From an uncultured delta proteobacterium (GTDB taxonomy: Bacteria > Desulfobacterota > Binatia > UBA9968): a DNA stretch of 64,000 nt. Below the pieces are notes generated by a model. That model made no database searches, was not told the origin of the DNA, and saw only the letters and a program-made list of their open reading frames with translations. Of the stretch, positions 1 to 64,000 are shown in pieces (the first letter of the stretch is position 1; each line of letters opens with the position of its first letter). A program made the position numbers and the translations under genes. The DNA lies in NCBI GenBank assembly GCA_963727625.1, contig CAVSHR010000002.1:1-64000 (forward strand). Reading direction: 5' to 3'.

Positions 1-15
1 CACCGCATCGATACC

Positions 16-1755
16 TCATCCGGAAATAAATTCATCGGCGGCGTTTTTTACTATTCTGGATCTAACCTCTTTAATATACCGTATTTTCATAATCTCTTCG
101 CGAGTTCGCCTGAACAACATTGCCGACCAATGGAAACGAGGGCTTAACCGGCGCGCCTTAATCTATCACTAATGGAAAGTGCCGAAACCGGTTCGTCAAG
201 CAATCCACTGATAATAGAGTCACCTCTACTTTCTCACCACATTCACCGCAAAATTTTGCGCTCGGTGTCAAAGAAGCGGAACATCGCGAGCATTGATCAG
301 ATGCATCCTTCAGAAATCTTAAGTAAGTTTCGATTTGTGGGTCGTTGCTTGAAAGTCTCGGTAATCGGTGAGGCTAATCGCGCCGATTGCTTCTGTCAAT
401 TTTGGGCTCGAAAACGCCTTTTCTGTGGATAGCAAAGCTAGATGGACCATGTAACGCAAGCCTGTTTGCCGTTCCGCTATCTTCACAGTTCCTTTATTGA
501 TCAAAACACCTGAATAACACAAGATGTCTAACGCGAGTTTGAGGTTCGGAGAAATATCTCTTTGACAAGTAAAAAAGGCGGACTGATAGCCGCTTTTAGT
601 TTGGCGATGGTTTTTTGTTCTAATTTCCGGGATCAAGTAGCCTCGCAACAAGTCAAGACCAACACGCACATGCGGAGCAAACTTTGGCAATCGTTTCGCC
701 AGATTCTGATGGTAGGGAAGCAATTCTTTATCAATAAAATCCTGAGTAGCGAGTCCAACCGCGCGTTCTGAAAACCCTCCGTCTAACGCACGATTAAGCA
801 GGTGAAGAAATGCTCGTGGGTTTCCGGTCGATAAATCTATGCAAAGATCCAGCAGTTCTCCATTCTGGAAAATTTTTTTTCTAAGTGAACTCTTGGGCGG
901 AATGCGTTTGTCGATTATTGACCTAAATTGGTCTCGATTCATCTTGCGACCAGAAGCGCCAGGCTCAAATCTATCCATCGATAAAACAATTGCGTCCTGG
1001 CCTACTTCGAAGTTGCGACCATATGACGTTACAGACGGATAAACCGCCGCTTTGGCCGCTATTTTTCCGCCATGTAAAAGCTTGAAGATTTCAAAAAATA
1101 TCTCCTGTTGAGACGGAATAAACGTGTGTGCGGCTTCGTCGAACAGAAATACGACTCTTTGCAATTCAAATTGGTCAATTACGTTCTTAACAACTTCTGC
1201 GAGAAATCCGGTATCAAGGACGCTGTCTAGGAATTCATTCCCGATTTGTTTCAAAAGGAGTTCTTTGTCGCCTCCCAAGCCTAATTTCTGAAGCTGATGT
1301 ATTTTCTCCTGAAGGAAACTCTTGGTCTTCTCAACAGATCTAATGCCAAATATCTTCTCGTATGGGTCATCGTCACCCGCCCTTCCCACTAGGTCCAAGA
1401 AGACGAGTTTATCGTGCAACGCCTGGAGGATTTTGGCGTTCACCCATACGTGAAAGCCATCCCGCTCACCAGCTTTGACACCTTCGAGTAAGGTGCTTGT
1501 TTTGAAATTGACGTAAACGGCAAGCCGCTTGTCGTTCTTAAACACCGAATCCATTTCAATCTCAGCCAAGCGCAGCAGCATCGATTTGCCCACACCACGA
1601 GCACCCTCTAATAGATGAGCACCGCTGTTTTTTAAAGTTGAAATAATATTCTGCTCGAAGCTTCCAATTACGGATAGTTCTTTAATTTGTTCGTATAGTA
1701 GATCCTCGCTTCTTGCTGCTTGAAGCAATTCCGCGGTGTTTTCTGGAGGTGCCAT
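16..1755 (-). CDS. P-loop ATPase (ORC/CDC6-like AAA+/STAND-like) with frameshifted C-terminal zinc ribbon and helical tail
   Basis: ORF 319..1755 has Walker A GARGVGKS and Walker B VFLFDE. Alternative frames below ~350 continue as CSRC..KFCGECG, SIISGLLDEPVSALSISDRL and REEIMKIRYIKEVRSRIV..NAADEFISG*, with the stop at 16-18. Confidence 0.7.
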
Positions 1756-1766
1756 AATTCAATCCT

Positions 1767-2474
1767 TTAGGTGCGAGCTATTTGGGGGAATTGTTTGTGA
1801 ATACTGCTGTTAACATCATGGAACCTGTTTTGAAATAATTTTAAGAGCAAATTTTCGACTGTATCTACGAGTGACAGGTGGGTTTGCCAGTCCTCTTTTG
1901 TAAATTTGAAGCGGTCAGGTAATACCGACTCAAAGGTGGATATTTTACCATGAACCGTATCGCTTAATGACCCATAAATTCGCTTCGCTTCCGAGACTTC
2001 GATAATGGTCGAGCCGTTAAAGGAGCTATTTGCAGATTTCACAAAGGTAACATATTGGGGGGCATTGACGTGATCTACCATCTCAGAAAAATTTAAATCA
2101 TGGTCGTGCTGTTTCCAGCCATAAAATTTGTGAGGAAGATCCCATAAATAAACAATGGCAACTCCTAATTCGAGAACTCGTCGTAAAACGATCTGTGCTG
2201 GCTTATCGAGAGCGCAGGCAGCTAAATACAACGATGATATGACATCGGCGAATAATTCGTTGAAGATGGGCAATATTTCCCTCTGAGCAGGCGTGATGGT
2301 GTTTGTTTGAGAAAGAATGCGACCGACCGCATCGAGAGCTCTTGCTTTTAGCTCCACGCTACACAACGTCTCGGCTGAGAACCGAATGGAGGAGTTCAGG
2401 TTATCGGAGAATTTACCATTTAAGTCTCTGAACACCGTGCTGATATCGCTTGGTTTCTTGTATATATCTTCCAT
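1767..2474 (-). CDS. HEPN-like (DUF5677/AbiU2-like) helical protein
   Basis: Likely start MEDIYKK at 2474; motifs AQIVLRRVLE and IYGSLSDTVHG; low GC; ends 11 nt upstream of the ATPase start. Confidence 0.55.
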   Translation of the reverse strand: MEDIYKKPSDISTVFRDLNGKFSDNLNSSIRFSAETLCSVELKARALDAVGRILSQTNTITPAQREILPIFNELFADVISSLYLAACALDKPAQIVLRRVLELGVAIVYLWDLPHKFYGWKQHDHDLNFSEMVDHVNAPQYVTFVKSANSSFNGSTIIEVSEAKRIYGSLSDTVHGKISTFESVLPDRFKFTKEDWQTHLSLVDTVENLLLKLFQNRFHDVNSSIHKQFPQIART

Positions 2475-2580
2475 TCCCAGATCTCCTAACGGAAGGGCGC
2501 TCACAGTCACCAACGGAAAGCTTTTCCGATCTCCCCATATTGTGGGGAAACGGAGACCCAGTTGTGCCGAAGGTGCCGCT

Positions 2581-2610
2581 AGTATAGCAACGGCAAGACG
2601 AGCGCGGCAA
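2581..2610 (-). promoter_or_regulatory. putative sigma70 promoter for the HEPN-like/ATPase pair
   Basis: Minus strand reads TTGCCG-N18-TATACT with extended -10 TGn. Confidence 0.4.
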
Positions 2611-2699
2611 ATATTGGAGCAATTAAAGGGGACATCTCTAAACGGGACGGCCCTGTCAAGCATCCAGAGGTTGATTTCCTGTCCTAGTGGTTGGTCACG

Positions 2700-2938
2700 C
2701 GAGAAAATGGCCTCCGTGTTTCCCTTATAACGCACGATCTCTGTCCGAGGTGAACTCGGCTAATCCCCTGGTTCTGGCCCACCGCCGGTGTGGTGGATCA
2801 ACTTGTGGGTGGCAACCCAATCATCTCTTCGCGCTTTTCCCAGCGCATGATCTCTGATCCGGCGGGTCTCCTCTTTAGGAGAGGCGCAGCTGCCCAATCA
2901 TTCTGTCGGTCCGTTGTGGACCAGTCCCCATTACGGGC
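2700..2938 (-). ncRNA. candidate IS110 bridge/seek RNA region
   Basis: Non-coding segment directly after the recombinase stop, with twice-repeated ATGATTGGG and CAGAGATCRTGCG motifs and short hairpins. Confidence 0.5.
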
Positions 2939-3946
2939 TCACTGCGCGTTGCCACCGCGTTTTAAAAACTGCTGATAGTCGATGCGATCTTTCATCATAT
3001 GAAAAATGATGCCCAGGAGTTTGTTCGCGGCGGCCACCCGGGCAATCTGTTTGCCTCGTCTCTTAAGCACCCCGAGGTAGTGCTTGCGAGCATCGCCCTT
3101 GTCGATGCGGACATGCCAGAGAGCGGCCTGAATCAAAAGCGATCGCACCATGCGATTGCCCTCTTTAGTGATGTGCCCATGTCTTTCTCGGTCTGCGCTC
3201 TGTCGTACCCTCGGCGCCAATCCGAAATAGCTAGAAAGCTTCTTGGCCTTAGAGAATCTGTCGATGGTGCCAATCCAGCAGTTCGTGGCCGCGGCACTCA
3301 GCGGGCCCACGCCGGGGATTGTCATCAGCCGTTTGGATTCCGTATCCTCTTCGGCAATCTTTTTTAACTCGGTATCCAGTCCGCGAAGCTGGCGGTTGAA
3401 AAACGCCAAAAGCTCTGCGTCCTCCTCGACGATTCGCGGCCCATAGCCACTGAGTTCTTCCACCTTGAGGACCGGTGGACGCATCCGGTGAAAAGTCATT
3501 CCAGGATCCATATTCCTTTTGGCGTAAAGCGCATGGACCTCATTGATCACTGCAGTGCGCTGACGCACTAGACGAGCACGATGGGTGAGAAGTTCCCGAA
3601 TGTAGCGCTGCTTTGCAGGTGGGATCCACACGGTGGGAAGCAAATCTGACTTCAACAACTTCGCCAACATCAAGGCGTCCACTTTGTCCGACTTCAATCG
3701 CGCCGAGGCAATGGCCTTGGTCTGCTTGGGATGCGACATAATGACTTCATGACCGCTCTTCTGAGCGAGATCCACAAACCACCACCACGAACCCGTTGCT
3801 TCGAGCGCGATCTTGCTTTGCGGGGGCAATTTCTTCAAAACCTTCTGCACCGTGGCTCTGTTGTTCGGAAACCGAAGCTGCGATGCCGGCTTCGGTTCCC
3901 GCAGCGTGGCCAACTGTGATACTCTTTTGTGCAAATCAATACCCAC
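2939..3946 (-). CDS. IS110 family transposase/recombinase (DEDD RuvC-like + Tnp20 domain)
   Basis: Motifs GIDLHK, IALEATG, KSDKVDA, LMTIPGVG, YFGLAPRVRQS. Confidence 0.93.
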   Translation of the reverse strand: MGIDLHKRVSQLATLREPKPASQLRFPNNRATVQKVLKKLPPQSKIALEATGSWWWFVDLAQKSGHEVIMSHPKQTKAIASARLKSDKVDALMLAKLLKSDLLPTVWIPPAKQRYIRELLTHRARLVRQRTAVINEVHALYAKRNMDPGMTFHRMRPPVLKVEELSGYGPRIVEEDAELLAFFNRQLRGLDTELKKIAEEDTESKRLMTIPGVGPLSAAATNCWIGTIDRFSKAKKLSSYFGLAPRVRQSADRERHGHITKEGNRMVRSLLIQAALWHVRIDKGDARKHYLGVLKRRGKQIARVAAANKLLGIIFHMMKDRIDYQQFLKRGGNAQ

Positions 3947-4034
3947 ATTCTAAATTTCTAATTCTTTTCTTGGCCGGCCTCGTGATCTTTCGCCGACGCT
4001 CAATATTTCTATTCTTAGTGCTGGCTTTTACCGT

Positions 4035-4126
4035 GCCGCTGGCTTGCGGGATTTTCGGAGTCGCGTTTGCCGATGTTGTCGTCCAGCCATTTGGTAACGG
4101 TCCCGGGAGTCACTTTGCGTTTGGGG
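4035..4126 (-). repeat. copy A of repeated gene 3' end (KWLDDNIGKRDSENP)
   Basis: Aligns by eye with 6003-6095 and 6389-6470; contains a frameshift and a stop. Confidence 0.85.
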
Positions 4127-4181
4127 AAAATTCTTGCGGAAATCAAACAGTTAACTCCACGCGTTCATTCGGGTCAAATCT

Positions 4182-4455
4182 TTACTTTTGAATAAAGAGG
4201 CGCTCCACTCTCTCCATCGATTGCGCCGCATCCCGATTACGGTCAGCCATTTCTCTTAGCCTCTTTCGTTCCCGGCTGACTGCGCTGTAGTCAAGGTCGC
4301 CCAGATAGTTCCCGATCTCAGCCTGGCTGATCCGACTAAACCGATGCATCGCCTCCATCACCATTGCCCGCTCATCTCGATATCGCGTCCTCTTTTTTCG
4401 CGATATCCTCCGGTTTGATCCGGTAATGCCGACTCACCGTTTCCAACAAGCGATA
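4182..4455 (-). pseudogene. C-terminal remnant of REP-associated tyrosine transposase (DnaA-C-like HTH)
   Basis: LLETVSRHYRIKPEDI / frameshift / RAMVMEAMHRFSRISQAEIGNYLGDLDYSAVSR; flanked by GGGTCAAATCTT (4171-4182) and GGTCCAGGTCTTGCAAT (4458-4474). Confidence 0.55.
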
Positions 4456-4582
4456 AAGGTCCAGGTCTTGCAATGATACATTGTCACAGTGAGGCGCCGT
4501 CGGTCTGTTCGACCGAAATCTCGGTTCAACCATCTCAGACGTAACGCGAACGACCCCCACTTCGTGCATTTAGGTCATTGGC

Positions 4583-5278
4583 TCAAGACTGTGAGCACTC
4601 GTAATAAGAACGATGGCCTTCGCTATCCACCAATTCCCAAGGCTGACCCTTTTGGTCTTTACGAGGAACAGGCCACATTCCGGGCAGCTCGCGTTTCACT
4701 ACTGGCGCTTTGTCTCGTAGCCGAACCAGAACGTTGATCGTGTCGTTGTCGGGCTCGGAGGGCTCGCAGACTACACAATTTCCTGCCTTCTTTGAGCTAC
4801 ACCAGTCACGAAGCACGTCTGCAGCCTTTCCAGCGGCAGGACCGAATCGAAGATTATTCAGCACCTGGTCATTGTCGCTTGGCATGAGCGTGAAAATGGG
4901 CTTGAACGTCCGCTCCTTTTCTTGGGTACTGCGCCATTGGTCTGCTACTTGGCCCGCTGGCGTTACGTCCTTAATGTACACACCGTCCGCAACTTGAACG
5001 TGTCTGCCCGACTTTTCACTGAGGCACGCCAGAAAGCTTGCCATTGCCTCGGTTGAGGCACTCCCAGGAGAAGACGACCACTTGGAGAGATCAAGTTTTC
5101 CCGCTGTTTCGCCCACAAGCTCTAACTTCATGCCTGTCGCGTCATTGTGTGGAAGCAAAGACCGGCAGGCTTCGATGTATGGATCAGATGGAGGAAAAAG
5201 ACGATGTATAGCAAACGCCACTATCACGATTAGCCCTACTGCAACTACAACTTTTACCACGGGGAATTGTTTGTCCAT
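4583..5278 (-). CDS. hypothetical membrane-anchored Cys-containing protein
   Basis: 231 aa ORF with N-terminal hydrophobic helix and several Cys. Confidence 0.65.
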   Translation of the reverse strand: MDKQFPVVKVVVAVGLIVIVAFAIHRLFPPSDPYIEACRSLLPHNDATGMKLELVGETAGKLDLSKWSSSPGSASTEAMASFLACLSEKSGRHVQVADGVYIKDVTPAGQVADQWRSTQEKERTFKPIFTLMPSDNDQVLNNLRFGPAAGKAADVLRDWCSSKKAGNCVVCEPSEPDNDTINVLVRLRDKAPVVKRELPGMWPVPRKDQKGQPWELVDSEGHRSYYECSQS

Positions 5279-5294
5279 ATAAATCTGAATTGGT

Positions 5295-5918
5295 CTATTT
5301 GTTGCACTGGCGTAAATTGCGAGCGGCGGCCCACGATGCCTTGAACATCATCCAGAGCCCGGATACTCGGTACTCAATACAGCCCGGCGACAGAGTGAAG
5401 TCCTTTTGCCGGCGTACCAGAGATGTAGAGAAACCTCCCGAACCCGGTTTCCTGTACCAATCCATCGCAGTATTGCTAAATGCTTCAACCACATACGATT
5501 TGACATCACGCGAATCGAGAGATTTCACAGCGGATTTGATTGCCTGCTCACTGATTGTGGTCGGCTGGTCAATGAGCTGATTCACGGCTCCTACAATCAT
5601 GTATGTTGCGATCAGGGGCACTAGTTGGTCAGAATTAAGTTTCCCCGCTTCCTCAAGCTGTCGAATGGCGGGCATATTGGGTGATTGTAGGATAACTTTG
5701 CCAGACAATTGTGTTGATACAATCGCCGCAGCGCGCTGCTCAATGTCAGGCGAGAATAAGTTGAAATCGACGGTGCACCAGTTGCCGCTTTCCGAAGCCG
5801 AGCAACTCGTGTTGCCCTTGCCCTCCGCTTTGACACTTGGACACGTGCACTGTGCCGCTAAAGCTGAATTTCCAAAAAGCAGAAGGAGGGCGATGAAGGT
5901 AGTGAATAGCTTTATCAT
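5295..5918 (-). CDS. hypothetical secreted Cys-rich protein
   Basis: Signal peptide MIKLFTTFIALLLLFGNSALA; RBS AGGAG; several Cys. Confidence 0.7.
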   Translation of the reverse strand: MIKLFTTFIALLLLFGNSALAAQCTCPSVKAEGKGNTSCSASESGNWCTVDFNLFSPDIEQRAAAIVSTQLSGKVILQSPNMPAIRQLEEAGKLNSDQLVPLIATYMIVGAVNQLIDQPTTISEQAIKSAVKSLDSRDVKSYVVEAFSNTAMDWYRKPGSGGFSTSLVRRQKDFTLSPGCIEYRVSGLWMMFKASWAAARNLRQCNK

Positions 5919-5978
5919 TTAATTCTCCTAAGTTTTTAGTGTGGGGCGCTCCGTTGCCGTCGACTTAGCACCAAGAAT

Positions 5979-6350
5979 TTACGTCTTCACCGGCTTCCGC
6001 CTTGCCGCTGGCTTCCGGGGATTCTCGGGGTCGCGTTTGCCGATGTTTTCGTCCAGCCACTTTCTAACTGTCGCGGGAATCGCTTTGCGTTCGGGGTCGT
6101 CGTAGTCGTAGTACAGCGCGTAGATCTCGGCGAAAAACTCGTACAGGGACATGGCCGCGTAGTTGTCCGGCATCTTGGCGACGAGATTGAGCGCGGCGGC
6201 GTCGACGACCATGAAGCTCGCGTACCAGTAGTTGAGGGCGAAGGCTTTTTTGCCGGCGCGGTGCCAGGTTTTGAAATTCTCGAACCAGTTCTTTTGACCT
6301 GTTTTCTCATAGGCGAGCCGGGGGCCGAAGTTGTTTCTCCACCAGCGCGG
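5979..6350 (-). pseudogene. C-terminal fragment of a probable zincin-like metallopeptidase gene; contains repeat copy B
   Basis: Frame is open from ~6350 without a start codon (..NWFENFKTWHRAGKKAFALNYWYASFMVVD..YAAMSLYEFFAEIY..KWLDENIGKRDPENPRKP). Confidence 0.55.
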
Positions 6351-6383
6351 TTATTCCAGGGACACAATACAAATTTCTATTCT

Positions 6384-6470
6384 TCATGCCGGCTTCCGCC
6401 TTGCCGCCGGCTTGCGGGGATTTTCGGGGTCGCGTTTGCCGATGTTTTCCTCCAGCCATTTGGCGACGGT
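6384..6470 (-). repeat. copy C of repeated gene 3' end (KWLEENIGKRDPENPRKPAARRKPA*)
   Basis: Near-identical to 5991-6070. Confidence 0.85.
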
Positions 6471-6472
6471 GA

Positions 6473-6510
6473 AATTAATCGGAATTAATCGGGAATTAAT
6501 CGGGGTCAGA
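6473..6510. repeat. AATTAATCGG x3 tandem repeat abutting GGGGTCAGA motif
   Basis: Units at 6473, 6483 and 6494. Confidence 0.85.
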
Positions 6511-6672
6511 GAGCATTTCCGGGTGGTAGCTAGGGCTTGGCCTGGATAGATTACGCGAGCGACACGGCCAAGCCGACTTGCACCAGAGATGGTGCACGGG
6601 TGAATCACAGTGATTAGATCCATTCGCATCGTGATTTTGTCAAAATAACTAGAATAAACCTTGATCCACAAC

Positions 6673-8409
6673 CTACGCGAAGAGTTTGCGATCGAGAATT
6701 TTCCGTGGATCTGTAAAGTCCTCGGCCCACCAGGGCTCTTCGCCCGCCTTCCTTGGGGGCTTGGCGAGGGTGAGTTTCTTTTTGGCTTTCTTGGCCTCCT
6801 CTTGAATCACTCGAAAGTGGTAATGGTCGAAGAGCCGCAAGGCTTCGATGGTGTAGGAGACCGCGATGCGGCGGTCGCGGATGAGCAGCAGATTTTCGCC
6901 GTTTTTGATATCCGCCGGGGAGGAGAAGTTATACGAGCCGAGATAGACCCGCGCGCTGGGCTTGTCGAAATCGATCACCACGAACTTGTGGTGCATGCGG
7001 TTGCCGACGCCGCCGGCAAGACCCGTGGGTTCCGACTTGAACGGTTCCGGGAGGTTCTTGGTCAGTGCCGCAGGCCGAACCGGCGAGACTTTGCCGTCGG
7101 GTATCTGCAGATCCAGACCGGCAAGCCGACCTTTGACCTTTCTGTCCGAAATGCCGTAGACGAAGCTGTTCTTGCGTTCCGACACTTTTATGATCGCGTC
7201 CTGGATCGGCCCCGGCGTTTGATAGAGAAACGCCAGCGAATAGAAAAGATTCGATTTGGTGCTTTCGATGTCGGCGGCTACTTTTTCCAATAGGGCGTTG
7301 TCCGCCCCGTGGGGTGAAAATGCGACCTTGGCGTTGATCGCCGGCAAGCCGAGGCTTGTCCAGTTGGCGGACGGCGTCTTGCCAAATCCCTTGACCGAGT
7401 CGTTCTGCCAGTAGTCATCAAACGCAGCGAGGAAAGGCTTGGATGCCTTCTTGCCGCGGAGAATCACGGCGTTGTTCGCCTGCACGAAGAAGCCGCGCCA
7501 GGTGAAGTTGGTGGAGCCGCACACCACGGCTTGCACCTTCGGGCCGTCGACGACGATGGTCTTGTTGTGCTGCAGGTTGCTCATGTGGTGCCGCTTCACA
7601 TTCGCGGCGCCGGCCGAATCGCTGAGAATCTGGGCCGCGTGCGTCTCGGCTGAATCCGGTTTCTTGTGGGCGCCGCTGTTGTCGATGATGATTTTCAGTC
7701 GGGCGCCCAGCTTCTTTAGCCGCGACACGACATCCGGCTCGCACAAGTCATAGGCGACCACGAAAACTTTTGCTTTCTTATCAGCGATCGCCTGGTCGAG
7801 CACTTCGAGTATCGCGCTGCGCGCCTCGAAACCCATCCACGTCAGAGCCTCTCCAGCTTTGGGATGGGTCGGAACGAAGTCCAGTCCCTCGTCGGCCTTG
7901 GCCGGGATCAGGGTCGAGAGAGAGTCCTTGTCGGGCGCGAACCGGTCCACGAACGCCTGCGACGACACGAAGCCGCGGGTGAAGGTGACGTTGAGTTTGC
8001 CCGGGTAGGTCTCGCGCCGCAGCTCGATCGCCGCTTCCTGCGGCTCGCCGTGGCTCAGCTCGTCCAGGTCATTCATAAAGACCGGCGTGACCCGGTAGAC
8101 GAACTCACCGGGGAGTTCGGCGTTGCGCGGGAAGTGGACCCAACGGAACTTCTGGATCGGCGAACGCATTGTCGAAAGCCGAGTCGGGTCCACTGCGCCG
8201 CCCGGGCCTGGGAATGAAAGGCGGTTTTTCAAGGCGAAGAACTTGTCGCCGCCCGGCTCCTTGTATTCGATCGCAAAGCCGACGAAGTCGTCAGGCGGCT
8301 TGCCTTTCTTCCAATTCATTGCGACCAGGGCCATGCCGTCGCCGCGGTGCAGCTTGAGAGTGAATAGAGCCGCGTTATTTTGACCAGTGACCTGAAATTC
8401 CCCTGCCAT
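6673..8409 (-). CDS. phospholipase D superfamily protein (two HKD motifs)
   Basis: HNKTIVVD..GSTN and HHKFVVID..GSYN; RBS GGAGG. Confidence 0.9.
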   Translation of the reverse strand: MAGEFQVTGQNNAALFTLKLHRGDGMALVAMNWKKGKPPDDFVGFAIEYKEPGGDKFFALKNRLSFPGPGGAVDPTRLSTMRSPIQKFRWVHFPRNAELPGEFVYRVTPVFMNDLDELSHGEPQEAAIELRRETYPGKLNVTFTRGFVSSQAFVDRFAPDKDSLSTLIPAKADEGLDFVPTHPKAGEALTWMGFEARSAILEVLDQAIADKKAKVFVVAYDLCEPDVVSRLKKLGARLKIIIDNSGAHKKPDSAETHAAQILSDSAGAANVKRHHMSNLQHNKTIVVDGPKVQAVVCGSTNFTWRGFFVQANNAVILRGKKASKPFLAAFDDYWQNDSVKGFGKTPSANWTSLGLPAINAKVAFSPHGADNALLEKVAADIESTKSNLFYSLAFLYQTPGPIQDAIIKVSERKNSFVYGISDRKVKGRLAGLDLQIPDGKVSPVRPAALTKNLPEPFKSEPTGLAGGVGNRMHHKFVVIDFDKPSARVYLGSYNFSSPADIKNGENLLLIRDRRIAVSYTIEALRLFDHYHFRVIQEEAKKAKKKLTLAKPPRKAGEEPWWAEDFTDPRKILDRKLFA

Positions 8410-8610
8410 GACCGGCCTCCCTCTGGACTCCGTGGAACTAAGCTAAAGCTTTACTCGCGGTTTCCGCCGTGGCGCTGCCTTGTGTCCGGCTTGTATCGCG
8501 AAAATTTTCTCGAATCCAATATAAAATTCCTATATCACTGATATAGGAAAAGCTTATATCACTTCTCTCGCTGATCGCCGATTGCTGGTGGAAAAAACGA
8601 CGCGAATAAA

Positions 8611-8764
8611 CAGCAGGCTGCGGGTTATCGGACCCACCGTGCGAACGATTCCGTCACCCCCGAATGTGTTTATCGGGGGTCCAGATCCGGACCCGCCTGG
8701 ATTCCCGCTTAAAGCATGCGGGAATGACGAACTTCGGACGCAGCAAGCTGCGGGTAATGAACCC
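8611..8764. repeat. composite REP-like element
   Basis: Direct repeats CAGCARGCTGCGGGT (8611, 8741) flank a two-hairpin unit GTCACCCCCGA..TCGGGGGTCCAG / TGGATTCCCGC..GCGGGAATGAC (8653-8729). Confidence 0.65.
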
Positions 8765-8772
8765 TTGGCGAT

Positions 8773-9654
8773 TCACTCGAAGCGGAACGAGGCGTCGGTG
8801 CCAGTGACCGCGCCTCTGAGCGATGGATTATTCAGCGTGCCTTTGAACCGGAGTTTCTTGATCGTGTAAACGCCGTCGAAGCGCAGCGCCCGCGGCAAAG
8901 ACTTTCTCAATCGCGGCAGCGCCTTGTTGACCTTGCCGAGATCGAGATTCACGGCGTTGATCTCGCCGTCCAGCGGGACGTCGAGAAAGTCGCGATTCTC
9001 TGGAATCGGACCGATCCGACTCTTGAGTTCCAGGTTGGGTTTGGCGGTGTTGACGGCGGCCTCCAGTTCAATCTCAAACGGCTGATCCGGTTCGAAGTCG
9101 CTTAGTTTCAGGTCGATCTGAGATACCGCCAGTTCGCCGCCGGAGAGGTCGCGATAGCGCAGTGTGCCGTTGGAAATATTAAACGCCGGGAGCCATAACG
9201 GGAGACTGCCTGGCCTTTTCGCCGGGGCTTTTTTGCCGCCATCGGCGCCGGTGCGTGCATTGTTTTTGTTGCCGCCCCGGCTCGCGAAATTATACTGGCC
9301 GCTCGCGTCGCGAACCACCGTGATCAGCGGCGACTCCAGAGTCATTCTCTTGGGACGGAACTCGCCGATGAACAAAGGCCAAAGTCGAAGTTCCAATCGC
9401 ATTTCCTTGGCGCGAAGAAAATCGTCGGGGGAAAAAGCCGGGTCATCGGCCAGGGCAAAGTTTGTCACGCGAGCGCCGATGGGCCAGAAGGTCACTTCGA
9501 TTTGGTCGATGGCAATCTTTCGTCCCAGCGCTTGCTCGGCCCGGCCGATGAAAAAATCTTTATAGCGGCGAACCAGGAAGTTGGCGCTCGAGAGCGCGAG
9601 AACCAGGACACCGGCCAAAACCGCCGCAACGGTGAAGACGAATCGCTTGCGCAT
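8773..9654 (-). CDS. AsmA family protein (short, N-terminal domain type)
   Basis: N-terminal TM anchor, ALGRKIAI, LRLWPLF motifs. Confidence 0.75.
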   Translation of the reverse strand: MRKRFVFTVAAVLAGVLVLALSSANFLVRRYKDFFIGRAEQALGRKIAIDQIEVTFWPIGARVTNFALADDPAFSPDDFLRAKEMRLELRLWPLFIGEFRPKRMTLESPLITVVRDASGQYNFASRGGNKNNARTGADGGKKAPAKRPGSLPLWLPAFNISNGTLRYRDLSGGELAVSQIDLKLSDFEPDQPFEIELEAAVNTAKPNLELKSRIGPIPENRDFLDVPLDGEINAVNLDLGKVNKALPRLRKSLPRALRFDGVYTIKKLRFKGTLNNPSLRGAVTGTDASFRFE

Positions 9655-9717
9655 GATTTGCGAGGTTGGCTCGGCGGTGTCCGTGACGGATCTAGATCAT
9701 CGCGGGACCGGCCCCGA

Positions 9718-10710
9718 TCAGACTTCTCCGTCGTAGGGCACGGCCACGAGCTGGTCTTGCGCTGATCTCGTGTCCTCTTTCCACATTTCCAGGAGCCTCT
9801 TGGCGATCGGTCCGGGCTTGCCATCGCCGATCTTTTGCCCGTCCCACTCGACCACCGGCGCGACTTTGATCGAGCTGCCGATCAGCATCATCTCGGCGGC
9901 GTCGCGGCCTTCGTCGACTGGAATATCGGCGAGGCGTACCGCATTGAGCGCGCCTTGCTGCACGAGCCTTTGAGCGAAATCGAGAATCCTTTGGATCGTG
10001 ATCCCCGACAGGATGGCGTCGAAGGGCGGATGGCGGAACACGCGATCTTGGGTCACGAATGCCACGTTCATGTTGGAGCTTTCCGCGACCATACCGCGCT
10101 CATCTATGAAAACGCCGTTGTCGGCGCCGCGCTCTTTGGCTTCCAGGACGACGAGCACGTTGGGCAAATAGTTGTTCGACTTGATCTGGGCGAAAAGCGG
10201 CGGCTTGATCGGCACCTGACTGGTGACGAGTTTCATGCCCTGTCGATAGTAACTCTCGGGGTAGGGTTCCTGCTTGAAAACGATCACGTAAAAACTGCTG
10301 CCGACGCATTCCGCCGGACCGAGGCCGTAGCCGCCGGGACCGGCGGACAGCCAGTAGCGCGCCGACCCATCGCGCCGGCGGCTCGCTGCGGCGGTTTCCA
10401 AAATGATCTGGCGCAAGCGCTCGCGCGGAAACGGCAACGGTATGCGGGCTCCGCCGGCTGATTTAATGAAGCGGTCGAGGTGCGGGTCGAGCTGGTAGAG
10501 CATGCCTTGGGTCAGCGTAGCCGTGTCGAAGACTGCGTGGCCGCGGTGGACCATGTGATCGTCGAGCGGCAGCACCATGAGCGCGGGATCGGTGACGATG
10601 CCGCCGAGGACGCTCGAATACATCGCGTAGAAGTTGGTAGCCTTGCCGTGAACTATTTGTGACAGTCGGGCAATCGCTTGCGCGGCGGTAAAGACGGGAA
10701 TCTTGACCAT
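9718..10710 (-). CDS. PLP-dependent aminotransferase class IV
   Basis: HRGHAVFDT, HLDRF, IKSNNY, ESSNMN, ILSGIT. Confidence 0.9.
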   Translation of the reverse strand: MVKIPVFTAAQAIARLSQIVHGKATNFYAMYSSVLGGIVTDPALMVLPLDDHMVHRGHAVFDTATLTQGMLYQLDPHLDRFIKSAGGARIPLPFPRERLRQIILETAAASRRRDGSARYWLSAGPGGYGLGPAECVGSSFYVIVFKQEPYPESYYRQGMKLVTSQVPIKPPLFAQIKSNNYLPNVLVVLEAKERGADNGVFIDERGMVAESSNMNVAFVTQDRVFRHPPFDAILSGITIQRILDFAQRLVQQGALNAVRLADIPVDEGRDAAEMMLIGSSIKVAPVVEWDGQKIGDGKPGPIAKRLLEMWKEDTRSAQDQLVAVPYDGEV

Positions 10711-10736
10711 GTTTCAGCCTCCTGAGCGGATGGCCT

Positions 10737-11819
10737 CTAGTCTCGGATATCTTGCAGAAACCAGTCGGTGGGGATCTGCTGCCCCAGCCCGCGCCGTTTG
10801 GCTTCGCGCACGACGTAGCCGGCGGTGGATGCGAACTGCAGCCCCTGGGTGCCGCTGTTGGCGAAAAAGGTGACTTGATTTCTATCGGTCCGGCCTTCGA
10901 GCTCGCCGGACATGATGTCGGTGAGCAGGGGAAAATCCTGCGAGAAGATATCGACTTTGGGGTTGGCGATGCGTTTGATTTCTTCGGTGCTGCCGGCCAC
11001 CACCGCGGCCTCGGCGCCGATGCGGATTTGCCCCACGTCCAAATTCAACGTCGGCCGGCCCATCTTGATGACCAAGTCGGCTTTCTCGACGATCTCGGGA
11101 TTCCATTCGTTCGCCTTGACGCAGGTCAGGTGCATGCCCGGTTCGACTAAGTCCAAATTGTCGACCACGACTTGAATCGAGTCGGTGCAGGTGGCGACGA
11201 TGTCGCAACCCCGCACGGCGTCTTCGGCGCGCTCGACCGGGGTAATTTTGACGCCGAGCTTTTCACCCATCTCTTTGGCGTAGGCTTCGCGATTGTTTTT
11301 GGTCGGGCTGAAGACTTTAACCTCGCCGAGCTTGCGCACCTGGTTAAAGGCGAGCAGGTAGGTGCGCGCCATGCCGCCCGAGCCGTAGATGCCGACCACG
11401 CTCGAATCTTCGCGCGATAAATACTTCGCGCCGAGGCCGGCGCAGCCGCCGACGCGCATATGCTGGATGATGCCGTCATTGATGATCGCCAGGGGCTCGC
11501 CGTTGCGCGTGGAAAAGACCATGACGAAACCGCAAAAGGTTCCCGGCTCGACGCAGTATTTTTCCACGGTCTTGCCGTCGGGCCATTCGAGCATGTCGGA
11601 CTTCATTCGGATCGCGAAGGTTTCGAAGGAACGCGATGCGCCTTCCATGGTGCCCCAGCGGTACATCAGCTTGGGGTCGTCGTTGGGCACGAAGAAATCG
11701 TAGCGGCCGCGATAGTTCGCGCGCTCGTCGATCAGATCGCGGTAGCCGGTTTCCAAGGCTCCCATGCAACCCTTGATGTCGAGAATTTTTTCCACGGTTT
11801 GGTTGTTGATCAGCAGCAT
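10737..11819 (-). CDS. ornithine cyclodeaminase/mu-crystallin family protein
   Basis: GIYGSGGMA, DIVATCT; family-typical architecture. Confidence 0.88.
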   Translation of the reverse strand: MLLINNQTVEKILDIKGCMGALETGYRDLIDERANYRGRYDFFVPNDDPKLMYRWGTMEGASRSFETFAIRMKSDMLEWPDGKTVEKYCVEPGTFCGFVMVFSTRNGEPLAIINDGIIQHMRVGGCAGLGAKYLSREDSSVVGIYGSGGMARTYLLAFNQVRKLGEVKVFSPTKNNREAYAKEMGEKLGVKITPVERAEDAVRGCDIVATCTDSIQVVVDNLDLVEPGMHLTCVKANEWNPEIVEKADLVIKMGRPTLNLDVGQIRIGAEAAVVAGSTEEIKRIANPKVDIFSQDFPLLTDIMSGELEGRTDRNQVTFFANSGTQGLQFASTAGYVVREAKRRGLGQQIPTDWFLQDIRD

Positions 11820-11885
11820 GCTAGGCCTCCCTTCGACGATGGCTTGATTCTATTTCGCACCGGAGCGGGTTTTGCAAGGCTATGT

Positions 11886-11916
11886 AAAAACAAAAACGCC
11901 GCCTTGGGGGGCGGCG
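11886..11916 (-). terminator. intrinsic terminator after DUF1178 gene
   Basis: CGCCGCC/GGCGGCG hairpin followed by T-runs on the minus strand. Confidence 0.6.
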
Positions 11917-11948
11917 CCGATGGTATTCTTGGATCAAAGCGAAGCAGA

Positions 11949-12392
11949 CTAACTGTCGAGTTCCGGTTTAGGCAGGGCGACGAACGGCACGCCGTCCTCG
12001 GCGAGATTTTTGGCTTCTTTCAGGGTCGCGGTGCCGTGAATCGGCCGCTCTTCCGCTTCGCCCTTATGAATCTGTTTGGCTTCTTCGGCGAAGCGCGGCC
12101 CCACGTCTTCGAAGTTTGTTTTGACGTAGTGATGCACGCGCAGAAGCATTTCCTTAAACTCGGCGGGCGATGGTTGCGCCGGTGGAGTCGGTGCCGGTTT
12201 TTTCGCGGGCGGCGCCGGCTGTTCCTTTTTTACATGGACGGCGCAGGCGTGGGGCACCTTTTCGACCTTGGTCGAGCCGCAGGTAGGGCAGGAGATAAGC
12301 TTTTTGTCCGCCTGCCTTTGAAAATCTTCGAAACTGGGGAACCAGCCTTCGAAGCTATGTTTTTTCTTGCAAATCAGATTGTAGATCACCAT
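11949..12392 (-). CDS. DUF1178 family zinc-ribbon protein
   Basis: HSFEGWF, CPTCGS, EDVGPRFAEEA. Confidence 0.88.
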   Translation of the reverse strand: MVIYNLICKKKHSFEGWFPSFEDFQRQADKKLISCPTCGSTKVEKVPHACAVHVKKEQPAPPAKKPAPTPPAQPSPAEFKEMLLRVHHYVKTNFEDVGPRFAEEAKQIHKGEAEERPIHGTATLKEAKNLAEDGVPFVALPKPELDS

Positions 12393-12563
12393 AAAAATCC
12401 CGCGCGTGAGTAATCAATAAGATCGTGGCCCGCCGTTGTCAAGGGCGGCAGGGCGCCTTTGCCGCTCATGTCCGCAAGGCATACGCCACGGTAATGGCGC
12501 CCGCGCGCGCGATGCTCTGGGAAAAGTTTCGCGGCGCGCGCAGTCGTGCTAGAGTTAGCATCC

Positions 12564-13724
12564 ATGGCGGACGAAGTCACCATTCGGATCCTGCGGAAGG
12601 TCGCGGAGGTCGCGCGCGATCAGTGGGACTCCTTGGCAGCCGGCGCGACGCCGTTCTTAAAGTGGGACTGGCTCGACATTCTGGAGCAATCGGGGTGCGT
12701 TAATGAAAAAACCGGCTGGGTGCCGCACCACGTGATCGCGGAACGAGCCGGCAAGCTGATCGCGGCCTGCCCGATGTATCTAAAACTCCACAGCATGGGC
12801 GAATTCGTTTTCGATTATGAGTGGGCCGAAGCGGCGCACCACGCGGGCATTCAATATTACCCCAAGATGCTCGTCGGCGTTCCCTTCACGCCGGTGACTG
12901 GACACCGCTTTCTCACCGCTGCCGGCGAAGATCGCGGCGCGCTCGTTCGCTTGATGGGACAGGCGTTGGCGAAAGTGGCCGCCGACAACAAGATCTCTTC
13001 GGTGCATGTCAATTTCTGCCTGGCCGACGAGCGCGAGGCGCTCGAGCCGGTGGGCTTTATCCCGCGCATGGGCATTCAGTATCATTGGCAAAACCGCAGC
13101 TTTGGTTCCTTTGACGATTATCTGGCGAGCTTTCGCAGCGACCGGCGCAACAAGGTCAAGCGCGAGCGCCGGGAGATTGAGCAGCGCAAGATCACGATCC
13201 GCGCCTATGAGGGAGAAGAGCTGACGCAAAAACATCTGCGCACGATGTTCCGGCTTTACAAGGACCATGTCGACCGGCTCTATTACGGCCGGCAGTATTT
13301 AACCCAGCAGTTCTTCGATGAATTGCAGCGGCGCTTTGCGGCTAATCTTTGTCTGATGCTCGCCGAGCGCGACGGCAAGATCATCGCCGGCACCTTCAAT
13401 GTGCGTGACAACGTCGCCATGTACGGACGCTATTGGGGGGCCTTCGAGGAACATCCGTTTCTGCATTTTAATGTCTGTTATTACTCCGCCATCGAACACT
13501 CGATCCGCCTGGGTTTGGAGCGCTTCGAAGCCGGCGCCGGCGGCAGCTTCAAGCAGCTGCGCGGCCTCGACCCGCAGCACACCACCAGCGTGCACTATAT
13601 CGTCGACGGCAATTTCCGCCGCGCGGTGGAACGCTTTCTAAGCCAAGAGCGGGAAATGATTCAGCGCAAGCGCGACATGCTGCTCGATCACAGCCAGATC
13701 AAACGCGAGCAGGAAGAACCTTAA
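12564..13724 (+). CDS. FemAB-like GNAT acyltransferase (DUF482)
   Basis: HSMGEFVFDYEWA, YYPK, PFTPVTG, YGRYWG, FEAGAGG. Confidence 0.9.
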   Translation: MADEVTIRILRKVAEVARDQWDSLAAGATPFLKWDWLDILEQSGCVNEKTGWVPHHVIAERAGKLIAACPMYLKLHSMGEFVFDYEWAEAAHHAGIQYYPKMLVGVPFTPVTGHRFLTAAGEDRGALVRLMGQALAKVAADNKISSVHVNFCLADEREALEPVGFIPRMGIQYHWQNRSFGSFDDYLASFRSDRRNKVKRERREIEQRKITIRAYEGEELTQKHLRTMFRLYKDHVDRLYYGRQYLTQQFFDELQRRFAANLCLMLAERDGKIIAGTFNVRDNVAMYGRYWGAFEEHPFLHFNVCYYSAIEHSIRLGLERFEAGAGGSFKQLRGLDPQHTTSVHYIVDGNFRRAVERFLSQEREMIQRKRDMLLDHSQIKREQEEP

Positions 13725-13960
13725 GTAGAAAACCCCCGTGCTGTTTTGCAGGCTCGCCATCGGGATAATCGTGCTCGTGATCCGTGAACTTGCTCGTCGT
13801 TCGAACGCGGCCACGAACACGATTGACAAAATTTGTTCTCTGCGCAACCGGATCTTTTGATTGAGGTTGCGCAAGGGGCATTCGCTTCTCCGGCATCGGA
13901 ATCACGCACTTTCCTTGACACAACCAGGACTTTCCTTTAACGTCGGCCCGGAGAGGTGAC

Positions 13961-14737
13961 GTGAAATCTTCCTGGAAGAATACCGCAGAGCCTGTCCTGT
14001 TTTTTATCGCGCTCCTGGTGCTTTGGGAAATCCTCGTCGAGATCATCAAGGTGCCGTCCTTCATCTTGCCGCCGCCGGGAGACCTATGGGTGAGCTTTAT
14101 CCAGAAGCTGCCGATTCTTGGCCACCATTCGGTGATCACTTTCGTCGAAGCTTTCGGCGGGTTTTCGCTGTCGTTGCTGCTCGGCGTCGGATTCGCGATC
14201 GCGGTGGTCTATTCGCGCCACCTGCAGAACACGGTCTATCCGCTGATCGTGATTCTTTACGCCATGCCGAAGAGCGCGTTTGCGCCGCTGATGGTGATCT
14301 GGATCGGGTACGGCTTGTTTTCCAAAATCGCGATCGCGTTTCTCGTCGCGTTTTTCCCCATCGTCGTTAATACCGTTGTAGGGCTCAAAGAAGTCGAGCC
14401 GGAGCTTTTGGAGCTGGCGCGCATCAATCGCGCCTCAGAGTTCGACGTTTTTAAAAAAATTCGTCTGCCTAACTCTTTGCCGTATTTGTTCGCCGGCATC
14501 AAGGTCGCCATCGTGCTGTCGGTCACCGGCGCGATCGTCGCCGAGTTCGTCGCCGCCAACGAGGGGCTGGGCTATCTGGTGCTGCAGGCCAATTACAGCT
14601 TGGACACTGCTTTTGCGTTGGTGATTCTGCTGATCTTGGCGGTATTGTCCTTGGGGCTTTTCTGGTTGGCGGAGATTGTGCAGCGCAAGTTGGCGCCCTG
14701 GAGCGCCGGCGTGAGAGAAGTGGAGGGATCGTTTTGA
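13961..14737 (+). CDS. NitT/TauT ABC transporter permease
   Basis: Multi-TM protein; LPNSLPYLFAG, AEFVAANEGLG. Confidence 0.9.
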   Translation: MKSSWKNTAEPVLFFIALLVLWEILVEIIKVPSFILPPPGDLWVSFIQKLPILGHHSVITFVEAFGGFSLSLLLGVGFAIAVVYSRHLQNTVYPLIVILYAMPKSAFAPLMVIWIGYGLFSKIAIAFLVAFFPIVVNTVVGLKEVEPELLELARINRASEFDVFKKIRLPNSLPYLFAGIKVAIVLSVTGAIVAEFVAANEGLGYLVLQANYSLDTAFALVILLILAVLSLGLFWLAEIVQRKLAPWSAGVREVEGSF

Positions 14738-14759
14738 TAACTCGCGAGTGGAGGATCTT

Positions 14760-15773
14760 ATGAAAGTTACAAACAGACGACGTGGCGGGCTGGTCGGCGT
14801 GTGGGTCACCCTGTTCGCTATTAGCGCGCTAGTCGTGCCGGCTCGGGCGGCCGAACCGACGCCGGCGACCATTCAAATGGATTTCATTCTTGGCGGCAAA
14901 CATACCCCATGGTTCGTTGCGTTGGAAAAAGGTTTTTACGCCAAGCGCGGCTTGAACGCGACGATTCTCTCCGGCAAAGGCTCCGCCGACACCGTGCGCG
15001 CCATCGCCTCCGGCGGCGCCGACTTCGGCTTTGCCGATATCGCCACCGCAATCGTCGCCAAATCACGCGGTACGCCGGTGCAAGCGGTGGGGCAGCTTGG
15101 TTACATAGCCACGACGATCGTGTGGCGCGACGAGGGAGTGATCAAGGGCATTAAGGATCTCGAAGGAAAGTCCTGGGCGATCAGCCCGGGCCAGGCGCAA
15201 TGGTTTTTGATGCCGGCCTACTGCCGGATCAACAAGATCAATTTTAAAGCGATCAAGATTCAGGAAACCGCCGCGCCGATTCAGCCGGCGGCGCTGGCGA
15301 CGAAAAGGGCCGACTTCATCGTCATGTACCGCGCCTCCAACGACGAGGTGGCCGATTTGGCGGCGTCCAAAGTCGGGGTGAAGCTGCAACGAGTGTTCAT
15401 GAAGGACACCGGTCTCGACATCTACGGCAGCGGTTTGATTGTCAAAGACGAAGATGTCAAGAAGCGCCCGCAATTCGTCCGCGCCTACGTCGAGGGAACC
15501 ATGGAGGGATTGCGTTACGCGCGGGACCATCAGGAAGAATCGCTTAATATTCTTCTGAAGCGCAAACCGGAGCTCAATCCGTCTTTGACGGCCTTGCAGC
15601 TCAAGAATGCGTTGACTGAAGTGTTCTTGCCGCCCGAGTCGGTGCAGATCGGCTTGGGTTACATGCGGCCGGAGATCATGGAAAAAACCGTCCGGATCAC
15701 CAACGAGTATTTCGACGTGGGCCGGAAAGTCACGGCCAAGGAAGTTTACACCAATCGGTTCATCAAACGCTGA
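14760..15773 (+). CDS. NitT/TauT (NMT1/THI5-like) ABC substrate-binding protein
   Basis: Signal peptide; VALEKGFY, GKGSADT. Confidence 0.88.
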   Translation: MKVTNRRRGGLVGVWVTLFAISALVVPARAAEPTPATIQMDFILGGKHTPWFVALEKGFYAKRGLNATILSGKGSADTVRAIASGGADFGFADIATAIVAKSRGTPVQAVGQLGYIATTIVWRDEGVIKGIKDLEGKSWAISPGQAQWFLMPAYCRINKINFKAIKIQETAAPIQPAALATKRADFIVMYRASNDEVADLAASKVGVKLQRVFMKDTGLDIYGSGLIVKDEDVKKRPQFVRAYVEGTMEGLRYARDHQEESLNILLKRKPELNPSLTALQLKNALTEVFLPPESVQIGLGYMRPEIMEKTVRITNEYFDVGRKVTAKEVYTNRFIKR

Positions 15774-15799
15774 TCGGTTCGCTGGTTCAGAGTAATTTC

Positions 15800-16594
15800 G
15801 TGCCGCCGTTGATCGCCGTCGACCAGGTCGCCCGAGTGTTTAGCAGCGGCGCCAAGACAGTCGCGGCACTGGAAAACGTTTCCTTCGACATCCACGCGGG
15901 CAATTTTGTTTCCATCGTCGGCCCGAGCGGCTGCGGCAAGAGCACGCTGCTCAAGATCATCTCCGGATTGTTGCCGGCATCATCGGGAAAAGTTGCGGTC
16001 GGCGGCAAGCCGGTAAACGGTCCGCTGGAAAACGTCGGCATGGTGTTTCAAGCGCCGGTGTTGCTTAAATGGCGCTCGGTGCTCGGCAACATTTTATTGC
16101 CCGTCGAATTTGCCAAATTAGACCTGCCGAGCCACGTCGACAAGGCCCGGGCGCTGATCAAACTGGTCGGCCTGGACGGTTTCGAAGAGATGTATCCCCA
16201 TGAGCTTTCCGGCGGCATGCAGCAGCGCGCCTCGCTCTGCCGCGCCTTGGTCAGCGATCCGCAGCTCCTGTTGATGGACGAGCCCTTCGGCGCCCTTGAC
16301 GCGATGACCCGCGATGAGTTGGACATGGAGCTCTTGCGCATCTGGGAAGAGCGCAAGAAAACCGTCTTGTTCGTTACCCATAGCATTCAAGAAGCGGTGT
16401 TTCTCTCCGACCGGGTTTTCGTGATGTCGGCGCGGCCCGGACGGCTGCTCGAGAAAATCGTCATTGAGCTGCCGCGGCCGCGCACCTTGGAGATGATGAG
16501 TAGCACGCAGTTTGGCGAGTATACGTTGCGGATTCGCGCGCTGCTCTCCGCTGCCGCCAGTACTCCCACGTCGAGGGTCGGCTCGACCATGTGA
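15800..16594 (+). CDS. NitT/TauT ABC transporter ATP-binding protein
   Basis: GPSGCGKS, LSGGMQQR, DEPFGALD. Confidence 0.93.
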   Translation: MPPLIAVDQVARVFSSGAKTVAALENVSFDIHAGNFVSIVGPSGCGKSTLLKIISGLLPASSGKVAVGGKPVNGPLENVGMVFQAPVLLKWRSVLGNILLPVEFAKLDLPSHVDKARALIKLVGLDGFEEMYPHELSGGMQQRASLCRALVSDPQLLLMDEPFGALDAMTRDELDMELLRIWEERKKTVLFVTHSIQEAVFLSDRVFVMSARPGRLLEKIVIELPRPRTLEMMSSTQFGEYTLRIRALLSAAASTPTSRVGSTM

Positions 16595-16671
16595 ATTTTG
16601 CCGCAGAACGGGCTATGATAGAGGCCGATCAAGCCCCGCTTGCCGAAACGCTCCTACTTAAACGCTCAAAC

Positions 16672-17709
16672 ATGGCTCAAGGACTCACTTACGCGAAGGC
16701 CGGCGTCAGCAACGAAGCTGGCGATGAGCTGGTGCGCCGCATCGGCCCGATCGCCAAACGAACCGGGGTTCCCGGCGTGGTCGCCGGCGTCGGCGGCTTC
16801 AGCGCGCTCTTCGACTTGAAACGTCAGGGCTACCGCCATCCGATTTTAGTTTCTTCCACCGACGGCGTCGGCACCAAGCTCAAAATCGCTTTTATGACCG
16901 GTATCCACGATACGGTCGGCATCGATCTGGTCGCCATGTGCGTCAACGATATCCTGACCCAAGGGGCTGCGCCGCTGTTTTTTCTCGACTACTTCGCCTG
17001 CGGCAAGCTCGACGTCGAGGTTGCCGCGGCGGTGGTGCGCGGCATCGCGGCCGGTTGCCGGCAAGCGGGCTGCGCCTTGATCGGCGGCGAGACGGCCGAG
17101 CATCCAGGGGATTTTCCCAAGGGCGAGTACGATCTCGCCGGATTTGTCGTGGGTGTTTTGGAACAAAAGAAAATCATCGACCCCGCGGCTATCGTTGCCG
17201 GCGATGTCTTGATCGGCGTGCCGTCCAGCGGCCTGCATAGCAACGGTTACTCGCTGGCGCGAAAGGTCTTGCTCGAAAGGGGGAGGTTAACACTTCGCCG
17301 ACGAATCCCGGAATTGGGCCGGACCTTGGGCGAAGAGTTGCTGGTGCCGACCCGCATCTATGCCAAGCTCACGCGCCGATTATTTGCCCGACACCCGATT
17401 AAAGGCGCGGCGCATATCACCGGCGGCGGGATCACCGGCAATCTGCCGCGGGTGTTGCCCAAGGGCAGGCGGGCGGTGATCGAGCGCGGTAGCTGGCCGG
17501 TGCCGCCGGTGTTCGATCTGATCCGAAAGATCGGTGCCGTCGAACAGGACGAAATGGACCGCATCTTCAATAACGGCTTGGGCTTGATCTTGGTCGTCGG
17601 CCGTAAACAGGCCGACGGTGTCAGACGGACACTTAAACGAATGGGCGAGCCCTCTTTCGTGATCGGGACAATTTGCAACGGCGCGCGCGGCGCGCGCATC
17701 AACTCTTAG
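16672..17709 (+). CDS. purM: phosphoribosylformylglycinamidine cyclo-ligase
   Basis: STDGVGTK, GIDLVAMCVND, GGETAE, GLHSNGYSL, HITGGG. Confidence 0.97.
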   Translation: MAQGLTYAKAGVSNEAGDELVRRIGPIAKRTGVPGVVAGVGGFSALFDLKRQGYRHPILVSSTDGVGTKLKIAFMTGIHDTVGIDLVAMCVNDILTQGAAPLFFLDYFACGKLDVEVAAAVVRGIAAGCRQAGCALIGGETAEHPGDFPKGEYDLAGFVVGVLEQKKIIDPAAIVAGDVLIGVPSSGLHSNGYSLARKVLLERGRLTLRRRIPELGRTLGEELLVPTRIYAKLTRRLFARHPIKGAAHITGGGITGNLPRVLPKGRRAVIERGSWPVPPVFDLIRKIGAVEQDEMDRIFNNGLGLILVVGRKQADGVRRTLKRMGEPSFVIGTICNGARGARINS

Positions 17710-17719
17710 AGGAAATCCT

Positions 17720-18382
17720 ATGGCGAGGCAGGTTCCCATCGGCGTGCTCCTTTCCGGCAGCGGCACCAATCTGCAAGCGATCATCGATGCCATCGAGGCG
17801 GGCAAGCTCGACGCCAAGATCGAAGTGGCGCTGAGCAATAAAGCGGAAGCTTACGGTCTCACGCGGGCGCACAAGCACGGTATCCGGACCGCAGTGTTGA
17901 ACCACAAGGATTATTCGAGCCGGGAAGCTTACGATGAGGCCGTCGTCGCCCTGCTCGGGAGCCGCGGCGTGGAGCTGGTCGCGCTGGCGGGATTCATGCG
18001 CTTGCTTTCGCCGGTTTTTGTCAAAGCGTACTCGAACCGCATCATGAACATCCACCCGGCGCTTTTACCTTCGTTCCCCGGTTTGCACGTGCAGCGCAAG
18101 GCGGTCGAGCACGGCGTGCGCTTTTCCGGCTGCACGGTGCATTTCGTCAACGAGGAATGCGATGAGGGGCCGATCATCATTCAGGCCGTGGTGCCGGTGT
18201 TTCCGGACGACAGCGAGGCGTCTGTGGCGGCACGCATTCTCGAACAGGAGCACCGTATCTATCCGCGCGCCATCCAACTCTACGCTGAAGGCCGGCTGCA
18301 CGTCGTCGGTCGCAGTGTTCAAGTGGATGGCTGGGTCAAAGACGAAGCTCAGGCGCTCATTCAACCCCCGCTCGAAGGATGA
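17720..18382 (+). CDS. purN: phosphoribosylglycinamide formyltransferase
   Basis: SGSGTNLQA, LAGFMR, NIHPALLPSFPG; follows purM. Confidence 0.97.
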   Translation: MARQVPIGVLLSGSGTNLQAIIDAIEAGKLDAKIEVALSNKAEAYGLTRAHKHGIRTAVLNHKDYSSREAYDEAVVALLGSRGVELVALAGFMRLLSPVFVKAYSNRIMNIHPALLPSFPGLHVQRKAVEHGVRFSGCTVHFVNEECDEGPIIIQAVVPVFPDDSEASVAARILEQEHRIYPRAIQLYAEGRLHVVGRSVQVDGWVKDEAQALIQPPLEG

Positions 18383-19347
18383 ATCGAGCCAAGCCCATCA
18401 TCATATTTCTCATTAAGCTTCTCGTCAGCGCGGGGCTGCTCGGTTATTTCTTCTCACGGATTCACCCCGAGCGGTTCCTGTCAATCTTTGCTGCGGCAAA
18501 ATTGCCCTATATAGCCCTGGCGCTGGCCGTATACCTGGTTGGTCAGGCAGTCAGCGCGGTACGTTGGGCTACGCTGACCAGGCCGCTGGGCATCAAGACG
18601 CCGTTCAAGGATCTGGTCCGGTATTATCTGGTCGGCATGTTCTTCAATCTCTTCGCGCCGGGCACGGTGGGCGGCGACGTCAGCCGGATTTATTATCTGG
18701 TTCGAGACGAGGACGCTCACGCCAACGGGCGGGCGGTCACTACCGTCCACGCCGCGATGTCGGTGCTGATGGACCGGGCGATCGGCATGGCTGTACTGGT
18801 TTGGCTCGGCGCCGCGGGCCTCTTGCTGTTTCCCCAATACGCCGTGCCGCAATCGATCCGTTCGGTAACTTATCTTCTCGCTCTCGGGTTCGTCGTGGCT
18901 GTAGTGCTCGCGCCTTTGCTTAGGCGGATGCTGCCCGAAGACGGTCATCAGCTGGTGGTCAAGCTGCGCCTGGCCTTGCGGAGCTATCGTTCAAACTGGC
19001 GCGCGTTGTTAGCCGCCGCGATGCTTTCGCTGGCGGTTCATTTGATCCAGGTGTGGATGCATACCGTCATGGGGCACGCGCTCGGTTTAGAACTGCCGTT
19101 TTCGTTTTGCGTGATCGTCTATCCCTTGGTCGGGACCTTCGCCGCGATTCCGATAAGCTTGAATGGTCTGGGTTTGCGCGAAGGCGGTTATATCTATCTG
19201 CTCGCGGTCATCGGCATCGGCACCGATAAGGCGATCGCCTTCGGGTTGCTATTGTTCTTGATCGTTGCCTTGGACAGTTTGCTCGGCGGCGTGCTTTTCT
19301 TGATGCAGAAAATGCCCAGGCCCAACGCGCCGCAAAGAGCGGCTTAA
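18379..19347 (+). CDS. lysylphosphatidylglycerol synthase TM-like (UPF0104) flippase-like protein
   Basis: FFNLFAPGTVGGD, PISLNGLGLRE. Confidence 0.85.
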   Translation: MNRAKPIIIFLIKLLVSAGLLGYFFSRIHPERFLSIFAAAKLPYIALALAVYLVGQAVSAVRWATLTRPLGIKTPFKDLVRYYLVGMFFNLFAPGTVGGDVSRIYYLVRDEDAHANGRAVTTVHAAMSVLMDRAIGMAVLVWLGAAGLLLFPQYAVPQSIRSVTYLLALGFVVAVVLAPLLRRMLPEDGHQLVVKLRLALRSYRSNWRALLAAAMLSLAVHLIQVWMHTVMGHALGLELPFSFCVIVYPLVGTFAAIPISLNGLGLREGGYIYLLAVIGIGTDKAIAFGLLLFLIVALDSLLGGVLFLMQKMPRPNAPQRAA

Positions 19348-20696
19348 ACCAGGTAGCTGCGGAAATACGTGGCGAGGCCAAGGAAGGACAAGAACCCGAA
19401 GGCGTCGGTGAGTCCGGTGACGATGATCCCTGAGCCGAGCGCGGGGTCGAACTTGAGCGCCTTCAACAACAAGGGAATCACCGCGCCGGCAAATCCCGCC
19501 ATCAAACCCAGATTGAGAATCATCGCGGTCGCCAGCACCAAGCCGAGAGAGGGGTTGCCTTTCCATAAAGTCGCCGCCAGAGCGATCACGGCGCCGGCCG
19601 CCAGGGCGATGCAAATATTGACCGAGACCTGCTTGACGATCGCTTTCCACGCCGAGGCGAACTCCAATTCGCCCAGCGCGATGGCGCGGATGATCACCGT
19701 GGCGGTCTGGGTCGCGCCGTTGCCGCCGACGCCGGCCACCACCGGCATAAAAGTCACCAGCGCGATGATCTCGTGAAGCGTGCCCTCGAACAATCCCACC
19801 ACCGAGGCGGCGAGCGTGGCGGTGAGCAAATTCAGAATCGTCCAGGGCAGGCGCATTCTCACCGAGCGGGAGATCGGCGTGAAGACGCGGTCTTCCTCGG
19901 CCAGACCGACCATCCGGTACATGTCCTCGGTGCTTTCCTCGTTGATGATGTCGATGACGTCGTCGACCGTGATGATGCCTTCCAAGCGGCCCGCTTCGTC
20001 GACGATAGGCAACGCCAAAAGCTCGTAACGGGACACCAGCCGGGCCGCCTCCTCCTGATCCATAAAGACGTTGGCCTTGACCGGGTCCGCGATCATCATC
20101 TCGGTTAATTTACGATCGCGCGGCGCGATCACCAGATTACGAATCGGCACGACCCCGATCAGCTTGCCCGCTTCATCGACCACGTAGAGATAGAAAAAAC
20201 TCTCGAGTTCGCCGTGTTCGCGAATTTTATCGATGGCGCCCTGGGCGGTGGTGTCGGGGGGCAGCGCCATGAAATCGGTGGTCATGATTCGTCCCACCGT
20301 GCCCTCGGGATAATTAATGATCTCGCGCACCGCGGCCTGGCGCTCGGGGTCGAGCAGCGCAAGCACTCGTTCGCGCCGCTCATCGGACAGGCTGTCGATA
20401 AAAGCGACGGCATCGTCCGGGTCGGCGCGAACGATCAAACGGCCGACTTTTTCATCATCGATCAACTCTAATATGTCGGGTAAGAGCTCGGGCGGAAGCT
20501 CCCGAAGCGTCTTATCGGCGCGCCGTGCCGTAAACAGAATATCGAAGAGCTGGCGCACCTCGCCGTTCTCTAGTCCCTTGAATAAGAGGGCGATGTCGGC
20601 GGGGTGGCTTTTGCCGATGAATCGCAAGACACGATCCGGGGTTGCCGTGCGCAACATCTCTCGAACGGTATCGTAATCGATCGGAGCTGGCTTCAT
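19344..20696 (-). CDS. mgtE: magnesium transporter MgtE
   Basis: HPADIA, CBS pair, RMRLPW, GGNGATQ, DPALGSG. Confidence 0.95.
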   Translation of the reverse strand: MKPAPIDYDTVREMLRTATPDRVLRFIGKSHPADIALLFKGLENGEVRQLFDILFTARRADKTLRELPPELLPDILELIDDEKVGRLIVRADPDDAVAFIDSLSDERRERVLALLDPERQAAVREIINYPEGTVGRIMTTDFMALPPDTTAQGAIDKIREHGELESFFYLYVVDEAGKLIGVVPIRNLVIAPRDRKLTEMMIADPVKANVFMDQEEAARLVSRYELLALPIVDEAGRLEGIITVDDVIDIINEESTEDMYRMVGLAEEDRVFTPISRSVRMRLPWTILNLLTATLAASVVGLFEGTLHEIIALVTFMPVVAGVGGNGATQTATVIIRAIALGELEFASAWKAIVKQVSVNICIALAAGAVIALAATLWKGNPSLGLVLATAMILNLGLMAGFAGAVIPLLLKALKFDPALGSGIIVTGLTDAFGFLSFLGLATYFRSYLV

Positions 20697-20847
20697 AATA
20701 AGTTGGCGATCACAAACAGATCGTTCTTCATTACTACAGACCAGCGGATTTGCAAATCTCCCGCGGGATTTGGCCTGATTTAGATCCGGCGAGAAAATTT
20801 GTTAATGTAGGCGGGACGGATCACAGCGCAAAAAGAGGGGAAAACGG

Positions 20848-22281
20848 ATGACCGACAAGGGCCAAAGAATGTCGCGACGGCGCCACGCCGTAGCACTCTG
20901 CGCCGTGCTGGCCTCTCTGATATGCGCGGCGGGGCAACTCCAAGCGGCGAGCCTAGCCGCGCTGGAAGGCGCGCGACCGCCTTCGTTCGCGGCAATTGCC
21001 AAACGGACCATGCCGGTCGTGGTCAATATCTCGACCACCTGGCAACGTTCCGTGCGCAGCGGTTCGAACGATCCCATCGAGGATTTTTTTAGCCGCTTCT
21101 TCGGCGAGGCATTACCCCGGGAAAATAACCAACGCAGTTTGGGTTCGGGTATCTTGATTAGCCAGGACGGCGAAATCTTAACCAATTATCACGTGGTGCG
21201 GAACGCGGATCTGATCAAAGTGAAGCTGTCCGATCAAACCGAGCACGAGGCTCGGCTGGTCGGCAAAGACGAACGCACCGATCTGGCGTTGATCCGTATT
21301 CGAAAGACTGCGGGCAACCTGCCCTTCGCCAAGCTTGGCATGTCGAGCCAGGTGGACGTCGGCGATTGGGTAATGGCGATCGGCAATCCCTTTGGTCTGG
21401 AACACACCGTGACCGCTGGAATTGTCAGCGCCAAGGGTCGGGTGATCGGCGCGGGCCCGTACGACAATTTCATTCAGACCGATGCGGCGATCAATCCGGG
21501 CAACAGCGGCGGGCCAATGATCAACGCTCTGGGCGAAGTGGTCGGCGTCAACAGTGCGATCTTCAGCCAGTCGGGCGGCAACGTCGGCATCGGTTTCGCC
21601 ATTCCCATCGACCTTGCGAAGAAGGTGGTCGATCAACTTCGTAAAAACGGCCGTGTCGTGCGCGGCTGGCTCGGTGTGCGCGCCCAAGACGTAAGCCCCA
21701 CGCTGGCATTGTCGCTTGGACTTGCGCGCAATCACGGCGACATGGCGATTGTGACGGAGGTGGCTGAGCACAGTCCGGCGGCCGACGCGGGAGCGCGCAC
21801 GGGTGACGTGATCATTGGATTCAACGGCAAGCCTGTGCCCAAGAGCCATGACTTTCCCGCGATCATCGCCGACACCCTTCCCGGCCAAAAAGTGACGCTG
21901 AAAATCATCCGAGATCGAAAAGAGCAAACCCTCTCGGTCAAGATTGGCGAGTTGCCTGATGAGAGTGATCCCACCCAACAGACCGAAGCGCGGGATCCGG
22001 AACTGGGGCTCAGAGTTCAACGGGTTACGCCGGAGGTGACGCGCCGTCTCGGCTTGAGCTCCGCGAAAGGCGTTCTGGTGGTCGAAGTTCAACCCAACAG
22101 CCCGGCCGATCAAGTCGGCATTGAACCCGCGGACGTGATACGGGAAGTCAACCAACGGTCGGTAAACAACGTCAAGGAGTTCGAACGAGCGACGCGCCAG
22201 GGGCGGCGCGGCGATCGGATTTTGCTGCTTGTGCAGCGCGGTGATAACGCGGTATTCTTCGCGGTGAGACGCAAGAGTTAG
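20848..22281 (+). CDS. DegP/DegQ (Do) serine endoprotease with two PDZ domains
   Basis: TNYHV, DLAL, QTDAAINPGNSGG. Confidence 0.95.
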   Translation: MTDKGQRMSRRRHAVALCAVLASLICAAGQLQAASLAALEGARPPSFAAIAKRTMPVVVNISTTWQRSVRSGSNDPIEDFFSRFFGEALPRENNQRSLGSGILISQDGEILTNYHVVRNADLIKVKLSDQTEHEARLVGKDERTDLALIRIRKTAGNLPFAKLGMSSQVDVGDWVMAIGNPFGLEHTVTAGIVSAKGRVIGAGPYDNFIQTDAAINPGNSGGPMINALGEVVGVNSAIFSQSGGNVGIGFAIPIDLAKKVVDQLRKNGRVVRGWLGVRAQDVSPTLALSLGLARNHGDMAIVTEVAEHSPAADAGARTGDVIIGFNGKPVPKSHDFPAIIADTLPGQKVTLKIIRDRKEQTLSVKIGELPDESDPTQQTEARDPELGLRVQRVTPEVTRRLGLSSAKGVLVVEVQPNSPADQVGIEPADVIREVNQRSVNNVKEFERATRQGRRGDRILLLVQRGDNAVFFAVRRKS

Positions 22282-22289
22282 GAGGTTTC

Positions 22290-22490
22290 ATGTTTGGACT
22301 TGGCTTGCCGGAGCTGATGGTGATCTTGGTGATCGCGCTTGTGATATTCGGGCCCAGCAAACTGCCGCAGATCGGCAGTGGGCTTGGCAAAGCGATACGA
22401 GATTTTAAAAAGGGTGTTACCGGGAGCGAGGACGAAGAAGACGATAACAAAGAGGAGAAAAAAGACCCCCCCAAAGATTTGCCACGCTAA
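22290..22490 (+). CDS. tatA: twin-arginine translocase TatA/E
   Basis: FGPSKLPQIGSGLGKAIRDFK; RBS GGAGG. Confidence 0.95.
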   Translation: MFGLGLPELMVILVIALVIFGPSKLPQIGSGLGKAIRDFKKGVTGSEDEEDDNKEEKKDPPKDLPR

Positions 22491-22691
22491 ATCCAGTCGC
22501 TCCATCGCTTTGCTGCCGATTTTGTCCGGCAGCCATCCGCCGTCATTGATCGCCAATTCGCTGCGCTGCGAAACGCCCATTTAGCCTGTTGACCCGCCGC
22601 GCCGGTAGCTAGCATTCACAAGTCAAATTTGTCGAGAATGCGTCACTGAACTCGCGGGCGATTTGCCCCATGCGGCGAATCTCGGAAGGCA

Positions 22692-23354
22692 TCAAAGAGT
22701 CGTCAAGTGCTTTTGAGCTCCGTTGGAAGAGTGCAGTTCTTTGCGGCAGAGCACCACCGTGTAGAGCGATGATTTGTTAAGCTTATAAATCGTTTCGACC
22801 TTGAGCTTGGTGGTTTGGATAAACGGTTTGAGCTTGAGATCCGTGCGCCAGCCCAGCCAGCGCGTGATCGGATCGAGAGCTTGGGTGAAGGATCCCAGCA
22901 GAGGCCGTTCGCTGGTAAAATGATTGACAATGACAATCCAGCCGCCGGGTTTGCACACCCGCTTGGCCTCGGCGATCATGCGCACCGGATCGGGCACGAC
23001 CGTTACGACGTGAAACGCCATGACATAATCAAAGGAGTTGTCGGGAAACTTAAGGTCGAGGGCGTTCATTTCCATGACCTTCAGGTGCGACCAGCCGTTG
23101 TCCTCAATTTTTTTCCGGGCGCGCGCCAGCATATCGGGTGCCAGGTCGACGCCGGTGATTTCGCAATGGGAGGGATATGCGGGAAACGAGGTGCCGGTAC
23201 CGGCGCCGACTTCTAGCACCTTGGCGCCGGACGGGATATCAAGATCCTCAATAACCCGTTCGATACGGTCGTAAAATATCTTGCCGAAGACTTTGTCGTA
23301 AAGCGGGGCGAATTCCGCATAAATCTTGCTCTCGTGTGCCTCGATGTCTGCCAT
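22692..23354 (-). CDS. class I SAM methyltransferase (PmtA-like phospholipid N-methyltransferase)
   Basis: VLEVGAGTG, VVTVVPDP, IVIVNHF. Confidence 0.8.
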   Translation of the reverse strand: MADIEAHESKIYAEFAPLYDKVFGKIFYDRIERVIEDLDIPSGAKVLEVGAGTGTSFPAYPSHCEITGVDLAPDMLARARKKIEDNGWSHLKVMEMNALDLKFPDNSFDYVMAFHVVTVVPDPVRMIAEAKRVCKPGGWIVIVNHFTSERPLLGSFTQALDPITRWLGWRTDLKLKPFIQTTKLKVETIYKLNKSSLYTVVLCRKELHSSNGAQKHLTTL

Positions 23355-23384
23355 TTTTCCCCACCCCGACCAGAGCTGCGAGCG

Positions 23385-23579
23385 TCAAGCGTCGCGGATA
23401 TCCTTAGGTTGTTTCTTGTAAAAAATGGAGATGTCGCGCTTGCGAAATCGCCATTGTTTGCCTTTCTTGAAGGCGGGCAAAATATTTTTGCGGGCGAACT
23501 CGTTAACGGTATCCGGGCTGACGTCAAGAATGACGGCTACTTGCTTGCTGTTGAGCAATTCCTCTTCTCTTTCCAACAT
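23385..23579 (-). CDS. excisionase-like HTH_17 DNA-binding protein
   Basis: LLNSKQVA..L.VSPDTV..LPAFKKGKQWRF; RBS GGGGAG. Confidence 0.8.
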   Translation of the reverse strand: MLEREEELLNSKQVAVILDVSPDTVNEFARKNILPAFKKGKQWRFRKRDISIFYKKQPKDIRDA

Positions 23580-23965
23580 ACAATCTCCCCTAGCGATTTA
23601 CCAGCGCGCGAAGGACAAAAGTCGATTTTATCTAACAAGTTCACTTTAGGCTGTCAAGGCAAAAACCGCAACGACGAGTTGAACCTAGGGAAAGATGATT
23701 GAGGCTCGCCACAACCGCTCATTGTCTCGACTTTTTAACCCTTCAGGCGGTGCTGTTGCCGCCAGGAACCAGCTCGCAGTTCTAGGCCTGGGCGAAACCC
23801 GGATCGGTAGAATCATCATTTTGCAATGTTTGTGAATCCTCTGCGTTGTCAAACTCTTGCGCGGCTAACCAACTTCCTCTAGCATGACCGCACGTTTGCC
23901 GAGCCGGTGTGTTTACCGGGGTCGGCAAAACGGCATGATTTCATTCCACCCTTGTCGATCCGCCC

Positions 23966-26900
23966 ATGAGAAAAGTTCTCAAGCTTCTTGGTTTTGTCAG
24001 CGTTACGCTGATCCTGTTCTTTATCGTCGCAACCTTGGCGTTTTACCACTTGATTCGGATCGGCGAGTTCCGGCGCTTTTTGATCAATGAGATCGAAACT
24101 CGCACGGCACTGCAAGCACAACTGGGCGCCGCCGAGTTGGAAATCGGCTGGATCACTGGAATCGTCTTCCGCGACTTAGCCTTGACCGAGCCCCAGGCGG
24201 CGCAGCCGGCCATCACCGCGGAGCGGATCATCGCGCGGGTGGCGCTCATGCCGCTGTTGCGCCAGCAAATTATTATTTATGAAATTCGCGTGCAAAAACC
24301 GACGGCGCATTTTGTCCGAGACAAAGACGGCCATCTGGCCTTGCTCGACAGGCTGCTCAATTTGCCATTTTTAAAGCAGCAGGATGGCGAGTTCAGCCTC
24401 GATCTTCGGTCGCTAAAAATCGAAGGTGGCGTCATCGGGTTAACCGACCGGCAGCGAAGCGACAACATCGGCGACTGGCGGCTGGTCAATGCCAAGTTGA
24501 ACCTCGAACGGCTGCGCGGCCAGCGTCTGCGCGAGCTGATGCAGGAATTGATTAAGCGTCCGGCGGCAGAGGCCGGAGGCGCGGCATTGGCGTTCGAGCT
24601 CAAGGGCCTCGTGTTACGAGATAACGCCAAGATAAACCTGCAGGCGCGCGGGCGGCTGGCATTTCCGGAAAAATTTCTGCAGTTTCATCAAGCCCGCTGG
24701 GACGGCGATATTCAACTGGTCAATTTCCCCGCTGCCCTGATCAAAGATTATATTGGCGCGCGCCTGCCGATAAAATCCATGGCCGGGTACCTCGGCCAGC
24801 GGGTACATATCGATGGGAACCCCGGAACAGCGTTGCGCTTGAAGGGCGACCTTGAGTTCAAGCAGCTGGCGATGGACGCGCCGGAGTTATTCTTGGAGCC
24901 GTTTGCCGGCGCCGACGGCCGGGCGACCTTTGAGCTCGATTGGAGCCGGCAGCGCTTGCAAGTAAAGCGGGCCGACATTCGTGCCAACGACGTAAAGTTT
25001 TCGCTCCAGGGCGATATCGACGGCATGGACCGAGACGACCCGCATATCCGCGTGAATCTAACCGGATTGACGGCGCCCGCCGCCGCGCTGCCGAGATATT
25101 TACCGCTCAAGATTTTGGGTTTGCCGCGGCTGGAAAAAACCATCCAAGCCATCCAGGCCGGCCAGGTGGAGATCAAACGCGCCGCCGTCGACGCGACGCT
25201 CAGCGAACTGCGCCGCTTGGCGGAAAGCGGCGCCAAACCGGTTCGTCTCGAAGCCCAGCTGCGCGACCTCGTCGTGGCATTGCCCGCGGCGGGGGCATTG
25301 CCGCTGCGCAACGTCGAAGGCCAGGTCAAATTGGCGAACGGCGTTTTGGCAGTCACGAATCTCAAAGCCGTCTACGGCGATTCGCGTTTTGACGGCATCG
25401 ACGGCAACTATGATTTTTCCCCAGCGGCCGGCGGAAAGTTTGAGTTCAAGGGCCGCGGCGACGTGAATCTGGCGGAACTTGGAGAGCAAATTAAATACGA
25501 CTGGTTTTCATTGCAGACCGCGAAGGTGGCTGCGTCGGTCCAAGAACTGGGCGGGCGCGCCAAAATCGATCTCGATCTGCGGCGTTTGCCGGACGGGCCG
25601 ATGCAATTCGTCGGCAAAGCGGCGCTCGACAACGCGCGCGTACGCTATGATCAGTATGCGCTCAGCGGCTTGCACGGTGAACTCGCTTTCACGCCGAAAG
25701 AAATCAGGGGCGAAAAAATTCGCGCACAACTCGGGGGCTCGCCGATCCAGATTCAACTCGTTCTCAAAGACTACGACAGCGACAACGGTAGCTTTGATTT
25801 AGCGGTCGACTCACCGGGCGTCAAAGCGGGTTTGGTCTCAAGCCTGCTACTCGACACCGGCAGTCCACAGGATCCGGGCACCGTGCGCGGCTCGGTTCGC
25901 TACTGGGGTTCCTTCGGCGCCAAGGGTCAGCGCAAGCTCACCGGCGATCTGGATCTCGTTAACGCGCAGTTGCTGATGAGGCCGCTGCTCCAGCCGCTGC
26001 GCGAGCTCAGCGGCAGAATTAGAATCGACGACACCGGTATCGATTTTCAAAACCTCAAAGCGCTGCTCGTGGGCGTGCCGGCCAGCGTCAGCGGACGGTG
26101 GCGCTATACGGCATCGCCGCAATTGCTCTTCGACTTCGCCGCGCCGAATTTAGATATCACCTACCTGATCTCGCAGATCGATCCGGAGTCGAGCGAGTTT
26201 TATGCAAACTTGGTCGCCGAGGGAAAAATCACCCTCGGAAACGGCCGGATCAAAAAATTCGAATTTAGCGATTTAAAAACCAACGCGACCATCGATCACC
26301 GGGTCTGGCGCCTGACCAATCTGACCGCCCAGTCGGCGGGCGGGGCGATTCAAGGGGTAACGACCATCTTCGACCGGCCGGAGACTCTCGGTGTGGTGAC
26401 GGAACCGAGAATCCAGAACGTGCCGATTCAGGCGTTTCTCAATTGGTTCGGCACCACCACTACCGAGATGACCGGTAAGGTCCATTTGACGGGCAAACTG
26501 GAAACCGTCGGCAAAAACGACGCGGAGCGAAAGCAAAACTTGAATGGCGCCTTCAACTTGAAGATCGACGAAGGCACGATCAACCGCATGCGTATTCTGG
26601 TGCAGATCCTCAACCTGCTGGATCTGTCGCGCTGGTTTACCTTTCAAATGCCGGATCTGGCCAAGCAGGGCATTCGCTTCCGATCGATCACCGGGAATTT
26701 CGCGGTTACCAATGGGGTCTACTCGACGAAAAACCTCTTGGTGGATAGCAACGACCTGCGCATGACCGGGATCGGCAAGATCGACCTGCCGAAGGATGAA
26801 CTGGACTTCGTTGTCGCCGTTCGACCCTTCGCCGGCATCGATTCGGCAATCAACCAGATTCCAATCCTCGGCCGCGGCATCGCCGCGATCAAGAATTCCT

Positions 26901-27082
26901 TTCTGGTGGCGAGTTTCAATATTAAGGGCAAGATCGATGACCCGACGATCACTCCGGCGCCGCTGGGTACGCTCTCGGAAATGTTCTGGAGCGTCCTGGG
27001 TATTCCCAAAAACATCATCGGCTTGGGCGAAGGGGAGAAAAAAAGCGAGACCAAGGAACCGGTAAAACCGCCCGCCAAATGA
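23966..27082 (+). CDS. AsmA-like/YhdP-like large periplasmic bridge protein
   Basis: 1038 aa, N-terminal TM, beta-rich repeats, AsmA-like C-terminus. Confidence 0.8.
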   Translation: MRKVLKLLGFVSVTLILFFIVATLAFYHLIRIGEFRRFLINEIETRTALQAQLGAAELEIGWITGIVFRDLALTEPQAAQPAITAERIIARVALMPLLRQQIIIYEIRVQKPTAHFVRDKDGHLALLDRLLNLPFLKQQDGEFSLDLRSLKIEGGVIGLTDRQRSDNIGDWRLVNAKLNLERLRGQRLRELMQELIKRPAAEAGGAALAFELKGLVLRDNAKINLQARGRLAFPEKFLQFHQARWDGDIQLVNFPAALIKDYIGARLPIKSMAGYLGQRVHIDGNPGTALRLKGDLEFKQLAMDAPELFLEPFAGADGRATFELDWSRQRLQVKRADIRANDVKFSLQGDIDGMDRDDPHIRVNLTGLTAPAAALPRYLPLKILGLPRLEKTIQAIQAGQVEIKRAAVDATLSELRRLAESGAKPVRLEAQLRDLVVALPAAGALPLRNVEGQVKLANGVLAVTNLKAVYGDSRFDGIDGNYDFSPAAGGKFEFKGRGDVNLAELGEQIKYDWFSLQTAKVAASVQELGGRAKIDLDLRRLPDGPMQFVGKAALDNARVRYDQYALSGLHGELAFTPKEIRGEKIRAQLGGSPIQIQLVLKDYDSDNGSFDLAVDSPGVKAGLVSSLLLDTGSPQDPGTVRGSVRYWGSFGAKGQRKLTGDLDLVNAQLLMRPLLQPLRELSGRIRIDDTGIDFQNLKALLVGVPASVSGRWRYTASPQLLFDFAAPNLDITYLISQIDPESSEFYANLVAEGKITLGNGRIKKFEFSDLKTNATIDHRVWRLTNLTAQSAGGAIQGVTTIFDRPETLGVVTEPRIQNVPIQAFLNWFGTTTTEMTGKVHLTGKLETVGKNDAERKQNLNGAFNLKIDEGTINRMRILVQILNLLDLSRWFTFQMPDLAKQGIRFRSITGNFAVTNGVYSTKNLLVDSNDLRMTGIGKIDLPKDELDFVVAVRPFAGIDSAINQIPILGRGIAAIKNSFLVASFNIKGKIDDPTITPAPLGTLSEMFWSVLGIPKNIIGLGEGEKKSETKEPVKPPAK

Positions 27083-27360
27083 TGCTTAAATTAACTTTGT
27101 ATTCGCGCCCGGATTGCTGTCTCTGCGAAGAGATGAAAGCGGTGATCGGCGAGGTTGCGGAAAAGATGCCGGTCGATCTCGAAGAGATCAACGTCGACGG
27201 CGCCGCCGAGCTGAGGCAAAGATTCGGCGACGAAGTTCCCGTGCTGTTCATCAATGGACGAAAGGCGTTTAAATATCGGGTTACGGCGGAAGAACTGGCC
27301 AAGCGCTTGAAAAAACACCTCCCGCCGTTGCGGTCGTGGCTGAGGCGTAAAACGTTTTGA
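27079..27360 (+). CDS. glutaredoxin-like protein (DUF836)
   Basis: YSRPDCCLC, VPVLFING. Confidence 0.85.
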   Translation: MMLKLTLYSRPDCCLCEEMKAVIGEVAEKMPVDLEEINVDGAAELRQRFGDEVPVLFINGRKAFKYRVTAEELAKRLKKHLPPLRSWLRRKTF

Positions 27361-27778
27361 AACCAATAATCGTGTTGATGCCTTCACGTGACAAGTGCCC
27401 TCGACCGAGCCTGCGCGCGGGATTTTGCTATGCGCTCGCGAGAGGACGAAGCTATCCCGGGGATGCGGCGAAATCATTCGTCCGCGCGTTGTGGTCGAGT
27501 TCGTCGAACACAATTTGGCTTTATCACATTTTATCCACGGGACAGGGATTAAACGGCGTCCTTGGAAACTCATAGAGCAACCCGGGACGATCCTTCTCGG
27601 TCCCGGCGAGCCGGAGATGGCGCACAAAACCGACGAATTCTGCTACTCTTTGAACTTCGATTTGGCGATCGAGGTGTAGCGGGAGATTGCAAGAAAAGGG
27701 TGCGGGAATTAGATTACTCTTGGCTAGGGATAGTCGATCGATGAAGCAAAGACGCGTTTAAGGACCACGGAGTGCGTT

Positions 27779-28147
27779 ATGGCCAATCAAATCGTCTGGT
27801 GTGACATTCCCGTATTGGATTTAGATCGGGCGGTCAAATTTTACTCGGCGGTGCTGGGCCAAGCGGTGAAGAAGCAAGAGTTTCCCGGCATGGCGGTGGG
27901 CATCCTGCCGCATAACGACGGCGAGGTCGGCGGCTGCCTGTTTACCAGCCCGGACGAAAAACCGTCGGACAAGGGCATGATGATTTATTTGAACACCAAT
28001 GGTCGGTTGGACGATGCGCTTGCCGTGGTGGCGGCCAATGGCGGCAAAATCATCCAGCCGAAACATGCGATCGGGTCCTTCGGCTTTCGCGCCATAATTC
28101 TTGACAGCGAAGGCAATCGGGTTGCGCTGCACTCGGACTCATTCTAG
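27779..28147 (+). CDS. VOC/glyoxalase family protein
   Basis: WCDIPVLDLDRA.KFY, DSEGNRVALH. Confidence 0.88.
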   Translation: MANQIVWCDIPVLDLDRAVKFYSAVLGQAVKKQEFPGMAVGILPHNDGEVGGCLFTSPDEKPSDKGMMIYLNTNGRLDDALAVVAANGGKIIQPKHAIGSFGFRAIILDSEGNRVALHSDSF

Positions 28148-28168
28148 GTTTTCTGCGGAGACGTCTCG

Positions 28169-28570
28169 ATGGTCAACTGGGTCGACCTAAAGTTCACCTG
28201 GATCGCGATCTTGCTGCTTCTTGCCGCAGTATTTTTATCGGCCGAGGCGGCCCAACCGGGCAGTGCCAAGGCTGCGCAATCTCCACCGGCTACAGCGGAT
28301 CCCGGACCCTGGCTGCTCGCCGGCCGGGAAGGCAAATGCGCGCCGCTGTCGATCCTGGCACGCAAGGGGCGGGATTTCAGCAACGTCCAAAGTCCTTACC
28401 AACTGGTCGAAAAACTGCGCGCCAAGGGTCACAAGGCCGAAATCAAAGAATACAAAGCGGGTACTCGCCCGGCCGTTGAAGTGCGGGCGCCCTCGGCTGG
28501 GCTTTACGTCATGTTCGTGAAGAAAGAATTTTGCGACAAGGCGTCGCCGCCTGCCGAGAAAAACAAGTAG
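28169..28570 (+). CDS. hypothetical exported protein
   Basis: Signal peptide, two Cys, coding-like codon usage. Confidence 0.6.
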   Translation: MVNWVDLKFTWIAILLLLAAVFLSAEAAQPGSAKAAQSPPATADPGPWLLAGREGKCAPLSILARKGRDFSNVQSPYQLVEKLRAKGHKAEIKEYKAGTRPAVEVRAPSAGLYVMFVKKEFCDKASPPAEKNK

Positions 28571-28575
28571 CGCGG

Positions 28576-30408
28576 TTATTCGTCGTCTTCGTGGCGCCGC
28601 CGGGGGCGGTCGGCTTGCTTTAAGATTTTTTTGCGCAGGCGAATGGATTGCGGCGTCACTTCCACCAGTTCGTCATCGGCGATCCATTCAATGCCTTCTT
28701 CCAGACCCATCTCGCGGTGCGGTGAGATGATGATGTTTTCGTCTTTGCCGGCCGCGCGCATGTTGCTGAGTTTTTTCTCCTTGCAAATGTTCACGTTCAA
28801 GTCATTTTCGCGTGAATACTCGCCGACCACCATGCCCTCGTAAACTTTAGTTCCCGGAGCGATGAAGAGCACGCCGCGTTCCTGCAAATGGAAAATCGCG
28901 TAGGGCGTCGTTTGCCCTTCACGGTCGGCTACCATGGCGGCGTTTGTGCGGGATTGAATCGTCCCATGCCAGGGCTGCCAGCCATTGAACAAGGCGTTCA
29001 TGATGCCGGTGCCGCGGGTATCGGTGAGAAAGCGCGAGCGAAAGCCGATCAATCCTCGCGAGGGAACGGCAAATTCCAAGCGCACCCGTTTCGATCCAGC
29101 GTGGATCATCTTGGTCATCTTACCTTTGCGCATGGCCAGAAGCTGCGACACGACGCCGATAAAATCTTCGGGAATATCGATCACGAGCAATTCCATCGGT
29201 TCGTTGATTGCGCCGCCGATCTCGCGCGTGATGACGGTGGGCTTGGAGACCATCAGCTCATAGCCTTCACGCCGCATGGTCTCGATCACGATCGCCAACG
29301 CGAACTCGCCGCGGCCGGTGACTTGAAACACGTCGGCTTGCGCGGTCTCCTCGACGCGCAGACTGACGTTGCGTCGTTGTTCAAAAAACAACCGTTCGCG
29401 CAACTTGCGTGAAGTCACGAACTCTCCTTCGCGGCCGGCCCAGGGCGAATTATTGGCACAGAAGAGCATGGCGATGGTCGGTTCGTCGATGCGCAGCGGG
29501 GGCAGCGCCTGGGGTTTTTCACGGTCGGCGATCGTGTCGCCGATGCCGATATCCTCGATGCCGGCGACGGCCGCGATATCGCCGGCTCCCGCCGACGCGA
29601 CTTCCACTCGTTTGAGTCCCTGCCAGCCGTACACTTGGGTGACTTTGACCAGTTGCTGGCTGCCATCCGCCCGGCACAGCGTGTACTGTCCCGGAGCCAG
29701 GGTGCCATTCTTAACCCGGCCGACCGCGAGCCGTCCGACGTAATCGTTATAGTCGAGATTGTTCGCTTGAAACTGTGTCGGCACAGCGGGGTCGACGATC
29801 GGGCCCTGCAAGTTCTGCACGATGAGCTCGAACATCGGTTTGAGATTTTCACCCGGCGCTTTTAAGTCGAGCGTCGCCGTGCCGGCGCGGGCATTGGTGT
29901 AGACGACGGGGAAGTCGAGCTGCTCTTCGCTGGCATCGAGGTCGATGAAAAGATCGTAGATCTCGTCCAGCACGGCATCGACGCGGGCATCGGGCCGATC
30001 GATCTTGTTAATGCAAACAATCGGTGTCAGTTTGGCCTCGAGAGCTTTCTTCAGAACGAAGCGGGTTTGCGGCAACGGGCCTTCGGAAGCGTCAACCAGC
30101 AACATGACGCCGTCCACCATCGCCAGCGTGCGCTCCACCTCACCGCCGAAATCGGCATGGCCCGGCGTGTCCACGATATTGATCTTTATGTCGTGGTAGT
30201 GGACGGAGGTGTTTTTGGCCATGATCGTGATGCCGCGCTCGCGCTCGAGGTCCATCGAATCCATGACCCGGTCGGCGACCTGTTCGTTGGCGCGGAAGAT
30301 GCCGCTTTGGCGCAGCATGCCGTCGACGAGAGTGGTTTTGCCGTGGTCGACGTGGGCGATAATGGCGATGTTGCGGATATCTCGGCGGCGGCCGGGCGAG
30401 GTTTGCAT
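28576..30408 (-). CDS. typA: translational GTPase TypA/BipA
   Basis: [21 protein letters not shown]; BipA-type C-terminus. Confidence 0.97.
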
Positions 30409-30543
30409 CACCCTTGTTTATTAGGGAGCGTCACAGCATTGTCAAGCGCGGTCCTGATTTAAGCCGGCGAGCCCATTTCTCGGCGTCACTTGCGGCGCCA
30501 TTTCTTGCGACTGTGAACACCGTGGAGTATCCTAACCTGATCC

Positions 30544-32283
30544 ATGGGGCGAATTTTTTCATATCTCCGGCGCTATCGCGGACAGTATGCGCTCGGCGGG
30601 TTGTGCCTGCTCGGTACCACCACGCTGGTGATGTGGATCCCCTGGTGGATTCGCGAGGCGGTGCGCATCATCGAGCATGGCGGCTCGATAAACGACGTGA
30701 AGTACTACGCCCTGCTCATTCTCGCCGCGGCGTTGGCCCAAGGCGTGGTTCGCACCTATTCGCGCGCGCTGATCTTCAACGCCGGGCGCAACGTCGAGTA
30801 CGATCTGCGCAATGATCTGTTCGCCCATCTGCAAAAGCTGCCGCCGGCTTTTTATCAGACGCAAAGAACCGGCGACTTGATGTCGCGGGTGATCAACGAT
30901 ATCTCCGCTGTGCGGGTGATGCTCGGACCGGGCATCCTCAACTTCGTCAATGCGCCACTCTACTACGTCTACGCGGTCGCCTTGATGCTGTCGATGGACT
31001 GGCGCATGACCCTGGCCGCTCTGGCGCCGTTTCCGCTGCTGATGTACGTGGCGAATAAATTTCGCGGCAAAATTCTCAAGAGCTCCCTCGAAGTACAGCA
31101 GCAGATGTCGGTCCTGAGCAGCCATGTGCAGGAGAATCTGAGCGGCATGCATGTGGTGAAAGCCTACGCCCAGGAAGACTTCCAATCCCAGCAATTCATC
31201 GGCTTTAACAAGGACTACGAAGTCAAAAGCATGGAGATGGCGAAGATGCGCGGCATCGTCAATCCGGTGATGCAGGGCATCAACGGTCTGACCGTGCTGA
31301 TCGTTATCTGGTATGGCGGGGTGCGGGTGGTGCGCGGCGACCTGCTGGTCGCCGATATCGTCGCCTTCATCGCGTATCTCAACGTCCTGGCGTGGCCGAC
31401 GGCGGCCTTCGGTTGGATGCTTTCCCTGGTGGAGCGCGGCCGCGCCGCCATGCGTCGCCTCGAGGAGATCCTCGAGCGCAAGCCGGAAATCCTCGGCGCC
31501 CCGGCCCGGAATGAGGTTGTCGCCCTCGAACAGGGCATCGAATTTCATAATGTTTCCTTCGCCTACGAGCGCCAGAGAAACGGCCATGCAACGCTCGCAG
31601 GCGTCGATTTCAAGCTGCCGGTGGGGCGCTCCGTAGGACTGGTCGGCCGCGTCGGTTCCGGCAAGAGCACGCTGGCGCAACTGCTGCCGCGCCTCTTCGA
31701 TGTCACCGGCGGCGCGATTCTCCTGGACGGCCAGGATATCCGCCGGCTGTCGCTCGGCGAACTGCGTAAATTGATCGGCTATGTGCCGCAGGAGCCGTTT
31801 CTGTTCTCGACTTCGCTCAGGAACAACCTGACTTTCGGCCGCGACGGCTGCTCTGCCGACGATGTCGCGCGCGCGATCAAGATCGCCAAGCTGGAAAACG
31901 ATCTGGAGATTTTTCCCCAAGGGCTGGAGACCGTGGTCGGCGAGCGCGGCGTGACGCTTTCCGGCGGTCAGAAACAACGCGCCACCCTGGCGCGGGCGCT
32001 GATCATGGATTCGCCGGTGCTGATTCTCGACGATTGCCTGTCCAGCGTCGACGCCCAAACCGAGGCGGAAATTTTGCACGGCCTGCGCGCGTTTCTCAAG
32101 GAAAAGACCTGCCTGATCATCTCGCACCGAATTTCCGCGGTCAAAGAGGCGGACGAGATCCTCGTGCTCGACGAAGGCCGCATCATCGAGCGCGGCAACC
32201 ACGAGGAACTCACCCGCCGCCGCGGCGTTTACGCAGATCTCTATCAGCAGCAGCGGCTCAGCGAGGAGCTCGAACAAATTTAA
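30544..32283 (+). CDS. ABC exporter fused TMD-NBD (heterodimer subunit 1)
   Basis: GRVGSGKS, LSGGQKQR, ILDD (degenerate Walker B). Confidence 0.92.
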   Translation: MGRIFSYLRRYRGQYALGGLCLLGTTTLVMWIPWWIREAVRIIEHGGSINDVKYYALLILAAALAQGVVRTYSRALIFNAGRNVEYDLRNDLFAHLQKLPPAFYQTQRTGDLMSRVINDISAVRVMLGPGILNFVNAPLYYVYAVALMLSMDWRMTLAALAPFPLLMYVANKFRGKILKSSLEVQQQMSVLSSHVQENLSGMHVVKAYAQEDFQSQQFIGFNKDYEVKSMEMAKMRGIVNPVMQGINGLTVLIVIWYGGVRVVRGDLLVADIVAFIAYLNVLAWPTAAFGWMLSLVERGRAAMRRLEEILERKPEILGAPARNEVVALEQGIEFHNVSFAYERQRNGHATLAGVDFKLPVGRSVGLVGRVGSGKSTLAQLLPRLFDVTGGAILLDGQDIRRLSLGELRKLIGYVPQEPFLFSTSLRNNLTFGRDGCSADDVARAIKIAKLENDLEIFPQGLETVVGERGVTLSGGQKQRATLARALIMDSPVLILDDCLSSVDAQTEAEILHGLRAFLKEKTCLIISHRISAVKEADEILVLDEGRIIERGNHEELTRRRGVYADLYQQQRLSEELEQI

Positions 32284-34100
32284 TGGCACAGGCTTCACAC
32301 CAAGAGGAAATTTTCGGCAAAGCCTACGATTTCCGACTGATCAAGCGCTTGTGGCATTTCATCGTCCCCTACAAGCGGCTTTTCCTAATGAGTCTCATGC
32401 TCTTGCCGTTGCAGCAGGGCTTCGGCCTGGCGCAGCCCTATCTGATGAAAGTGGGCATCGATCGATTCATCGCGGGCAAGGATCTTTGGGGCTTGCAGAA
32501 CGTCATGCTGCTGTTTTTCGTTGCCCTCGTCGGCGAAACGCTGGCGGCCTTCGGACAATATTATTTGTCGATGCTGGTGGCGCAGCGCTGCCTGGCCGAC
32601 TTGCGCGTGGCAATCTTCAATCACGTGCAGAAGCTGCCGATGAGCTACTTCGATCGCAACCCGGTGGGCCGGCTGGTGACGCGCATGACCACCGACGTCG
32701 ACGTGCTGCAGGAGATGTTTTCCTCCGGCGTGGTCACGCTGCTTGGCGATTTCATCATGGTCGGGTGGATTGTCGGCATCATGTTTTATCTCGACGTCAA
32801 ACTCGCCCTGGTGTCTTTGGCGCTGATCCCGCCGATGGCGGTGGCGATCAATTTTTTTCGGGTCAAGGCGCGCCAGACCTACCGGCAAATTCGCGAGCGT
32901 ATCGCGCGCATCAACGCGTATCTGGGCGAGGCGATTTCCGGCATGGCGGTGATCCAGCTGTTTGCCCGCGAAGAGAAAACATTTCGCGCATTCGATCGGC
33001 TCAACGCCGACCACCGCGACGCCTATCACTTGTCCAATCTCTATGAAGCGGGGCTCTACTCGATGGTCGAAGCCGCCGGCTCGGTCAGCGTCGGGTTGCT
33101 GCTCTGGTACGGCGGCGGCCAGGTGCTGCATGGCGCCATCGGCATAGGAACCCTGGTGGCCTTCAAAGAGTACCTGCACCGCTTTTTCGTGCCGCTGCGC
33201 GATTTCAGCCAGAAGTACGCGGTAATGCAGTCGGCGATGGCTTCGGCAGAAAGAATTTTTCAGCTGCTCGATACGCCCGAAGACATCCAAACCCCAAGCC
33301 GGGCGCTGGTGCCCAAGCCGTTCCGCGGCGAAGTGGTTTTCGACGATGTCTGGTTTCGCTACAGGGCCGACACGCCGGTTTTAAAAGGGGTGTCGTTCCG
33401 CATCGAGCCCGGGGAGCGGGTCGCGGTGGTCGGCGCCACCGGCTCGGGCAAGACCACGACGATCAAGCTGCTCAACCGTTCCTACGATATCGAGAAGGGC
33501 TCGATCCTGGTCGGCGGCATCGACGTGCGCCAGTGGGACCTAAGCGCGCTCCGCCGCCATATCGGGGTCGTGTTGCAGGACGTGTTTTTGTTTTCCGGCG
33601 ATGTGCGCACCAACCTCGCTCTGGGCAATCCGTCGATTCCGCTGGAACGGATCGAAGCCGCGGCGCGGGTCGCCAACGTGGACGAGTTCATCCGCCGCTT
33701 GCCCGACGGCTACGCCGCCCAGGTGCGCGAGCGCGGCAGCAATTTTTCCGGCGGCCAGCGCCAGCTCCTGGCGCTGGCCCGCGTTTTGGTTTATCAGCCG
33801 GAAATCCTCGTCATGGATGAGGCGACTTCGAGCATCGATTCAGAGACCGAAGGATTGATTCAAGACGCCTTGGAAAAGGTCATGCGCAACCGCACTTGTC
33901 TGTTGATTGCGCACCGGCTTTCGACCATCCGCAACGCCGACCGGATCATCGTGCTGCACCACGGCGAGGTGAGAGAAGTGGGCTCCCACGCCGAACTGAT
34001 GGAGCTGCGCGGCATTTATTACCGCTTGTACCAACTGCAATACGAGCGCGAAGAGTTAAGGCTTGCCGCGCCGCCAGCCGTGTTGAAGGCGAATGCCTAG
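32283..34100 (+). CDS. ABC exporter fused TMD-NBD (heterodimer subunit 2)
   Basis: TAATG coupling to subunit 1; GATGSGKT, FSGGQRQ, DEATS. Confidence 0.92.
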   Translation: MAQASHQEEIFGKAYDFRLIKRLWHFIVPYKRLFLMSLMLLPLQQGFGLAQPYLMKVGIDRFIAGKDLWGLQNVMLLFFVALVGETLAAFGQYYLSMLVAQRCLADLRVAIFNHVQKLPMSYFDRNPVGRLVTRMTTDVDVLQEMFSSGVVTLLGDFIMVGWIVGIMFYLDVKLALVSLALIPPMAVAINFFRVKARQTYRQIRERIARINAYLGEAISGMAVIQLFAREEKTFRAFDRLNADHRDAYHLSNLYEAGLYSMVEAAGSVSVGLLLWYGGGQVLHGAIGIGTLVAFKEYLHRFFVPLRDFSQKYAVMQSAMASAERIFQLLDTPEDIQTPSRALVPKPFRGEVVFDDVWFRYRADTPVLKGVSFRIEPGERVAVVGATGSGKTTTIKLLNRSYDIEKGSILVGGIDVRQWDLSALRRHIGVVLQDVFLFSGDVRTNLALGNPSIPLERIEAAARVANVDEFIRRLPDGYAAQVRERGSNFSGGQRQLLALARVLVYQPEILVMDEATSSIDSETEGLIQDALEKVMRNRTCLLIAHRLSTIRNADRIIVLHHGEVREVGSHAELMELRGIYYRLYQLQYEREELRLAAPPAVLKANA

Positions 34101-35244
34101 CCCTGCCGCGACGAAAGGCCCGCCTGAATCGTCTCCGCTTGTTTTCCCGGCGCGGTGGAAACTATTTCATTGGTTCTTGCCGGCGTTGGCGGCAGCGCTA
34201 GCGGGGGCAACGCTGGCCGGCTGTTCGCCGCTCTACGTGCTGCGCGCGGCTTACGAGGAAGGCAAAATTCTCTGGCGCCGCGAGCCGATCGTCGAGCTCA
34301 TTCAAAATCCGCAGACGGTGCAGGATACCCAAGAAAAATTGCGGCTGGTGCTGGCCGTGCGCGATTACGCGCGCGACCGGCTCAAGTTCAACGTCGGCGG
34401 CAGCTATTCGAGCTACTCTTATGTCGACCGGCCGGATTTGACCTATATCGTCGTGGCGGCGCCGAAAACCGAGCTCAAGCCCTATACTTGGTGGTTCCTG
34501 ATCGTCGGCAGCGTGCCGTACAAGGGATTTTTCGAGAAAGAAGAAGCTCAGGCGGAAATCGAAAGATTGAAAGCCCAGGGCTACGACACCAATCTACGCA
34601 CTTCGGCCGCCTTCAGCACGCTGGGCTGGTTCGACGATCCGTTGCTGTCTCATTTGCTCAAGTACGACAAAGTCGTGCTGAGCAGCATCGTATTTCACGA
34701 GCTGTTTCACAACACGCTTTACGTGAAGGGGGCGGGCGCCTTCAACGAGAGCTCGGCAAACTTCATCGGCCACCGCGCCGCCATCGATTTTTTTCGCGAA
34801 CGTTCCGGTGCGGGTAGCGCGGATTATCTACGGGCGGTTCAGTTGTGGGACGAGGAAAAGGAATTTGGCGCGTTCATCGCCGAAGTGGCCGGCACGCTCG
34901 ACGAGCTTTACGGCCGGGATATCCCGCGCGAGGACAAGCTGCGCCTGCGCGAGGAGGTCTTCGCACGCAGCAAGGCGGAATGGTCGCGCCGTATTGCCGA
35001 CCGGCCGGACCATCGCTTTCGCGGTTTCAGCCATCAATCGCTCAACAACGCGATCCTGATGCACTACATCGTCTATCTCAAAGATCTCGATCTCTTCGAA
35101 ACGCTCTATAACGCATCGGGCAAAGACCTGCGGCGCACGGTGGCGTCACTGGAGCGCGCTACCGCGTCGGGCGGTGAACCGTTTGCTTCCGTTCGCGCCA
35201 TGCTCGAGAAAAACCAGAAAAAACTTCTGGCGGTGGGGCAGTAG
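34093..35244 (+). CDS. putative zinc aminopeptidase lipoprotein (DUF2265-like)
   Basis: LAGC lipobox, AFSTLGWFDDP, HELFH, FNES. Confidence 0.85.
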   Translation: MPSPAATKGPPESSPLVFPARWKLFHWFLPALAAALAGATLAGCSPLYVLRAAYEEGKILWRREPIVELIQNPQTVQDTQEKLRLVLAVRDYARDRLKFNVGGSYSSYSYVDRPDLTYIVVAAPKTELKPYTWWFLIVGSVPYKGFFEKEEAQAEIERLKAQGYDTNLRTSAAFSTLGWFDDPLLSHLLKYDKVVLSSIVFHELFHNTLYVKGAGAFNESSANFIGHRAAIDFFRERSGAGSADYLRAVQLWDEEKEFGAFIAEVAGTLDELYGRDIPREDKLRLREEVFARSKAEWSRRIADRPDHRFRGFSHQSLNNAILMHYIVYLKDLDLFETLYNASGKDLRRTVASLERATASGGEPFASVRAMLEKNQKKLLAVGQ

Positions 35245-35359
35245 CGGCTGGAATGACGATCCGGTAATGCTTCGTCCGCTTGGTGCATCGCTATAGCAAA
35301 AAGTTCTCGCAGCCGGCGCAAATTTGCCGGCAGTTCAAAAATGCAGCATGTCGGGATTC

Positions 35360-35600
35360 ACTCGCGCCAAGCCTGTCTTGAGCGAGGTCGAAGGGCGCCA
35401 AGCGAGCCGCAGACAAATTCGCAATCCGAAGCTCCAAATCCGAAACAAACGAAGCGGCCAAATACTAAAACTCGAAATTCAAAATGAACGCGTTTGAAAA
35501 ATTTCCGAGTTTTGATCATCTGGATTTGTTTCGAATTTCGGATTTCGAGCTTTTTGGCTGCTGCTTTGCTTTGCGGCCTTGGCGTCTTTGCGCGAGATAA
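35360..35600. repeat. nested palindromic intergenic repeat
   Basis: Outer CTCGCGCCAAG..CTTTGCGCGAG arms; inner AAATCCGAAA..TTTCGGATTT arms. Confidence 0.65.
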
Positions 35601-35624
35601 ACCGGCTTCCGTCAACCCGCTAAA

Positions 35625-36497
35625 TTATTTTTGACCGTCCGTGACGCTCTTAAACCGCCGGATCGCGTCCATATGCGCGGCGGGCGAATTCAATCCCGCC
35701 TTCATGGTGTTAAAGCTCAAGTGCGTGACGCCGAGAGACTGCCAGGCTTGCAGCTCTTTGAGCCATGCCTCCGGCGCACCCTGGCCATAGGCGATTCTTC
35801 CTTCGATGCCGATTTCGTCCGGCTTGCGGCCGGCTTCGCGGGCGTAGTCGTGAACCTTGGCGATCGCAGCCCGGCATTTCTCGTCCGGAACCATCAGCGG
35901 AAACCAGCCGTCGCCAAGCCTAGCGAGACGTCGTAGCGCACGCTCGTCGGTGGCACCGAACCAGATCGGGATGGGCCGCTGCACCGGCAGCGGCTTGATG
36001 CCGGCGTCGACGACCTTGTCCCAGCGGCCGTCGAAGGTTACGAGTTCCTGAGTCCATAGTTTTCGCAGCAACTCGACCTGTTCTTCGGAGCGCCGGCCGC
36101 GGCTCTTGAAATCTTGACCGAGGGCTTCATATTCCACCGGATTCCAGCCGATGCCGATACCCAAACGGAGCCGTCCGCCGCTGAGCACATCGAGCGCCGC
36201 CGCCTGTTTGGCGACCAGCACGGTTTGGCGCTGCGGTAAAATAATGATGCCGGTGACCAATTCGAGGTTTTTCGTAAGCCCGGCGAGATAACCGAACAGA
36301 ACAAACGGTTCGTGAAACATGTCTAAATGACTGTAAGGCGGTCGCCAGCCTGGACGGCTGGCGAGGTTAGCGCCGACGACGTGATCGTAGGCCAGAATAT
36401 GGGTAAAACCCAAGCCCTCGGCTGCCTGGGCGTAATCTTTGACGGCGGCTGCGTCGCTGCCAATTTCAGTCTGAGGAAATACCACGCCAATTCGCAT
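35625..36497 (-). CDS. LLM-class (putatively F420-dependent) oxidoreductase
   Basis: MRIGVVFPQTEIG, YDHV, LDVLSGGRLRLGIGIGWN. Confidence 0.9.
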   Translation of the reverse strand: MRIGVVFPQTEIGSDAAAVKDYAQAAEGLGFTHILAYDHVVGANLASRPGWRPPYSHLDMFHEPFVLFGYLAGLTKNLELVTGIIILPQRQTVLVAKQAAALDVLSGGRLRLGIGIGWNPVEYEALGQDFKSRGRRSEEQVELLRKLWTQELVTFDGRWDKVVDAGIKPLPVQRPIPIWFGATDERALRRLARLGDGWFPLMVPDEKCRAAIAKVHDYAREAGRKPDEIGIEGRIAYGQGAPEAWLKELQAWQSLGVTHLSFNTMKAGLNSPAAHMDAIRRFKSVTDGQK

Positions 36498-36616
36498 AGA
36501 AGTCTCCTTGTCGGCTCTTAGTTTTGGGAAATCCAAGGGTTTTTACGGTCCTATTGAGCCCCTGATTTTTCATTTTAGAGTACGCAAATTTACCAGTGAA
36601 TTTAAGACCCTCGAGC

Positions 36617-36644
36617 TTGACATTAACTTTTAGGCACCTAGGAT
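36617..36644 (+). promoter_or_regulatory. putative sigma70 promoter of htpX
   Basis: TTGACA-N16-TAGGAT upstream of RBS GGAGG. Confidence 0.45.
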
Positions 36645-36666
36645 ACTCTCATAGGGAGGAAATCAT

Positions 36667-37542
36667 ATGAATGGCTTTCGCACCACGATTCTACTGGCTG
36701 CCTTGACGGCGCTGGTGGTCTGGATCGGCCATATGTTTGGCGGGCCGAACGGGGCGGTCTTGGCCCTGGTGATGGCCGGCGCCATGAATTTTTTCAGCTA
36801 CTGGTTCAGCGACAAAATCGTTCTCAAGATGTACGGCGGACAAGAAATCAGCGCCAACGATGATCCCGAGCTCTTTGGATTGGTCCGAGACTTAACGGGC
36901 AGAGCCGGATTGCCGATGCCCAAAGTCTACCTCATACCGGAGGAGGCGCCCAATGCCTTCGCCACCGGGCGTAATCCCGAACATGCGGCGGTTGCCGTGA
37001 CCCAAGGGATTCGACGCATTCTCAACAAACGCGAGCTTGCCGGCGTTCTCGGACACGAGCTCAGCCATGTCAAACACCGCGACATTCTCATCAGCAGCAT
37101 CGCCGCCACGCTTGCCGGCGCGATCAGTTACCTGGCGTATATGGCGCAGTGGGCGGCGATCTTCGGCGGCGGCAGCCGCGACCGCGAGGGCGGCAGCAAT
37201 ATCTTCGGCCTGCTCTTCATGATAATCGTCGCGCCGATGGCGGCGATGTTGATTCAGATGGCGGTTTCCCGATCGCGAGAGTACATGGCCGATGCCGGCG
37301 GCGCAAAAGTTACCGGCGATCCGCTAGCGTTGGCAAGCGCCCTGCGCAAGCTCCATATGGGCGCGCAGAACATTCCGCTTCAAGTAAGCGACGCCACGGC
37401 CAACTCGACGGCGCATATGTTCATCGTCAACCCGCTCACCGGCGGCGGCTTGAAAAATCTTTTCAGCACCCACCCAGCCATGGAAGAGCGCATCGCCCGG
37501 CTCGAGGCGATGGCCAAAGATATGAGCTACATGAGGAGCTAA
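36667..37542 (+). CDS. htpX: zinc metalloprotease HtpX
   Basis: [26 protein letters not shown]. Confidence 0.95.
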
Positions 37543-37550
37543 AGCCCATG

Positions 37551-38219
37551 TCAAAGTCTCGCAACCAGCGGCGTCAATACTTTTTCTTCCAACCAGGCCG
37601 AGAGGTCGGAAAGGCTCCTTGGCCTGATTTCATGTCCCATCTCATACTCCCGGTAAGTGAGCGGCAGATTTAACTGGCGCAGGGTTTCCACCGAGCTTCG
37701 CGCGCGGTCGACTTCGATCATCGAATCCTGCGTGCCGTGCTGCACCAGCGTGGGCAGTGATTGAACCGCGTCGTCGATATTCAATTGCGGCAGCAGCTCC
37801 TTCGGCAGCCAACTGCTGAGCACGGCGAGCGCGGTAAATCGTTCGGGATTTGCCAGCGCCAAGCTATACGCCATTCCTCCGCCCTGGCTAAAGCCGAGCA
37901 GAACAAGCTTCCTGACGTCGATCGGATAGGAATCAACGCACTCATCGAGAAAGGCCCGTAATTTTTTCTGCGATGCCAAGATGGCGTCGATATTCGGCGG
38001 CCCGCCCATGCTCATCGGATACCAGGCGTATCCAACGGCGTTCGGGCCGGTGGGGGTTTCGAGCGGGCCCTGCGGGCAGATCATCATGAACTTGCCGCGG
38101 CAGAGATAGGGCGCCAGCCCGAGCAGATCAAAAGCGTTGGCGCCGCGGCCGTGCAGAGTCAGGATCGTCGGAAACGGGCCAGGACCGGTTGGTTGGTAAA
38201 GCGTATGAATGAGTTCCAC
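37551..38219 (-). CDS. phospholipase/carboxylesterase (alpha/beta hydrolase)
   Basis: LHGRG, GFSQG, HGTQD, GHE. Confidence 0.9.
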   Translation of the reverse strand: MELIHTLYQPTGPGPFPTILTLHGRGANAFDLLGLAPYLCRGKFMMICPQGPLETPTGPNAVGYAWYPMSMGGPPNIDAILASQKKLRAFLDECVDSYPIDVRKLVLLGFSQGGGMAYSLALANPERFTALAVLSSWLPKELLPQLNIDDAVQSLPTLVQHGTQDSMIEVDRARSSVETLRQLNLPLTYREYEMGHEIRPRSLSDLSAWLEEKVLTPLVARL

Positions 38220-38244
38220 AGGGAACCTCCGTAAGCAATTGCTG

Positions 38245-39936
38245 TTAGTCTCTTAGCTGCTCCAGTTTGTTAATACCCGCGCGCAACGAAAACGCGATCA
38301 CGGCGCCGGTCAATGCCGCGACAATGGCTAGCGAGGGAGCGATGAGCCGCCAAGTCGGCACAACGGCATGTCCGGGGCGCAAAGAAGCCACGGCGAGCTG
38401 GTAGATCGGCCAGGCTTCGATCATGACCACCAGGGCGATGAAACCGACGCTGGCGATCATCGACACCGCGCCGCCGAAACTGGTGGGAATCTCCGCGGCG
38501 TTATCATAATTAAAGTTAGGATAAAGCGCGCCGAAACCGACGCCGATGGCGGCGATGCCGAAGGTCATCAGGCAAACCGTGATCAGCGAGAGCGCCATCA
38601 TCCAGCCCGGCACTTGCAGCAGCAGATTGCTCAAAAACACCAGCGACGCGCCCAAGAACAGCAAGGGCACGGCGATCAACCAGAACTTGCTCCACAACAA
38701 GGCGCGCAACGACACCGGCGCGCATTGCACAATCCAAAAAGCCTTACCTTCCAAACTAATCGCCGGAAAGGCGAAGCGCACAGCGACCGCGCTCAAAACG
38801 AAACCGGCGAGCGCCAAGTTGGCAAAAGACACCACCGTGCGGATGGTTGCCGCCGGCATCGGCGAACGATCCAGCGGCAGAACTTTGAAGTTGTACAGAT
38901 AGACCACGATCAGCGCGAGCAAGAGAAACAGTTGCGACCACTGAGTCGTATCACGCACAAAGGTCTTGATGTCTTTCACCATGATCGCCCGGGTAGGGCC
39001 GGGAAACAACAGGGTGATCCGCTCGAGGACGCGGTCGAACCAGACCAACTTGCGCCGGCCCTGGCGCGACTCCTGGGCCTTGGACCAGCCGTCAAGATAA
39101 AGCGCGCCGCAAACCCAGGAGGCCGCCAAGGGAAGAAACAGCGCGTAGCTTGCGAGCAAAGCGAAGAAGAACCCTTGTTCTACCTCCCGGTTAAATAAGG
39201 TGCCGGCCAAAATTTCGACGGACCAGCTGCTCGGTAAATACGGCGAAGAGGGTGTTTCCATGGCGCGCAAGAACTGCATGAAGTTGCCAAAGGTTTCCGG
39301 CTGGACCAGGCGCTCCGGTTGGGACATGCGAAAAAGAAAAAATATAACGATGAAGGCGAACAGACCGATGAAGAACAGAATGTCGCGGATTCGTTTGGCG
39401 GGAAGGCAGTAAACCAACAAGTGCGTGAGCAAAATCGCCGTTGCCGCCGGAATCACCAGAAACAGCGGCAAGATGAGCGCGACCCAGAGGTAAAGCACCC
39501 AGCCGCCGCCGAACACCGAGCCGTAGGCGGCGAAGATCGGCAGGCTGAAGAACAACACCATCCACGAAGAATTGATCGTCGTAGTGATCAGCCGCGCGTA
39601 GAAAAACGCGTCGCGCGAAACCGGCGCGGCGTGCAGCAAATCCAGATCCCGGGAAAGAAAAAAGGTCGAAAGCGAGGCGACCAGGTTGCTGAATAAAAGC
39701 AGGGATAGAAAGGTCAACAGAATGATCAGCAACAGTTGGTAAGCCAGGCCGGGGCCGAGGTCGAAAACGGTTTCAAAATAGCGCAACACGCGCCGGATGA
39801 CCCAATAGGTGCCGAGCCAAAAAATGGCGGCGAGCGCGATGAGCAGGACGCGCCGGGCCCAAGAGCCGCCGCCGCGCAGAAGAGTATTCTTCCACGACAG
39901 CCACATCGGCGAGAGCAACAGCGCGACGGTGCTCAT
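38245..39936 (-). CDS. putative ABC-2 type exporter permease
   Basis: Many TM helices; SLEGKAFW; overlaps the ATPase stop. Confidence 0.82.
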   Translation of the reverse strand: MSTVALLLSPMWLSWKNTLLRGGGSWARRVLLIALAAIFWLGTYWVIRRVLRYFETVFDLGPGLAYQLLLIILLTFLSLLLFSNLVASLSTFFLSRDLDLLHAAPVSRDAFFYARLITTTINSSWMVLFFSLPIFAAYGSVFGGGWVLYLWVALILPLFLVIPAATAILLTHLLVYCLPAKRIRDILFFIGLFAFIVIFFLFRMSQPERLVQPETFGNFMQFLRAMETPSSPYLPSSWSVEILAGTLFNREVEQGFFFALLASYALFLPLAASWVCGALYLDGWSKAQESRQGRRKLVWFDRVLERITLLFPGPTRAIMVKDIKTFVRDTTQWSQLFLLLALIVVYLYNFKVLPLDRSPMPAATIRTVVSFANLALAGFVLSAVAVRFAFPAISLEGKAFWIVQCAPVSLRALLWSKFWLIAVPLLFLGASLVFLSNLLLQVPGWMMALSLITVCLMTFGIAAIGVGFGALYPNFNYDNAAEIPTSFGGAVSMIASVGFIALVVMIEAWPIYQLAVASLRPGHAVVPTWRLIAPSLAIVAALTGAVIAFSLRAGINKLEQLRD

Positions 39937-40691
39937 CGCTGGTATCCGGTCGCGGTCACTTCGCGCTCCTGGTCTCGGGTCAGCTCGAGAAAGACGCTTT
40001 CGAGGTTGCCGTGACGGCCGGCGGCTTGCTCATGCAGCTCGGCCATCGTGCTGCAGGCGATCAAGCGCCCTTTTTGAATAATGCCGATACGGTGGCAAAT
40101 CTCTTCGGCGATGCCGATGCTATGGGTGGAAAGAAACACCGTGGTGCCTTTTTTCGCCAGCGAGCAAAATAGGTCCTTGATGGTGCGCGCGCCCCTGGGA
40201 TCCATTCCGACCATCGGTTCGTCGACGATCAGGATGCGCGGTTCATGGATCAGCGCGGCGCAGAACACCAAGCGCTGTTTCATGCCGTGGGAGTAGCTTT
40301 CCACCAATTCATCTTTCCAATGGGTCAATTCGAGATGTTCCAAAAGCTCGGCGATCCGCTGCGCGAGGCGCCGGTTCTCGATCCGATGGAGTTTGCCGAT
40401 GAATTCGAGAAATTCAGCGCCGCTCAGCTTTTCGTAGATAAAGGGCCGGTCGGGAATGAACCCGGTGATCGCCTTGGCTTTCTGCGCCGCGCTCACGACG
40501 TCGTGGCCGTCGAGCAAAACCTGTCCCGAGGTGGCCTTCAGGATGCCCATCATGACGCGGATCGTGGTCGTCTTGCCGGCGCCGTTGGGGCCGAGGAAGC
40601 CGAAGATTTGCCCTGCCGGCACTTCGAGATTGAGGCTGTCGACTGCGGTGAGCGCACCGTAGTTTTTGATCAGGTTGATGAGCTGGATCAT
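39933..40691 (-). CDS. ABC transporter ATP-binding protein
   Basis: GPNGAGKTT, YSHGMKQR, DEP. Confidence 0.93.
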   Translation of the reverse strand: MIQLINLIKNYGALTAVDSLNLEVPAGQIFGFLGPNGAGKTTTIRVMMGILKATSGQVLLDGHDVVSAAQKAKAITGFIPDRPFIYEKLSGAEFLEFIGKLHRIENRRLAQRIAELLEHLELTHWKDELVESYSHGMKQRLVFCAALIHEPRILIVDEPMVGMDPRGARTIKDLFCSLAKKGTTVFLSTHSIGIAEEICHRIGIIQKGRLIACSTMAELHEQAAGRHGNLESVFLELTRDQEREVTATGYQR

Positions 40692-40772
40692 TCTATTTTG
40701 GATTTTGAATTGCCGATTTTAGATTGAAATTTGGAATCCCAGTCCGAGAATCTAAAATCCAAAATCGAAAAT
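40692..40772. repeat. heptamer-based inverted repeat
   Basis: ATTTTGGATTTTG..GATTTTAGATT / AATCTAAAATCCAAAATCGAAAAT. Confidence 0.65.
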
Positions 40773-40781
40773 GTTGCCTTC

Positions 40782-42233
40782 CTACAAGACTTCTATTCTT
40801 AGATTGCCGATCAGTTGCAGGATGTCGATCTGGCGGTCGATTTCGCCCTCGAGAAATTTCACATGGGTGACGTCGGCGGGGAACTGATTCAAGGCCGAGT
40901 CGAGGGACACCCAGTCGCCGAGCCAGATCTCGGACCAGGCGTGATAGTAAAACGCGCCGCGCAAATAGACCACGCCAACGACGGTTTTGGCGGGAATGCC
41001 GGCGGCGCGGGCCAGAGCGTTGAACAGCACCGTGTGTTCGTTACAATCACCTTTTTTGGTCCGCAGCACCTCAAGGGCGTTGGGGATGCTCACGGTCGGC
41101 TCTTTGGCGATTTCTTTGTACACCCAATCTTTGATTTTCAGCGCGGCCCTCAGTGCGTTGGTTTCACCATGCAAAATTTGCGCGCTGAGCGCGCGGATGC
41201 TCGGGTGATCCGACTGCAGGAAGGGGGTCGGCTGCAAGTAGGATTGCAAACGCGCTTGCTTGATCGGAATCTTGTACGCGCTGACTTGCCTTAGTTCTTC
41301 GCGGTGGATTTCCAATCGATCGCCGTCGAGGCGCTGGCGGCCGCCGGTGAGCTGGAAGTTGCCGAGATGGATGCCGCTGAGTCTTAACCGGATCGCTTGT
41401 TTCGCCAGCGCATCCGGGATCGGCGTTGCCACCGGGATGGCGGTTTGAGCGACGATATCCAAAGACACGCCGCGCGAAGGCAGATTCTTGGCCTCCTCCG
41501 AGCTCTGGCGTAGGAGCGACAAACCGGCGGGAGACTCTTCCTTGAGTGTGCGGCCCTGCCCGTCGACCCAGGAAAGCACCGAGATGCCGCGAAAGCTTTG
41601 GCGCAACTTGATCGCCGGTTCGGTGTGATCACCGATGCGGATCTGCTCCCGGCCTTCGATGACGACCGTGGTGACTTGCTGTGAAAGCGTGGAGGGGTCG
41701 AAAGTCGAAAAAAAGAATTTCTTGCCGGTCTCCAATTGCTGGGTGACGACGTAGGGTTTGAGCGCCGCGAGCAGATAGGGTGCTTGAGTCAAGGCAATCT
41801 CCCGCTTGGACTCGTTACCTGCGGAATCGACTTCTAACACGAGTTTGCCTTCGTGCACCGCGCCACGCGCGCCGAAGCGGATATCTTTTGAGGCGAGCTC
41901 GAAGTCGAATCGTTCCAAGATCCAGTCTTCGTTGGCGTCCATCTCGAGGCGCGTCCTGGCCGGCTGAACGGAGCCGAGCAGGTTTAGATTCAAGACCGAC
42001 TGGTCGCGCAGAGTGTAGCCTTTGGGCCTGGGCGTGATGGTTTGCGAGGCGTAGCCGATTTTTTCGCCGCGGTAAAAAATCCCCCACCACTCCTCAATGT
42101 TCTCGGAGATCTTCTCGGTGCCGCGCAGGGTGATGACCGGCGGCGGCGCGGCGATCTGGCGCTTGACGAGCAGAACGTTCATCGCGCACCAGAAAAGCAC
42201 GATGACGACGCCGATGGATTGCTTAGCGAGCAT
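40782..42233 (-). CDS. transglutaminase-like domain protein
   Basis: GDCNEH, YHAWSE, WVSLD (Cys-His-Asp); N-terminal anchor. Confidence 0.87.
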   Translation of the reverse strand: MLAKQSIGVVIVLFWCAMNVLLVKRQIAAPPPVITLRGTEKISENIEEWWGIFYRGEKIGYASQTITPRPKGYTLRDQSVLNLNLLGSVQPARTRLEMDANEDWILERFDFELASKDIRFGARGAVHEGKLVLEVDSAGNESKREIALTQAPYLLAALKPYVVTQQLETGKKFFFSTFDPSTLSQQVTTVVIEGREQIRIGDHTEPAIKLRQSFRGISVLSWVDGQGRTLKEESPAGLSLLRQSSEEAKNLPSRGVSLDIVAQTAIPVATPIPDALAKQAIRLRLSGIHLGNFQLTGGRQRLDGDRLEIHREELRQVSAYKIPIKQARLQSYLQPTPFLQSDHPSIRALSAQILHGETNALRAALKIKDWVYKEIAKEPTVSIPNALEVLRTKKGDCNEHTVLFNALARAAGIPAKTVVGVVYLRGAFYYHAWSEIWLGDWVSLDSALNQFPADVTHVKFLEGEIDRQIDILQLIGNLRIEVL

Positions 42234-42369
42234 GCGGTAGAGAATATATGGTAAAGGCTTAGATCGGCGGGATCAATTGAAGAAGAGAAAATAATTGGGC
42301 GATAAGGATTTCATGCGGGAATTTGCGCCGGGGCCCTTCCAGCTCATGGCGAGGAAGGACTTGGATTTT

Positions 42370-42445
42370 GCACCGCGGAGGCGCAGAGTCCGCATCGAGA
42401 CGTTGACATGAGACTCTGCGATCTCTGGGTCTACTCTGTGGTGAA
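42370..42445. repeat. palindromic intergenic repeat
   Basis: CACCGCGGAGGCGCAGAG..CTCTGCG..CTCTGTGGTG. Confidence 0.55.
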
Positions 42446-42478
42446 TCCGCCTTCACGGTAAGCCTGGAAGAACCACGA

Positions 42479-42952
42479 TTGGAAACCACCGCACCGGAAA
42501 TAAAATTTGCCGCGGATCGGATGCTCGGCAGGCTGGCGAAGTGGCTCCGTGTCCTAGGACAGGATGTCATCTACGGTCAGCATTTGACCGGCTATGGTTT
42601 GATCCGCGCCGCACGGGCCGAATGCCGTTTGATTCTGACTCGCGACCGGCGCTTGAAGCAAAAACAGCCGCCGCCGTTTATTCTTATCGACAGCGATCAC
42701 TATCGCGAGCAAGTGCGCCAGGTGATCGAAACCTGTCAGCTTACGATCGGCGCCGCGATTTTTACCCGTTGCGTCGATTGCAATGCATTATTGCAGCCCA
42801 AGGCCAAAGAAACCGTGGAGACGTTGGTTCCGCCCTACGTTTTTGCCACCCAGGAGACATTTTTCCGGTGCCCGGTCTGCCGAAAGGTTTATTGGCCCGC
42901 CACGCATCATAAAAGAATGCTGGAACAGTTGAAGCAAATGGGCGTCCGGTGA
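42479..42952 (+). CDS. Mut7-C RNase (PIN-like + zinc ribbon) domain protein
   Basis: DRMLGRLAKWLR.LG.D, LTRD, RC..CN, C..C.KVYW. Confidence 0.9.
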   Translation: METTAPEIKFAADRMLGRLAKWLRVLGQDVIYGQHLTGYGLIRAARAECRLILTRDRRLKQKQPPPFILIDSDHYREQVRQVIETCQLTIGAAIFTRCVDCNALLQPKAKETVETLVPPYVFATQETFFRCPVCRKVYWPATHHKRMLEQLKQMGVR

Positions 42953-43005
42953 CCTAGAAATTCGCTTTTTTGTGTGTTAAAAACTCAGGCTGTCGTTAAA
43001 TTGTT

Positions 43006-43342
43006 TCCCCGGTAGCTCAGTCGGTAGAGCAGTTGGCTGTAAATATTTAGAGTTGCAGCTTTCCGTCGTGAGGCGGAATGAAAAATCGGGTGAATTCAGG
43101 GGAGCCTAAGGAAGAAGTTCGCTTCTTCGATGGTAATCCTGAGCGAAGCCTGCCGAATGGGGAGTTAGTAGGCAGGAACGTGCAGAGACTAGAGGTTGAG
43201 GACCCCATCCAATAAGACCTCGTCAGCGCCCGACACCCGTCACGAGTTCGTGCTCCGGGTGATGAGATAGTCCAAGCCTGGTAGAAATGCCAGGGCACTT
43301 GTAACCAATTGGTCGGGGGTTCGAGTCCCTCCCGGGGAGCCA
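43006..43342 (+). tRNA. tRNA-Asn(GTT), interrupted by a group I intron (exons 43006-43040 and 43302-43342)
   Basis: Joined exons give a 76-nt cloverleaf TCCCCGG..GTTGG-CTGTTAA-CCAAT..TTCGAGT..CCGGGGA-G-CCA. Confidence 0.95.
43041..43301 (+). ncRNA. group I self-splicing intron (IC3-like, no homing endonuclease)
   Basis: P1 with U.G at the splice site; P3 TCGGGTG/CGCCCGA; P/Q elements; P7 GACTA/TAGTC; GNRA-capped P2 and P9; terminal G. Confidence 0.92.
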
Positions 43343-43349
43343 GCTTTTA

Positions 43350-43385
43350 ACTCCGCTTCGGTGATTACTCTCACCGAAGCGGAGT
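43350..43385 (+). terminator. 15-bp perfect hairpin after the tRNA
   Basis: ACTCCGCTTCGGTGA-ttactc-TCACCGAAGCGGAGT; no U-tract on +. Confidence 0.45.
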
Positions 43386-43433
43386 CCGCCAAGTCAATTC
43401 TGATCATGCGCCAGAGCGGCAGGAGGTCTTCCG

Positions 43434-45659
43434 ATGGCATCTTCGAAACAAATCGTAGGTAATCCAACTCCGAGAGTCGAAGGCGAGCTGAAGGTCAGCG
43501 GCGAGGCGAAATACGCGGTGGACGTGACTCTGCCGGGCATGTCGTGGGGCAAGCTGCTGCGCAGCCCGATCGCCTCAGCAAAGATCAAATCCATCGACAC
43601 AAGCAAGGCGGCGGCTCTGCCGGGTGTGCACGCGATCGTCACCGGGCAGGATTGCGCGGGACTGAAAATCGGCCGGCGACTTTATGACATGCCGATCCTC
43701 GCCGACGGCGAAGTTCGATTCATCGGCGAAAAAGTCGCGGCGGTAGCGGCCGAAAGCGAGGAGATCGCCGAAGAGGCGGTCAATTTGATCGAGGTCGAAT
43801 ACGAAGAAACCGAGCCGTTGCTTGATCCCGTCGAAGCGCTCAAGCCGGGGGCGAAGCTTCTCCATCCCGATGTCATGAACTACAAGGGTTTGCCCAAACC
43901 GCTCAAGGAGCCGACCAACGATTTTGTCTACGTCACCTGGGGCAAGGGCGATGTCGAGGCCGGCTTCCGCCAAGCGGATGTGATCGTCGAAAATACTTTC
44001 ACCACGCCGGTCGTGCATCAGAGCTACATCGAGCCGCATTCCTGCGTGGTTAGCGCGGCGGCCGACGGCTCGGCGGAGTTTTGGTCGTGCAGCAAGGTGC
44101 CCTATGGTGTCCGCGATCAAGTCGCCAACGCGCTCCAGCTGCCGCAGGAAAAGCTCAACTTCAATCCCGTGTATATCGGCGGCGACTTCGGCGGTAAGGG
44201 CGATTTCATGGATCTCGCCGTAGTTTATCTGCTGTCCAAGAAAGCCGGACGGCCGGTAAAATTAGTGATGGATTACGAAGAAGAGTTTGTCGCGGGCAAT
44301 CCGCGCCACGCTTCGATTATCCACGTCAAAACCGGTGTAAAGAAAGACGGTACGCTGGTGGCACACCGGATGAGCTTCATTTTCGACAGTGGCGCCTACG
44401 GCGCGTTCAAGCCCAACGCTTTTCTCAACGGCCCGCACCTGTCCGCCGGGCCATACAAGATTCCTTACGTATTCATCGAAGAGCATATGGTTTACACCAA
44501 TAAGATTCCCTGCGGCCATATGCGCTCGCCGGGCGATCCCCAAGGCTTTTTTGCCAACGAGAGCCAGATGGACATGATCGCGAAACGGTTGGGCATGGAT
44601 CCGATCAAGCTGCGCCAGAAAAATTTCATGCACGACGGCGACATCGATCCGACCGGTGAGGAGTACAGCTATATTAAAACCGACGAGACTCTTAAAAAGG
44701 CGCTGGGCGATTCCGGCTACGAAAAACCCAAGGCGAAAAACGTTGGGCGCGGTGTCGCGTTGGTCCAGTGGACGCCCGCCGGGGGCATCGGAACGGTGGC
44801 GATCTCGCTCGATGAAAAAGGCGAGGCGACGATTTCTTCCGCCATGGCCGATCAAGGGGCGGGCACTTACACGGTGCTCAGCGAAATCGTCGCCGAGGAA
44901 CTTAAAATTCCTTTAAGCCAGATCAAAATTCACCAACTCGACACGCAGAAAGGCGTGAAAGACACCGGCGTCGGCGGCAGCCGGGCGACGCGGGTCTACG
45001 GTAATGCCGGTTACGCTGCGGCACTGAAGGCTGTCGATGCGATCAAGCAGGCGGCGGCGAGCCAAATGGGCGTGGCGGCGGATCAAATCACGCTCGCCAA
45101 GGGTGGGGCGCTGCACCCGCGTATGGAGCGGCGCTTGACCTATGGCGAGATCGTCAAAGCCAACGGTGGGCCGATCCGGGTGGATGCGACATTTAATGAT
45201 ACTTCCAAGATTCACGCGGCGTCCATGTGCGTCCAGGTGGCGGAAGTGGAAGTCGATCCGCAAACCGGACAGGTCGAGCTCAAGAAATTCACCTCGACGC
45301 ACAACACCGGCACGGTGCTTAACCCGCTGATGCATCAGGGGCAGATCGAAGGCGCCAGCATGACCGGCATCGGCTATACGCTGATGGAAGAGGTCGTCAT
45401 TAGCGACGGTAAAGTCGCCACGACTCACTTCGGCGAGTACAAGATCCCGACGATCAAGGACGTTCCGATGTTTAAGGGTTCCGTTACGGAAGAGCCGCAG
45501 GGCGCGGGCCCTTATGACAGCATGCCGATCGGCGAGACCGGCAATATTCCCACGGCGGCGGCCATCGCCAATGCGGTGGAGGACGCCTGCGGCGTGCGGA
45601 TCAAGAGCCTGCCGATCACGGCGGAAAAGATTTACCAAGCGCTGCACGGCGCCAAGTGA
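43434..45659 (+). CDS. xanthine dehydrogenase family molybdopterin-binding subunit
   Basis: GGDFGGK, MRSPG, GQIEG, YKIPT, IGE. Confidence 0.93.
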   Translation: MASSKQIVGNPTPRVEGELKVSGEAKYAVDVTLPGMSWGKLLRSPIASAKIKSIDTSKAAALPGVHAIVTGQDCAGLKIGRRLYDMPILADGEVRFIGEKVAAVAAESEEIAEEAVNLIEVEYEETEPLLDPVEALKPGAKLLHPDVMNYKGLPKPLKEPTNDFVYVTWGKGDVEAGFRQADVIVENTFTTPVVHQSYIEPHSCVVSAAADGSAEFWSCSKVPYGVRDQVANALQLPQEKLNFNPVYIGGDFGGKGDFMDLAVVYLLSKKAGRPVKLVMDYEEEFVAGNPRHASIIHVKTGVKKDGTLVAHRMSFIFDSGAYGAFKPNAFLNGPHLSAGPYKIPYVFIEEHMVYTNKIPCGHMRSPGDPQGFFANESQMDMIAKRLGMDPIKLRQKNFMHDGDIDPTGEEYSYIKTDETLKKALGDSGYEKPKAKNVGRGVALVQWTPAGGIGTVAISLDEKGEATISSAMADQGAGTYTVLSEIVAEELKIPLSQIKIHQLDTQKGVKDTGVGGSRATRVYGNAGYAAALKAVDAIKQAAASQMGVAADQITLAKGGALHPRMERRLTYGEIVKANGGPIRVDATFNDTSKIHAASMCVQVAEVEVDPQTGQVELKKFTSTHNTGTVLNPLMHQGQIEGASMTGIGYTLMEEVVISDGKVATTHFGEYKIPTIKDVPMFKGSVTEEPQGAGPYDSMPIGETGNIPTAAAIANAVEDACGVRIKSLPITAEKIYQALHGAK

Positions 45660-45662
45660 TGC

Positions 45663-46211
45663 ATGTCCACGGTTCCGGGAACCATCGATCTCGGAAAGTT
45701 TCGGGTCGTTTATGAAGAAGAGCGGCAGCGGCCGTCCGACGGCACGGACGGCTACCTGTTGCAGCAGCGCGCGATCATTCGTTTAAACGAAGCGTTGGTG
45801 AAACTCGAGCAGGCCGAAGACTACACGGTTTACTGCGACGACGAGAGCTTCAAAAAGCGGGCGGGCAAACGGCCTTCGCCTTTGCAGTACTTCATCGCGT
45901 CCATCGGCTTTTGCATGTTCAGCCAGTTCAAGCGATTGGCAGCCAAATCGGAGGTCGGGTTGGAGGACCTCGAGATGGATCTGCGCATGACCTACGACTT
46001 GAGCGGCAAGTTCCCGATCAAAGATTTTTCCGACGCGGCCCAAGGGATCAGCTATGTTTTCAAAATTGCAAGCCAGTCGCCGCTCGATAAAGTCATCAAG
46101 GTGGCGCAAGCCGCCGACAAGGGCTGCCACACGGTCAATTCCATGCGCAAGCGCATGCCGGTGGCCGGGAAAATCATACTGAACGATCGGGAGTACGCGA
46201 TCGTCGATTGA
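45663..46211 (+). CDS. OsmC/Ohr-like protein
   Basis: PSPLQYFIASIGFC ... GCHTVNS two-Cys pattern. Confidence 0.75.
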   Translation: MSTVPGTIDLGKFRVVYEEERQRPSDGTDGYLLQQRAIIRLNEALVKLEQAEDYTVYCDDESFKKRAGKRPSPLQYFIASIGFCMFSQFKRLAAKSEVGLEDLEMDLRMTYDLSGKFPIKDFSDAAQGISYVFKIASQSPLDKVIKVAQAADKGCHTVNSMRKRMPVAGKIILNDREYAIVD

Positions 46212-46267
46212 AGAAACGTGCACGGCACGCCGCGCCGCAGTAAATTCAATTCAGGAGCAAACCAGGA

Positions 46268-46822
46268 ATGTCCAAATTGGCAGTTGGCGATCAGTTCCCC
46301 ACAGCGACAGTCGATGACATCGATGGCGTCGCAGTCGATTTTCCCGCCATTTTCACCAGAGCGCCGTCGACGGTGATTTTCTTCTATCGTGGCCGCTGGT
46401 GACCCTGGTGCCGGGCCCAGGTGACGGCCTTTGTCTACGAATGGGAAAGATACCTCGAAGGAAAAGTGCAAATCCTCGGCGTCAGCGTCGAGCCTCCTAA
46501 AGAAGGCAAGAAGCTTCTCGAGCGCGTCACCCGCGACTGCCGGGAAGACCGGCCGCATATTCCGCTGGACCCCTATCCGGTGCGACTCCTCACCGACCCC
46601 GACGCGAAATTGATTCGCGCCGTCGGCGCCGAAAACGAAGGCCACTGGGCTGGTACAATCGCAGCCCCGGTGACCTACGTCGTCGATCCTTCCGGCAAAG
46701 TGAAGTGGGCCTACGTGAGCGAAAGCGCCTCGGATCGCCCGAGCCCGGTGGCGCTCGCCAAGGCTGCGGTGTCGGTGGCCTCCGGCAAGGAGCCGCCGGA
46801 AAACTATCCAGGAAAATTCTAG
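46268..46822 (+). CDS. AhpC/TSA peroxiredoxin-like probable selenoprotein (Sec45, UxxC)
   Basis: MSKLAVGDQFP..FFYRGRW-TGA(46400)-PWCRAQ continues in frame into ORF 46421..46822; SECIS-like hairpin follows. Confidence 0.85.
46413..46430 (+). promoter_or_regulatory. putative bacterial SECIS
   Basis: GGGCC-CAGGTGAC-GGCCT starting at +11 after the TGA. Confidence 0.5.
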
Positions 46823-46943
46823 TTAGCCGCTGCTTCTTTTCCGGCTCGACTCATTTCTCCGCCTGAAAACCTTTTCGGGGCTTGTTACCGCTTTTTTTCT
46901 CACATAAGATCGCGCCTGAAATTGCTTTAGGAGCGCTCGCAAA

Positions 46944-47396
46944 ATGATTTTGGACGGTAAGATCGATCTCGATGTGCCGGCGGAGAAGGCTTGGAACTTT
47001 TTGATCGACATCAATAAGTTTTCCACCTGTCTGCCGGGTATCGACGAGGTCAAGCAGATCGACGACAAGACCTTCGACGGGATTATCTCAGCCAATGTCG
47101 GGCCGATCTCCGGGAAGTTCAATTTTCGCTCGACGATTGTCGAAAGCCGGCCGCCGGAACAGATGGTGGTGCGCACGGAGGGGACGGACACGGTGACGAA
47201 AAGCACCGTGAACGCCGATATGACGGTGGATCTGCGCCGGGTATCGGAGACCCAATCGCAGATGGATTACAAGGCCGACGTGAAGATCAAAGGACGGCTG
47301 GGGATCCTCGGCGACATGGTGTTGCGCGCGACGGCGACTTTGATTCTTCAGGAATTCACCAAGCGGCTGCATAAAGGACTTGCTGAGCCGGAGTAA
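46944..47396 (+). CDS. CoxG/SRPBCC family protein
   Basis: AWNFLID..STCLPG, VGPISGKF, GRLGILG. Confidence 0.85.
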   Translation: MILDGKIDLDVPAEKAWNFLIDINKFSTCLPGIDEVKQIDDKTFDGIISANVGPISGKFNFRSTIVESRPPEQMVVRTEGTDTVTKSTVNADMTVDLRRVSETQSQMDYKADVKIKGRLGILGDMVLRATATLILQEFTKRLHKGLAEPE

Positions 47397-47408
47397 AAAT
47401 TGGAATTT

Positions 47409-47500
47409 ATCCCGCAAAGGCGCCAAGACGCTAAGTATAATCGGAATTTGGGATTGAATTGTTTCCCGAACTTTGCGACTTTGCGCCTTGGCGGGGAAAC
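47409..47500. repeat. palindromic intergenic repeat
   Basis: CCCGCAAAGGCGCCAAG..CTTTGCGCCTTGGCGGGG. Confidence 0.6.
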
Positions 47501-47532
47501 ATCTTGAATGAGTATTGTCGCAGGAGCTTTTC

Positions 47533-49053
47533 ATGGCAGACGAAAAGTATGACGTGATCATCGTGGGTGGCGGGTCGGCAGGCTGCGTGGCGGCGACGCG
47601 GCTTACGGAAGACCCGAACCGCAGAGTGTTGCTTCTCGAAGCCGGTCCTGACCCGCAGCCGTTGCCGGAGCTGGTCGCCGACGCCTCGAAACAAACCCGA
47701 CTCCTTTTGGAGTCCGACTTTGTCGCCATGTATCCAACCCAGCGCCACCTCGACGGCAGCACCTATTACGCGTTGGCCGGGCGGATCATGGGCGGCGGCT
47801 CGTCGGTCAACGTCATGTCGGTGCTGCGGCCGCAGCGCTACGATTTGGATCAATGGGTTGCGGCGGGCAACCCGGACTGGACCTATGAGCGCTGCTTACC
47901 CTTCATGAAAAAAATCGAGTCGGACCAGGATTTTCCCGACAGTCCGATTCACGGCAAAGACGGGCCGCTGTACGTGAAGCGAAATTTTACCCTCGACATG
48001 GAGGGTGACGCGGCTCCGCCGGTCAAAGCGTTTCTCAACGCGGCCTACGCCATGGGATTGCCGCGCTGTCCTGATCTCAACGTGCCGGAACCCTATGGCG
48101 TGTGCGCCTCGCCGTATAACATCAAGGACGGCAAGCGGCAGTCCACTGTGATCGCCTATCTCAACCAAGCGCGCGGCCGCAAGAATTTGACGATTGTGGA
48201 TCAGGCGCAGGTTCTTTCGCTCAAGCTCTCGGGAAAAAAGGTGGAGGGGGTCAACTACGAGCGCGACGGCGCGACGCACCAAGTGCTGGGCGGCCAGATC
48301 CTCGTGACCTCCGGCGTGTACGGGTCGCCGCAAGTTCTCATGCTGTCCGGCATCGGCCCATCGGCGGAGCTCAAGAAGCATGGCATTTCCGTGGTGCACG
48401 AGCTCATCGGCATCGGCGAAAACTATCAGGACCATCCCGTTGTGTTTATGACCTACGAGGGCCCGAAGGAATCGAAAGTCGACTGGGTGGTGCCGCGATT
48501 CCGCCTGATCATTCGCAAAAACGCGATCAGCGAGGCGGCGAATTTTCACATCAACATGCGGCCGCCGACGGAAGTCACCGGCCTCAAGCGCATGATGCCG
48601 ATCTCGACCCATCTGCTCGAACAGCGCAACCGCGGCCGGGTTTTTCTCCAAAGCGCCGATCCGCACGATCAGCTCGGCATCGATTCCTGCATGCTCGAAC
48701 ACCCCGAAGACTTGAAGGCGATGGTGGAATCCATGCAGTTCATCGACGAGCTGGTGCGCCAGCCGCAAATCAAGGAATACTACGGCCCGATGATTCAGCC
48801 GGGCCCGGGCGAAGATTGGGGGGCATTTGCGCGCAAGACCTACGATAGCTATCACCACGGCGTCGGCACCTGCAAAATGGGGCCGGCGTCGGACCCTAAG
48901 GCGGTGGTGGACCAGAGACTGCGCGTCCATGGCATGCAAAACCTCTGGGTCGGCGATGCGTCGATCATGCCGGTGGTGAGCCGGGCCAATACCAACTTGA
49001 CGTCGATCATGATCGGCGAGCGGTTGGCGGATTTCGTCCAGGAGGTCGCGTAG
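47533..49053 (+). CDS. GMC family oxidoreductase
   Basis: GGGSAG, GGGSSVN, SPQVLMLSGIG, HGVGTCKMG, NTNLT. Confidence 0.93.
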   Translation: MADEKYDVIIVGGGSAGCVAATRLTEDPNRRVLLLEAGPDPQPLPELVADASKQTRLLLESDFVAMYPTQRHLDGSTYYALAGRIMGGGSSVNVMSVLRPQRYDLDQWVAAGNPDWTYERCLPFMKKIESDQDFPDSPIHGKDGPLYVKRNFTLDMEGDAAPPVKAFLNAAYAMGLPRCPDLNVPEPYGVCASPYNIKDGKRQSTVIAYLNQARGRKNLTIVDQAQVLSLKLSGKKVEGVNYERDGATHQVLGGQILVTSGVYGSPQVLMLSGIGPSAELKKHGISVVHELIGIGENYQDHPVVFMTYEGPKESKVDWVVPRFRLIIRKNAISEAANFHINMRPPTEVTGLKRMMPISTHLLEQRNRGRVFLQSADPHDQLGIDSCMLEHPEDLKAMVESMQFIDELVRQPQIKEYYGPMIQPGPGEDWGAFARKTYDSYHHGVGTCKMGPASDPKAVVDQRLRVHGMQNLWVGDASIMPVVSRANTNLTSIMIGERLADFVQEVA

Positions 49054-49077
49054 GGGCAATTCATGAATTGCCCCTAC
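49050..49077. repeat. GTAG-type REP palindrome
   Basis: Perfect 28-bp palindrome GTAGGGGCAATTCATGAATTGCCCCTAC. Confidence 0.8.
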
Positions 49078-49100
49078 CTTATTTTTGTACCGGAGGAGAC

Positions 49101-49610
49101 ATGCCCGAATACCCGTTAACGGCTGCGGCGATTAAAGCCGAGTTCAAGCGCGCCGGCATTCACTTCGTCGTGGCGTTGCCGGACCGCGTGACCAGCCACC
49201 ATCTGCTCAAAGGCCTGCTTGCCGACCCGGACTATCACGTCGTGCAGGTGTGCAAAGAGGACGAAGGCATATCGATCTGCAGCGGACTATATGCCGCCGG
49301 CCACAAGTCGGTGTTCATGATGCAATACACGGGGTTTTTGGACTCGATCAATGCCATACGCGGCGTCGCCGTCGAAGGCCATTTCCCGGTTTGCATGGTG
49401 GTCGGCTTGTTGGGCAAAGAGCCGGACGTCGCGCCCAGCAGCTCAAAAAAATACGGCGTTAAGATCATCGAGCCGATCCTCGACGTGATGGGCATCGGCC
49501 ATTGCCTGATCGAACGCGACGCGGACACGGGAAAGATCACTGCGGCGATCGAGAAGTCGTTCAAAGAGTCCTTGCCCTCGGCGATTCTGATCGGAAGGGA
49601 GCCACGCTGA
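49101..49610 (+). CDS. TPP-dependent decarboxylase alpha subunit (ComD-like)
   Basis: ALPD, KEDEGISICSG, MQYTG; RBS GGAGG. Confidence 0.8.
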   Translation: MPEYPLTAAAIKAEFKRAGIHFVVALPDRVTSHHLLKGLLADPDYHVVQVCKEDEGISICSGLYAAGHKSVFMMQYTGFLDSINAIRGVAVEGHFPVCMVVGLLGKEPDVAPSSSKKYGVKIIEPILDVMGIGHCLIERDADTGKITAAIEKSFKESLPSAILIGREPR

Positions 49611-49612
49611 CC

Positions 49613-50179
49613 ATGATGAAACGGGATGAGATGCTGAAAGCGTTCGTGCGCCAGCGCAAAGACGAAATCGTTGTCGCGGTGTACACGGCGGCGCAAGAGA
49701 TTACGCATATCCAGCCGAACGATTTGAATTACACGTTTGTCGGCGCGATGGGGCAGGGATCGTCGCACGCGCTGGGCCTGGCGTTGGGCCGGCCCGACAA
49801 AAAAGTCGTCGTGTTCGACGGCGACGGCAGCTTGCTGATGAATCTCGGCAGCCTGGTGACCATCGCCAATCAGGCGCCGAAGAATTATATCCACTGCCTG
49901 TGCGAAAACGGCTGCTACGAAACCAACGGGTCGGTTCCGACGCCCCGTTCCGGCCAGATTCGCTTCGCTGAACTCGCCAAGACCGCCGGCTATCGAAAGA
50001 CTTATGAAATATCCGATCTGGCCGAATGGGAGCGCGAGTTGCCCAATATTCTCAAGACCGAAGGGCCGGTCTTCGTGACACTCAAGGTCGAACCGGGCGA
50101 AGCTTATCCGGAAAATTTTCCGCGCCTCTACAGCATCGAGCATCGAGAAAAGTTTCGCCAGAAGCTGGCAAATAGTTGA
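49613..50179 (+). CDS. TPP-dependent decarboxylase beta subunit (ComE-like)
   Basis: GAMG, GDGSLLMNLG..ENG TPP-binding motif. Confidence 0.85.
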   Translation: MMKRDEMLKAFVRQRKDEIVVAVYTAAQEITHIQPNDLNYTFVGAMGQGSSHALGLALGRPDKKVVVFDGDGSLLMNLGSLVTIANQAPKNYIHCLCENGCYETNGSVPTPRSGQIRFAELAKTAGYRKTYEISDLAEWERELPNILKTEGPVFVTLKVEPGEAYPENFPRLYSIEHREKFRQKLANS

Positions 50180-50300
50180 TCGTTGGTTTTGAATTGACGA
50201 GCCGAACCGAAAGCCGCTCTAAGACCAAGCTTCCGAGCGCGGCACGCCGGTCGATCTCGATTTTCGATGACCGAGGTTCGATACCGGACGCCCGCGCTTG

Positions 50301-51164
50301 ATGTCGCCGCAATTTTTCGCTCTCATCACCGCCATTTGTTACGCCTCGGCGCTAGTCTCATCACGCCGCGGACTTCAGTATTCCACCCCGGATACGGTGA
50401 CCTGCGTATCCATCGTGGTGCAAAACGTTTTGCTCTGGTCGGCGGTTTTCTCGACCGGCGGTATACCGCCATTGTCCGGGGTTGCGCTGGGGATCTTCTG
50501 CATCGTCGGTACCTTTCAAATGGGCGTGCGCCTGTTCGCTTACACCGGGGTGCTCAAGATCGGCGCGTCGCGCAGCAGCTCGCTGCAGTCGATCAGCCCG
50601 CTGATTGCCGCGACGATTGCAATCACGATTCTCAAAGAGCCGGCGAGCACGTTGATCATCGCCGGCACGGTGCTGGTCGTGTGCGGCATCGTTTTAGTGT
50701 CGTGGAAAGCGGAGCGCGAGCTGCCGAGCTTTCGTTGGTGGCATTTGCTCCTGCCGGTGGGCGCCGCTTGCCTGACCGGCGTCAATCATCCGCTGCGGCG
50801 CTACGCATTCAGTCTCTCCAACGAGCCGCTATTTTTTTCGGCGTTCATGGGTCTGGTGTCGCTCGTGGGATTTCTCATTTACCGCTCGGTCTCGCCGCAA
50901 AAGCAGCGATTGGACTGGAGCGCTGGCGCGCGATGGCCGTTTTTGTGGACGGGAGTTTCCGAGACCTTGTCGATCTTATTCATTATGACCTCTTTGAGCT
51001 TGGGGCGCGTCGTCCTGGTTGCGCCGATTGCCGCGACATATCCTGTATGGGCCCTGATCGGCGCCAAGATGTTTTTACGTGACGTGGAAAAAATAAGCTC
51101 GAGAACCGTGCTCGGTATTCTCAGTGTTGTCGCCGGGACGATCGCCATTCACCTGGGGAGATAA
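50301..51164 (+). CDS. DMT/EamA family transporter
   Basis: About ten TM helices in two repeats. Confidence 0.85.
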   Translation: MSPQFFALITAICYASALVSSRRGLQYSTPDTVTCVSIVVQNVLLWSAVFSTGGIPPLSGVALGIFCIVGTFQMGVRLFAYTGVLKIGASRSSSLQSISPLIAATIAITILKEPASTLIIAGTVLVVCGIVLVSWKAERELPSFRWWHLLLPVGAACLTGVNHPLRRYAFSLSNEPLFFSAFMGLVSLVGFLIYRSVSPQKQRLDWSAGARWPFLWTGVSETLSILFIMTSLSLGRVVLVAPIAATYPVWALIGAKMFLRDVEKISSRTVLGILSVVAGTIAIHLGR

Positions 51165-51215
51165 GCAACTGCAAAAAACGCAGCGCGGCACAGCCGCAGC
51201 CGAATCTCGGAGTAC

Positions 51216-51360
51216 CTCCCGCAAAGACGCAAAGGCCGCAAAGGAAAACGGATTGTCATTTCGACCTAGGAAAGAAATCTTTCTTAGATCCCTCGCATTC
51301 GCTCGGGATGACACGCCTCGGGGTTTCACTCGGCGACTTTGCGGGCCTTGGCGAGCGTAC
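51216..51360. repeat. nested palindromic intergenic repeat
   Basis: CGCAAAGACGCAAAGGCCGCAAAG arms around a TGTCATTTCGA..TCGGGATGACA unit. Confidence 0.6.
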
Positions 51361-51427
51361 ATGCTTCTGCTCAATCCGCTTGTCATGATAAATTGCCTCG
51401 CATAAGATTCGAGCCGGAGGTGATGCC

Positions 51428-52069
51428 GTGAAGATTTACGATATTTCATTGACCCTGTCACCCGAGTCGATTCGTTGGGTGACCGCGCAGCCGCTCGAGT
51501 TGATCGGCCGTAAACGCATGCGTAAAGGCGACACGAATAATTCCTCGTCGATTCACTCCAGCGTTCATGCCGGCACGCACGTCGATGCGCCGTTTCATTT
51601 CGTGCCCGATGGCATCACGATCGAAGCATTGCCGCTGGAAACCTTCATCGGTCCGGCGCGCGTGTGCGCCGTCGAGGCCGGCACTCATGTTACGGCGGCT
51701 GATGTCGCCAAGGCTGGGGTGCAAGGCGAGACGCGAATCTTGTTCAAAACCCGCAATTCCGAGCTGTTAAAGAAGGGCGTATACGATCCCAGCTTCGCGC
51801 CGTTTTCCGTGGACGCCGCCAAAGCGCTCGTCGATCTCGGCGTGAAACTGGTCGGGCTCGATTATCTTTCGGCAGCGGGAGCGAACGAGCAGGTGTCGGT
51901 GCACCGCGCGTTTCTCGATCACGGCGTAATCTTGCTCGAAGGGGTCGACCTATCCCAAGTGTCGCCGGGCCGCTACGAGCTCTTCTGCCCGCCGGTGAAG
52001 CTTGCCGGATCGGACGGCGCGCCGTGCCGCGCGGTGCTGCGCGAGCTGTTAGGCAGTACAGGTTTGTAG
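51428..52069 (+). CDS. cyclase family protein (kynurenine formamidase-like)
   Basis: HAGTHVDAPFH, GLDYLS, DGAPCRA. Confidence 0.9.
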   Translation: MKIYDISLTLSPESIRWVTAQPLELIGRKRMRKGDTNNSSSIHSSVHAGTHVDAPFHFVPDGITIEALPLETFIGPARVCAVEAGTHVTAADVAKAGVQGETRILFKTRNSELLKKGVYDPSFAPFSVDAAKALVDLGVKLVGLDYLSAAGANEQVSVHRAFLDHGVILLEGVDLSQVSPGRYELFCPPVKLAGSDGAPCRAVLRELLGSTGL

Positions 52070-52093
52070 GGGCGTAAAATTTTACGCCCCTAC
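52066..52093. repeat. GTAG-type REP palindrome
   Basis: Perfect 28-bp palindrome GTAGGGGCGTAAAATTTTACGCCCCTAC. Confidence 0.8.
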
Positions 52094-52134
52094 GCTTTTG
52101 CGACCAGCAACAGGATGTTTACGAACGGGTAGTT

Positions 52135-52995
52135 ATGCAACCGAGATTCAGCCCGGCCATTATTGTCCACGGCGGTGCCGGACCGATCAAAGATGAAAGT
52201 CTGCCTGCCCGGCTCGACGGCTGCGAGGCTGCGGCGTTAACGGGCTGGAAGACCCTGCAAGCAGGCGGTTCCGCGCTCGATGCCGTCGAGACGGCGGTGG
52301 TCGCACTCGAAGATAATCCACTGTTCAACGCGGGCACAGGCTCGACGCTCAATAGCCTCGGAAAGATCGAGATGGACGCGGCGGTCATGGAAGGGAGTTC
52401 GCTTCGCGCCGGCGCGGTGGCGGCCGTGAGCGGCATAAAGAATCCGATCAAACTGGCGCGTCGATTGATGGAAGATGGGCGCCATGTCATGCTCGCGGGC
52501 GAAGGCGCTCTGCTGTTCGCGCGCGAAATAGGTTTCCCCGAGTGCACGCCCGAAGCGCTCGTCGTCGACCGTGAAAAAAAGCGCTGGGAAAGCAAGCATG
52601 GCACGGTTGGATGCGTTGCCTTCGATGGGATGGGTAAATTTGCCGTTGCAACCTCGACAGGAGGCATCTTCAACAAACTGCCCGGCCGGGTCGGCGACTC
52701 GCCGTTGATCGGTTGCGGCACTTACGCGAATCAATACGGCGCGGTTTCCTGCACCGGCCAGGGCGAAGCGATCATGCGCGTCGTGATGGCGCGTGACGCC
52801 ACGCAATTGTTGCAGGATGGCATCGAGGCCGGCGACGCCGCGCGCATGGCCGTCGAAACCCTCGAGGAGCTGACCGGCAGCACCGCCGGCATCATTCTCA
52901 TCGACCGCCACGGCAGGATCGGCTATGCGCGCAACACCACGCATATGCCGGTCTGTTCGATGACAGGCCCGGGCAATGTAAAGCTGGACAACTAG
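52135..52995 (+). CDS. isoaspartyl peptidase/L-asparaginase (Ntn hydrolase)
   Basis: HGGAG, FNAG.GS, GTVG, TSTGG, GRVGDSP. Confidence 0.93.
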   Translation: MQPRFSPAIIVHGGAGPIKDESLPARLDGCEAAALTGWKTLQAGGSALDAVETAVVALEDNPLFNAGTGSTLNSLGKIEMDAAVMEGSSLRAGAVAAVSGIKNPIKLARRLMEDGRHVMLAGEGALLFAREIGFPECTPEALVVDREKKRWESKHGTVGCVAFDGMGKFAVATSTGGIFNKLPGRVGDSPLIGCGTYANQYGAVSCTGQGEAIMRVVMARDATQLLQDGIEAGDAARMAVETLEELTGSTAGIILIDRHGRIGYARNTTHMPVCSMTGPGNVKLDN

Positions 52996-53022
52996 ACGAT
53001 TGTCTCATCGAAAGGATACAAC

Positions 53023-53982
53023 ATGATCATCGACTTCGAGCATCATTATATTCCCGTCGAGCTGGGCGAGCGGATGGGCATGAAAACCGACAGCAAGGTT
53101 CCGGTTCGGCAGGGCGATGCGGCGATTCACTCGCAGCTGTTCGATCTGAACGCGCAAATTCGCGACATGGACCGTGCCGGCATCGACGTTGCCGTGCAGA
53201 GCTGTATCCTCGGCTGGGATACGACACTGGAGAACTGCAAGCTGCTGAACGACTGCACGGCGCGGGCGCAGAAAGATTTTGCCGGCCGTTTTGTCGGCTT
53301 GGCTCATATTCCGCCGTTGGGCGAGGAAGCCGCGCTGGCGGAATTAACCCGCGCGGTGAGCGAGCTCGGCTTGAAGGGCGTGACGATCGCGTCGCAGGCA
53401 AGCGGCTTGTCACTCGATGCCAAGGAGTTTCAGCCGATTTTCGCGCGTGCGTCCGAGCTCGGTGCGGTGGTTTTCGTTCATCCGGCCCTGGGCCCGAAGG
53501 GCTATGATCTTATGAAAGATTACATGTTGCCGGTGATTCTCACCCGCGAGTTTGATCTGGGTGTCGCCGTGACCCGGCTGATCGCCGGCGGCGTGCTCGA
53601 CCGTTACCCCGAGCTGCGACTCGTCTTTGCTCATTTCGGCGGCGGCATGGCCGGTTACAAGGAAAGAATTTCCCGGTCCTCCTATCGGTTCAAATTGCCA
53701 AAGTCCTTCGACGATTATTTTAACCTTCTCTATTTTGACATGGCCGGTTACGAGGGCAGCCCGATTGCGCTGCGCTGCGCGCTGGAGGGCATCCGTCCTG
53801 AGCGCATGCTTTTCGCCACGGACTACCCGCAAAATTTTAACAGCAGCGATCCAAAACAGGGGAAGAGTATCGACGGTGTCGCCGAGTATATCAACGAGAT
53901 CCGCGGGCTGCCGCTGGACGAGAAAGCTAAAGAGAGCATGCTCGGCGGCACGGCCGCGAAGCTGCTAAAGATCGCGCAGTAA
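53023..53982 (+). CDS. amidohydrolase_2 family (ACMSD-like) protein
   Basis: IDFEHH, FVHP, AHFGG, FATDYP. Confidence 0.88.
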   Translation: MIIDFEHHYIPVELGERMGMKTDSKVPVRQGDAAIHSQLFDLNAQIRDMDRAGIDVAVQSCILGWDTTLENCKLLNDCTARAQKDFAGRFVGLAHIPPLGEEAALAELTRAVSELGLKGVTIASQASGLSLDAKEFQPIFARASELGAVVFVHPALGPKGYDLMKDYMLPVILTREFDLGVAVTRLIAGGVLDRYPELRLVFAHFGGGMAGYKERISRSSYRFKLPKSFDDYFNLLYFDMAGYEGSPIALRCALEGIRPERMLFATDYPQNFNSSDPKQGKSIDGVAEYINEIRGLPLDEKAKESMLGGTAAKLLKIAQ

Positions 53983-54007
53983 GCAGACCAACAACAGGAG
54001 GGCAGAG

Positions 54008-54598
54008 ATGTTACGGATCAAAGGCATCGGCAAAGAGGAAGCTTCCGAGGAGACGCGTCAAATTTTCGAGGAGCAAGAAAAACAATACGGTTCGATTCTC
54101 AATACGGCGAAGGTCTACGGCCTGCGGCCGACCATTCAAAAAGGTGTGCAGGCGCTGCAAGCGGGGATCCTCGCTTCGGGATTGATCGGCGCCGACCTGC
54201 GCCATTTGTTGTGCATGAAAGCCGCCAGCGTCAACGGTTGCCCTTATTGAATCGACATCAACGCATCCAGTGGGATGCGCAACGGGGCGCCGGCGGAGAA
54301 GGTGGAGGCGGCACTGGGCGTTTACAAAAAGAGCCCGCTCTTTTCCATGCGCGAAAAACTGGCGTTGGAGCTGTGCGAGCGGATGACTTACACTAACAAG
54401 CGGGTGACGGACCGCTTCTTCAAGCGACTCCAGCGCCATTTCTCCGAAGAAGAGCTGGTCGAGCTGGCGGCGATCATCGGCCTGGAAAATTTCCGCAGCA
54501 AGTTCAATCCGGTCTTCGCCGTCGAGGCCCAAGGCTTCTGTCCGCTGCCGGCGGTAAAGGAAGTCGCGGCTCAGGCGGCCAGCCACTTTCATAAGTAA
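54008..54598 (+). CDS. carboxymuconolactone decarboxylase/AhpD-like probable selenoprotein (CxxU, Sec81)
   Basis: ASVNGCPY-TGA(54248)-IDINA joins ORFs 54008..54250 and 54275..54598 in frame; SECIS-like hairpin follows. Confidence 0.88.
54262..54279 (+). promoter_or_regulatory. putative bacterial SECIS
   Basis: Perfect 7-bp stem CGCATCC-AGTG-GGATGCG after an 11-nt spacer. Confidence 0.7.
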
Positions 54599-54610
54599 GC
54601 CGAACCGGTC

Positions 54611-54834
54611 GAGAGGTTGAAGATGCGGGAGGTTTTACGATTCTGCGCGCGATCGCGATTTTGGTTTTCGTTCTTCTAGCGCAATCGTCCCCGGCCGCGT
54701 CGAGGCCAACAAAATTTACTATCCCCGTGCTGTCGAAGAGCCTCTCGATCATGCCGTACTAACTCATTGCCAAGATGTTCAGGCCGGATGATTTGGAAGA
54801 TGTGAGCGTGTTGAAGAAAGTGCAGGACCGTTAA
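54611..54834 (+). pseudogene. internally deleted substrate-binding protein remnant
   Basis: Signal-like ILRAIAILVFVLLA..SLSIMPY*LIAK is fused to a C-terminal-like DVSVLKKVQDR*. Confidence 0.45.
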
Positions 54835-54853
54835 GTCTGATGATGGACCCCGC

Positions 54854-55876
54854 TTACCGTTTGTAATTCTCGCTTCCCCAGATCTCTTTCATAAAGCCGC
54901 TTTTTTCCAGATTATTGACGAAGCTGTTGTCATAGATCTCTTCGGGTTTTCTTCTGACCGGCGCGCCGTTTTCGCGGGCAAGCTCGACGGCTTCGGCGAC
55001 GGCTTTGGCCGGAACAACCATGGTACGGTCGAGGATTTCCCGGGCGTAAACATCATAGGCGGATTGCAACGCCTGCGGGTCTTTGGTGCGCATGGCTTTG
55101 CCTATGGAGGCCTTGGCCTTGTCGGGATTCTTCTCGACGAAGTGGATGATTTCTGCGAAGGCGGCAACCATGCGCTGGACGATCTCGGGGCGCTCGCGCA
55201 GCATCTTGTAACTGGTGTGAAGCGAGCTGTAGACGAACGGCAGGTTGAGATTGATCAAGCGGTAGAGCACGTTGAATCCTTGGTTTTTGGCGCGCACATC
55301 AAGGGGCGGCGTAATGATGACGCCCTGGACGATGCCCGCGGCCATAGCTTGGTAGCGCTCGCCCTGGCTGCCGCCGATGGGGCGAATCGTGACGGACTCA
55401 GGAGGCAGCCCCATTTTTTTCACCACTGCCCGCGAAAGCCGATCGCTCAAGTCACCGACACGCGCGACGCCCAAGGCTTTTCCCTTAAGATCCTCGGGGC
55501 GCTTGATCTCCGGACGGGTGACCAATACGTAGGGTAACTTGACCAGCGGCGAGGCGATGATTTTTGCGTCGATGCCCGCTGCCAAACCGGGGATGGTCGC
55601 GTCGGCGGCACAGTAGGTGAATTGAACTTCGTCGCCGGAAAGCGCCGAGAGATTGGGACCGCTGCCGCGGATAAAAATATTCTCGAATTTCATGCCGTAC
55701 TTGTCGAACAAGCCGTTGTCGAGCGCCGTGTAGAGGTGCACGAAGCCGCCGGAAACAGCGCAGGTCGAAATTCTAAAATTAAGGACCTTCTCGCCTGGTT
55801 TCGGCAGGTAGGGATTGGCGAAAGCGACGGAGGCAACCAGAACGTAAAGGCAGGCGACGATTGCTAATTTCTTCAT
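54854..55876 (-). CDS. NitT/TauT ABC substrate-binding protein
   Basis: Signal peptide; GLFDKYG, DLKGK.LGV, YDNSFV. Confidence 0.87.
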   Translation of the reverse strand: MKKLAIVACLYVLVASVAFANPYLPKPGEKVLNFRISTCAVSGGFVHLYTALDNGLFDKYGMKFENIFIRGSGPNLSALSGDEVQFTYCAADATIPGLAAGIDAKIIASPLVKLPYVLVTRPEIKRPEDLKGKALGVARVGDLSDRLSRAVVKKMGLPPESVTIRPIGGSQGERYQAMAAGIVQGVIITPPLDVRAKNQGFNVLYRLINLNLPFVYSSLHTSYKMLRERPEIVQRMVAAFAEIIHFVEKNPDKAKASIGKAMRTKDPQALQSAYDVYAREILDRTMVVPAKAVAEAVELARENGAPVRRKPEEIYDNSFVNNLEKSGFMKEIWGSENYKR

Positions 55877-56232
55877 AATGGCTGGAATCTACTCTAAACC
55901 CGACGGGCTTGTAAATAGAGAATCAGTCATTCCGGAATTCAACCCAAGACCGGTCGAATTCCGGTGGTTTTGCCGGTCAGGTATCTAGATTTCCGGTAAC
56001 GCGACAATCCGTGGAGGCTCGAATTTAGAAGGCAAGTATGCGGGATGTCGCCACTCGAAGCAGCGTCGGCCGTTCGCCGGCTCGCGGTAGAAAAGGATTG
56101 GCCGCTCGTAAAGGGAAATTTAAATGAGCGTCTGTTGACGTTTTACCGCGGGCTGACTTATTTATGGGGTGGTCCGGTTGCGAATCGGCGCGCCGCCGAT
56201 TGAATTAGAGCTTGGTTTGAAATGAGGTCAAT

Positions 56233-57189
56233 ATGCTCCGTAAAAAGAATTGGATGAAGATAATAACAATTGCGTTCGTGCTCTTGTACGGCTCGAAGGG
56301 CTCATACGGGCAGACGCAAAAGATCCGCATCTCGCTGTCGAGCCGAAGCAACACCAACACATCCTATTATGTCGCGCAAGCCAAGGGATTATTCAAAGAC
56401 GAAGGATTGGAGGTCGAGTTTATTCAGGTCAATCCCCGTCTTGGCGCCATGGCGGTATTGAACGGGGATGTGACCTTTACGACATCTTTCGTCAGCACCT
56501 TCCGCGGCGTCGTCCAGGGGTTGCCGATGAAGACTGTCTTCATCTTGCTCAAGAAGGGCGTTTATTTCTTAATGGTGCGGCCCGATATCATCAAGGATAT
56601 TCAAGATCTGAAAGGCAAGAAATTGGGCGTCACGGCGGTCAATGGCGGCGATCACATCATCGGCAGGGAGCTGCTGCGCATGAAAGGATTCGATCCGAGT
56701 CTGGTGCAGGCGATCGCCGTGGGTGCCCCGTCATTAAGGCTTCAGGCGGTGGTCACCGGCGCCGTGCAGGCGGTTTCTGTGCCGCCGCCGTACGATTTGA
56801 TGCTGCAAAAAATGGGCTTAAAAGCTATTTCCGGCCCGCCGGAAATCGGCGTGCCATCGTCGGGGCTGTTCGCCGCCAACAAGCTAATAAATGAAAATCC
56901 ACAAATCCTACGGCACACGATCCGGGCTCTGCTCAAAGCCAACCGTTTCATAGAAGCCAACCGTGAAGAGACGATCCGCATCATGGCTAACGCAGTGCAG
57001 CAACCACCGGAGACCGCGGCGCGTTCTTACGACGTGGAGCTCAAAGCGCTCGCCAAGGACGGCACGATGACCGACGCGGAGATCGAGTTTCAGATGGCGC
57101 GCTTGGCGGACAAAAAGCGGCCGCTGGACGAGATCCGCGATTTTTCCTTCGCACGCCAGGCGCTCAAGGAATTGGAATCGGGAAAGTAG
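56233..57189 (+). CDS. NitT/TauT ABC substrate-binding protein
   Basis: VAQAKGLFKDEGL, DLKGKKLGV, DFSF. Confidence 0.87.
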   Translation: MLRKKNWMKIITIAFVLLYGSKGSYGQTQKIRISLSSRSNTNTSYYVAQAKGLFKDEGLEVEFIQVNPRLGAMAVLNGDVTFTTSFVSTFRGVVQGLPMKTVFILLKKGVYFLMVRPDIIKDIQDLKGKKLGVTAVNGGDHIIGRELLRMKGFDPSLVQAIAVGAPSLRLQAVVTGAVQAVSVPPPYDLMLQKMGLKAISGPPEIGVPSSGLFAANKLINENPQILRHTIRALLKANRFIEANREETIRIMANAVQQPPETAARSYDVELKALAKDGTMTDAEIEFQMARLADKKRPLDEIRDFSFARQALKELESGK

Positions 57190-57196
57190 CTCTAGG

Positions 57197-57433
57197 TCAG
57201 CGGTTGGTTGGGCCAAGCGTTTCCAACGATTTTGGTTGACGGCGCTGCAGGCGCAGTCCCTTCAGCCCCAGGGCGAGCAACATGAGCCGCATCATCAGCC
57301 AACCAGAGGCGGATTTGAGCTGCGGGTCATTAAAAATATTTTCATGCGTCAGAACTTCGAACCAGGCCAAGCCGACGCCGGATAGAAACAGGATTGACAA
57401 GAACAAAGCCGTGTAGCGCACCAAGGGTTTCAT
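57197..57433 (-). CDS. small membrane hypothetical protein
   Basis: 78 aa with two hydrophobic segments. Confidence 0.4.
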   Translation of the reverse strand: MKPLVRYTALFLSILFLSGVGLAWFEVLTHENIFNDPQLKSASGWLMMRLMLLALGLKGLRLQRRQPKSLETLGPTNR

Positions 57434-57471
57434 GGACAGATTGTTCGATAGGAGTGCTTTCTCCGGTCAGA

Positions 57472-57957
57472 TCACGGCCGAATGCAAATCGTTGTGACAG
57501 CGGCGATTTGGTATATGCCCGACATGAAACGGCAAATGCACAGCTCGACCGGGCCTAACTTCGACAACTTCTTCACCCGGTCGATGACTTCCTTGCGGCC
57601 GAGCATTTGGTCGAGATAGATCCCGCTGCCGGGCATGCCGAGAGTCAAGCCGTCGGGCTTCGCAACGCCGAAGACATAACTTGTCGCGGTTAATGAACCG
57701 GCGCCGGGCATGTTCTGGACGATGATATTCGGATTGCCCGGGATATGCTTGCCCATGTGGCGAGCGAGGATGCGGGCGTAATGGTCATAAAGGCCGCCCG
57801 CGCTGAAGCCGACGATGATGCGAATGGTTTTGTCTTTGTAAAACAGCGTCGATTGGGCTTGTAATCGGGCGCTGAAGATCGACCCAAAAACCACGATCGT
57901 CACAGCGCTGATTACAGCCAATCCGAAGATGCTGTTCCTGTTTGCGCGAGTTTTCAT
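57472..57957 (-). pseudogene. Bug/TctC tricarboxylate-binding protein, internally deleted
   Basis: GFSAGGLYD, NMPGAGS and PDGLT, then jumps to a C-terminus-like KEVIDRVKKL. Confidence 0.7.
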
Positions 57958-58064
57958 CCTGACCTCCGTGGCTAAATGGCTCACCCGCTTGTACGGGAAG
58001 TCCCTGTGTCTCTACAATCGGATGCTTGACAGGTTTGTCTGCGCGGTTTTACTTTCTAATCATA

Positions 58065-58769
58065 ATGAGTTTGTTGAACTTTCCCGGCATCGCCGTGATT
58101 CCTGCGGGTTGGTTTCTCATGGGCAGCGACCAGGGACAGGAAAACGAACGGCCCCGGCGTCGCGTCCGGATTGATAGCTTCGGCATCGCTCAATTTCCCG
58201 TGACGAATCGTGAATACAAAGAATTTCTCGCCGATACCCAGCGGCCGGCGCCTCCCTTTTGGGGAGACCCGGTGTTTGCCGGATCATGCCAGCCGGTAGT
58301 GGGCGTCGATTGGTACGAAGCTGAGGCGTATTGTCGCTGGTTGAGCGAGCGGACGGGCACGGAAATGCGTCTGCCCTCGGAGGCCGAACGGGAGCGCGCC
58401 GCGCGCGGCCAGCTGGAAGGCGCGGCTTACCCCTGGGGGGATGAGCCGCCGTGGGAACGAGCTTACAAGGGCTGCGATCAAAAAACCGGCGGCCCGGCGC
58501 CGGTGGGAGGCAACGAGCCGAACGGTTTCGGGCTCTACGATATGAGCGAAGGTGTGCATGAGTGGTGCAGCGATTATTACGATTACAATTATTACCGCTA
58601 TGCGCCGGCAAAAAATCCGCTCGGCCCGCGGTCCGGACAGCGCCGCTCATCGCGCGGCGGCTCATGGCGGCATAAAATTAAATTCAGCCGCTGCGCCGCG
58701 CGCAGCTCGCTGCCGCCGAGCTTTAAATATTCCGACTACGGTTTTAGAGTGGCGATGACGATAGCATGA
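58065..58769 (+). CDS. formylglycine-generating enzyme (SUMF1) domain protein
   Basis: FLMGS, RLPSEAE.E.AARG, NGFGLYDM, RGGSW, GFRV. Confidence 0.88.
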   Translation: MSLLNFPGIAVIPAGWFLMGSDQGQENERPRRRVRIDSFGIAQFPVTNREYKEFLADTQRPAPPFWGDPVFAGSCQPVVGVDWYEAEAYCRWLSERTGTEMRLPSEAERERAARGQLEGAAYPWGDEPPWERAYKGCDQKTGGPAPVGGNEPNGFGLYDMSEGVHEWCSDYYDYNYYRYAPAKNPLGPRSGQRRSSRGGSWRHKIKFSRCAARSSLPPSFKYSDYGFRVAMTIA

Positions 58770-58848
58770 ACCAGTTCAAGTTGTTCAAAACGTTTGATTG
58801 GGATTTTGAAAATCCCGGATACGACTCTCGGTGATGGATTAACAGAGC

Positions 58849-59859
58849 ATGTACGCGAAACGCTTTGTCAATTTTCTTGCCGACCCCGATGTGGCCATCG
58901 ATCTCGGCACGGCGAACACGCGAGTTTTTGTCCTTAACCGCGGCGTGGTCGCGGAGCAGCCGACCAGAGTTTTGTCGGGTGGCGCAGCATCCCACACAAA
59001 CGAGGTTCCCGATCGGAAGATGACCGGACCGGCGCAGGAGCTCTCGGTGCCTCTATGCGGCGGTGTCGTTCACGATATCGACGCTGCCGCGCAGCTGCTC
59101 GGCGGATTGCTGCGCCGGGCGCGCCGGCTCGGCTGGATCAAGCCGAGGGCGATCGTTTGCGCGCCCTCCGACGCCAATTCCGCAGAGCGCGCTAATTTAA
59201 TCGAGACGGTGCGCCGTTCGGGCATCTCGCAAATTAAAATTTTGCCCGAGCCCTTGGCCTCGGCGGTAGGCGCCGGACTCGACATTTCCTCCTCCTACGG
59301 CCAGATGCTGGTCGACATCGGCGACGGGGTCACGGATTTAGCCGTGATTCGCTCGCGCCGGATCATCGCGACTCGAACGACGCGCCACGCCGCGGGCGAC
59401 TTGCGCGCGGCCTTGCAAGCCCTCGTGCGCCACCGAAAAAATTTAAATTTACGGCAGCGCGAGGCTGAACGCTTGGTTCAACAAAACGGCGTCATCGACC
59501 AAGCGAAACCAGAGCGACCGCTGTCCGCCATGGCGCTGGACCCCGGCGGCGCTGCCGTGCCGATCGAACTCCAGCCGAGAGAAGTCGTCGAGGCGGTTGA
59601 CCCGGTGCTCGCGAAAATCGTCGAATTGATCCGCGCCACGCTCAAGGACTTGCCTGCGGAGTTGGCCGTCGAGGTGCTAGAAAGCGGCATCTGCCTCAGC
59701 GGCGGCGGCGCCTGTTTGCGCGGGATTGATCATTTGATCGCGCGCGAGACATGCGCCGAGGTCAGAATCGCCGCCGATCCGTTGCGCAGCACCATCATCG
59801 GCGCTGGCGAGATCCTTGCCGGTCTCAGCCAGACCGGATCGTGGGAAACCGATTGGTAG
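58849..59859 (+). CDS. MreB-like actin ATPase (divergent orphan paralog)
   Basis: IDLGTANT, EPLASAVGAGL, VDIGDG.TD, LSGGGA. Confidence 0.85.
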   Translation: MYAKRFVNFLADPDVAIDLGTANTRVFVLNRGVVAEQPTRVLSGGAASHTNEVPDRKMTGPAQELSVPLCGGVVHDIDAAAQLLGGLLRRARRLGWIKPRAIVCAPSDANSAERANLIETVRRSGISQIKILPEPLASAVGAGLDISSSYGQMLVDIGDGVTDLAVIRSRRIIATRTTRHAAGDLRAALQALVRHRKNLNLRQREAERLVQQNGVIDQAKPERPLSAMALDPGGAAVPIELQPREVVEAVDPVLAKIVELIRATLKDLPAELAVEVLESGICLSGGGACLRGIDHLIARETCAEVRIAADPLRSTIIGAGEILAGLSQTGSWETDW

Positions 59860-60405
59860 CGCCAGGGCCGGCACTCCGTTGATTTCACCCGATCGATCTT
59901 CGGCCGTCCAGTTATTTGGCGCCGCTCAACATGTCCTGCCAGCGGTCCATTCCCTGCCGACCCATGGTCGGCAATTTTTTCGTTTGACGTAAGCGACCGT
60001 TGCGAGCTAAAAGGCGACCCATTGCCGCGCGATGGTGTTTTGACGCGCCAAAGAATTCAAATCGGGAGAGGAGTTTTGTCCTGAACCGCTGGACATGTGA
60101 ACAAGGGGTCATTAGCAGCGTGCTTAATTGGCGACTCAGTGGCCATCGTTTCATGGCAAGTGTAGGTTGAGGTGAAAATAAGCCATTGTCCGTAACCCGC
60201 TTGACCGAAAGAGTTCTCGAAGTAGGATACGCCGCAGGCTGGTAGCACCGATGACGCGAGGTCGATCATGACCGACAGTGATGAAGTGAGTGCAGGTTCC
60301 GTTTGGCACACGATGTCTAAAGTCGTTCTCGGCGCAGAGATCTCTATGACTTGATCTAAATGTCGCAATTTCTCGACTTGGCTCGAAAGCGAAAGGAGCA
60401 GTCCA

Positions 60406-61389
60406 ATGAATTACAAAAAAACCATGCGTGGCTTTTTGATCGGCTTATGGCTGTCGCTCTGCGCAGCGCAATCCGTCGGGGCGGCTGAAACCATCCGCGT
60501 CGCGTATCCGTCGCTGAACACTTCGGTCTTCTGCATTATCATTGCCGATAAAGAAGGCTATCTCAAAGAAGAAGGTTTCGACGTGCAACTGCTGAGCATT
60601 CGCGGCGAGATCGCGATCCGGACGGCGCTCGCGGGCGAGATCGACTACTTTACGAATGCCGGCAGCGCGCTCGCGGCGGCGGTTAGAAACGTGCCGGTTA
60701 AAATATTAACCGTCTTTCAGGACCGGCCGGCCTGGGACCTGATCGCCCAACCGAACATCAAGTCGATAGAACAGCTTCGCGGAGGCAACATCGGCATCAT
60801 GTCCCCCGAAGGTTCCCTTGCCGTGGTGGCGAGAGAAATGCTGCGGAAGCACGGCCTGGACCCGGCCAAAGATGTCAATCTCATCGTCATGGGAGGCGAT
60901 TCCGTCCGCTTTCCCGCTTTACAGACCAAATCCATCGAGGCGACTCTATTTAACACTTCAATGAGTATCGCAGCGCAGAAAGAAGGCTTTGCCAAGCTCG
61001 CAAACGCGGGTGATTACGCGACGCTCATCCAAGGCGGCATCGCGGCATCGACTGCAAAGGTCAATGAAAATCCGAAAAAACACGCGCGGTTCATTCGCGC
61101 GAGCTTGAAAGGGCTGCACTTTTTTTTGGACAAAAGAGAGCCGGCAATCAAGTACATGATGGATGCGCTCAAGATGAAGGATCGCGCCCTGGCCAATCAG
61201 ATCTACGATATTGAATCCAAGCTTTTGCTGCGCGATGGCTATAGTGACGACAAAGTTCTCCGGGGTATGATCGACGCGATGAAAAAGACCACAAAAGTGA
61301 AGCGTGACATCAAAGTGAGCGATATTTTCGAGTTGAGCTTTATCAAAAACGCAGCCGAAGAGCTCAATGCGAGCGGCTGGAAGCCATAG
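60406..61389 (+). CDS. NitT/TauT ABC substrate-binding protein
   Basis: Signal peptide; IADKEGY.KEEG, GLDP.KDV; RBS AGGAG. Confidence 0.87.
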   Translation: MNYKKTMRGFLIGLWLSLCAAQSVGAAETIRVAYPSLNTSVFCIIIADKEGYLKEEGFDVQLLSIRGEIAIRTALAGEIDYFTNAGSALAAAVRNVPVKILTVFQDRPAWDLIAQPNIKSIEQLRGGNIGIMSPEGSLAVVAREMLRKHGLDPAKDVNLIVMGGDSVRFPALQTKSIEATLFNTSMSIAAQKEGFAKLANAGDYATLIQGGIAASTAKVNENPKKHARFIRASLKGLHFFLDKREPAIKYMMDALKMKDRALANQIYDIESKLLLRDGYSDDKVLRGMIDAMKKTTKVKRDIKVSDIFELSFIKNAAEELNASGWKP

Positions 61390-61720
61390 CGCTTACAACC
61401 CAACAAAAAATTTGGGTATCGGTGCGCCCCTGGCGCGGCGAATTATTTCGAGGATATGAACGCGGGATCGGCGTAGGTGTCCCAAGGCCCGCGTCCGGGA
61501 ATCCTTGAATGTTTGATCTTGTCGGAGCAGTTGAGCAAAACTCTGCTACCGGCCTCGACGGATCTAAAATTATACGGTGGCGTTTCGGCTAAGGAAGCCG
61601 CGACCCGGCCCCGAATCCACGGCTTGAAATCTTTCCAGGCTGCCGCTGACAAAGAGCAGCGGTAGGCCGATGGCGGAATGCCGCCGCGGCGTTGCATGGC
61701 ATCGTTAAAGATCGTCGTGG

Positions 61721-62809
61721 TCATTTTTCTTCGTATTCCTTGAGCGCATCCCAGCGCGGTTCCAGGCCGAGGCCTGGCGTCTCCGGCAGGGTAACCCAAC
61801 CATGATCGGGGGCGGGCGGCTCCTTGTAGATCTTGTCGCCGACGCCCCACATTTCAAAATGGAACTCGACGCGCCAGCCATTGGCCATGGCCGCCTGCAG
61901 GTGCATGTTGTGGTGCGGCCAGCCGCCGCCGTTGGCGATCGGCAAATTGAACGCCTGCGCCAGCGCCGCTACTTTCACCGCTTCGGTGTAGCCGCCCACC
62001 GAACAGACGTTGGGCTGGGCAATGTCGATGGCGCGGTTGACGATCAGCTCGCGGTGGCGGAAACGGTGTCCTTCGTTTTGCCCGGCCGCAAGCGGGATCG
62101 AAGTGTGGCGGCGCAGGTCAGCGAGCAGCACGGCGTCGTTTTGAAAGACCGGTTCTTCGAACCAGGTGATCCGGCAGGGCTCGACCAGCTTGCATAGCTC
62201 CAACGCGCGGTTGAACGAAAAAAGATAGTTGGCATCGATCATCAGCTCGACGTCGTCGCTGACCGCGTCGCGCACCGCGTGGACGCGGTCGGCATCGACT
62301 TTTGGATTCTCGGGGTCCACGGCGACGACCATCTTGAGCCGCTTCTCGCCCTGCGCGACCAATTGCACCGCGACCTCGACGAGCTGCTCTTTGCTGTACT
62401 GCTTGAGGCCGAACGTGACGTACGCCGGCACCGGGTTCTGGGCGCCGCCGAGCAAACGCCAGACCGGCTCTTGGTAGTGCTTACCTTTGATGTCCCAGAG
62501 CGCGATATCGATTGCACTCACCGCCGAGCTCCACATACCGGTCTGGGCGCGCGGATTGAACTGCTTGTAGAGCTGGTTCCAGATGCGCTCGGTCTCGAGC
62601 GGGCTCTTGCCGCGCAGAAAAGGCGCGACTTCACGATTGATAAATTCTTTAATGCCGAAGCGCTGCGAGCCGCGGGTAAGGCCGTAGCCGGTGATGCCTT
62701 CGTCGGTCTCGACCCTGGTAAACACGACCGCGGTGTGGATCGGCTCTTTGAGCAACGGCACCGAAACCGGGATGCGATGCAGCGTTGCGTTCACATCGGT
62801 AATTTTCAG
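61721..62809 (-). CDS. mandelate racemase/muconate lactonizing enzyme family protein (probable CTG start)
   Basis: AIDIALWDIKGK, KRLK, MIDAN, WFEEP; GGAGGT-N5-CTG gives MKITDV. Confidence 0.9.
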   Translation of the reverse strand: MKITDVNATLHRIPVSVPLLKEPIHTAVVFTRVETDEGITGYGLTRGSQRFGIKEFINREVAPFLRGKSPLETERIWNQLYKQFNPRAQTGMWSSAVSAIDIALWDIKGKHYQEPVWRLLGGAQNPVPAYVTFGLKQYSKEQLVEVAVQLVAQGEKRLKMVVAVDPENPKVDADRVHAVRDAVSDDVELMIDANYLFSFNRALELCKLVEPCRITWFEEPVFQNDAVLLADLRRHTSIPLAAGQNEGHRFRHRELIVNRAIDIAQPNVCSVGGYTEAVKVAALAQAFNLPIANGGGWPHHNMHLQAAMANGWRVEFHFEMWGVGDKIYKEPPAPDHGWVTLPETPGLGLEPRWDALKEYEEK

Positions 62810-62936
62810 TTGACACCTCCAATTCTGCTGGCGATGACTGTTAGCTTAGATCGTCGAATCAAGTCAAACTATTTTAATCTATCTCCAATTGACATCGCCT
62901 GCGTCGGGACCTAGCCTTTAGACGTTAGGATTAGAC

Positions 62937-63520
62937 ATGGTCAGGCAGCTCATCGCATTTTTTCTGACAGGGCTGCTCGCCGGGTGCGCTTCGTTTCAAG
63001 TCGGCGGGGATTTCCAGAGCGGGCGGCAAGCGTTGTTGCGCATTCAATCGGAGCAGGCGCTGCCATATTTCCTTGAAGCAGGGAAAAAGGAACCCGACTA
63101 TGTCTATGAGTCGATGTATTTTCGCGAGGGCATCTGGACCTACGTCGGACGTACCGAGTATGCCGTGGGAAAACTAAAGGAAGCTCAGCAATCGCTCGAG
63201 CGGGCGCTGGCCAAGGACAAAGACGACAACATGGCGCGGCTCTATCTCGGCCTTACGTTGATGGGCAGCGGTGAGCATGAGCGCGGTTTACCGGAGCTGA
63301 AACCGCCATGGCCGGCCTCCACGACTGGCTCGAATACATCGAGCGCGCCCGGCCCTTCGAAGCCTATTGGGGCCTTACCCGCGAAATTCGCGGCGCTATC
63401 GAAAAGGATCTCGAAAAGCTCAAAGCTAAAGATCTCGATCGCGAAGAATTGATTGCTGACCCCGAGTGGCTCGGTAAGCAGATGGAAGAAGAAATTGACC
63501 GCGCGCGCCGGGATGAGTGA
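62937..63520 (+). pseudogene. TPR lipoprotein, frameshifted near 63300
   Basis: LAGC lipobox and TPR-like helices; continues in another frame as AMAGLHDWLEY..EEIDRARRDE. Confidence 0.65.
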
Positions 63521-63958
63521 CGGGGCTACGAACAAGATTTTGACCCCAGGGGTGGTCTCTCAGTCGGCGCGAGGATTGGATTCCAGAGCTGCTGCCGGCC
63601 ACCCACGGGGATTTTGAAAATTGATATCTTGCGATTCAAAGCCGCCATCGGGGGTGTTCAACTTCGAACGTTGTGGCGCGATCTGTTAACCAAGCCTCGG
63701 CATTTTGCATGATCGAGCCGCGTGCCTAATGCCGGTTTGACTGTATTTCCCTGCGCTGACTAGAGATTTTCGCCCACACTGAAAATCGAACGGCACCGGC
63801 TCAATGAGCCGCGCTGGCGGTATGGGTTAAAAGAGATGTGTGGGATCATTCGAGAAAAAGACTAAAAGTCCGTATAAATCATAAGCGGTGTCGAAATTGA
63901 CCAGAAGCTCCATACCAATCAGTGAGCCAGCCGCCAATCGGCATTATCCGGGAGATTT

Positions 63959-63975
63959 CTGGCACCCGCATTGCT
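63959..63975 (+). promoter_or_regulatory. sigma54 -24/-12 promoter for a gene beyond the window
   Basis: CTGGCACCCGCATTGCT, exact GG-N10-GC consensus. Confidence 0.65.
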
Positions 63976-64000
63976 TGTGATTGATATGATTTTGCTCCAG

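Follow-up and report, generated by a model that had tools for sequence, protein, structure and literature searches.

A compact group I intron without an open reading frame splits the anticodon of the sole tRNA-Asn gene detected in an uncultured Binatia-type bacterium

The tRNA-fMet intron of Synechocystis PCC 6803, a subject of work by Bonocora and Shub in 2001, reportedly comes with a homing endonuclease and is one of the systems with which the locus described here can be compared. In the text of Williams (bioRxiv 2020, doi 10.1101/2020.01.27.920355), a database of group I introns is said to list only four bacterial tRNA settings, namely Leu.3Ug, Arg.5Ug, fMet.2Ug, and Ile2.5Ug, all of them IC3, which agrees with the classical sites in Leu(UAA), fMet, Ile(CAU), and Arg(CCU) that an earlier note on this DNA had named. 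The same text reports 17 new tRNA settings from 5292 introns and counts 343 cases of group I introns in tmRNA. The term Asn does not occur in that text, in which the settings table is an image, nor in the available text of a 2014 review (PMC3984707). A literature search that had most subscription journals outside its scope returned no description of a bacterial tRNA-Asn group I intron and no paper describing Asn and Asp introns mainly in Patescibacteria, a distribution that the earlier note had mentioned.

The window analyzed here is the whole 64-kb stretch of DNA (64,000 nucleotides) and lies on contig 2 of an assembly of 6.62 Mb in 15 contigs, which is 98.45% complete with 6.3% contamination. 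Within it, a tRNA-Asn(GUU) gene occupies positions 43006-43342 (this gene, its parts, and the adjoining repeat are all given on the + strand) and is split after anticodon position 35, between 35 and 36. Exon 1 (43006-43040, 35 nt, ending in CTGT) comprises the 5' strand of the acceptor stem, the D arm, the 5' strand of the anticodon stem, and the loop nucleotides C32, U33, G34, and U35. Exon 2 (43302-43342, 41 nt, TAACC...CCA with the CCA encoded) contributes U36, A37, A38, the 3' strand of the anticodon stem, the variable loop, the T arm, and the 3' strand of the acceptor stem, and the anticodon loop reads CUGU/UAA, with the stroke at the intron site. Reading of the sequence confirms the coordinates that the earlier note gave for the two exons and for the 261-nt insert between them (43041-43301), which ends in G43301.

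Both Rfam RF00028 and ARAGORN in intron mode support the view, put forward in the earlier note, that this insert is a compact group I intron lacking an ORF. In this mode, ARAGORN reports tRNA-Asn(gtt) and places an intron of 261 nt at loop position 36, i(36,261). Removal of the insert restores a standard tRNA, since ARAGORN folds the coordinate-joined exons, as the earlier note had suggested doing, into a normal cloverleaf of 76 nt for tRNA-Asn(gtt). Over 76/76 nt, the joined sequence equals that of the intronless tRNA-Asn of congeners at all six loci shown (L009-L014), exon 1 being the first 35 nt and exon 2 the last 41 nt of the intronless gene. As the intronless genes equal exon 1 plus exon 2 exactly, the mature product must be ...GGCUGU/UAACC..., with the anticodon GUU and the intron at 35/36. 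Under the naming rule given in the Williams (2020) text, this setting would be Asn.4Ug (tRNA-Asn, after loop nucleotide 4, U at -1, 3' G). At a probability of roughly 0.88, we favor the reading that this is a working tRNA-Asn(GUU) gene from whose transcript the 261-nt self-splicing intron at 35/36 must be removed, and that the HNH gene carried by relatives in the P1 loop has been lost here, leaving the intron an immobile passenger.

The surroundings of the gene can be described briefly. A perfect 15-bp inverted repeat without a T run lies just 3' of the tRNA CCA (43350-43385); its start, CTCCGCTTCG, is also found 3' of the intronless gene at three of the congener loci (L009, L012, and L013), and it is absent from the list of the terminator scan. 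This repeat is possibly a processing or termination hairpin. A promoter scan found no sigma-70-like promoter in 42800-43500.

The group I covariance model that the earlier note had proposed to apply, RF00028 (Intron_gpI), matches 43031-43294 over its full length (1-253/253) at 86.7 bits (E 1e-20) against a gathering score of 50 bits, and this is the sole Rfam match in the 64-kb window. The minimum free energy (MFE) of the 337-nt precursor is -135.5 kcal/mol, compared with -113.6 +/- 5.2 kcal/mol for 100 shuffles, none of which was as low (z -4.22). The MFE fold contains the acceptor, D, and T arms of the tRNA together with P1, P2, P3, P4-P6a, an extra hairpin, P8, and P9; the helices are taken from this fold, except the pseudoknot pairing of P7, which is taken from the Rfam alignment. 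All predicted helices are intact in the window copy.

At the 5' end, P1 pairs 43035-43042 (GGCUGUAA) with 43053-43060 (UUGCAGCU) around a 10-nt loop (43043-43052). Within it, GCTGTAA (43036-43042) faces TTGCAGC (43053-43059), and U43040 at -1 forms a wobble pair with G43055 at the 5' splice site, so that the P1 proposed in the earlier note is upheld by both the sequence and the MFE fold. The core pairs of P1 (C-G, U-A, G-C, and U.G) are invariant in 56/56 homologues. P2 (43061-43078) has 7 bp and a GNRA loop, GUGA (43068-43071), and all seven of its pairs change on both sides among the homologues. P3 is formed by UCGGGUG (43086-43092) with CGCCCGA (43227-43233) and is 100% paired in 56 sequences. 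P4 (43096-43101 with 43137-43142) and P5 (43104-43106 with 43132-43134) are 95% paired, P5a (43111-43117 with 43122-43128, closed by a UUCG loop) shows changes on both sides in a region that is poorly aligned, and P6 (43143-43145 with 43179-43181) is followed by P6a (43149-43154 with 43171-43176), in which both partners vary in 6/6 pairs and pairing is kept in 98.2% of cells.

P7, which forms a pseudoknot with P3, pairs GACUA (43187-43191) with UAGUC (43268-43272) and is invariant in 56/56 sequences; the earlier note had placed both P3 and P7 correctly, as judged from the Rfam alignment. Between P7 and the 3' strand of P3 stands the extra hairpin (43192-43221), in which GAGGU pairs with ACCUC around a loop with a conserved UGAGGA..CCAAUAA; in the alignment to the Rfam model it shows up as inserted sequence, with changes on both sides in 5/5 pairs and 73.5% of cells paired. 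P8 (43234-43239 with 43256-43261, plus 4 inner bp) shows changes on both sides in five of its six outer pairs, and P9 (43277-43294, 7 bp, GAAA loop at 43284-43287) shows them in 7/7, with 90.3% of cells paired. The terminal guanosine (omega G) at 43301 stands before the 3' splice site, and a G precedes TAA(C/T)C in 84/84 homologous loci with both junctions resolved. As the earlier note had observed, the intron lacks an ORF: it contains no + strand ORF of at least 60 aa, and the two antisense ORFs that overlap it (43047..43298 and 43240..43467) are mechanical.

To assess covariation, 56 distinct homologues without an ORF were aligned, and the structure of the window copy was mapped onto them. 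Standard pairs fill 89.3% of 4121 cells, compared with 75.0% in shuffles and 31.6-40.3% with slid partners, and 50 of the 77 pairs change on both sides, giving a covariation score of 0.393 against 0.140 that was reached by 0/500 shuffles. The covarying elements are P2, P6a, P8, P9, the extra hairpin, and the anticodon stem of the tRNA. Compensatory change is therefore present among the core helices P3-P9, in which P3 and P7 themselves never vary; as the 5' strands of these two helices were fixed by the search pattern, their invariance is partly by construction, and covariation speaks neither for nor against them.

The earlier note had also offered a possible P10, TAAC with GTTG, and this candidate did not hold up. 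Its cells are paired at 59.4% in the 56 homologues compared with 59.2% in shuffles, a value reached by 338/500 shuffles; it reuses G43055, the partner of the splice-site U in P1, and its outer G-C pair occurs in 8/56. No conserved P10 was thus found in this alignment. A P10 is unnecessary for calling a group I intron, and in tRNA introns the anticodon stem may serve to align the exons.

From the known chemistry of group I introns, the following course of splicing can be hypothesized. P1 would present U43040 as the U.G wobble, and free guanosine would attack 3' of it; G43301 would then move into the guanosine-binding site of P7, and exon 1, now free, would attack after G43301, joining CUGU to UAACC. 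The exons are probably held together by the anticodon stem of the tRNA and not by a P10 helix. It is conceivable that splicing in the cell requires a host protein or chaperone, such that the intron would not be truly self-splicing; such assistance is known for some group I introns according to the available text of Hausner (2014, PMC3984707), and the missing conserved P10 would be in keeping with it. The core is complete, however, its L2 (GNRA) and L9 (GAAA) loops are present as in the Azoarcus pre-tRNA-Ile, which self-splices in vitro (PMC13168695, from the part available), and no maturase-like ORF is seen, and we therefore regard a need for such a helper as unlikely. For the window intron, we infer self-splicing.

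Additional context comes from four soil RNA-library runs belonging to four studies, with the proviso that RNA libraries can also contain DNA. Contigs from these libraries that are 88-99% like the window intron are those of relatives, and some run unspliced across 43301/43302. A 603-nt contig, in which 302 other letters replace 9 at 43041-43051, represents the endonuclease-bearing form. Loose contig ends at 43040 run on as TAACC... with the exon 2 of other organisms and may stem from intronless genes. The spliced junction of the window organism, whose own exon 2 is identified by TAACCAATTGGTCGGGGG..., does not appear in the four runs.

Default ARAGORN reports 49 tRNA genes in the genome, covering every amino acid except Asn, and finds zero tRNA in the 64-kb window, just as the earlier note had anticipated in saying that annotation tools may miss the gene. 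BLAST with the joined exons across the genome (about 6.6 Mb) returns the window locus and, apart from it, 21-22-nt D-arm matches in two other tRNAs only. An additional call by ARAGORN in intron mode, 'tRNA-Asn(gtt) i(41,2008)' at C11:69511-71613, is false, as its ends are unlike tRNA-Asn and it has no RF00028 match. By ARAGORN and BLAST, no second tRNA-Asn was thus found in this 98.45%-complete draft genome, in line with the conditional suggestion of the earlier note that the gene might be the sole copy. It follows that, as far as a draft genome can show, Asn codons can be decoded only once the intron is removed; with 15 contigs and 6.3% contamination, a second tRNA-Asn in unassembled DNA is possible.

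If the real tRNA-Asn did lie in such unassembled DNA, the gene seen here could be a dead pseudogene blocked by its intron. The draft nature of the assembly leaves some room for this, and one relative (G025) does possess both an intron copy truncated at its 5' end and a separate tRNA-Asn gene that is intact and has no intron. Yet both exons of the window gene are identical to the intronless gene of congeners, and this identity to intronless orthologues suggests a gene in use. Every helix is preserved, as are the U.G pair and the terminal G, no other Asn-like sequence occurs in the 6.6 Mb, and the window locus is the orthologous tRNA-Asn locus of the order. These points make a pseudogene very improbable and favor a working gene whose transcript has to shed the intron. 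The missing tRNA-Asn in the output of default tRNA finders, for the window genome as for many other metagenome-assembled genomes (MAGs), can be mistaken for a sign of an incomplete genome or of an unusual genetic code, for which ARAGORN in intron mode, or Rfam, provides a remedy.

The distribution of the intron was followed from the host's order outward. It occurs in 14/123 genomes of the order (including the window genome, G000), at the same syntenic locus. By family, these are 10/89 in f1 plus G000, 3/5 in f2, and 0/28 in f3; 11/27 genera are represented, and 3/31 genomes of the host's genus. In an even draw of the phylum, 5/401 genomes match at E <= 0.001, one of them over only 27 nt (L032 of G489), which is no intron copy. 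All full copies from the order and phylum searches lie in tRNA-Asn.

A scan of all species genomes with the pattern ATCGGGTGAA-N75-105-GTGCAGAGACTA gave at least 119 stretches, and 80 loci were fetched. Both tRNA-Asn junctions, CUGU/...G/UAA(C/U)C, are present in 69 of the 80, and four more have one such junction, being otherwise cut by a contig end or ambiguous. One locus (L086) has an endonuclease gene upstream of the core only, with neither junction placed. The others are in tRNA-Thr(UGU) split after position 36 (3/80; L053, L076, and L089), in the tRNA(CAU) of Giesbergeria sinuosa, likewise split after position 36 (1/80; L057), and in tmRNA genes of Lewinellaceae MAGs (2/80; L040 and L097). 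Eighteen phylum-level labels, as given by the submitters, occur among the matches listed, including Cyanobacteriota (Microcoleus and Tychonema), Nitrospirota, Bacillota, Acidobacteriota, Ignavibacteriota, Bacteroidota, and Chloroflexota; as the records are mostly MAGs, these labels are only as good as the binning. The same intron is found at the same site in many phyla and is not rare, and the host does not extend its range in the notable way that the earlier note had considered. The window intron is a new member, from a new host lineage, of a widespread known kind, and nothing here changes knowledge of group I introns.

Comparison of the locus among relatives, another step that the earlier note had recommended, reveals one orthologous tRNA-Asn locus with the intron present or absent. 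In the window, a gene with a Mut7-C RNase domain (42479-42952; PF01927, 136 bits) lies upstream of the tRNA-Asn, and a gene for a molybdopterin subunit of the xanthine dehydrogenase family lies downstream (43434-45659). The Mut7-C gene is upstream of tRNA-Asn in 18/21 related loci, among them all loci of the host's order whether they carry the intron or not, and the xanthine dehydrogenase-like gene is downstream in 10/21. As loci with and without the intron share these neighbors, the intron represents a presence/absence polymorphism at one orthologous locus. The immediate adjacency of the Mut7-C gene to tRNA-Asn is kept throughout the order. At one locus (L006 of G029), the 5' part of tRNA-Asn is partially duplicated some 100 nt upstream of the complete, intron-bearing gene, the duplicate matching exon 1 over 27 nt.

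The earlier note had suggested that the intron might reflect horizontal spread, and a recent acquisition from another phylum would accommodate both its patchy occurrence in the genus and order and the homing endonuclease carried by relatives. In a quick maximum-likelihood tree of 84 intron cores, from which the 5'-truncated copy of G025 and the contig-split copy of G091 were left out, some phylum labels are indeed mixed, for example Bacillota with Aminicenantota. The tree as a whole argues against recent import, however: the window falls in a 15-row clade (SH-aLRT 95) that holds all 14 full-length copies of the order, the window included, and in which just three rows bear names, two of them 'Candidatus Binatia bacterium' and the third 'Deltaproteobacteria bacterium'. 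Phylum labels change 21 times on the tree, near the minimum of 17 and far from the shuffled mean of 43.1, and the locus is syntenic across the order. Recent transfer from another phylum therefore seems quite unlikely. The pattern agrees with an intron that has long resided in the lineage, homing between close relatives and being lost repeatedly, whereas mixed clades in other parts of the tree would allow for transfers outside this lineage.

The order also illustrates how the intron may have lost its mobility. Among the 69 tRNA-Asn loci, intron length is bimodal (48 of up to 310 nt, 15 above 500 nt, and 6 between). The extra stretch of about 300 nt always occupies the P1 loop and codes for a small protein bearing the motif CxxC...HH...CxNCH. 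Among the tRNA-Asn introns of at least 340 nt (n=26, two of them sharing one sequence), the CxxC...H...CxxCH ORF is complete in 15, with 106-173 aa; in the remaining 11, it is truncated, frameshifted, or internally deleted. The Pfam HNH model (PF01844) gives 17.7 bits (E 0.0041) on the ORF of relatives, below its cut-off of 21.4, so that the HNH assignment rests on the CxxC...HH...CxNCH motif. The HNH-like frame continues through the 3' strand of P1 (P1'), P2, J2/3, and P3 (in L007, L016, L029, L045, and others), and the ribozyme core is therefore also read as the C-terminal tail of the protein (...LQLP.E..VEKSGEFRE). In two MAGs labeled Aminicenantes (L062 and L103), in-frame internal deletions join an N-terminal MSD(K/R)RRYS... 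to a C-terminal ...CANC(H/R)(R/K)EVH....

Within the host's order, the endonuclease gene is intact at two loci (L007, with a 114-aa ORF, and L016), differently frameshifted at two others (L004 and L005), and reduced at L019 to a remnant of its first and last approximately 20 nt only; L005 and L019 come from genomes flagged as unpublished (G005 and G093). A remnant like that of L019 is also present in a phylum-level relative outside the order (L031). The window, L006, and L020-L024 have no trace of the gene, and the 10-nt P1 loop of the window leaves no endonuclease ORF. At a single syntenic locus, the order thus displays the life cycle of the homing endonuclease as a clear natural sequence of stages, from the empty allele through intact HNH, frameshifted, and remnant forms to the ORF-less intron. 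On this view, the intron belongs to an extensive bacterial family of tRNA introns with kinship to the classical tRNA(CAU) type, and within this family the P1-loop HNH homing endonuclease of relatives would spread the intron into intronless tRNA-Asn alleles. As the gene has been wholly lost from the window copy, we propose that this copy has become an immobile passenger, which would persist because it sits in the only tRNA-Asn gene found and still splices. Judged from sequence, the intron is very probably functional and self-splicing in a sole tRNA-Asn gene, with its homing endonuclease lost.

Related introns in other genes provide a broader setting. In the three MAGs labeled Proteobacteria (L053, L076, and L089), the core and the extra hairpin occur in tRNA-Thr(UGU) with the junctions UUUGU/...G/AAUCAGU. 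In the two Lewinellaceae MAGs (L040 and L097), an RF00028 match of 90-94 bits is either adjacent to or overlapping with the end of a tmRNA match (RF00023, 81 bits), and tmRNA introns are a known class. It could be speculated that all introns with this core and extra hairpin, whether at 35/36 of tRNA-Asn, at 36/37 of tRNA-Thr(UGU) or tRNA(CAU), or in tmRNA, belong to a single mobile lineage that has moved repeatedly from one RNA gene to another, and that in genomes with a sole tRNA-Asn and no endonuclease, splicing acts as a guanosine- and Mg2+-dependent gate on all Asn decoding and is not a neutral passenger. We consider this joint proposal distinctly improbable and retain the reading of an immobile passenger in a working tRNA-Asn gene.

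The window genome also holds a second group I element, which lies outside the window on contig 8 of G000 (85440-86559; L002 1478-2597). Its RF00028 score of 45.1 bits is below the cut-off of 50. It consists of the 5' half of a tRNA-Leu(CAA) followed by an intron core, and its P1 has C-1:G and not U.G. Homology to relatives ends after the 3' strand of P7; where P9 and the beginning of the 3' exon would be expected, there are instead about 800 nt that contain an antisense ORF, and the element therefore looks like a pseudogene. An intronless tRNA-Leu(CAA) is on contig 9 of the same genome. Intact versions of the tRNA-Leu(CAA) intron, with the junction GGACUC/...G/AAAAUCCAC, are found in G077 and in the unpublished G005, and G077 has three full copies and one partial copy within 12 kb. 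The GGACUC/...G setting is 'Leu.3Cg', for which the text of Williams (2020, doi 10.1101/2020.01.27.920355) gives Proteobacteria only and flags splicing as untested.

When placed beside the described systems, the window intron fits the naming scheme of the Williams (2020) text in its position after the fourth anticodon-loop nucleotide of tRNA-Asn, its U at -1, and its 3' G, and it was detected by the route used there, through Rfam Intron_gpI and ARAGORN intron mode; it differs in its host, an uncultured Binatia-type bacterium, and in being a copy without the endonuclease gene. With the classical IC3 introns in Azoarcus sp. BH72 tRNA-Ile(CAU), Agrobacterium tRNA-Arg(CCU), and cyanobacterial and plastid tRNA-Leu(UAA), it has in common a small, ORF-less ribozyme in the anticodon loop, the P1 U.G pair, the P3-P9 core, and the GNRA loops L2 and L9. 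Its site at 35/36 of tRNA-Asn, in contrast, differs from the classical sites after 34 or 36 in other tRNAs, its length of 261 nt compares with 205 nt in Azoarcus (PMC13168695, from the part available), and it has the extra conserved hairpin between P7 and the 3' strand of P3. The IC3 label used here follows the text of Williams (2020), and this hairpin is outside the Rfam consensus. A direct tie to a classical site is nevertheless evident, as the tRNA(CAU) intron of Giesbergeria sinuosa (L057) agrees with the window intron in 196/233 aligned columns (84%). For the tRNA-Thr introns (two aligned, L053 and L076), the identity is 76-78%, and the tRNA(CAU) and tRNA-Thr introns share the extra hairpin of the window intron with the CCAAUAA loop. 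The tmRNA introns have a common core pattern with it, but their host gene is tmRNA and not the anticodon loop of a tRNA.

The comparison with the Synechocystis tRNA-fMet intron concerns mobility. Both belong to mobile families of group I introns in anticodon loops, with an endonuclease that would target the intronless tRNA gene and a sporadic occurrence among relatives. The Synechocystis endonuclease reportedly belongs to another fold, whereas that of the tRNA-Asn family is an HNH-like protein of about 100 aa, encoded in the P1 loop in a frame that runs on through P1', P2, and P3, and the window copy is without this gene.
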